Source: Puniceicoccales bacterium (GTDB lineage Bacteria > Verrucomicrobiota > Verrucomicrobiia > Opitutales > JAIRKQ01). From it: a DNA stretch of 35,473 bases. The translations under genes and the position numbers were made by a program. The notes under the pieces were generated by a model. That model saw nothing but the letters and a program-made list of their open reading frames with translations, ran no database searches and was not told where the DNA came from. The stretch spans positions 1 through 35,473 of the forward strand of contig JAITIO010000042.1 of NCBI GenBank assembly GCA_031279395.1, read 5' to 3'. Below, piece after piece: positions 1-35,473 of the stretch (the stretch's first letter is position 1; each line of letters opens with the position of its first letter).

Positions 1-82
1 TGTTGGCGGATCGCTCCCGCAACTCCCAATCCCACACCAGCCCCCAGTGCTGCTCCAGTCAATGCGGCGGCGGTACCACCCA

Positions 83-241
83 CTATCGCGGATCCTGCAG
101 CCGCTCCCGCTCCGGCACCGGCAATCCTCCGCCGCCCATCGCCCCGCAACCCCCGCACAGCATTACACACACCATGCTGCCCATCAGCAAAATGCCAACC
201 AACATCCCTTTTGTCCGTCTTCTCTTTTCCCTATTTTCCAC
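83..241 (-). CDS. Short ORF (52 codons), apparently a truncated paralogue of the 34603..35418 gene. It has a basic N-terminus and a hydrophobic signal-like segment ending CGGC.
   Basis: My own minus-strand translation. GTG at 241-239 is preceded by AAGGAGG (255-249) with a 7-nt spacer. It reads VENREKRRRTKGMLVGILLMGSMVCVMLCGGCGAMGGGGLPVPERERLQDPR, then TAG (85-83). The N-terminal 30 aa and upstream leader match the 3'-end gene. The ORF is too short to appear in the ORF track. Confidence 0.3.
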   Translation of the reverse strand: MENREKRRRTKGMLVGILLMGSMVCVMLCGGCGAMGGGGLPVPERERLQDPR

Positions 242-298
242 CGGACTTCCTCCTTGGACCCCAGTGTAGTCATCCCTCTTCCTTTCTCAACGCTTTTG
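111..298. repeat. Left copy of an inverted repeat; the partner is 34547..34750 in reverse complement.
   Basis: Manual alignment of 111-298 with the reverse complement of 34547-34750. Long identical runs include gtcttctcttttccctattttccaccggacttcctc and acaccatgctgccca. There are two indels (about 11-13 nt and 6-9 nt). The core is roughly 80% identical and the distal part weaker. Confidence 0.85.
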
Positions 299-472
299 TT
301 CCCTGGCACTCACAATCCTCACAAATAGCCCTATGTTTCTTCGCCCATGACCCTTCGATTGCCCGTGGACTACCTAAGGTGATTAGCCATGGCAACTTCC
401 TTCCAAGTGTCCCACATCTCCCAAAGGATATGGTGTAATTCCCCAATGATGCATTCCAACTTGCCGATTTCA

Positions 473-1351
473 TCATTCGCCATCGCCGTTGCCACCTCCA
501 AAAAAGTTGATGCTTTCATAGTCGATGTTATTATCGACCTCCTTTCCTTTCCGGTAAAAGTCAAGGGCGGATTCCATGGATGCTCTCACGGGGTCGTTGG
601 ATAGCCGGGCATAAATTGCAGTCGATTGTGGCGATTTGTGACCCAACGACTTCCCGATTATGAGCAGGCTCGTTCCTGCTATGGCTTGGTAGCTGGCCAA
701 TGTCCTCCTCAAGTCATGGATACGCAGGTTTTTTAACCCCGCCCGGTCCAGTATCTTCTTCCAGGCTTTTTGGGGGCTAACTAAACATCCACTCTTACCA
801 TGACCGGGAAATACCCACGGTATGGATGAATCTTTGAGCCAGGAACGGTCGCTTAGGATTTCCAGGGCTTCTCCGATTAATGGAATTCTTACGGGCTCTC
901 CATTTTTCGTATCCGGAATCCTCCATTCGTTTATGGAAAAATCTATGTCTTCCCACCGCATGCCTAGTACATTTGATCTACGAGCACCAGTATACAGACA
1001 CATCAAAAAGAAATCTCTCATGTCTCTGTTCACAGGGGTTCTTCCCTTCCGCTAGTTGGCCCTTTATTTTTTGGGCTGCTTTCCCCTTGCTAGCTCTACT
1101 GTCATATCAGGAAAATGTCCTAGGATTATTTCTTTTTGTTGTCCTTTTATTCTCCTTCGTATCATAAAGCTTTTATGTCCGGTTGCTGTTACATACAAAC
1201 TTAGTCCTTTTTCTTTTGTATCGTGAAATTTTATTTTTCCTTTCGGGGGAATTGGTAGTTCCAGAAGGGTTGCTTTGGTAAAATTTATCTCCGTTAGGAT
1301 GTGATTCAATTTTTGAAGTAAATGCTGAATCGACATAAAATCAATATGCAA
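473..1351 (-). pseudogene. Decayed P4-type tyrosine integrase: arm DNA-binding domain plus catalytic domain, interrupted and internally deleted.
   Basis: ORF 1064..1351 has a DUF4102/arm-type N-terminus (GLSLYVTATGHKSFMIRRRIKGQQKEIILGHFPDMTVELAR). ORF 473..1033 has a catalytic domain with R..HDLRRT..GH..Y (TGARRSNVLGMRWEDIDF; RIHDLRRTLAS; LGHKSPQSTAIYARL). Both are in the same frame but separated by TAA (1066-1064) and TAG (1054-1052). The combined length is about 290 codons, so the roughly 100-aa core-binding domain expected between arm and catalytic domains is missing. Confidence 0.8.
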
Positions 1352-1516
1352 TTATTACGTAATCGATAGAAAGTTTTTGCCGAATTGCATTGGGTGACCA
1401 ATTGGGGGATCTGCATACTTGCACCCTATCCATCATTGTCGTTTTAAGTGGGAAATGATATTCGGCTGGATATTGTTTTCGATATGCGTATCTTTTGTCT
1501 CAGTTATAGCCAGAGA

Positions 1517-1674
1517 GTCAGCCTGTCAGCCTCGTTGAGACCTCTCCTTTGGAACAATCTGCAGTGGAACAGTTTCCCTCTGTTTCCCTCTAAGGGATAT
1601 GTCAATCCGTTAGATTATATTTTCTAAGTATTTCTTATAATTTCAATATAGAAAAAAGGTAACAGAGGTAACAA
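1517..1674. repeat. Cluster of four short tandem or direct repeats in the integrase-recD2 intergenic region.
   Basis: gtcagcct x2 (1517-1532); tggaaca x2 with an 8-nt spacer (1550-1556, 1565-1571); gtttccctct x2 (1572-1591); aggtaaca(g/a) x2 (1657-1674). Several share a GG(A/T/G)AAC core when read on one strand or the other. Confidence 0.7.
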
Positions 1675-1695
1675 ATGACGATAAAGTGCAGATAT

Positions 1696-3879
1696 TTACT
1701 GGGATTGAGACCGTGCTACCAGGTACAGCCCTGTCAATCGTTTCGTCCTTTCCTTATTTTGGGCTGCAATGGAGTATGCTCTGGGGTCTCCAACGAGAAA
1801 CACTTTATTTTTTCCACGCGTAATGGCAGTATACAGAAGGTTGCGCTGTAACATTATATAGTGCTGTTTCAGTAGTGCAATTATTACGATGGGAAATTCA
1901 CTACCCTGGGATTTGTGTATGCTTATGGCATAGGCCAAATGGATATCCGACAAATTCCCTTTATTTAGGCACACAATCTCATCTCCGAATTTGGCCGTTG
2001 CCGTATGATCATCGTCGTTTAAATAGGTTATATTGCCAAGATCTCCGTTGAAAATATTCTTTTCGTAATTGTTTCTTATTTGAATGATTTTGTCCGCAAT
2101 TCTAAACTGTGTCCAAGGAACACCATATTCCTTTGGAATAAAAATACTTTGAAAGGTGGTATTTAAATTTTCCGTTCCAATTATTCCTTGATGTACGGGG
2201 ACTAAAACTTGCACATCGTTGATTGGGTCAACATTGTACCACATGGGAAGATATTTTTGACACAGGAGAGTTATCCTTTCCAGGCAGATTTCAGGAGTTT
2301 CAGCCTCTAGGAAGTGAAAATCGCGGGATGGATTGATGTCGCCAAAGGAATGCATTATTTCTGGGCAATCTTCCACCGCATGGATGATGTTGTGGGCGAC
2401 GGAAACGATTTCACTGCAAGCTTCCTGGCGAAAGATTCTATCCAACCGTGTGACACGAAATTTTCCAGATTTTATAATGTCCCCCAACACATTTCCCGGT
2501 CCTACGGAAGGCAATTGGTCGATATCGCCGACAAGTAGCACGTGGGCGGTAGTTGGAAGCGCTCTAAACAATGAAGCAGCTAAGAAAATATCAACCATGC
2601 TTGCTTCGTCTACCACAATGAAATCCAGTTTGAGTGGCGTAGATTCATCGTGCAAAAATGTGCGTTCCCCAGGCTTATATTGCAGTAACCTGTGAATCGT
2701 TTGGGCAGGTTTCCCTGTGGTTTCGGAAATTTTTTGGGCAGCACGCCCCGTAGGAGCACAGAGGACAATGTTCGCCTTTTTGGCAGAAAGAATTGTCACA
2801 AGCGAACGAAGAATGGTCGTTTTCCCAGTCCCAGGACCACCGGTCAAGATCGATACTTTGTTGGTCAATGCGGCTTCGATGGCTGCAATTTGTCCCGACG
2901 CAAATGCCAAACTTTCACGCTTTTGTACCCAATCAATCGCTTTTTCTGTCCAAATATCGGGAAGCGTTGAACTTTTATCGAAGAGAATATTTTGTAAACA
3001 CTTAGCTATGGTATCTTCCATATTTTTTAGAGATGACTTTTGTACGATTTCATCGGAAATTTTGCACAACCTGCCGAAGGTGATTAACTTTTCAATGCGT
3101 TCGTTGATCCTGTCGGGAGACAATTCCAACAAGATCTGTGCTGATTTTAGTAGCTGTTGGCGGTGGATGCATGTATGGCCATCATCCTCTGCCAGCGATA
3201 AAATGTGCATAATTCCAGCATCGATACGGGATGAATGCGTGGAAGGGATGCCAAGATTTTTCGCAATTTTATCGGCTGTTTTGAATCCCACCCCTTGCAC
3301 CTCCTGGGCAACGCGATAGGGATCGGTCTCTAAAATTGTCCGTGCTCCAACACCATATTTCTCATATAATTTAATGCATAGCGCATTGGTCACATCGTAG
3401 GTCTGCAAAAAAATCATGATATCCCGTATGGCAAATTGGGAATCCCAGGCGTCTTTTATCTTTGCCGCACGCTGTTTTCCAATCCCATCAACTTCCAACA
3501 GCCGAGCGGATTCGGTCGACAGAATATTAAACGTATCCGCTCCGAAATAATCTACTATTTTCTTTGCATAGATTTTTCCAATTCCTTCGATCAATCCACT
3601 GCCCAGATAGCGCCGAATTCCTCTGATATCGGAAGGCAATTTGGATTCAAAGTGTTCCACATTGAACTGCCTTCCGTGCCTTTCGTGAACCGTCCAATCC
3701 CCTGTCATTTCCAAGGTTTCTCCGGGTTGAACTCCCGGTAAAATTCCACATACCGTTACCCTAGTTCCCGATTGCGATTCCTTAATCTCTATGATGCTAT
3801 AGAAATTAGCATCGTTTCGAAAAATAATCCTTTCGAGTACGCCTGCTATGGCCGGTTTCGACTCTTCTGTTTCGGTCAC
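1696..3879 (-). CDS. recD2: RecD2-like SF1 ATP-dependent DNA helicase
   Basis: 727 aa. N-terminal OB/HhH region, Walker A GGPGTGKTT, VVDEASMVD (Walker B), LVGDIDQLPSVGPG, C-terminal SIHKSQGSEFP and TAITRGK motifs typical of the RecD/TraA family. Confidence 0.9.
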   Translation of the reverse strand: MTETEESKPAIAGVLERIIFRNDANFYSIIEIKESQSGTRVTVCGILPGVQPGETLEMTGDWTVHERHGRQFNVEHFESKLPSDIRGIRRYLGSGLIEGIGKIYAKKIVDYFGADTFNILSTESARLLEVDGIGKQRAAKIKDAWDSQFAIRDIMIFLQTYDVTNALCIKLYEKYGVGARTILETDPYRVAQEVQGVGFKTADKIAKNLGIPSTHSSRIDAGIMHILSLAEDDGHTCIHRQQLLKSAQILLELSPDRINERIEKLITFGRLCKISDEIVQKSSLKNMEDTIAKCLQNILFDKSSTLPDIWTEKAIDWVQKRESLAFASGQIAAIEAALTNKVSILTGGPGTGKTTILRSLVTILSAKKANIVLCAPTGRAAQKISETTGKPAQTIHRLLQYKPGERTFLHDESTPLKLDFIVVDEASMVDIFLAASLFRALPTTAHVLLVGDIDQLPSVGPGNVLGDIIKSGKFRVTRLDRIFRQEACSEIVSVAHNIIHAVEDCPEIMHSFGDINPSRDFHFLEAETPEICLERITLLCQKYLPMWYNVDPINDVQVLVPVHQGIIGTENLNTTFQSIFIPKEYGVPWTQFRIADKIIQIRNNYEKNIFNGDLGNITYLNDDDHTATAKFGDEIVCLNKGNLSDIHLAYAISIHKSQGSEFPIVIIALLKQHYIMLQRNLLYTAITRGKNKVFLVGDPRAYSIAAQNKERTKRLTGLYLVARSQSQ

Positions 3880-4078
3880 CTATTCTTCCACGTTAATGAT
3901 TGGTGCAACATTTTCCGCCAAAAACCCCATTGCCTTCGCCCATGCCACTACTGGCGATGCATGCCTAATTTCGGTAATGTTTTGCATGGCTAACAAAAAA
4001 CTCAGTAATCCAATAATTGCAAGTGTTTAAACAAATTCCATGAGTTTGAAAATAAACTGCAGGAGAAGGTACCATAGG

Positions 4079-5092
4079 CTAATAGTTTAAAATTTTCATG
4101 TCCTCCATGAGGTAATTTTGTACATAATCTCTTACGGCGGTCTTTAGAGGTGTAATTGGCTGATTATATCTCAGGCTGCGCAATTTTGAAATATCCGCAC
4201 ACGTATAATATTGATATTTATCTTTCAACTCACTTGGCATATCGATAAATTCTATGCAAGCTTCCCTGTCTACGGCATCAAAAATGGCAAGGGCTAATTC
4301 TTTCCATGTGGATGCCACCCCGGAACCAAGATTATAAGTACCGTAGGTGGGATTCCCATTGACCACTTCTGGAATTTCTGCCAAAAATATTGTCATGGCA
4401 ACGGCATCTTTTACATACAAAAAATCCCGCCTCTGTTCCCCATCCTTAAATTCCTGTCTATCACTCTTGAACAGGTATACCTTGCCACTTGCAAGAATTG
4501 ATTCATAGGCCTTTAATACCATGCTACGCATGTTGCCCTTGTGATATTCATTGGGTCCGAAAACATTGAAATATTTCATGCCATGGACGCGTAAATTGTT
4601 CTTAGCGGCGTACAAATCGAAGAGATGTTTGGAATATCCATACGTGTTCAATGGACGCAGGTTGGTGTTCGGAAAAACTTCATCGGACATTCCCCGGGAA
4701 CCATCCCCATAGGTGGCTGCCGATGATGCATAGACAAAACGGATGTGTCCGTTGTGCGCAAAATTTGCCAATGTCTTTGTGTATTCGTAATTGTTTTTAA
4801 TCAAATAGGCTGTATTTTTTTCCATGGTTAATGCACACGCTCCCAAGTGAAAAATATGAGTGACACCATTCAATTTGTGATCTTTTTTTTCTACCATATC
4901 AAGCATGGTATCCGCTTCGACATAATCGTTGAACCGCAGGGGAACAATGTTGAGAAATTTATCGTCACCGCCTAAAAAATCTGAAACAATGATATTTTCA
5001 AACCCCCTATTATTCAATTCACTGATCAAAGCACTCCCAATAAATCCAGCACCACCTGTGACCAAAATAGTTCCCGCTTCTGAAAGTTTCAT
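4079..5092 (-). CDS. hldD: ADP-L-glycero-D-manno-heptose 6-epimerase
   Basis: 337 aa. Motifs TGGAGFIGS, ASSAATYG, YGYSK and YFNVFGPNEYHKG are collinear with E. coli HldD/RfaD as I recall it. Confidence 0.85.
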   Translation of the reverse strand: MKLSEAGTILVTGGAGFIGSALISELNNRGFENIIVSDFLGGDDKFLNIVPLRFNDYVEADTMLDMVEKKDHKLNGVTHIFHLGACALTMEKNTAYLIKNNYEYTKTLANFAHNGHIRFVYASSAATYGDGSRGMSDEVFPNTNLRPLNTYGYSKHLFDLYAAKNNLRVHGMKYFNVFGPNEYHKGNMRSMVLKAYESILASGKVYLFKSDRQEFKDGEQRRDFLYVKDAVAMTIFLAEIPEVVNGNPTYGTYNLGSGVASTWKELALAIFDAVDREACIEFIDMPSELKDKYQYYTCADISKLRSLRYNQPITPLKTAVRDYVQNYLMEDMKILNY

Positions 5093-5254
5093 GGCTTTGG
5101 ATGATTAAAATTTTTTGTCCATTGGCAATAGCCAACGTAAAACCTACGGATTATTCAAGCTTTTGTCTTTCCAAACACGGGTATAGGAAAGATCTGAAAA
5201 GTGTGTGAGATTTTAACGTTGATTAAAGATTTGGGATGTGTATCTTGCCCGTCA

Positions 5255-5716
5255 ATGAAATGCCCGAAGTGCGGACATTTATATTCAAAAGTTACCGATA
5301 CTCGTGTTACCGCGGATGAGACTTCCATCCGCCGCAGGCGTGTATGCCTAAAGTGCGATCACAGGTTTTTTACGAATGAAGTCGTGTGCATCGAATACCC
5401 AATTGTCATTAAACGGGACGGCCGAAGGGAAGAGTTTGACGGAGAAAAAATCAAAGCCGGGCTAATGAAAGCGTTTAAGAAACAAAGCGGAATCAAGGAA
5501 AAAGTTAATAATATCCTCAATGGAGTTTTGGCAGAAATTATTTCGAAATACCCGGAAAAAGTTCCTTCGGAGAAAATTGGAGACGTGATAATGGACCGAC
5601 TAAGGACCTGCGACCCAGTTGCCTATCTGCGCTTCGCCAGCGTATACAAAAATTTCGAAACGGCAAAAGATTTCGCACTGGAATTTGAGCAGCTGTTGCT
5701 AGATCTCCCAAAGTAG
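5255..5716 (+). CDS. nrdR: NrdR transcriptional repressor of ribonucleotide reductase genes
   Basis: MKCPKCG...CLKCDHRF zinc ribbon followed by an ATP-cone (IKRDGRREEFDGEKI). I start at ATG 5255 rather than the upstream GTG 5201 of the ORF track, because NrdR proteins begin at the zinc ribbon. Confidence 0.9.
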   Translation: MKCPKCGHLYSKVTDTRVTADETSIRRRRVCLKCDHRFFTNEVVCIEYPIVIKRDGRREEFDGEKIKAGLMKAFKKQSGIKEKVNNILNGVLAEIISKYPEKVPSEKIGDVIMDRLRTCDPVAYLRFASVYKNFETAKDFALEFEQLLLDLPK

Positions 5717-5859
5717 GGAGTCAAATAAAGAATTAAAATCTCAGTATCATATTTCCGCTGCGGAAAATTTTTGAACTTTTGACATAAATGATTGACATTT
5801 TCGAACAAAGGAACATACCGCATACCTGCGACTTGGGAAGAGGATATGTGGATAAAAAT

Positions 5860-7185
5860 ATGAATAGTGAGATAAGCCATGAGATAATAAAACGCTTCGG
5901 AGTATTGATAGAAAAAAAAGTCTGTGGGGAAGAACTGACCGATAATGAAATACGAGAGATAACAAATGCCATAATTACCAAAAAGATTCCCGACTTCCAG
6001 TTATCGGCTTTTTTGATGGCAGTGTATTTCCAAAATATGAGTATCCAGGAGGCTTCGACATGGACGGAAGAGTTGATGTTATCCGGTGATATCATCGACA
6101 TTGGGATGATTTCCGCCCCTAAAGTTGATAGGTGCTCCACGGGAGGAGTGGGAGATAAGTCGGCTTTTGTATTGATAGCAATTGCTGCTTGTTGCGGAAT
6201 AGCAGTTCCCACATTGGTCGATAGCTACGACGGATTGATCATTTCTGATTTAGACAAAATGTCGTCCATTCCCGGGTTTGACCATAAATTTGATACTAAA
6301 AAGTTTCAAAAACAACTTAAAAAAATGGGATGTTGCTACTATCAACAGCCAGAGAATATTGCACCCGTGGATGTAACTCTCGATAAGGTTAGGCGTCTAA
6401 TTGGCACAATTTCCAGTGTTCCGCTTGTGACAGGAAGCATTTTGGGGAGCAAGTTGTCTTCCGGGGCAGATGGTGTTGTTGTCGATGTTAAGTGGGGCAA
6501 TGGTTCCTTCGTAAAAGATATGGAGCAAGCCAAACAGCTCGGTAGAATGATAACACGGGTCGCTCGAGCTTTGAATAAAAAGTGCATTGCGATTGTGACG
6601 GATGCCAATCAACCCCTTGGAAAAACGGTAGGAACTTGGTTGGAAATCAAAGAAACCATCGAATTACTACAGGGACAAGGCGATGCAGAAATGCAGGATT
6701 TAATCCTACGAGTTGGCATGGAATTCATCAGATTAGCGGGAGTCGCAGGGTCAACATTGTCAGCCAAACAATTGATCATCAAAAAGCTTTCCGATGGATC
6801 AGCTCTAAATAAATTTAAAGAATTGATAGCAGAACAAGGAGGAGATGTATCATATATCGACAATCCGGAAAAGTATCCACAGGCTAAATATTCCCGCAAA
6901 CTATCGGCACAAAAACGGGGATACATACATACGGTAAACGCTGGTATGATTGCACGAGGGGTGAGTATTTTGTCCAAAAAACCCGATGGGACGACAGACC
7001 ATATGGTTGGAGTATCCGATATAATGAAAGTTGGCATGCAAATTAAACAAGGAGAACCGCTCATAATGATTCACTATAATGATGAAACAAACCTTGAATC
7101 TGCCCTGGAGTACTTTAGGGATGCGTATAGACTTGCTCCGAAAAGGCCGGCATTAAACGAATTAATCGTGGAACGTATTGCGTAA
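5860..7185 (+). CDS. Thymidine/pyrimidine-nucleoside phosphorylase family protein with a degenerate catalytic loop (possible pseudoenzyme)
   Basis: Collinear with DeoA/PyNP: IPDFQLSAFLMAVYF, STGGVGD, SSIPGF, VVDVKWGNGSF, TDANQPLG, and a C-terminal PYNP_C-like region. The SGRGLGHTGGT loop, however, reads VDSYDGLIISD. The start is uncertain (ATG 5860 or 5788). Confidence 0.75.
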   Translation: MNSEISHEIIKRFGVLIEKKVCGEELTDNEIREITNAIITKKIPDFQLSAFLMAVYFQNMSIQEASTWTEELMLSGDIIDIGMISAPKVDRCSTGGVGDKSAFVLIAIAACCGIAVPTLVDSYDGLIISDLDKMSSIPGFDHKFDTKKFQKQLKKMGCCYYQQPENIAPVDVTLDKVRRLIGTISSVPLVTGSILGSKLSSGADGVVVDVKWGNGSFVKDMEQAKQLGRMITRVARALNKKCIAIVTDANQPLGKTVGTWLEIKETIELLQGQGDAEMQDLILRVGMEFIRLAGVAGSTLSAKQLIIKKLSDGSALNKFKELIAEQGGDVSYIDNPEKYPQAKYSRKLSAQKRGYIHTVNAGMIARGVSILSKKPDGTTDHMVGVSDIMKVGMQIKQGEPLIMIHYNDETNLESALEYFRDAYRLAPKRPALNELIVERIA

Positions 7186-7188
7186 CAT

Positions 7189-8796
7189 ATGAAAACTGCA
7201 TGGTTATTTCTTATAATCTCCTTATGTATACTCCCCGGATGTAAAAAAAAGGAGGCAAATGTTGTCCAACAAAATTTGAGGATATCTTCTCCAAATGAGC
7301 TATTAAATGCGGACCCACAGCAGGTATACAGCAGCAGCGACTGCAAGATTATGCAGGCTGTTTTCGAAGGGTTAGTTGTGCCAGATCCTGAAACAATGAA
7401 ACCGCTACCTGGGATGGCAGAGCGATGGAAGGTATCATCTGACAAAAAAGTATACGAGTTTTTCCTAAGGGACAATGCCATGTGGTCCAATGGAACTCCC
7501 GTCACGGCAGAAGATTTTGTCTATGCGGCCAAACGAGCACTATCGTCCAAATTTGCCTGTGCGGCAGTGGATGTGTTTTTCCCTGTCCTCAATGCCAAAA
7601 AATTTTTTAATAGGGAAATTCGAAACTTTTCCATGGTTGGAATACGTGCGGTAAATTCTCGAACGTTGATAATTGAACTGGAGAAAAACGACCCATATTT
7701 TCTGGTAACTTTGATGCACCAATGTTGGTTTCCGTTAAACGATGAGGTTATTGCATCGTTAGAAGAGTATTCCCGCCCTTTGGACGACTTATCCAATGTT
7801 TTTAAATTAAAAATCATTTCCAATGGCCCATTCACTTTTGCGGAGAGGAAGCCAGGGATAAGTTTGCTATTGAAAAAAAATCCTAAATATTGGGATGCCG
7901 ACAATGTATTGCTATCATCGGTAATGTTTTCTACAAACAACAATCAGGCCCTAGCCGTAAAAAATTTTTCAGAGAGGCAAGTAGATATCGTTGAACTTCA
8001 ATGGGACGATGAATCTACAATCGGAGATTGTTTGCAAGACAAAGAATTGATGTTATCTCCGGCGCTCGAGTGTTTTGGCCTTGCATTTAACGTTACAAAC
8101 TCTGTTTTTAAAAACAAAAATATTAGGTTTGCCATGGCTATGGCCATTGACCGAGAAAAGTTGTTAGCCAAAATAGGGAAAAACAGAAAACTTGCAGCCT
8201 ATAGTTTTGTTCCGATCTATGATAAAAAGTATGAGAGTACACCTCTATTCAAGCAAGATATTCAGCTAGCACGCAAGCTATTTGAAGAAGCAGGCTATAA
8301 TTCTACGGTAAAATTTCCACCCGTAAAAATATTGTGCAACACCTTGGATGCCGGATTATACGCCATAATCCTAGAACAGGTTAGGGAAGATTGGAAAAAT
8401 GTTCTAGGGGTAGATACTTTCGTAGATAGTAGAGGTTTTGACTCCTTTTTTGCCCATAGAAAGAAAGTAGACTTTGATGTAATCAAAGTTGCACTTGGAG
8501 GTTTGCATTGCAACCCTGCGTTTATCATGCACATTTTTATGTCCAAAGATTCCCATAACTATGGCAAATGGGCAGACCCAACCTACGATGGGATGCTAAA
8601 ACGGATCAAAAAAACCAACAGCAAGAAAAAACTCAGAAGATTAACAAAGGACATGGAGTTGTACCTAGCCAATGAAATGCCTGCCATTCCGCTGTTTTTT
8701 AATTCCCATTCATTTTTGGTAAGAAAATCCCTGAGGGGGTGGTTTCCCAATCCAATGAACATGCATCCACTTAAATTTGTTTACTTTGCCCGCTGA
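7189..8796 (+). CDS. Family-5 (OppA/DppA-like) ABC transporter substrate-binding lipoprotein, orphan
   Basis: 535 aa. The signal peptide has lipobox LPGC. Overall OppA-like pattern: EGLVVPDPETMKPLPGMAERWKVSSDKKVYEFFLRDNAMWSNG..VTAEDFVY. There are no permease or ATPase genes nearby. Confidence 0.75.
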   Translation: MKTAWLFLIISLCILPGCKKKEANVVQQNLRISSPNELLNADPQQVYSSSDCKIMQAVFEGLVVPDPETMKPLPGMAERWKVSSDKKVYEFFLRDNAMWSNGTPVTAEDFVYAAKRALSSKFACAAVDVFFPVLNAKKFFNREIRNFSMVGIRAVNSRTLIIELEKNDPYFLVTLMHQCWFPLNDEVIASLEEYSRPLDDLSNVFKLKIISNGPFTFAERKPGISLLLKKNPKYWDADNVLLSSVMFSTNNNQALAVKNFSERQVDIVELQWDDESTIGDCLQDKELMLSPALECFGLAFNVTNSVFKNKNIRFAMAMAIDREKLLAKIGKNRKLAAYSFVPIYDKKYESTPLFKQDIQLARKLFEEAGYNSTVKFPPVKILCNTLDAGLYAIILEQVREDWKNVLGVDTFVDSRGFDSFFAHRKKVDFDVIKVALGGLHCNPAFIMHIFMSKDSHNYGKWADPTYDGMLKRIKKTNSKKKLRRLTKDMELYLANEMPAIPLFFNSHSFLVRKSLRGWFPNPMNMHPLKFVYFAR

Positions 8797-9288
8797 AATG
8801 TTCCCAGCCAAGCCGTTAGTTTTTGTCATATATTCTGCCATTTTTTCCATAAAATAATCGTGTCCATATTGGCTATTCCGTATGTTCAGTGAAAGTTCCG
8901 TAAAGGTGTCCATAACTAGGAAATTCGAAGAAGACATAAAGCAAATATTGTTATTCGGTTGTGTCTTTTTTGCAATTCGTTCAACCAAGGAATCATCTCC
9001 GTACATTATCGTAAATAAACAATCATCGTTAATGGCAGCTCCCATTTGTTTCAAAGAGTCTAGTATTGCATCGATGGCAAAATCCAGGTTGGTAAAATTC
9101 GGCAAACACCACTTATAGACTTTGGCAAAGGAAAAATTTCTTTCACAGGATGTTTTTTCGTCCACCAACAAAAGTATGGCATCAAATTGCCCCATAAGGT
9201 ATGTTTCATTGATGGCAAGGGTTGTGTTTTGATCAATGGATCCATCAATATTCGGCAGTAAAATAGGCGAAATGACTAGAATGTTCAT
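8710..9288 (-). CDS. Hypothetical protein (about 192 aa from ATG 9288)
   Basis: This is the only protein-like ORF filling the 595-nt gap between the SBP gene and the secretin gene. The ORF-track version (to 9627) would overlap the secretin signal-peptide region, so I use the internal ATG at 9288. Its 3' end overlaps the convergent SBP gene by 87 nt. I recognise no family. Confidence 0.4.
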   Translation of the reverse strand: MNILVISPILLPNIDGSIDQNTTLAINETYLMGQFDAILLLVDEKTSCERNFSFAKVYKWCLPNFTNLDFAIDAILDSLKQMGAAINDDCLFTIMYGDDSLVERIAKKTQPNNNICFMSSSNFLVMDTFTELSLNIRNSQYGHDYFMEKMAEYMTKTNGLAGNISAGKVNKFKWMHVHWIGKPPPQGFSYQK

Positions 9289-9391
9289 AGGTGGGATACC
9301 TACGTTAAACGAGCGATCAGACAAGAATTTTTTGTAAACAACAATTTGTTTTGCATATGCGGAAACTTTTTGTACGCTTTCTTTAGCAAGA

Positions 9392-11377
9392 ATGGGATCG
9401 AAAAAGGTTGGATTTTGTGCATTGATCTTGGTGGCTACTTTGTCGTTACCTGTCGAATCTTCCTTGAATAACATCGGAGAATTGCAGCGAAAAATATTCA
9501 TCCAATCCACCCAATTTGATTCCAGCAATCCAATGCCAGAAATAACGACGGAAATAAATTTAACAGACCTGGGGACACCTCCCATGATCAAATCAACGAA
9601 AAAAAAGATCAATGTCTCATTTTTCAACGACGAAAATACCTTTCACCGGGCCACTCGAAAGAAATTGCTAGAAGAAGTCGAAGCAAATTGGCAAACGTCC
9701 ACACCAAAAGATCCGATTTTAGACAACCATTCGGCCACCGATTTATATGAAAACACGCTTTTTGAAAGGGCAAATAGAATTATCATTCCCCGAGTGAGAT
9801 TCATAGATACCCCTCTGGTACGGGTGATTGAATCCTTGGCCAATCTGGCGGAGGTCAATGATCCCACCATCGATAATAATGGAAATGGAATAAACATCGT
9901 GCTGCTTGGAATGGAAAGTGTGGGAAATGAACCGATGGTGAATTTGAATTTGAAAAACATTTCTTTCTACCGTTTAGTTGAATTGATCGCCCAATCGGTT
10001 TCCTATCAATTTGATATCACCAAGGATACGATCATTATTTACAAGCGTAACCTAACCGAAGGCATATTAGATACACAATTTTTCCCCATATCCCGCGCAA
10101 CTCTGGTCCGACTGACAGGTATTCAAGGCATAAATCATCACATATACAACGCCCCGGGTTCCCCGGAAAATGTTGCCGACGAAGAACATGCCATAAAAGA
10201 ATTTTTTCAACGGGCAGGAATAAATTTCACGGATGTTGCCGGTAGTAGTTTAGCATTCGACGGTTCCCAGATAATAGTTACCAATACGGGAAGAAATTTA
10301 AGAAAAATTAGCAACATACTTCAAAAATACTCCGAAGTTAAACAGGTTGAAATCGAGACAAAATTTCTGGAAATTCAACAGGGAGTGCTCGATGAGTTGG
10401 GCATTCGCTGGCAATTAGGAAGTAAAAATGCGGATAATAAAATATTTTTTCAAACTGGGAAAACCGTTGACAATTTACGGCATGATAATCTACGCACCCT
10501 AGTAGAAACATTCGCATCTACAAATTTTTCAAGGGGGGATGGCAAAATAGTTGGATCCAATCTAGAAGCCAGTCCCATTGCCTTGTCGAACCAACCGCCC
10601 GGACTTCCAGGGCAAATAAACCTGGGCGCATCAGCCACACCCCTGACGAATTTTACCGGTGTATTAAATAGCCTACAGTGCAACGTTATGATCCAAGCGT
10701 TGGAACAGCATGCGGGGTCGGATCTTATGAGTGCTCCAAAACTGACGGTGCTTTCCGGAAAGACGGCAAAAATTGTCATAGCCATGGAATTACGCTATCC
10801 TCAGAGCTATGGGGATACACATTCCGAAGTCGGTACGGGGTATTCCGGATTAGGCGCGTCGAGTTCCGCTGGAGTGACGATAACGGCTGGTACACCGCAA
10901 AATTTTACCACACGCAACGTTGGTGTGGAAATGAGTGTAACTCCCATCGTCGAAATGGATGGTAGCATCAGTTTGCAGCTTGAACCAAAGGTCACCGAAT
11001 TCGAAGGGTTTGTTGAATATGGTGGAGTAAATGTTGCCGTGACGTCAGGCAATACGGTCACCATTCCATCCGGATTTTATCAGCCGATATTTTCAACTCG
11101 AGAAATCCACACGGAGGTTAATGTTTTCGATGGAGCAACCGTTGTCATGGGCGGTCTAACCCGTGAAGAAGTGAAAGAGGTAAACGACAAAGTCCCCATA
11201 TTGGGAAACATTCCCCTGCTCGGTAAATTGTTTAGATCGAAAAGTGAAACCATTCAGAAACGAAACCTGTTGATTTTTGTCACTGCCCACACCATCTCAC
11301 CCTTGGGAAACAAGAAATTGCTACCCAACGGGGAACAATCCCCGAGCCAAATAGTTCCGATCAAAAACTCAAGGTGA
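9392..11377 (+). CDS. Secretin-family outer-membrane channel (GspD/PilQ/SctC superfamily)
   Basis: 661 aa. Signal peptide MGSKKVGFCALILVATLSLPVESS. N-domain repeats (IIPRVRFIDTPLVRVIESL...; QIIVTNTGRNLRKISNILQKYSE). Secretin core (VEIETKFLEIQQGVLDELGIRW; DLMSAPKLTVLSGKTAKI). C-terminal KVPILGNIPLLGKLFRSKSETIQKRNLLIFVTAHTI. Confidence 0.9.
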   Translation: MGSKKVGFCALILVATLSLPVESSLNNIGELQRKIFIQSTQFDSSNPMPEITTEINLTDLGTPPMIKSTKKKINVSFFNDENTFHRATRKKLLEEVEANWQTSTPKDPILDNHSATDLYENTLFERANRIIIPRVRFIDTPLVRVIESLANLAEVNDPTIDNNGNGINIVLLGMESVGNEPMVNLNLKNISFYRLVELIAQSVSYQFDITKDTIIIYKRNLTEGILDTQFFPISRATLVRLTGIQGINHHIYNAPGSPENVADEEHAIKEFFQRAGINFTDVAGSSLAFDGSQIIVTNTGRNLRKISNILQKYSEVKQVEIETKFLEIQQGVLDELGIRWQLGSKNADNKIFFQTGKTVDNLRHDNLRTLVETFASTNFSRGDGKIVGSNLEASPIALSNQPPGLPGQINLGASATPLTNFTGVLNSLQCNVMIQALEQHAGSDLMSAPKLTVLSGKTAKIVIAMELRYPQSYGDTHSEVGTGYSGLGASSSAGVTITAGTPQNFTTRNVGVEMSVTPIVEMDGSISLQLEPKVTEFEGFVEYGGVNVAVTSGNTVTIPSGFYQPIFSTREIHTEVNVFDGATVVMGGLTREEVKEVNDKVPILGNIPLLGKLFRSKSETIQKRNLLIFVTAHTISPLGNKKLLPNGEQSPSQIVPIKNSR

Positions 11378-11533
11378 TATTTTGCCGAACGGTGTCACAA
11401 AGGAACACACTATCCCATCGATTTTTGGCAAAAAAAGTCTCCAATCAGTTCGACATCGGTACGTTGTAAAAGTTTTGCCGCAACAAAACATTGTGCTTGA
11501 CTTGGGATGGTAATTATGAAATTTAATACACCC

Positions 11534-13066
11534 ATGTTATCCACGGTTTTCTCCTGTGCATTGCGAGGCATTGACGCTGTTAATATTGCCGTTGAGGTCA
11601 ATTCCGGAGAGCGAGGAGATTTGAAATTTATAATCGTTGGGTTACCTGATACGGCCATAAAAGAATCCTGTGACAGGATATTTTCTGCACTTGTAAATAG
11701 CGGATATGCCATTCCCTATACCAGAACGACCGTAAACTTGGCACCTTCGTATATCAGAAAAGAAGGATCTTTCTACGACCTGCCCATTGCACTCGGTGTA
11801 ATTCAGAGTACGGGTCAGTCTTACATCCATAATTTGAGTGAGTTCATAGTCGCTGGCGAACTGGGGCTCTCTGGGAAAATTCGAGAAATCAAAGGCGGTC
11901 TTACCTTTGCCATAAAAGCAAAAAAAGAGAGGAAAAAATTACTATTGCCCGTGAAGGCTGCCCAGGAAGCATCGTTTGTCGATGGTGTAGAAATTTTCGC
12001 AGTGAGTAATCTAAATGAAGCGGTTAAATTTCTGGCTGGCCAAATAAAATTAGACCCCCTGGAACACAAAAATTTTCTTACCCTACTAAAAAATGAAGAC
12101 CGCCTAGACTTTTCCGAAGTAAAAGGCCAAGAAAGTTTACGCAGAGCCGTAGAAATAGCCGTTGCCGGAGCCCATAATATTCTAATGATCGGACCTCCTG
12201 GCGCCGGAAAATCGATGATTGCCAAACGTATCCCAAGCATAATGCCCATGCTCGCCTTCGATGAATTCTTGGAAACGATGAGTATTTATTCGGCGGCAGG
12301 ATTACTCATGGCAGAAAAAAATTCCCATTTCGAACGTCCATTTCGGTCTCCCCACCACACGATTAGCAACGCAGGTTTACTGGGAGGAGGCAGCATCCCA
12401 TGTCCAGGAGAGATTTCACTGGCACACAACGGGGTATTGTTTTTGGATGAGCTATCGGAATTTCGCCGCACAACCCTAGAATCTTTGCGCCAACCACTGG
12501 AAGATGGCAGCGTGACGATTTCCAGGAGTTCCGGAAAGGTAAAATTTCCATGCCGAACGATGATTGTTGGAGCAATGAATCCGTGCCCATGTGGATATTT
12601 GGGGGATAAGACGCACAGGTGCAAATGTAGCCACCTGGACATTCGACGGTATAGGTCCCGCATCAGTGGACCAATGATGGATAGATTCGACATGCAGATA
12701 AACGTTCTTGCCGTTCCGATTGAAGATATTCAGTCAAAAAAATTTTCCGAATCATCCATGAACATACGGGTTCGCGTAGAAAAAGCATCAAAAATTCAAA
12801 CGGAACGTTTCAAATCTTCGCAAAATGGGCGTAATGCCCACATGTCCCACGGCGAAGTGGTGAAATTTTGCAAGGTCGATGAGGAATCTTCTGACCTGTT
12901 GGCAACGGCCATGAGACAATTGGGCCTTTCCGCCAGGGCATACGATAAAATTTTAAAAGTTAGTCGCACAATCGCAGATTTGGAATGTGAAGAGAAAATT
13001 TTATCGCATCACATTTTAGAATCCATTCAGTATCGCTCATTGGAGATGATCATAGATGGAAGATAG
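11534..13066 (+). CDS. comM: ComM/YifB Mg-chelatase-like AAA+ protein
   Basis: Lon-protease-like N-domain, Walker [20 protein letters not shown], a C4 cluster NPCPCGY...CKC, and a C-terminal [18 protein letters not shown]. The start is chosen at MLSTVFS (ATG 11534); the ORF track begins at 11507. Confidence 0.9.
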
Positions 13067-13143
13067 GATGGTTCTTTTGCCAGGAAAAGTCAAAGTTGTT
13101 CCACTTTCGTGGATTTGAATAGCAAAGTTGCTCGCAATATCGT

Positions 13144-13638
13144 TTACCTGCCATTGGAATTGCGCATTTGGGAAGCAATTGCACGCTCCGTTTCTCGGAA
13201 AGCTTCTTTCTTTTTTAAGATTTCACGCTTGTCAAAAAGTTTTTTACCTTTGCAAATGGCAATGTTTACCTTTACAAGACCACCTTTAAAAAAGATTTTC
13301 AGTGGCAAAACTGACATTTTTTCACGTTCCATGGCAAACAAAAGTTTTCTTATTTCGCTGGAGTGGAGTAAAAGTTTCCGTGGACGCGTACAATTATATT
13401 CATCTGGTTCACAAAATTTGTACTCTGCAATGTTTACGTTATATAAAAACAGCTCCCCTGCCCGATTGGGACGAACGAAGGAATCGCTGATTTGCGCATG
13501 GCCCATGCGTAGGGATTTTACTTCCGGTCCGAGTAAAACAATGCCCGCTTCAAACTTTTCTCCAACGAAGTAATCGTGAAAAATCTTCTTGTTACGGATT
13601 TCACAGGTACCTTTACTTGGGTTTGTGGATTTTTTCAC
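13144..13638 (-). CDS. smpB: SsrA-binding protein SmpB
   Basis: 164 aa. HDYFVGEKFEAGIVLLGPEVKSLR, RPRKLLLHSSEIRKL and KGKKLFDKRE are classic SmpB motifs. Confidence 0.9.
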   Translation of the reverse strand: MKKSTNPSKGTCEIRNKKIFHDYFVGEKFEAGIVLLGPEVKSLRMGHAQISDSFVRPNRAGELFLYNVNIAEYKFCEPDEYNCTRPRKLLLHSSEIRKLLFAMEREKMSVLPLKIFFKGGLVKVNIAICKGKKLFDKREILKKKEAFRETERAIASQMRNSNGR

Positions 13639-13647
13639 AACCTTGAA

Positions 13648-13884
13648 TCATTTATTTGCGAAAACATTATCAGCCGATCTCACTTGATCCGAATATAACT
13701 CATAGGAAATTTTACCTTCTATTATCTCCTTCAATACGACATCTTCCATGTCGAGTTTCTCCAGTGAATCAACCAGAGGTTTAGAACCCGCCTTTAGCTG
13801 TTTAACCCGTCTGGACACAACATTTATTAAAATATTAGGCTCCCTAATAATTGCAGAGGCTGCCTTCAAATAATCGTTTCTCAT
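13648..13884 (-). CDS. rpoZ: DNA-directed RNA polymerase omega subunit
   Basis: 78 aa. NILINVVSRRVKQLKAGSKPLV...VVLKEIIEGKISYE matches the RpoZ pattern. Confidence 0.7.
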   Translation of the reverse strand: MRNDYLKAASAIIREPNILINVVSRRVKQLKAGSKPLVDSLEKLDMEDVVLKEIIEGKISYELYSDQVRSADNVFANK

Positions 13885-13987
13885 GAAAAGCTTTTATCAA
13901 AAATCAGTAAAAAATAACATATGAAGGAAAGTCAACGTTTAATGTTGTATTTTTTAGAAAAATCAACTCATAGTAGACCGTTCACAT

Positions 13988-15241
13988 ATGACACCTCCGA
14001 CGAATAAATATGTACCGTTAGTTCTTTCATTTTTCCTATCATGTTTTCTCATAATTTTCGGGCTACCAGGGCAGAGCGTCGCCATTGGAGCGATAACCGA
14101 CTCAATACTGGCAAATACTGGATTATCTCGCAATGTTTTTAGCATACTTTACACCTGTTCCACCATAACGGGATGTTTTTTGCTATTGCCTGGAGGGTTC
14201 CTCGTAGACAAAATTGGCATTCGCAGGACAACGTTATTTGCCCTATCGGTGTGCACCGTGGTATTTTTTGCATTGGGAAATACCCAATTCTTATGTACGA
14301 AGATTTCAAATTCTCCTATCATTCGTTTTTGGTTTACGACAGCATTTTTGTATTTTAATCTGTCTGTTTTGCGATGTTTTGGCCCAAATATGTTTCCCAT
14401 GCTGGGGCGTATGCAAATTGCAAAAGCCTTTGGGAAAGCACCAGGAATTGCCGTTGGATTAAGCGGAGCACTTTTTTCCATCGCGACAGGATATTGGCCC
14501 AGCATAATGCGGTTTTTGGCAAAAAATGAAAATTGGCAAAATGCGTACAAAACGTTGGGCATTATCGGTTGTGTCCTGCTAGTAATATTTTCTATGCTAT
14601 TCTATGACATTAAACCCGAATGTACAACATCTGTCCAAAATTCTAAACCACCGAAGTACTCGGCCATAACATCCCAAAAAGAATTCTTACGACTTCCGAT
14701 CTTTTGGGGTTTGATGTCAATTCTATGCCTGACCTCATTCGTCGGGACTGGAGTTACGGTACACATTTGCGATATTTTTCAAAAAAATGGGATTGATCCC
14801 CTAGTCGCCATAAACAGCTATAGATATATGGGATATGGTATCGTATTTGCGGGACTGCTATTTGGACATCAAATTGATAAAAATAGAGTCAAAACATGCC
14901 TATTGATGTTACTTTTTTCACAATTTTTCGGGTTAGTCGGCTTGAAGATTGCACATACTACTTTCGGATTGACTGCATATATCGTTGGCACGGGGTGTTT
15001 TTGGGGAGGATACGGTATCATTAGGCAAGTGATATGGTCGAAAATATTCAGAGGAAAGGATACGGGGACCATCCTTAGCGTAGCATATTGTACCTCAACG
15101 GTTGCTGGAGCGATAGGAGTATCCTTTCTCAGCTTTGCCAAGACCCTAGGGGGATCATACTTTTGTTTGGTTTATGCGGTAGAAAGCATGCTTTTATGCA
15201 TGATTTTTCTTACCATCGGAAAATTTCCCAAAACAGTTTAG
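13988..15241 (+). CDS. MFS transporter
   Basis: 417 aa with about 12 hydrophobic segments and the MFS loop motif GGFLVDKIGIRRT between TM2 and TM3. Confidence 0.75.
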   Translation: MTPPTNKYVPLVLSFFLSCFLIIFGLPGQSVAIGAITDSILANTGLSRNVFSILYTCSTITGCFLLLPGGFLVDKIGIRRTTLFALSVCTVVFFALGNTQFLCTKISNSPIIRFWFTTAFLYFNLSVLRCFGPNMFPMLGRMQIAKAFGKAPGIAVGLSGALFSIATGYWPSIMRFLAKNENWQNAYKTLGIIGCVLLVIFSMLFYDIKPECTTSVQNSKPPKYSAITSQKEFLRLPIFWGLMSILCLTSFVGTGVTVHICDIFQKNGIDPLVAINSYRYMGYGIVFAGLLFGHQIDKNRVKTCLLMLLFSQFFGLVGLKIAHTTFGLTAYIVGTGCFWGGYGIIRQVIWSKIFRGKDTGTILSVAYCTSTVAGAIGVSFLSFAKTLGGSYFCLVYAVESMLLCMIFLTIGKFPKTV

Positions 15242-15299
15242 GATCAGGGTCCATGAGATAAAAATATTTCCATTTATTTTAGATTTGAAACAATTTCAT

Positions 15300-15328
15300 T
15301 TGACTAGTTTTCAAAGAAAGATCATAAT
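15300..15328 (+). promoter_or_regulatory. Sigma70-like promoter candidate for the T3SS operon
   Basis: TTGACT (15300-15305), a 17-nt spacer, then CATAAT (15323-15328), about 64 nt upstream of the sctJ ATG at 15392. Confidence 0.4.
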
Positions 15329-15391
15329 ATTCGGGTGAATTATTTGAATAATGATGACCTAGAGGGGTTGGCAAATGTGGGAAGATTTACT

Positions 15392-16276
15392 ATGGAAAAG
15401 AATGGTTTTTGTAAAAATTTGTGCCTGTTTTTTTCATTATTTATGATGCTGATACTGGTTGGCTGCGGAAAAGTTGACTTGTTGTCAAATCTGCCGGAAG
15501 AGGAAGCAAATGAAATTGTTTCTTTGATGCAACAGCATCATATTTCTGTTGTCAAAAAACCTGGTTTGGAGCTAACATGGACCATTGTGCTGAAAAACTC
15601 CGATGAATTTTCTAAGGCGGAGAAAATTTTAAAAATCAATGGCTATCCCAGGGTACAATATAATACCATAGGGCAAGTTTTCCAGAAAAGCGGATTGGTA
15701 GCCTCTCCTCTGGAGGAAAAAGCAAGGTTCATGTATGCCCTGTCGGAAAGTGTTGCTTCGACGTTGAATAAAATTCCTGGGGTTTTGACGTCGCGCGTCC
15801 ACATAGTACTGCCAGAAAATGATCCCTATTCCGATGCAGATACCGAAGCATCGGCTGCCATATTTTTGACCTATAAGGTTGGTTCGAGTTTGGATGAATC
15901 CGTACGAGAAATCAAATATCTCGTAGCAAATAGTGTCCAGGGCTTGGACTACGATAGGGTATCGATCGCTTTGTTCCCGGTAGCGACTGAAGACAACACA
16001 ACCAACAATAGTAATTTCGATACAAATGTGAGTGTTTTGGGACTGCGAATGGCAAGTGATGCGGCGACAAAATTTCTTACCATAGTTATCGTCCTCAGTG
16101 TATTGCTACTGTGTAGCATAGGAGCTGCTGCATTTTTCTTCTTCGAATCCAGAAAAAGTAAAAAGGCAGCTGCGGCTTCTAAACCTACCATCAATAACCC
16201 CGTAGTCGTGCAGAACGATACGCAAAATGTTAGTGACCTTGATGAGGAACCGGAGACTACGCAAGAGGAAAAATAG
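15392..16276 (+). CDS. sctJ: T3SS inner-membrane ring lipoprotein SctJ (YscJ/HrcJ/PrgK family)
   Basis: Lipobox LILVGC, then LLSNLPEEEANEIVSLMQQHHISV...GLVASPLEEKARFMYALSESVASTLNKIPGVLTSRVHIVLPE and a C-terminal TM. The start is moved to ATG 15392, because the track's GTG 15335 lies only 7 nt after the -10 candidate. Confidence 0.9.
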   Translation: MEKNGFCKNLCLFFSLFMMLILVGCGKVDLLSNLPEEEANEIVSLMQQHHISVVKKPGLELTWTIVLKNSDEFSKAEKILKINGYPRVQYNTIGQVFQKSGLVASPLEEKARFMYALSESVASTLNKIPGVLTSRVHIVLPENDPYSDADTEASAAIFLTYKVGSSLDESVREIKYLVANSVQGLDYDRVSIALFPVATEDNTTNNSNFDTNVSVLGLRMASDAATKFLTIVIVLSVLLLCSIGAAAFFFFESRKSKKAAAASKPTINNPVVVQNDTQNVSDLDEEPETTQEEK

Positions 16277-16283
16277 ATAGGGA

Positions 16284-16970
16284 TTGCAAATGGTTGAAAT
16301 AGTTGAAAGTCTAAAAAACGTCATAACAGCCGATTTTCAATACTTCAAAAATTGGTATGATTTCAATTTTAATGTGGAAAAATACCTACCGGCCCAGGAG
16401 TTTGAAAAAGTCTTTAGGGTGTATGATAAAAATATTTTTAACATTCTTTTGACATCAAAGTGTGCCCAAACAGATTTTCGGAGAAATTTGTTAAAAATAC
16501 TGGGTTTGAAGGATTCCGTTGACTACGACGTTTGTGCAAGACCGGTAAAGTTGGTAATACACAACAAAGATCGTTTGGTCCGGGCAATGAAGGTGGCAGG
16601 AACCATATTTCATTATGGAGATGTAACAAAAATAATTGGCAAAAATGAATTAAATGCGCTGATAGAATTTATGGGACAGGAAGTCTATTCATTCATAGTT
16701 AAGAGGAGGATGGTTCTGTGGAAAATGTTGCCAAACTTAAAAGTTAAAACCGTAAAAATGCCACTCATTCAAAAGATCACCTCATCGGGCAAGTGCATAC
16801 TAAACAATGCCCTAGTCGGATTGCCCGACGAAGTAAAAAAAAGATTGGAATTGATGCTTGGCGAACATTTTGACATTCCTTCAGAATATGATGAAGCTAC
16901 GACAAATAAGTGTTTAGAGCTTATAGAATTCTCCCTGGAAAAATTAAATGACGAAAATCACACCGGATAA
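16284..16970 (+). CDS. Hypothetical protein, weakly SctK (YscK)-like by position and pattern
   Basis: It sits between sctJ and sctL, as sctK does in canonical loci. VAGTIFHYGDVTKIIGKNELNALIEFMGQEVYSFIV and KKRLELML resemble the YscK segments LVLHGEAIRR...LVNQETLRQII and KRLSLRL as I recall them. Confidence 0.5.
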   Translation: MQMVEIVESLKNVITADFQYFKNWYDFNFNVEKYLPAQEFEKVFRVYDKNIFNILLTSKCAQTDFRRNLLKILGLKDSVDYDVCARPVKLVIHNKDRLVRAMKVAGTIFHYGDVTKIIGKNELNALIEFMGQEVYSFIVKRRMVLWKMLPNLKVKTVKMPLIQKITSSGKCILNNALVGLPDEVKKRLELMLGEHFDIPSEYDEATTNKCLELIEFSLEKLNDENHTG

Positions 16971-17664
16971 TACTATGGGAATCGCAGATATTTACGAAAT
17001 TTCTATTGGCAGCTTTGACTTGAAGCAATCGGGAAAAATCTTGAAAGCCGAATCGTATGCCAATTTCATGGCTGGCAAAAACGTGCTCACTACGACAAAG
17101 AAGAAATGTGACGAGATTTTGCAAGAAGCCAGTCAAAAAAGCAATCAAATCATCAAGGATGCTGAAGCAAAAGCCAATGAGATAATCGAACAGGCAAAAC
17201 AAACAAAAAAACAGGAAGAAGAGCGAGGATATTCCGAAGGATTTGAAAATGGAAAGCAGCAAATCTCAAATGAGATGATGAACTTTGTTTCGAAGAGTGC
17301 GAACAGCTTTTCAAGACTCGAAGGAGATGTCGTCGAAGTTGTTAAATCTGCCCTCCGGAAAATTATCGGCAAAATTGACAAAACCGAATTGATTGTCAGT
17401 GTTGTAAGGAATTCATTGCAAAAAATTAAAACACAAAAACAGGCGACCCTAAAGGTTGCCCCCGGAGAAGCACAAGTATTGCGAGATAAGGTACAAGATT
17501 TAACCAAGGATACTCCTGTTTTGGAATTTTTAGACATCTGTGCCGACACACATCTTCAGCCCGGTTCATGTATTTTAGAAACTGAGTTGGGAGTAATAGA
17601 CGCAAGTATTCCCGTTCAATTAACTGCCATAGAAAATGCTTTATCAAAGGCGAAATCGCGATAG
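16948..17664 (+). CDS. sctL: T3SS stator protein SctL (FliH/YscL family)
   Basis: Charged coiled N-half ([31 protein letters not shown]). C-terminal [30 protein letters not shown] is typical of FliH/SctL. An alternative start is ATG 16975, just after the sctK-like stop. Confidence 0.8.
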
Positions 17665-17666
17665 TT

Positions 17667-19016
17667 ATGGATAAGGAACAAGACAGTCATAATCCCTTTG
17701 GATACATAGCAGAACATCTCGAACAAGAGATAGAGGATTCTACCCTTGTCCAAGTCAAAGGAAAGGTCATTCAAGTTGTTGGTACGATCATAAAAGCATC
17801 CGTGCCAGGCGTTAAAATAGGGGAACTATGTCTTTTAAAAAACCCCTGGGAGGAAGCGGAATTGATGGCAGAAGTAGTAGGGTTCTCTCAACAGGCCACC
17901 ATTTTGACCCCGATTGGAGACATTCGTGGGGTTTCGTCAACTACGGAGGTAGTCCCAACCGGTAGAGTTCACATGGTTCCAGTGGGAGATAATTTGCTTG
18001 GTCGAGTAATAGATGGTTTGGGCCGTCCAATCGACGGGGATAAAAAGGGTCCCCTTGAAACTACAGATTTTTATCCGGTCTACAGTGATCCGCCAAACTC
18101 AATGCTGAGAAATCCCATCGACAAACCACTGGCGTTAGGTGTCCGGGCACTCGATGGACTACTGACCTGTGGTGAAGGCCAAAGGATGGGTATTTTTGCC
18201 GCCGCAGGGGGAGGTAAAAGTACACTTCTGGGACAAATTATCAGAAATACTGAGGCTGAAATTAATGTCCTTGCGCTAGTTGGGGAACGTGGCCGCGAGG
18301 TACGAGAGTTTGTGGAGAAAGATTTGGGTGAAGAAGGATTAAAGCGATCCGTTTTGGTCATTTCTACCTCTGACAGGTCATCGATGGAACGTCTAAAAGC
18401 AGCCTATGTTGCCACTGCCATAGCCGAATACTTTAGGGATAAGGGAAGGAGGGTGTTGCTTATGATGGATTCTGTTACCCGTTTTGCCCGTGCGCAACGC
18501 GAAATTGGGTTGGCAGCGGGAGAACCTCCCACCAGGCGTGGATTTCCTCCGTCTGTTTTCGAAATACTACCGAAATTAATGGAACGGGCAGGCCAGTCGG
18601 AAAAAGGATCAATTACAGCTTTGTATACCGTACTCGTAGAAGGAGATGATATGACGGAACCGATAGCAGATGAAACAAGATCCATATTGGACGGTCACAT
18701 CATCCTGTCAAGAAAACTAGCGGGGATGAATTATTATCCGGCCATAGATGTTCTATTGAGTGTTAGCCGCGTTTTTAACCAAATAACAGATGAACGGCAC
18801 AAAAAGGTTGCATCCAAGTTGAGGACAATTTTATCCAAATATCAGGAAGTTGAACTGTTGGTTAGAATTGGGGAATATAAGCGTGGTGCTGATAAGGTTA
18901 CCGATGAAGCAATTGATAAGATAGAAGCGGTTAATAATTTTTTGCGACAAGGATTACATGACCGCGATGATTTTAAGACGACAATAGATAAAATGGCACA
19001 AGCTGTTGGATTATAA
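17667..19016 (+). CDS. sctN: T3SS ATPase SctN
   Basis: 449 aa. Walker A AAGGGKST, Walker [13 protein letters not shown], and [35 protein letters not shown], in the F1/FliI/YscN family. ATG lies 2 nt after the sctL stop. Confidence 0.95.
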
Positions 19017-19495
19017 TGGCGAAGTATATTCTAGAGGAAATGCTGCGGGTGAGAAATCTTCGCAAAGATACTGCCGAAAAGAACCTGAAGCAAGCACAAA
19101 GGTTAGTCGAGGAAGCAAAGGAAAATGTAGAAAATGCAAGGAAAAAACTGGAAGAATTTAAGGTTTTTATAGAAAAAGAATCCGAACGGTTATACAAAAA
19201 AGTAATGATGCAAAAAGTAAAAAAGGAAGCCGTTGATGCCCTACACTACGCCATTAAGGTTCTAAAAAGCAAATTGGTAACACACGAACAAAACCTGATA
19301 ACAGCTAAAGATAACTTGGTCAAAGCCGAAAAAAATTTGGAAGAGAAAAGAGAAGCTTTACAAGAGGCAAATAAAAATGTAGAAAAAATAGAATCACATA
19401 AAGAAGAGTGGATAAAAGAGGCGATGAAAGAAGAAGAACTTGTTGCTGACAAGGAATTAGAAGAGTTCGCCAAAAAAAAGGAACAAGAAGAGTAA
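19016..19495 (+). CDS. sctO: T3SS stalk protein SctO (YscO/FliJ-like coiled coil)
   Basis: 159 aa, an entirely heptad-like K/E-rich coiled coil. There is a TAATG overlap with sctN, and the position after sctN is canonical. Confidence 0.65.
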   Translation: MAKYILEEMLRVRNLRKDTAEKNLKQAQRLVEEAKENVENARKKLEEFKVFIEKESERLYKKVMMQKVKKEAVDALHYAIKVLKSKLVTHEQNLITAKDNLVKAEKNLEEKREALQEANKNVEKIESHKEEWIKEAMKEEELVADKELEEFAKKKEQEE

Positions 19496-19514
19496 ATTTT
19501 AACAAGGAGTAGTT

Positions 19515-20567
19515 GTGGCAGATAAAATAAAAAACCAATTCACGGGAAAAGAAAAAGGGGAGTCATTTGACGAAGATGTCCTTTCTAAGAAAGAAATTGC
19601 TGAAATAGGTGAGAAAGCGGATCCACGTGATGTATCAATTTTTACAGAAAAAATTGCAAAAAATAGGCATAATCAAGGAATAAATGATTTTGATAATCCT
19701 AGAGATCATAAGTATGATCAACGGGAAAGTGATTCCAGTGCCCCCAGACTGGATTCCCAAAAACACGGACTTGACGATGGTGGACATAATAGTCCGAAAG
19801 CCTTCCCGGAGTCTAAAGAGGTGAAATTTACGAGAAATGAGTACAGGCAACAGGAAAATGGTTCCAGTGTCCCCAGACTGGATTCCCAAAAACACGGACT
19901 TGACGATGGTGGACATAATAGTCCGAAAGCCTTCCCGGAGTCTAAAGAGGTGAAATCTATGTATTTTCCAAACCCAGATCAAAAGGATTTTCCAACACTT
20001 AAAAATATGAACAATATTCAGGTAAGTGATACGCCATCTGCGAACGAGTATGTGAAGCCACAGAAGCGAGGCTCTTCCCCAAAGGACGTGGATGCTACGG
20101 AAGTAAAGGATACATCTGCGATAAGCGGAACAAAAATTTTGGATAGCATTCAGTTACAACACGTTGAACCAAAGGTCAATGAATCGGCACAAGTTATAAA
20201 AAATCTGGCGATACAAGTTGCAGAAAAAATCATAGCGACTAATGAAGCCCTAAATACCAGACAGGAAGTACGAATTACACTGCAAGACGGTATTCTAAAG
20301 AACACGGAGGTTTCTATTTCTAAGGAAGGGAAGGCGTTGAACGTTGTCTTTGCTACCGGGTCCATTGATTCCGAAAATCTACTGCGGGCAAATAGTGATA
20401 CCCTTATGCGGCAATTGCAAAACAATCTTAAGGACACAGATCGTATTGAAATTGAGATTGAACAGCATGAGCAAAGTGCGAGTGATAATCAGAACAATGA
20501 TGGCCGCTCCAGGGAAAGATTTGGAAATCAGCAACAAGGAGAAGATGAAGAAAATCAGGACAAATAA
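19515..20567 (+). CDS. sctP: T3SS needle-length/substrate-switch protein SctP-like (FliK/T3S4-type C-terminal domain)
   Basis: GTG start preceded by AAGGAG. The N-terminal two thirds are hydrophilic and repeat-containing. C-terminal VRITLQDGILKNTEVSISKEGKALNVVFATGSIDSENLLRANSDTLMRQLQ resembles the FliK/YscP C-terminal domain. Its position after sctO is canonical. Confidence 0.6.
   Translation: MADKIKNQFTGKEKGESFDEDVLSKKEIAEIGEKADPRDVSIFTEKIAKNRHNQGINDFDNPRDHKYDQRESDSSAPRLDSQKHGLDDGGHNSPKAFPESKEVKFTRNEYRQQENGSSVPRLDSQKHGLDDGGHNSPKAFPESKEVKSMYFPNPDQKDFPTLKNMNNIQVSDTPSANEYVKPQKRGSSPKDVDATEVKDTSAISGTKILDSIQLQHVEPKVNESAQVIKNLAIQVAEKIIATNEALNTRQEVRITLQDGILKNTEVSISKEGKALNVVFATGSIDSENLLRANSDTLMRQLQNNLKDTDRIEIEIEQHEQSASDNQNNDGRSRERFGNQQQGEDEENQDK
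19710..19956 (+). repeat. 129-nt (43-codon) in-frame tandem duplication inside sctP
   Basis: 19733-19827 and 19862-19956 are 95 nt each and differ at one position (gtgcccc versus gtgtccc). The preceding 23 nt of each unit are also related (aagtatgatcaacgggaaagtga versus gagtacaggcaacaggaaaatgg). Confidence 0.95.
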
Positions 20568-20603
20568 AAGACCCTAGAATTTTGAAATGTGTCACTGCTA
20601 TTC

Positions 20604-20629
20604 ATTGGAATGTTTTTTCTGATTCCAAT
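20604..20629. terminator. Weak A/T-rich hairpin between convergent sctP and Nudix genes
   Basis: attggaat (20604-20611) pairs with attccaat (20622-20629) across a 10-nt loop, and a T-run is nearby. The stem is A/T-rich, so predicted stability is low. Confidence 0.25.
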
Positions 20630-20652
20630 TGAGGAAGTTTTTGGGTGGTGAC

Positions 20653-21198
20653 TTATGATTTTTTGCCTTGAATCATAAGTAATTTCACAATTGAATGGCG
20701 CATTTGTTTGTTGATGAGTTGAAAATTTTCAAGGTCATTCAAAGTTACCCAGCGAAAGTCTACATGTTCCCGAGGATCGAACTTTACCACCGCGTTTTGA
20801 TCTGCCTTACACGTAAAAATAAGCCCTGGAACTATGATATCTGGGTTAACGCATACCTCAAAACATTCCAGTACTTTCCACTTTGTCGCTGTTATTCCGG
20901 CTTCCTCAAGCAGTTGTCTCTGTGCCGCCGATTCAAAACTTTCATTGCTTCGAACGGATCCCCCGCAGCATTCCCAAAGGTTGGGATATAACTTTCTGTT
21001 AGGGGCCCTTTTTAAAAGTAATATTTCAGGCATTCGTGCTCGATTTAATCTATAGCAATAGGCAGAAACAAATACTTCAATTTTATTAATTTTTTCTTCC
21101 CTGACACCTTCAACGTCGCTATGGCACAAAACAAATAACAAAATTCCTATGAAAATTTTGGCAATTATTGGTCTATATTTCTTTTTTTCTGTAAACAT
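20653..21198 (-). CDS. Nudix hydrolase with an N-terminal hydrophobic leader
   Basis: Nudix box GGSVRSNESFESAAQRQLLEEAGI. The N-terminus MFTEKKKYRPIIAKIFIGILLFVLCHSDVEG looks like a signal peptide or membrane anchor. There is no in-frame ATG between the start at 21198 and the Nudix fold. Confidence 0.8.
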   Translation of the reverse strand: MFTEKKKYRPIIAKIFIGILLFVLCHSDVEGVREEKINKIEVFVSAYCYRLNRARMPEILLLKRAPNRKLYPNLWECCGGSVRSNESFESAAQRQLLEEAGITATKWKVLECFEVCVNPDIIVPGLIFTCKADQNAVVKFDPREHVDFRWVTLNDLENFQLINKQMRHSIVKLLMIQGKKS

Positions 21199-21321
21199 TT
21201 ATAAAAGATAAGTAAAAAAATGTAGTAATGTCAATAAGTTACAAACTTATCGGCTGCGGTAAAAGCAATACCTTTGCATCTTTTTATGGATTTTTGGAAA
21301 ATATTTTTTATCTTAGCACGG

Positions 21322-21801
21322 ATGGTTGCTTCAGTTAAAGACAAGATAGATCAAGTGGTCATGGAGGATGTTTTTTCTCCCATCATTCAGTTTTCGGTGC
21401 TATTGGATGGAAAAAACATATCATTCAATTCAATATTGAAAGCGTTATCAACCGAAGATATTTCCATTTTAGCCATATCGTTTCTAGAAAATTTTGAAAC
21501 TGCAACAATTAGATTTGTAGTAAATTACCCTGACATGGTTCGCAAATTTTGTTCAAAGAATGCGATTTCATACCATGAAACCAAAGTATTGGGAATAGAA
21601 GTTGATAGCATAGACAAAGTAGCACAACTGGTGAACACTATTTTTGCAGCAGAGGTAAAAATGCACTACATGTACTCATTTTTAGTCCGACCTGGTGGAA
21701 AAATTGGGATAATCCTACAGACGGAAAATAATGAATTTGCCACGAACGTTCTCCATCAAACGGGGATAAAAACAATTTCTCAAAATGAGGTCGGGAGATA
21801 A
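21322..21801 (+). CDS. Small two-ACT-domain-like protein (putative amino-acid/ligand-binding regulator)
   Basis: About 159 aa from ATG 21322. It has two beta-alpha-beta-beta-alpha-beta-like halves (IIQFSVLLDGKNISFNSILKAL...; VLGIEVDSIDKVAQLVNTIFAAEV...) resembling tandem ACT proteins. Assignment is by pattern only. Confidence 0.4.
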   Translation: MVASVKDKIDQVVMEDVFSPIIQFSVLLDGKNISFNSILKALSTEDISILAISFLENFETATIRFVVNYPDMVRKFCSKNAISYHETKVLGIEVDSIDKVAQLVNTIFAAEVKMHYMYSFLVRPGGKIGIILQTENNEFATNVLHQTGIKTISQNEVGR

Positions 21802-21889
21802 CGAAGATGTACTTTTATTTTGATGTAAAATGGATCAAAACTTTTGAAGGAATGGTTGACAATGTGGCATTTAAGAGTAATTCCATAGC

Positions 21890-22915
21890 ATGGAAAGGCG
21901 GAAACGTACACAACGGCGTCAATTAGCGGATTTGCATGCACACCTTGGGACGTCAATTAGTTCGGCGACACTTTGGGAGATAGCACAGGACAAAGGTTTC
22001 GTATTACCGCAAAGGGATTACCATGACTTTGCAGAATACATCACCATATCGCCGGATAATCCAATACCGTTGGATGAGTATTTTAGCACAATTTACCACA
22101 AACTATTGGACAAACTTTCATCGGGAACCAAGGAAGTAGAGCGGGCAATCTATGAAACTTTTTCTGGTGCCTACAGGTCTAACCAAATACACCTCCTTGA
22201 ACTTAGAACGAATCCAATGAAGCACAATTACGAGGCAGAAGTTGACCTAGACCAACTCATAATGGCGATGTTACGCGGAATGGAAAGGGCCCTCTTGGCA
22301 TATCCAAAATTGTCTGGGGGTTTAATCTTTTGCCTTGGGAGGGAATTCCCCTATGAAAAAAACAAGATCATCGTTGAAAAAGCGATAAAATATCACGCAC
22401 GTGGGGTTGTAGGGATCGACATCGCAGGACCATATTCTTCGAAATTCGTTATCGATGGGTACAAAACATTATTTGACGGTGCACACAGGGCAAAATTAGG
22501 AGTAACAGCACATTCCGGGGAACAAAGAGAACACAATGACATGTGGGAAATTATTGAATTTTTGAGACCGGAAAGGATTGGGCATGGTCTTTGTGCAGCC
22601 TATGACGTACACCTAATGAAAGAACTAGTACGGCGTGATATCGTGTTGGAAATTTGTCCGCTTTCAAATTTGGCGACCAAATCCGTAGAAAACATAGATG
22701 AAATGAAATATATCTTGCGTAGATTTATGGAAAATGGCGTTAAATTCACGATTAATACCGATTGGCCGGAGGTAATAGAAGGCAACCATTTGCACGAACA
22801 GTTGCAATGGCTGATTGACAAGAAAATTCTGAGCGAGGAAGAATTAGAAAAATGCAACAAATTGTCCTTTGAAAGGACATTTGTTCCCGGTTGCGGACTT
22901 GATCCATACCTATAA
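21890..22915 (+). CDS. Adenosine/AMP-deaminase-family metallo-hydrolase (atypical)
   Basis: LHAHLG (HxH), AHSGE, RIGHG, EICPLSN and INTDWP are collinear with the zinc and catalytic motifs of the ADA family. HLDG reads HLGT and TDDP reads TDWP. Confidence 0.75.
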   Translation: MERRKRTQRRQLADLHAHLGTSISSATLWEIAQDKGFVLPQRDYHDFAEYITISPDNPIPLDEYFSTIYHKLLDKLSSGTKEVERAIYETFSGAYRSNQIHLLELRTNPMKHNYEAEVDLDQLIMAMLRGMERALLAYPKLSGGLIFCLGREFPYEKNKIIVEKAIKYHARGVVGIDIAGPYSSKFVIDGYKTLFDGAHRAKLGVTAHSGEQREHNDMWEIIEFLRPERIGHGLCAAYDVHLMKELVRRDIVLEICPLSNLATKSVENIDEMKYILRRFMENGVKFTINTDWPEVIEGNHLHEQLQWLIDKKILSEEELEKCNKLSFERTFVPGCGLDPYL

Positions 22916-22962
22916 ATATCGGGAGCATAGAATGATCATTTTCATCGGAATGAGGCAAGTTT

Positions 22963-24099
22963 ATGGATAAAATTATAGGAGAGGCATTGACATTTGATGA
23001 TGTGCTAATTGTCCCATGCTATTCGGAGGTAACACCGGATATGGTTGACATTACTTCTTTTCTCACGCCATCGATTTCCATAAACGTCCCGCTGGTTTCA
23101 TCGCCCATGGATACCGTCACCGAAGCAAGCATGGCAATGGCAATGGCAAAGAATGGAGGTGTTGGCGTCATTCATAAAAATATGCCCATTGAATCTCAGA
23201 AAAATGAGGTCGAAAAAGTGAAACAATGGCAAACAAAAGACGAACATGATAAGTATCCAAGGGCATGTAAAAACGATAGGGGAGAATTGATCGTCGGAGG
23301 AGCAGTCGGTGTGGGAATGGATTGCTTGCCAAGGGTAGAGGCGTTGCTCTCCGCAGGTGCGGATTTCATCGTCATTGACTCAGCCCACGGACATTCTACC
23401 AATGTTATTCATTCTGTCGGTGAGATCAAAGCGGCCTGGCCGAACTGTCAACTAATTGCCGGAAATGTCGTTTCCTTTGAGGGCGCTAGGGCGATATTGG
23501 AAGCTGGTGCTGACACGATTAAAGTTGGTATTGGGGCCGGTTCAATTTGTACAACGCGTATAATCGCCGGGGTAGGGGTTCCTCAAATCACAGCCATCGC
23601 GGAAGCCGTCAAGGTTGCGACAAAGATGGACAGATGCGTCATCGCCGATGGGGGAATCAAATATTCCGGAGATATGGTGAAAGCGATTGCCATGGGGGCC
23701 GATTGTGTCATGTGTGGAAATCTTTTTGCCGGTTGTGATGAAACACCCGGAGAAAAGATTTCATCCGATGGTCGCCAGTATAAAATCTACCGGGGGATGG
23801 GATCCGAAGAAGCTATGAAGAGCGGCAGTGCAGATAGATATTCACAAAACAGTTCAAAAAAATTTGTTCCGGAAGGCGTCATCGGCCGTGTCCAATACAA
23901 AGGGCATGTGGATGATATTATCTATCAAATGGTCGGAGGTTTGCGCTCGGGAATGGGATATGTTGGAGCTGCTACCCTGGAGGAATTGAGGAAAAATGCT
24001 AAATTTGTAAAAATAAACGCAGCTGGACTACGGGAAAGTCACATACACGACATTACAATGGTAAAAGAACCACCGAATTATAAAGTTTCCCCATCATAA
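22963..24099 (+). CDS. guaB: IMP dehydrogenase lacking the CBS/Bateman subdomain
   Basis: [11 protein letters not shown], catalytic [24 protein letters not shown], flap [18 protein letters not shown]...[14 protein letters not shown], and C-terminal [16 protein letters not shown]. Only 378 aa: [35 protein letters not shown] directly joins the segments that flank the roughly 115-aa CBS pair in E. coli GuaB. Confidence 0.9.
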
Positions 24100-24108
24100 A
24101 TATATGCT

Positions 24109-25647
24109 ATGAGACACCTTTCAAAAGTTCTAGTCGTTGACTATGGATCGCAGTATACACAACTTATTGCCCGTCGCATACGGGAAAACGGAGTATATTC
24201 GGAAATTTTGCCATGGACAGCGTCCACCTCTGAATTTGAAAATTCAGCCCCTTCTGCCATTATTCTTTCCGGAGGTCCCAATGATGCCGGCGAAAAAGGA
24301 GCTCCGACACTAAACCATGCCCTAGTACACACAAATGTACCTGTCCTTGGTATTTGCTATGGCATGCAGCTGTTGGCACTTCACTTCGGAGGAGCCCTAG
24401 TAAATGGCGAAAACAGAGAGTATGGGCAAACGAAATTAACAGCGACTAATGGATGCCCGTTGTGGAAAGATGTGCCCCCAAAAACTACCGTATGGATGTC
24501 CCACGGGAATCACGTAAAAACACTTCCGAATGGATTTACGTCAGTTGCTGAAACAGCGACCATTGGCATCGCTGCGATGGCAAATGAAGATCATAGAATC
24601 TATGCGTTGCAATTTCATCCAGAGGTATCTCATACCTCCCATGGAATGCAGATTCTGCGCAATTTTTTATTTGAAGTTGCCAAGCTAAAACGGAATTGGA
24701 ACGTGGGATCATTCATCGACGATACCATCGCGAAATGTCGTGAAAAGGTAAAGGATTCAAATGTCCTGCTTGCCTTATCCGGTGGCGTTGATTCCACCGT
24801 TGTGGCTGCCTTGCTGTACAAGGCGATTGGGGAACAGTTGCACTGCATTTTTGTTGATCACGGATTGATGCGTCAAGGGGAAGCTGAAGAAATTGTTTCA
24901 ATGTTGGACCAATGCATGCCAAAACTGCAATTACAGCTCATCAAGGCACAGGACCTATTTCTGAAAAGGCTCGTTGGGATAGAAGACCCGGAAACCAAAC
25001 GAAAAATCATTGGAAAAACATTTATCGACATTTTTGAAGAACAGGCTTCAAAAATTCCCAATGCAAAATTTTTAGCACAGGGGACATTATATCCAGACGT
25101 CATTGAATCCTGCTCCGTTGGCGGTACGGTCATAAAAAGTCACCACAATGTGGGAGGGCTTCCGAAGGATATGAAATTTGAACTAATTGAGCCATTGCGG
25201 GAACTTTTCAAAGATGAAGTGCGGGCAATGGGATTAGAAATTGGACTGCCGGAAGATGTGATATGGCGCCAACCATTTCCTGGACCTGGACTTGCAGTAC
25301 GCATACTTGGGGAAGTAACTGCTGACCGACTATCGATTTTGCGGAGGGCGGACAATATAGTACAACAGGAATTAAAAAAATCTGGTTGGTATCGTAATAT
25401 TTGGCAAGGATTTGCTGTTTTGCTACCGCTGTGTACGGTCGGTGTAATGGGAGATGCACGCACATACGACAATGTGATAGCATTGCGCGTTGTTGACAGC
25501 GTGGATGCCATGACGGCGGATTGGACGCGGCTTCCCCACGATATAATTGCATCAATTTCCAACCGCATAGTCGGCGAGGTAAATGGAGTAAATCGCGTCG
25601 TCTATGACGTATCATCGAAACCTCCCAGCACAATCGAATGGGAATAA
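24109..25647 (+). CDS. guaA: GMP synthase (glutamine-hydrolysing)
   Basis: 512 aa. GATase GICYGMQ and HPEV, PP-loop SGGVDS, C-terminal dimerisation domain ending IEWE. Confidence 0.95.
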
Positions 25648-25655
25648 CCATCGCT

Positions 25656-27029
25656 TTATACCAAAAACTCTTCGCAGGGATTCATGTCAAACACTTGAAT
25701 GCTTGGCGAAAGCTCAATCAACTCATCCATAAACCAATTTCGCGAATCCTCTTCACCGTGGACAAGGACAACGGCACGGGGAGACATGGTCAGGATGTTT
25801 TTTAAAATTTCTTCCCTGTCCGCATGGCCACTAATATCAAATTTATTAATTTTAGCCGCAATTTTAGCCACATAATTTTGAGCTTTAAATAGAAAAGAAT
25901 CCCCCGGAGAATATTTTTGAAGCTCTCCCCCAGGCGTAGTTTCATCACAGAATCCGACAAAGCAAATGGCATTTTTATGGTCATCAATTATGGCAGAAGC
26001 AACGTTATAGGCGGATGTGTTTTCTACCAGCATACCACTACTAAGGACAAAAATTGAGGGTTCCTGGATCTGTTTTTTTATATCATTTGGGTTATTTCCT
26101 CGGAAAATTTTTATCTTCAATTCCTTTGTAATTCTTCTTCGAAAATTTACACCGGACAGCTTTTTTGAGATAAGATCGAAATCTTCGATGAGGCCATAGC
26201 CTAAACCAGAACAATAAATCGGAGTATCTTGCTGTAATTTATTTTGCTGGCGAGCGCAACTTATGATTTTAAGAATTTCCTGCATACGTCCGAATGCAAA
26301 GGCAGGAATCAGAACGGACCCTCCTCCGCTGATGGTGTCGCGAATTGTCCCGATGAGGCGTTCCGTTTCGTTATCGGCTGAACGTTCTTTGAGTCTTACG
26401 GTGGTCCCACGCGTTGTTTCGGTGATCACCGTGTCGATTTTTCGGGTTGGCCATTTGGCACCCCTAAGAATCTTAAGGTTCCGAAATAGAACATCACCGG
26501 TGTAAAATATATTCCTGTGTTTGTGTTCGATCAAAATGGAACTGGCCCCGACAACGTGGCCTGCTTCAAAAAATGTTATGGTGATTTCATCGTTGTCTTT
26601 TCTTAGCACCCGTGATTTCCCAAATTGCATGGGCAAAATGTGCTGTTCCAGTGCTTCAATATCTGCCAAGGTATACAAAGGATATTCTTTTATTCCCATT
26701 TCATCGTGTTGCAGTTGCATGACGGTAACGCAATTATTTAAAATTCTTGGTAAAACGATGTGAGACGCCTGCGTTATTAGGACACGGGCTTGCTGTTGCC
26801 TTTTCATTATGTATGGCAATGAACCGACATGGTCCAGGTGGCAATGGGAAATTAAAATCAGGTCGATGACGGTTGTTCCAAGCTTATCGAAGGCGGGTAA
26901 TGCGTCATAACCAGAACGTTTGGGACTAATTCCAGAGTCAAACAAAATGTTGAAGCTTCCAATTTTAGCAGACAAGCATGAAGATCCTATGTCCCTGGTC
27001 TTATTTAAATCAATTAACTGCATGGGCAA
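25656..27029 (-). CDS. MBL-fold metallo-hydrolase with beta-CASP-like insert (putative RNA-processing nuclease)
   Basis: HCHLDHVGSLPY (HxHxDH), FEAGHVVGAS, and C-terminal SGHADREEI and VLVHGE, typical of the beta-CASP/CPSF-like family. Confidence 0.75.
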   Translation of the reverse strand: MPMQLIDLNKTRDIGSSCLSAKIGSFNILFDSGISPKRSGYDALPAFDKLGTTVIDLILISHCHLDHVGSLPYIMKRQQQARVLITQASHIVLPRILNNCVTVMQLQHDEMGIKEYPLYTLADIEALEQHILPMQFGKSRVLRKDNDEITITFFEAGHVVGASSILIEHKHRNIFYTGDVLFRNLKILRGAKWPTRKIDTVITETTRGTTVRLKERSADNETERLIGTIRDTISGGGSVLIPAFAFGRMQEILKIISCARQQNKLQQDTPIYCSGLGYGLIEDFDLISKKLSGVNFRRRITKELKIKIFRGNNPNDIKKQIQEPSIFVLSSGMLVENTSAYNVASAIIDDHKNAICFVGFCDETTPGGELQKYSPGDSFLFKAQNYVAKIAAKINKFDISGHADREEILKNILTMSPRAVVLVHGEEDSRNWFMDELIELSPSIQVFDMNPCEEFLV

Positions 27030-27130
27030 ATTCCATATGTAAACGCCAAATATAATATTGACTCGGACCTGTTATCTAGAGTGTTTTTTTTAATTAAAAA
27101 GCAAGAAAATATGTATGATTAATTTCACAC

Positions 27131-27147
27131 AATTTCACATTGAAATT
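27131..27147. promoter_or_regulatory. Palindrome and direct repeat in the divergent MBL/tyrS intergenic region (operator candidate)
   Basis: AATTTCA-cat-TGAAATT (27131-27147). It extends imperfectly to cacaatttca...tgaaattttgtg, and aatttcaca also occurs in tandem at 27121-27129. Confidence 0.25.
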
Positions 27148-27303
27148 TTGTGGCTTGAAAAAACCTGCCAATCGTAGGTCCTTAAAAAAGTTGTACACGT
27201 TTCAAAAAAACTTTAAAAAAGATACCATTGCAAAGAAAAGCTTGAGCTTTTCACAATTAATTTGTTGCAAAAAAAGCGCTTTATTCCAAATTTTGGGAGC
27301 ATT

Positions 27304-28482
27304 ATGGATCCTTTGCAACAGATTTGTCAAGGCATCGACACCGTGGTTGGACAAGATGAATTAAAGAAAAAGTTGGCCAGTGGAAAACGGCTTAGGGTTA
27401 AACTAGGGGTTGATCCCACGCGGCCAGATTTGCATTTTGGACACTTGGTCGTTTTTAACAAACTCAAACAGTTTCAAGATCTTGGCCATGAAACTACGCT
27501 ATTAATTGGAGATTATACAACAACGATCGGAGATCCTTCGGGTCGTTCCTCCGAACGGCCAATGCTATCCAGTGAACAGATTGAGAACAATTATAAAACC
27601 TATGTGGAACAGGCATTCAAAGTTTTAGATCCTGCCAAAACGGTGATAAGAAAAAACAGCGAATGGTTTAATAGCATGTCTTTTGGGGATGCAATCTTGC
27701 TTGCTAGGCAAATGACGGTAGCTCAGATGCTCGAGCGGGAAGATTTCAGCAATCGGTACAAAAATAAAACCCCTATTTCGATCGTTGAGTTTTTGTATCC
27801 TCTGTTGCAGGGATACGATTCCATCATGCTGGATTCTGATGTCGAAATAGGTGGCCGTGACCAATTGTTTAATTTGTTGGTTGGCCGCACTTTACAAAAA
27901 AATATTGGTAAAGAAGAGCAAGTGGTTATCACAATGCCACTGCTTGTTGGATTGGATGGTACCAGGAAAATGTCAAAAAGCTATGACAACTACATTGCCT
28001 TCAATGACACAGCAAAGGATATTTTCGGCAAGGTAATGTCGATTTCCGATGAGACGATGTTCGTGTACTACAAATTTCTTTTGTTAAAAACGGATGAAGA
28101 AATTGAACGATTGAAAGCGATGCACCCCATGGAATGCAAAAAGTCGCTAGCAGAGTACCTGTGTGCCAAATTTTACGGGTTAAATGTTACAAAACACGAA
28201 CGGGAACAATTTGAAAAAGTATTTTCTCAAAATGATATTCCAGATAACATGCCGAATTTTAGCATCCAGGAATTGATGGGTAAAAAAGCTGCTCCCTTGG
28301 TAGATATTCTATGGGCGACAAACCTATTTCCTAGCAAGAAGGAGATTCGTCGACTATTTGAACAGGGAGCACTCAAGGTTGATGGCCAAAAAATTACCGA
28401 TCCTTCTTTTCTATGTAAAATTTCCAACGAAGCAGTGGTCATTCAAGCTGGAAAAAGAATTTTTCTCAAAATAATAGAGTAG
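27304..28482 (+). CDS. tyrS: Tyrosyl-tRNA synthetase
   Basis: HIGH-type HFGH, KMSKS, and a C-terminal S4-like domain ([20 protein letters not shown]). ATG 27304 is preceded by GGGAG; the ORF track starts at 27262. Confidence 0.9.
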
Positions 28483-28565
28483 GGTATTCTAGCAGAATAA
28501 TTTTAGTAAGGCTATCATTTTGGTTTTGGGTTGAAATGTGGTCGTAATTTTACACTGTGGAGGCA

Positions 28566-29033
28566 ATGAAAATTATCCGTAATAAATCCTGGGGGAAGGT
28601 TGTACTTTTATTGTGCCTACTTTCCTGCGGCACACGCTGCTTGGCCACAGCCTCAGGATCACAACCGCTGCAAAATATTCCCATAAATGGTTTTATATTG
28701 CCAGTTTTTAATGGAGAAGGTCAAGAAATTTGGGAAGCCCGTGGTAGTTCAGCAACAATGATTGAAGACAATCTATTGCATGTAAAAAATATGAAGTTGC
28801 GCTGTTTTACCGAAGAAGAACCCCCCCAGGAAGCATTTTTTGCTATCAGTGATATGGCATTTGTTGTTCCACAAACAAACTCAATTTCGGAAAATTTTGA
28901 AATAAAAATTTTTGGTCAAAATTTCTATGCATCTGCCCGCACTTGGGAATTTTCGGGCAATGAGAAAAAAATCATCGCAAAAGATCATGTCAAAGTTTTC
29001 CTCGATTGTAACCTGGAGGAATGTTCACCATAA
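28566..29033 (+). CDS. Putative LptC-like periplasmic protein
   Basis: Signal/anchor VVLLLCLLSCG, about 155 aa, beta-rich. It lies immediately upstream of lptA-lptB and overlaps lptA. Assignment is by synteny and size only. Confidence 0.4.
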   Translation: MKIIRNKSWGKVVLLLCLLSCGTRCLATASGSQPLQNIPINGFILPVFNGEGQEIWEARGSSATMIEDNLLHVKNMKLRCFTEEEPPQEAFFAISDMAFVVPQTNSISENFEIKIFGQNFYASARTWEFSGNEKKIIAKDHVKVFLDCNLEECSP

Positions 29034-29530
29034 AAAACATAGTAAAATTAATAATTTTAATGCTACCTCTGGGAACATTTGCTTCTCCGGTCCAAATAAC
29101 AAGTGATGTCCTTGAAATCCAGACATTGGGGTCTCATGTTTACATGAATTTTTCTCACAATGCCCATATCGGTGGGAATAAATTCTCTTTGAAAGAGGAT
29201 CACATACAAGTTATCATTGCCAGTGGTTCTTCACAAATACCCAACCTAGCGGCAGTAAAAGAAATTCATGCCATGGAAAATGCAGCCTTTGAGTGGGAAT
29301 CATATGGGGGAAAAGCCGATCAGATAAGCATTTATCCTGCCAAAAATTTTATCCTATTGGAGGGAAATGCTGAAATATGGGATGAAAATTCAGGGACAAT
29401 GTTCGGGCAAACACTAACCCTAGATTTAAAGCACAAGCAAATCAAATCCGGAGGTTCGGAATTCAAACGCCCGACTATGTCAATTGATGATATTTCGAAG
29501 TTTGAACCAGATAACATGTTGATAAAGTAA
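29021..29530 (+). CDS. lptA: LPS transport periplasmic protein LptA (OstA-like)
   Basis: Signal peptide, then VQITSDVLEIQ...ADQISIYPAKNFILLEGNAEIWDENSGTMFGQTLTLDL, the OstA/LptA jellyroll pattern. It lies upstream of lptB. Confidence 0.65.
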   Translation: MFTIKNIVKLIILMLPLGTFASPVQITSDVLEIQTLGSHVYMNFSHNAHIGGNKFSLKEDHIQVIIASGSSQIPNLAAVKEIHAMENAAFEWESYGGKADQISIYPAKNFILLEGNAEIWDENSGTMFGQTLTLDLKHKQIKSGGSEFKRPTMSIDDISKFEPDNMLIK

Positions 29531-29553
29531 AAAAAAGCGATGGCAAGAAAGCG

Positions 29554-30288
29554 ATGGCAAAAATCACCAATAGATTGTTTATAAAAAATTTAGAAAAATT
29601 CTACGGCCAACGGGAAGTAATTAGGGATATTTCCATGGAGATAAATAGTGGGGAGGTTATCGGATTACTTGGTCCCAACGGTGCTGGCAAAACTACCACC
29701 TTTTACATCGTTATGGGGTTAATCGTTGCCGATTCGGGTAAAATTTTTTTGAATGATGAAGATATCAGTAAACTTCCGATGTACAAACGTGCTCGCAAAG
29801 GCGTGGGGTATCTTCCCCAGGAAGATTCCACAATTCGATCACTAACGGTGTGGGAGAACCTGCAGTGCATGGCTGAATGTCTGCATCTGTCTAAGGAAGA
29901 ACAAATCAAAGCCATAGAAGAATCATTGGCAGAAATGAAAATTTCACACATTGCTGGACAAAAAGCTTATACTCTTAGTGGAGGAGAATGCAGAAGGCTA
30001 GAAATAGCTCGTACACTGATATCTAAGCCAAAGTTTCTACTTATGGATGAACCCTTTAGCGGAGTAGATCCTATCAGCGTTAGTGCATTACGAAACATTA
30101 TCATTTCCCTAAAAGAAAAAAATATTGGTATTTTTATTACCGACCATAACGTACGCGAAATGTTAAAAATCGTAGACCGTGCCTATTTGATATACGGAGG
30201 TAATATTCTTTGCCATGGCTCCAGTAACGTACTATTGAAAGATCCAAACAGTAGAAAATTTTATCTTGGTGAGGATTTTAACATGTGA
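29554..30288 (+). CDS. lptB: LPS export ABC transporter ATPase LptB
   Basis: 244 aa. Walker A GPNGAGKTT, GVGYLPQE, signature LSGGECRRLEIAR, Walker B LLMDEPFSGVDP, H-loop ITDHNVRE. Confidence 0.9.
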   Translation: MAKITNRLFIKNLEKFYGQREVIRDISMEINSGEVIGLLGPNGAGKTTTFYIVMGLIVADSGKIFLNDEDISKLPMYKRARKGVGYLPQEDSTIRSLTVWENLQCMAECLHLSKEEQIKAIEESLAEMKISHIAGQKAYTLSGGECRRLEIARTLISKPKFLLMDEPFSGVDPISVSALRNIIISLKEKNIGIFITDHNVREMLKIVDRAYLIYGGNILCHGSSNVLLKDPNSRKFYLGEDFNM

Positions 30289-30445
30289 TTCGAGATGCTC
30301 TTTTGTAACGTTTTGCATATTTTTAATTTCAAAAAAATTCTATGCCAAAAACGTATGGGCTCTCAATCGTGAAAAATTTAAAGTGTTTACTTTTGTCTGT
30401 TTCATATTTTCCTGTGGAAGCAGCAGCTTAAAAGTCGCAACAAGT

Positions 30446-30463
30446 AACTTTTGGCCAAAAGTT
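30446..30463. promoter_or_regulatory. Perfect 18-bp palindrome just upstream of the STAS-like gene
   Basis: AACTTTTGG|CCAAAAGTT at 30446-30463, ending 4 nt before ATG 30468. Confidence 0.35.
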
Positions 30464-30467
30464 GGTT

Positions 30468-30878
30468 ATGCATGAGATAAAAAAGTTTTCTTCGGGAAAT
30501 GTCGTTGTGATGACTTTATCAGGGAAATTGACTCACAGTGACTATGTAAACATTGTTCCATTTCTTGCAAAATTGATAAAAAAGTATGGCTTGATCAGGA
30601 TTTTAATCGAGCTCGACAATTTTGAAGGATGGAAAGTTTCGGCTACCTTGGACGATATCGTTTTCGTTTTTCGATATTCTGCACACATAGAACGAATGGC
30701 ATTTCTGGTTCACGCCAAACAAAATAATCTTGCCTTACTGCTCGACCGGCCATTCGGTAGGGCATTCGGTGACAATGTTAAATATTTTCACCAAAAATAC
30801 TGCGAAGATGCCTGGCAGTGGATATGCGATGGAGCGAAAGATGTGCAAAATGCTACCTTTCCCCAAGATTTCGCATAA
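30468..30878 (+). CDS. STAS/SpoIIAA-like (SEC14-type) domain protein
   Basis: VVVMTLSGKLTHSDYVNIVPFLAKLIKKYGLIRILIELDNFEGW...IERMAFLV matches the SpoIIAA-like small-domain family pattern. Confidence 0.6.
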   Translation: MHEIKKFSSGNVVVMTLSGKLTHSDYVNIVPFLAKLIKKYGLIRILIELDNFEGWKVSATLDDIVFVFRYSAHIERMAFLVHAKQNNLALLLDRPFGRAFGDNVKYFHQKYCEDAWQWICDGAKDVQNATFPQDFA

Positions 30879-31007
30879 TCCTGAAAATTTTCGACCCAAT
30901 GCTGTTTCTTGGAAAAGATCTATTACCATTCCTGGCAATTTAGAAATTAGCAAATTTACTGTGAAATTTGAAAAAAGATAAATGAAGTTGTTAATATGTC
31001 AATTCTA

Positions 31008-31685
31008 CTAAATGTGACCTCTGGAGTCTATTTTTTGCTGAAGGCTGATCAGCTCATCTTCTAAAACCGTAGAAAATTCCTTGACGGTTAAATTTTCGAA
31101 AGTTTCGCAAAGAAATGTTTTGCTATCCACGCATATTTTTGAAAATGGATAGGGAATTTTAAACCTATCCCAGGTTGGCAAGGCAAAGTAATGGCTGTAT
31201 TTCATAGCCACTAGTACGAGGTTCGTTTTCGTAGTTTTGGTTACCATGGCTGTCCCTCTTTTAAATTTACAAACTGGTCCCCGGGGCCCATCGGGGGTTA
31301 TGGCAACGAATGCACCTTCCGTTAACTTTTCAGATATATTGTCCATGGCGAATAAACCATTCCGATTGCTAGAACCACGTATCGTCCGTATGCCCAATCG
31401 GCTAAATATTTCCGCCAGCCATGCACCATCGCGCGATGGGCTTACGAGGGCATACGTGCTATGTTTCTTTCTTAGCAACCTATATAATCTATATGCTGCA
31501 AAGAAATTGTTATGCCAAAATGCAAAAACCGTCGGTCCCTGAACTTCATCGAGCATTTTTCGACATTCCGCACTCAGTTTGATACCTAGCGTTGACCAAT
31601 ACAGCCTCAATATGAAAACAACAATGGAAACCAAAATACGTTGCCACCACCTCTTTAACACATGCGTATCGCGGCGAACTATCAT
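31008..31685 (-). CDS. DUF374 / lysophospholipid-acyltransferase-like protein
   Basis: N-terminal TM, FAFWHNNFF, SPSRDGAWLAEIFSRLGIRTIRGSSNRNG and ITPDGPRGP are DUF374 hallmarks. There is an ATGA overlap with the metG stop (31682-31685). Confidence 0.75.
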   Translation of the reverse strand: MIVRRDTHVLKRWWQRILVSIVVFILRLYWSTLGIKLSAECRKMLDEVQGPTVFAFWHNNFFAAYRLYRLLRKKHSTYALVSPSRDGAWLAEIFSRLGIRTIRGSSNRNGLFAMDNISEKLTEGAFVAITPDGPRGPVCKFKRGTAMVTKTTKTNLVLVAMKYSHYFALPTWDRFKIPYPFSKICVDSKTFLCETFENLTVKEFSTVLEDELISLQQKIDSRGHI

Positions 31686-33214
31686 GCTTCTTCGATTTTA
31701 GGGAAGAGGATAATTTGTTCTCCCAATTTGTTACCGGTAAGCGAATTTCCAAACCTAGTGTCCGTGCTCCAATTTGCGGATGCCGGACATCCAAGAACGG
31801 ACAATACTTGCTGCGATGTTGTTGGCATTATCGGGGATAACAAAATTGCAGCCAATCTGACACATTCGGCAGCTATGGCGATGGTTGTATCGATCAGCTG
31901 TTTATCGCCCTCTTCATTTGACTTTGCCAATTTCCATGGTGAACGATTTTCGACGTACCCGTTAACCGCTTTTATGCACAGGAACAATTTTTCAAGGGCC
32001 GAATGGAATGCAAATTCATTGTATAGAGAAATGATTTCAGGAATTGCCGATTGCCACAAATTCCGAAGATCCTCTTCGAGGCTTTCGGTTTTGACAATTG
32101 CTTTTACCGTCCCATCGCAATACCTATGTCCCATGTTTAACAGACGGCTCAGGAGGTTCCCCAAATCATTCGCCAGATCCCCTGTGTAGCGGGTCATAAA
32201 CCTATCAAATGAAAAATCACCATCCTGTCCTATGGTCATTTCGCGCATCAGATAGTAGCGAAAGGCATCCACTCCAAATTTTTCTATACATTCCAACGGG
32301 TTTACGATATTGCCTGCACTTTTCGACATTTTTTCGCCGGAAATTAACCACCAGCCGTGTACCAACAGAGTTTTAGGCAATTCAATGTGAAGAGCATGTA
32401 ACATTATTGGCCAATAGACCGCATGGGCTGGCACAAGGATATCCTTCCCGATGATGTGGTAATCTGCTGGCCAATAGTTGATAAATGTTTTATCCAAATA
32501 ATTGGCTCCCGTTATGTAATTTATGAGAGCGTCGAACCAAACATAGGTTACATATTCCGAATCGAATGGTAGTTCTATCCCCCAGGACAACCGATTCTTC
32601 GGCCGGGAAATACATAGGTCATTTACAGGATCTTTGAGAAACTCCAAGACCTGTTTTGCTCGAAATGTAGGGAATATAAATTCCGGATGGGCTTCCACAT
32701 AATTTATCAACCATTGTTGATATTTCTTGAGTCGAAAAAAATAATTTGTCTCTGATATTTCGACGATTTCTCCAAAATCTGCTGGCCATTTGCCATCAAT
32801 TTTATCTTTCTCAAGGACGAACCGTTCGGCGGTTTTGCTATACAACCCGGAATAATCGGCCTTGTAAATTTGCCCATCGTCGTATAATTTCTGTAAGCAC
32901 TCGCGGACAACTTGTTTATGTTCACTTTCCGTCGTTCGAATGTATCGATCGTATTTAATATTTAACTTTTTACATAGATTTTTGAAATCTTCGGCAATAT
33001 TGTCACAGTGAATCTGTTCTGGAACCCCTGCCTTGGCGGCGGATTGGCTCACCTTTAAACCATGCTCATCCAACCCTGTCATGAATTGCACGTCCATGTT
33101 TTGCAACCGAAACATGCGAGATATCGTATCCGCTAGAATTTTTTCGTAGGCATGACCGATGTGAGGCTTTCCGTTGGCATAATCTATGGCCGTTGTGATA
33201 TATACTTTTTTCAT
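31682..33214 (-). CDS. metG: Methionyl-tRNA synthetase (short form, no C-terminal tRNA-binding domain)
   Basis: 510 aa. AIDYANGKPHIGHAYE (HIGH) and KMSKSAGN (KMSKS). Confidence 0.95.
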   Translation of the reverse strand: MKKVYITTAIDYANGKPHIGHAYEKILADTISRMFRLQNMDVQFMTGLDEHGLKVSQSAAKAGVPEQIHCDNIAEDFKNLCKKLNIKYDRYIRTTESEHKQVVRECLQKLYDDGQIYKADYSGLYSKTAERFVLEKDKIDGKWPADFGEIVEISETNYFFRLKKYQQWLINYVEAHPEFIFPTFRAKQVLEFLKDPVNDLCISRPKNRLSWGIELPFDSEYVTYVWFDALINYITGANYLDKTFINYWPADYHIIGKDILVPAHAVYWPIMLHALHIELPKTLLVHGWWLISGEKMSKSAGNIVNPLECIEKFGVDAFRYYLMREMTIGQDGDFSFDRFMTRYTGDLANDLGNLLSRLLNMGHRYCDGTVKAIVKTESLEEDLRNLWQSAIPEIISLYNEFAFHSALEKLFLCIKAVNGYVENRSPWKLAKSNEEGDKQLIDTTIAIAAECVRLAAILLSPIMPTTSQQVLSVLGCPASANWSTDTRFGNSLTGNKLGEQIILFPKIEEA

Positions 33215-33602
33215 TTGTCTCCACCATTATTTTACTTTATACGTTCTTACGTTCTTGTGCAACTATTGTGTGGAATTCCATCTTTACAATTTCATTTTTT
33301 CAAAATTATCAAATCCATGATTCCGCCGGGGAAAAATTTTCTAACCAAAGCTATTTTTTACCTTACGTTTACACACTAAAACATCATATGTACTAAAACT
33401 ATCAATGCTGTTAAAATGTTGATGGGAAGTTCAAAATGAATTTTTTGTCCATGCCTTCCAAAAACAATGGTAAACGGACGTACCATGAACCTCTCACTGC
33501 TTCGGAAAATTTCATCGAAAAATTTTGTTTTTCGAAAACACTCATAAAATTTTTAACTCGACATTTTGTTATCATATCGAATATCAAAAACACTCAGAAA
33601 AT

Positions 33603-33692
33603 GGAGAGATGGCAGAGTGGTTTATTGCATCGGTCTTGAAAACCGAAGTGCTGTCAACGGCACCGTGGGTTCGAATCCCTCTCTCTCCGCCA
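33603..33692 (+). tRNA. tRNA-Ser (anticodon UGA), CCA encoded
   Basis: Hand fold: acceptor GGAGAGA/TCTCTCC, 3-bp D stem GCA/TGC, anticodon stem TCGGT/ACCGA with loop CTTGAAA, a long variable arm (GTGCTGTCAACGGCAC), T loop TTCGAAT, discriminator G plus CCA. There is one T-T mismatch in the T stem. Confidence 0.85.
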
Positions 33693-33694
33693 TG

Positions 33695-33747
33695 AATACA
33701 AGCTTTGCGAGGGATAAGGAAAATGTAAAATAGAGTGCCGAGAAGAG
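33695..33747 (+). repeat. Conserved trailer element, copy 1 (downstream of tRNA-Ser)
   Basis: aatacaagctttgcgagggataaggaaaatgtaaaatagagtgccgagaagag aligns with 34250-34303 (aatacaggctttgcggaggatgagggaaatatcaaatgaggtaccaggaaaaag) at roughly 75-80% identity. Confidence 0.7.
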
Positions 33748-34156
33748 TCTGTGGACAAAACATGGACAAAAATCTTGTCTCAAAAAAGCTTTCCATTCGA
33801 GAGGTTTAAATGCTGAGCAATTACTTCCGGAATTCCATATTTTTCCACCATTTTCGATATTGGTTCGCTGCAATAGATGCAGTATGTTACAAGAATCCAC
33901 CTTCTCTAAATCTTTTTCTGTGATGCATGTAAAATTGGTTTTTGACTTTCCTTTTCACAGGACTCTTTTCTGGACAGTATCGTGTGGTGGTTATCGGTGT
34001 TACCGACACTATCCTCCTAGTACTGAGCCGGCAAAAATCAGTTTTAGGGAGGCATTTCTATTATCTCCAATTTTCTACGAACGGAATACAAAAAAATTCC
34101 TTGGCAAATCACCAAAAACTTCTAGCTTCTGTGCAGTTTTAATAAAATGCTATTTC

Positions 34157-34243
34157 GGTGGGATATCCAAGTGGCTAAAGGATGCAGACTGTAAATCTGT
34201 CGAGTTTCACTCTTCAAGCGTTCGAATCGCTTTCCCACCACCA
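34157..34243 (+). tRNA. tRNA-Tyr (anticodon GUA), CCA encoded
   Basis: Hand fold: acceptor GGTGGGA/TCCCACC, D stem TCC/GGA, anticodon stem GCAGA/TCTGT with loop CTGTAAA, a long variable arm, T arm AAGCG-TTCGAAT-CGCTT, discriminator A plus CCA. Confidence 0.85.
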
Positions 34244-34249
34244 CCGATA

Positions 34250-34303
34250 AATACAGGCTTTGCGGAGGATGAGGGAAATATCAAATGAGGTACCAGGAAA
34301 AAG
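34250..34303 (+). repeat. Conserved trailer element, copy 2 (downstream of tRNA-Tyr)
   Basis: See copy 1. It starts 7 nt after the CCA, versus 3 nt for copy 1. Confidence 0.7.
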
Positions 34304-34546
34304 CCAATCCCTCAATATTCCCTCAAAAATGTTAGCCATAGATCCTGTTCCCAAGTTTCTTTTCCATGAAAATTGGAAACTAACCAAAATATCAGGAAAA
34401 ATTCTTAGGGAAAAAAGGAGAAATTTCGTTGAAATGAGGAGAAAAGGATGGAAAAATTAAAAAAAAGTTGCTCTTAAGTCAAGCAAAAACTTTCGATGAT
34501 GTAAATTTCTGTAGCAAAGCCTTCGATCATAATAAAAGCATAAAGG

Positions 34547-34750
34547 AAAAGCATTGAGAAAGGAGGAGGGAAGAATACACTGGGATTTGGAGAGGAAGTC
34601 CGGTGGAAAATAGGGAAAAGAGAAGACAGACGAAGTGGACAAAAGGAGTATTGGCAGGCATTTCGTTAATGGGCAGCATGGTGTGCGTGATGCTATGGAT
34701 GATGCTGTGCGGAGGGTGTAGGACGGTGGGAAGTAGATTACTGGTGCCGA
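34547..34750. repeat. Right copy of the inverted repeat; the partner is 111..298.
   Basis: See the left copy. It covers the leader, the SD (GGAGAGG), the GTG start and the signal-peptide codons of the 34603 gene. Confidence 0.85.
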
Positions 34751-35418
34751 GTACGCTCAGCGGGCAGAATGGAGAGTTGAAGGACATAAACGGAAAGTTG
34801 TATGACTATTTGCAGATCCTGCTGTGGGTTGGGAAGAATAACTATGATTGCGGAGGTAACCAACGGGAAAACCACAAGCCTGAGACAGGAAGTTATAGGT
34901 TCGGGAATGGTATGCTGGGAAATCGTAGGTTGCGCAATTACGACGATAGTGAGAGTTGCAAACCTGGAATGGAAAATCGCAAGCTGGGGAACCGCGATGT
35001 TGGCAATTACGACGATGCTGAGAGTTGCAGACCCGAAAAGGAGAATCGTGGGTCCGAGAATGGCAAGTTGGCAAACGACAATTTAAGGAACAGAGAAGTT
35101 GGGCAGAAAGCCCTGGACGGGTGTTTGGAAATAGTGGGGCTGCCTGATGGCAACGAGATGATACTAACAAACAACATCAATGGGGAAGGGGTTGACCGGA
35201 TAGTGAGGGATGCGAGGAAGCTGAAGGCGAGGAAGGAGAAACTCGTTGGCCGGATGGGAAAAGACGTGGCATTACTTGAGAAGAGATATGCCTGCTACGA
35301 GTCATCCCACCGGACGCTGAGGACTTTGCAGCTATTTGGTGGCTTGGCATGCGGGATTGTGGTGATTTTTGGTTTGGTATTTTTTCGACTGAGGTGGGAC
35401 AACCGAGGGTGTGCATAA
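34603..35418 (+). CDS. Hypothetical repeat-containing protein with N-terminal signal/anchor and C-terminal TM, encoded in G+C-richer DNA
   Basis: 271 aa. GTG start 7 nt after GGAGAGG. N-terminus GVLAGISLMGSMVCVMLWMMLCGGC. Two 23-aa repeats (LGNRRLRNYDDSESCKPGMENRK / LGNRDVGNYDDAESCRPEKENRG). A basic coiled segment (RDARKLKARKEKLVGRMGKD). C-terminal TM LFGGLACGIVVIFGLVFF. I recognise no family. Confidence 0.6.
   Translation: MENREKRRQTKWTKGVLAGISLMGSMVCVMLWMMLCGGCRTVGSRLLVPSTLSGQNGELKDINGKLYDYLQILLWVGKNNYDCGGNQRENHKPETGSYRFGNGMLGNRRLRNYDDSESCKPGMENRKLGNRDVGNYDDAESCRPEKENRGSENGKLANDNLRNREVGQKALDGCLEIVGLPDGNEMILTNNINGEGVDRIVRDARKLKARKEKLVGRMGKDVALLEKRYACYESSHRTLRTLQLFGGLACGIVVIFGLVFFRLRWDNRGCA
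34915..35052 (+). repeat. Two imperfect 69-nt in-frame tandem repeats inside the 34603 gene
   Basis: 34915-34983 and 34984-35052 align without gaps, sharing for example aattacgacgat and gagagttgca. Confidence 0.8.
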
Positions 35419-35473
35419 GGATGTGCATAAGGGTGGAAACAACGACGAGAACAACGAATGGAATAAAGGAGCA

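Follow-up and report, generated by a model that had tools for sequence, protein, structure and literature searches.

Why should six genes for parts of an injectisome stand by themselves in the housekeeping DNA of a bacterium? The locus that raises this question lies in a 35-kb stretch of DNA, analyzed as a whole and referred to here as the window, from an uncultured Puniceicoccales bacterium (Verrucomicrobiota) of the termite gut. The original prediction had considered a PVC-like lineage, and this proved right; a chlamydia is rejected, the organism being a member of the Puniceicoccales. The co-directional and tightly packed genes sctJ-K-L-N-O-P fill 15.3 to 20.6 kb of the window, with SmpB, RpoZ, and an MFS transporter gene, which precedes sctJ, on one side and a convergent Nudix gene, ACT, adenosine deaminase, GuaB, and GuaA on the other. 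Their G+C content (0.38 to 0.46, against a window mean of 0.41) resembles that of the flanks, as had been noted earlier, and indicates native composition with no anomaly. The features are as follows.

15262 to 15328, plus strand: upstream conserved block with promoter candidate (sequence reading, scan, and alignment)
15392 to 16276, plus strand: sctJ, inner-membrane ring lipoprotein, in a reading frame open from a GTG at 15335 (TIGR02544)
16284 to 16970, plus strand: sctK, sorting-platform adaptor (Pfam YscK, our own HMM, and a profile match to PscK)
16948 to 17664, plus strand: sctL, ATPase stator and negative regulator, FliH homologue (NF005392, TIGR02499)
17667 to 19016, plus strand: sctN, T3SS ATPase (NF005391, TIGR02546)
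19016 to 19495, plus strand: sctO, coiled-coil stalk, FliJ homologue (Pfam YscO, 4.9e-20)
19515 to 20567, plus strand: sctP, needle-length ruler and substrate-switch protein with a C-terminal T3S4 (HpaP/FliK-like) domain (Pfam HpaP)

All six proteins fit injectisome rather than flagellar models. SctJ scored 190.9 bits (1.8e-56) against TIGR02544, for which the cut-off is 162, but 40.9 bits against the FliF model, for which it is 130; its top PDB matches are PrgK, MxiJ, and EscJ, well above FliF, and its translation shows a lipobox (LVGC) and a C-terminal transmembrane helix. SctN reached 763.7 bits with NF005391 (cut-off 657) and 666 bits with TIGR02546 (cut-off 605), whereas it stayed under the cut-offs of all FliI models; injectisome ATPases rank ahead of FliI among its PDB matches, and its Walker A (AAGGGKST) and Walker B (RVLLMMD) motifs are intact. 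SctL exceeded the cut-offs of both NF005392 (186.9 bits, cut-off 159, 2.7e-55) and TIGR02499 (1.6e-37), and SctP exceeded the gathering score of Pfam HpaP (2.1e-10), its match to TIGR02514 (1.6e-7) lying under the cut-off. The sctK product had been called a weak candidate; its identity stands but its weakness does not, since it exceeds the gathering score of Pfam YscK (6.7e-7), matches a purpose-built SctK HMM at 2.1e-15, and, as a family profile, matches the PscK structure 6UIE at 1.7e-7.

The gene order nevertheless allows the reading that a flagellar operon of the fliF-K type has been misread or that the locus is a chimera of assembly or binning. The products of fliFGHIJK correspond to SctJ (FliF), SctK (FliG, by position), SctL (FliH), SctN (FliI), SctO (FliJ), and SctP (FliK), so that by analogy J-K-L-N-O-P may be seen as the exact counterpart of this operon; the break after P coincides with the ancient boundary between fliK and fliL-R, and there are weak secondary matches to the FliH, FliI, FliJ, and FliK models. 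However, the proteins score above the cut-offs of the Sct equivalog models but below the curated thresholds of the flagellar ones, SctJ is a short lipoprotein unlike FliF, SctK matches PscK, and no flagellum-specific genes were found near the module. Against a chimera, assemblies made independently from different samples show identical junctions. The nonflagellar nature claimed for the system is thus borne out, and the two objections raised alongside that claim, a flagellar affiliation and flanks that are assembly joins, are both excluded. We regard this reading as refuted by the Sct and Fli thresholds and the recurring junctions, with a probability so small as to be negligible.

Most likely, a single promoter drives the six genes as one operon. 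Reading frames and junctions are as first described: sctJ and sctK are 7 nt apart, sctK overlaps sctL by 23 nt, a 2-nt gap separates sctL from sctN, sctN and sctO overlap in a TAATG, and sctP follows sctO after 19 nt, with AAGGAG 6 nt ahead of its GTG start. The proposed promoter, at 15300 to 15328, consists of a -35 box TTGACT (15300 to 15305), a 17-nt spacer, and a -10 box CATAAT (15323 to 15328), and the evidence on it is mixed. In a scan, promoter-like sites were not enriched (16, against 19.4 in shuffled sequence), but the block of about 60 nt that bears the candidate is 100% identical in three species (the window, L001, and L002), in which the adjoining genes have a synonymous divergence of ~0.5. 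From this invariance we infer that the block TTGACT-17-CATAAT acts as the promoter of the module. Because indels between the -10 box and the ATG at 15392 break the frame in L001 and L002, the stretch from 15335 would be untranslated, and the true sctJ start is probably ATG 15392, from which translation yields a lipoprotein signal peptide with the lipobox at its end, and not GTG 15335.

A cluster shortened at both ends relative to the canonical arrangement might also be the decaying remnant of a formerly complete one, heading for deletion. The relatives speak against this. With identical neighbors (SmpB-RpoZ-MFS / J-K-L-N-O-P / Nudix-ACT-Ada-GuaB-GuaA), the module recurs in independent MAGs of the two further species L001 and L002; in the Logan assembly L081 it recurs from the upstream flank through sctP, inside which the assembly ends; and the 90% cluster of SctN counts 13 members, which come from 8 or more annotated MAGs. 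In the four species compared, synteny is kept, the reading frames are intact, and no frameshifts or stops were found in the six genes. Their dN/dS values, 0.03 to 0.25 at a dS of 0.3 to 1.0 (sctK, 0.14 to 0.21; sctL, 0.06 to 0.13; sctN, 0.04; sctO, 0.03 to 0.04; sctP, 0.19 to 0.25), are well under 1, those of the flanking housekeeping genes being 0.04 to 0.23. All six genes are under strong purifying selection. The promoter block is invariant, SctN retains its catalytic motifs, and nonfunctional NF-T3SS loci have been reported to be rapidly deleted (PMC3459982). Decay is largely refuted by the dN/dS values and the absence of disrupted genes in the relatives examined, and we consider it very improbable.

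Where, then, is the rest of the apparatus? As the original prediction had stated, the export gate, sctQ, sctD, and needle genes are absent from the window. A tblastn search with a complete Kiritimatiellia reference set found none of SctQ, -R, -S, -T, -U, -V, -W, -D, -F, and -I in the 35 kb, and HMMs built from about 70 loci found no other T3SS core genes in its six frames; SctQ, SctD, the needle proteins SctF and SctI, and SctC were likewise not found in the window by tblastn and HMM, and SctR, SctS, SctT, SctU, and SctV were absent by the same means from the window and from L001 and L002. For a complete injectisome, Abby and Rocha ask for at least 7 of 8 core genes and a secretin (PMC3459982), and the 35 kb fall short of this.

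The wider relatives suggest how this situation arose. Distant PVC relatives carry a canonical contiguous ...D-F-J-K-L-N-O-P-Q-R-S-T-U cluster, and in nearly all of the ~70 relatives with enough flank N-O-P continue as (Q-)R-S-T-U, which makes the break after P a derived feature. In a second Puniceicoccales clade (L011 and L013), J-K-L-N-O-P starts at sctJ directly after the housekeeping genes ClpP-Skp-PgsA-PgpA. Other termite-gut Puniceicoccales carry complementary units: N-O-P-QA-QB-R after rplS in housekeeping DNA (L004, L091, and L092), QB-R isolated between FabD and GpsA (L093), and QA-QB-R isolated after RluB (L094). A low-GC unbinned contig (L175) also carries QB-R; its codon usage gave no genus assignment. 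With isolated Q-R units in several of these bacteria, the P/Q break and the lone Q-R unit are thus recurrent in the order, and such units imply that the same genomes carry N-O-P on another unit.

Within the window's own genus, the search for the missing genes took in the best 120 profile matches for SctR and for SctV, in a setting of incomplete MAGs and of many SctR genes on unbinned contigs of 1.2 to 2.5 kb, all of which weakens negative results. Among the SctV matches listed there was no Puniceicoccales-named protein. Among those for SctR there were at least 15, with accessions that all lie at least 14,000 from the blocks of the genus's MAGs (at least 10); accession proximity can serve as a genome link, as numbering is consecutive along contigs (e.g., SctL MDR1457770 and SctN MDR1457771). 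No SctR cluster among the matches listed combines NCBI, JGI, and Logan sources with ~10 members, as the genus's housekeeping and SctN clusters do.

These results bear on the possibility that the module is reduced or repurposed, with the export gate, needle, and secretin gone from the genus and SctJ, the ATPase and sorting-platform proteins, and SctP retained for another role. Roles envisaged for such a module are docking onto a different export apparatus and regulation. No SctR or SctV among the best 120 matches listed is tied to the genus's MAGs, other Puniceicoccales MAGs from shared submission batches yielded the 15 or more SctR proteins listed, and the six genes are still under selection. 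Partial sets with unclear roles also exist, namely, the orphan FliI, FlhA, and FliF of Chlamydia (PMC2830194), and ETT2 and the short loci of Myxococcales (PMC3459982). On the other side, the SctR and SctV negatives extend only to the best 120 matches, the sister lineages hold sctQ and sctR in separate loci, and sctK, sctO, and sctP are as constrained as housekeeping genes. In known systems, SctK forms the bridge between SctQ pods and SctD, SctO attaches to the ring of SctV, and SctP gauges the length of the needle and triggers the switch in SctU; none of the three is known to function without its partners SctQ/SctD, SctV, and needle/SctU, respectively.

The ruler itself also argues against a reduced module. 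Tandem Repeats Finder detected an in-frame 129-nt tandem repeat at 19719 to 19956 in sctP of the window; the gene has seven copies of a 120-nt repeat in L001, none in L002, and 3.5 copies of a 108-nt repeat in L003, the protein lengths being 350 (window), 522 (L001), 288 (L002), and 415 (L003) amino acids. To judge from these sequences, sctP keeps its frame while its repeat number changes, which is how a functioning ruler should behave, and such in-frame change has no sensible explanation unless there is a needle to measure. Reduction or repurposing is unlikely in our view. A shade less probable still is its consequence for the genus as a whole, namely, that in bacteria lacking the export gate, SctQ, SctD, needle, and SctC, the proteins SctJ, SctK-L-N-O, and an SctP-like protein, constrained as tightly as housekeeping genes, would make up a stand-alone machine or a plug-in to a non-T3SS partner.

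We favor the explanation, with a probability of roughly 60%, that the module is one operon of a scattered injectisome whose remaining genes lie at other loci of the genome. Of the two alternatives left open by the original prediction, a dispersed injectisome and a reduced or repurposed module, the former is preferred because of the purifying selection, the multispecies locus, the evolving ruler repeats, and the sister sctQ-sctR modules, although it is unproven for the window's genome. The relatives suggest that the ancestral state was a contiguous ...D-E-F-G-I-J-K-L-N-O-P-Q-R-S-T-U cluster, persisting in Kiritimatiellia, Opitutaceae, and Bordetella-type loci, which in termite-gut Puniceicoccales would have fragmented into small modules among housekeeping genes, the window's genus retaining J-K-L-N-O-P as a single unit. 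The operon would supply the SctJ ring, the ATPase complex (SctK adaptor, SctL stator, SctN ATPase, and SctO stalk), and the SctP ruler/switch, and genes elsewhere in the genome, in the manner of Chlamydiales and Hamiltonella, would provide the export gate (SctR/S/T/U/V), SctQ, SctD, the needle, and SctC. Together with these parts, the operon's products may then build a working injectisome for the delivery of effectors to the cells of a eukaryotic host. What the sequences establish is the gene identities, the operon packing, the conservation, the purifying selection, and the scattering in sister lineages; that the missing genes lie elsewhere, that the system secretes, and that it has a eukaryotic host we infer, and the bacterium is possibly a protist-associated symbiont.

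Scattered injectisomes are documented in Chlamydiales and in Hamiltonella defensa (Abby and Rocha 2012, PMC3459982). With both, the window shares small gene groups in housekeeping DNA, no G+C anomaly, and intact conserved genes, and with Chlamydiales also a host-associated lineage within or near the PVC superphylum, but for the window's genus the remaining loci were not found. In Chlamydia, J-(K)-L-R-S-T lie together, as do D...N-O-P-Q...C and U-V. The partition seen here differs, as had been proposed: J-K-L-N-O-P is one unit, and in sister lineages Q-R stand alone and R is apart from S-T. SctN, too, is closest to a PVC/Desulfovibrio/Bordetella-Ysc-like group, unlike the chlamydial family, and is 69 to 75% identical to its relatives in canonical PVC/Bordetella-type clusters. 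Such clusters (Kiritimatiellia L007, Opitutaceae L020, and Opitutales L005) share the J-K-L-N-O-P order and tight packing but have D-E-F-G-I before sctJ and Q-R-S-T-U after sctP, where the window has the MFS and Nudix genes. Incomplete NF-T3SS loci (ETT2 of Escherichia coli and the Myxococcales "short" locus) and the orphan flagellar homologues of Chlamydia likewise hold a T3SS subset without the full apparatus; however, ETT2 is degraded whereas the window's genes are strongly constrained, and the Myxococcales locus keeps the export gate, which is exactly what the module lacks.

Scattered injectisomes being already known, what is new here, on the best reading, is the partition J-K-L-N-O-P. If the genes are indeed scattered, termite-gut Puniceicoccales would be a second, independent PVC lineage, after Chlamydiales, to combine a host-associated lifestyle with break-up of the injectisome cluster, to a degree exceeding that in Chlamydia, with units down to sctQ-sctR and break points that follow ancient flagellar operon boundaries. 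The order would then offer a natural experiment on which T3SS genes need cotranscription, since J-K-L-N-O-P stay together, as do Q-R. Should the genus instead lack the remaining apparatus, the module would represent a novel type of reduced system and put cytosolic components of the injectisome to a previously undescribed use. The locus also draws attention to a probable injectisome in bacteria that may live in symbiosis with termite-gut flagellates; a related "Nucleococcus cluster" consists of protist endosymbionts (PMC8204192). The window contains one secretin gene, at 9392 to 11377, which belongs with the type IV pilus secretins of the Amuc_1098 type and was rejected as SctC, its score of 71.6 bits lying far under the cut-off of 238.

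All six open reading frames of the original prediction were present in the window as claimed, and coordinates and sequence bore out their junctions: sctJ and sctK are separated by 7 nt, sctK overlaps sctL by 23 nt, sctL and sctN are 2 nt apart, sctN and sctO share a TAATG overlap, and a 19-nt gap containing AAGGAG precedes sctP, which starts with GTG. Each product matched models of its injectisome family.

Model matches of the six products
SctJ: TIGR02544, 190.9 bits (cut-off 162)
SctK: Pfam YscK, 6.7e-7, gathering score exceeded
SctL: NF005392 and TIGR02499, each over its cut-off
SctN: NF005391, 763.7 bits (cut-off 657); TIGR02546, 666 bits (cut-off 605)
SctO: Pfam YscO, 4.9e-20
SctP: Pfam HpaP, 2.1e-10

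SctK, previously called a weak candidate, proved firmer: in addition to the Pfam match, it scored 2e-15 with an HMM made from the gene that separates sctJ from sctL in related loci, and its family profile matched the PscK structure 6UIE (1.7e-7). The idea that these are flagellar genes is excluded or nearly so: every FliI model scored SctN under its own cut-off, and comparisons with PDB entries, in which injectisome ATPases outranked FliI for SctN and PrgK, MxiJ and EscJ lay far ahead of FliF for SctJ, agree with an injectisome identity. The most likely sctJ start is ATG 15392 rather than GTG 15335, because translation from the former yields a predicted signal peptide (MEKNGFCKNLCLFFSLFMMLILVG, directly before C) and the stretch from GTG 15335 onward carries frame-breaking indels in relatives.

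A chlamydial origin, our initial guess, was rejected, the nearest genomes being termite-gut MAGs labelled Puniceicoccales (Verrucomicrobiota); the PVC-like lineage suggested earlier thus held. The exact SctN of the window also occurs in the Logan assembly of run SRR14710901, and the 90% cluster to which it belongs comprises 13 members, drawn from at least eight PGAP-annotated Puniceicoccales MAGs and from JGI metagenomes. The arrangement SmpB-RpoZ-MFS, J-K-L-N-O-P, Nudix-ACT-Ada-GuaB-GuaA recurs in two MAG contigs of the same genus, L001 (JAIRKQ01) and L002 (JAITBI01), which come from different species (dS ~0.5). This rules out assembly joins at the flanks, a pitfall that the original prediction had raised, and an artefact is next to excluded.

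Pairwise comparison of the window, L001 and L002 gave dN/dS values of 0.03-0.25 for the six sct genes and 0.04-0.23 for their neighbours, and the SctN translation retains its Walker A and Walker B motifs. Upstream of sctJ, all three share a block of ~60 nt (100% identity) at a coding dS of ~0.5. It includes the promoter candidate TTGACT-17-CATAAT, which is thus invariant in three species, although a generic promoter scan alone performed no better than chance. Within 15262-15391, the ~57 nt that separate the -10 box from ATG 15392 form a leader that is highly conserved except for small indels, and the conserved region may bind a regulator or act as a structured 5' UTR. After sctP we found no significant fold (z = -0.09), and a terminator scan likewise detected no terminator there.

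The sctP gene carries tandem repeats that vary between relatives while staying in frame, all units being multiples of 3 nt.

Tandem repeats in sctP and length of SctP
Window, 19719-19956: 129 nt, 1.8 copies; 350 aa
L001, 10124-10953: 120 nt, 7 copies; 522 aa
L002: none; 288 aa
L003 (close relative), 5280-5658: 108 nt, 3.5 copies; 415 aa

Such variable in-frame repeats are known behavior of YscP-type molecular rulers. Three independent contigs, L081 (Logan) and L011 and L013 (a second Puniceicoccales clade), end inside sctP because of these repeats. That the module is a decaying remnant, an outcome against which the original prediction had warned, is excluded, or nearly so, by the low dN/dS, the intact Walker motifs, the invariant upstream block and the in-frame repeat changes. 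In L003, whose SctN is 91% identical to that of the window, the gene immediately downstream of sctP (6574-8469) encodes a 631-aa Ser/Thr/Cys-rich, coiled-coil, low-complexity protein without a Pfam match. This candidate secreted substrate has no counterpart in the window.

In line with the stand-alone module of the original prediction, the 35 kb holds no other T3SS gene: tblastn with a complete Kiritimatiellia reference set was negative, and HMMs from ~70 loci, run over all six reading frames of the window, detected no W, V, D, F, G, I, Q, R, S, T, U or C. The G+C content of the module is that of its surroundings, and its flanks are housekeeping genes, again as claimed. A secretin gene is present, but its product is a member of the Amuc_1098 type IV pilus family and NCBIfam does not class it as SctC, so we rejected it in that role.

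9392-11377 (+): orphan Amuc_1098-type secretin
11507-13066 (+): ComM/Mg-chelatase-like gene, directly downstream of the secretin

This pair lies 4 kb from the module, has no pilM-P genes beside the secretin, and is missing upstream of SmpB in L001 and L002.

Among relatives with enough flanking sequence, (Q-)R-S-T-U nearly always comes after N-O-P, and in many D-E-F-G-I precede sctJ; Kiritimatiellia (L007), Opitutaceae (L020) and Opitutales (L005) provide examples of contiguous clusters. Standing alone is thus the derived condition of the J-P unit. In the second Puniceicoccales clade (L011/L013, SctN 71% identical), ClpP-Skp-PgsA-PgpA leads directly into J-K-L-N-O-P, and other termite-gut Puniceicoccales carry different fragments, bordered in each case by housekeeping genes.

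Fragments in sister lineages, with the position of sctQ, which is split into two genes (QA, QB)
N-O-P-QA-QB-R: L004, L091 (9830-11849) and L092 (9968-11805), between rplS and GAPDH
QB-R: L093 (9142-9951), between FabD and GpsA
QA-QB-R: L094 (8293-9995), after RluB
QB-R: L175 (56-778), short contig

We conclude from these varied fragments that the cluster has been shattered across the order, breaks recurring upstream of J and at the L/N, P/Q and R/S junctions. A genome in which Q-R stands isolated must also have a unit bearing N-O-P at another locus, and J-K-L-N-O-P naturally complements Q-R in this way. J-K-L-N-O-P is also the gene-for-gene counterpart of the flagellar fliFGHIJK operon, such that the break between P and Q corresponds to the boundary between fliK and fliLMNOPQR. 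In the sister lineages, the C-terminus of QA is weakly SpoA-like, QB (220-270 aa) combines a long poly-Asp/Glu N-terminal region with a clear FliMN_C domain, and sctR closes every such module, away from sctS and sctT. A CesT-family T3SS chaperone gene lies with two small unknown ORFs among metabolic genes of L094 (829-1356), 8 kb upstream of its QA-QB-R unit.

We favor the view, with a probability of roughly 60%, that the module represents a single operon of an injectisome whose genes are scattered. The main rival, that the module is genuinely reduced and serves another purpose, seems unlikely to us; it gains from the negative SctR and SctV searches for this genus, whereas the housekeeping-level constraint on SctK, SctO and SctP argues that their partners exist. 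To our knowledge, SctK acts only via SctQ/SctD, SctO only via SctV, and SctP only via SctU/needle. If the genus truly had no other part of the apparatus, the module would be of greater interest.

In the SctV profile search, none of the best 120 matches was a Puniceicoccales-named protein; candidates picked by composition (P0028, P0029, P0086, P0071, P0093 and P0099) were rejected, all belonging to unrelated organisms in which the cluster is canonical or of the W-V kind, and amino acid composition was an unreliable proxy for G+C. The SctQ of L004, used as a lineage-restricted probe, found the L004 lineage only, leading to L091 and L092. With the SctR of L092, at least 15 named Puniceicoccales SctRs appeared among the best 120 matches listed, and 0 of 15 fell within 14,000 accession numbers of the blocks of at least 10 MAGs of the window's genus (NCBI numbers the proteins of a contig consecutively, as validated with SctL MDR1457770/SctN MDR1457771 and with MDR1528631/MDR1528630). 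The missing SctR and SctV matches are real negative evidence, and weak, because only the best 120 were covered, the Puniceicoccales group-B SctRs rank just inside that list, and many SctR genes sit on short (1.2-2.5 kb) contigs outside any bin, assembly having probably been interrupted at the acidic repeats of QB. Just one low-GC candidate came from such unbinned sequence, P0161 on the AT-rich contig L175 (G+C 0.43); its codon usage gave no assignment, and the contig has no flank in common with the window. A metagenome scan with SctR was swamped by flagellar FliP and recovered no SctR.

The components of the module already bear PGAP names in GenBank. Earlier work detected NF-T3SS in Verrucomicrobia and documents scattered NF-T3SS in all Chlamydiales and in Hamiltonella defensa (PMC3459982). 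The present system would resemble the latter two in its scattering, but its partition (J-K-L-N-O-P kept together here, Q-R as a unit in sister lineages) and how far the order has scattered its genes appear to be undescribed; our literature searches on T3SS of Puniceicoccales, Opitutales or Verrucomicrobia in termite symbionts turned up no account of the arrangement.

Four further features of the window were recorded.

473-1033 (-): truncated tyrosine recombinase ORF at the window end
30462-30878 (+): SpoIIAA-like/STAS-type protein (PF11964)
33603-33689: tRNA-Ser, the only Rfam match at gathering threshold
34157-34243: tRNA-Tyr by ARAGORN, not among the Rfam matches

Positions 1-1033 are richer in G+C (0.52) than the mean (0.41); the assembly may have stopped here at the edge of a mobile element. 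Related T3SS clusters (L083, L085 and L090; PVC, Desulfovibrio-type and others) contain STAS, anti-sigma kinase and PP2C genes, reminiscent of partner-switching regulators. In a MAG of Planctomycetota (JAGUZQ01; L088 compared with L033), the sctW-...-sctV group and translocator-like genes do not share a contig with the J-L-N-O group; split injectisome clusters may be common among PVC bacteria.
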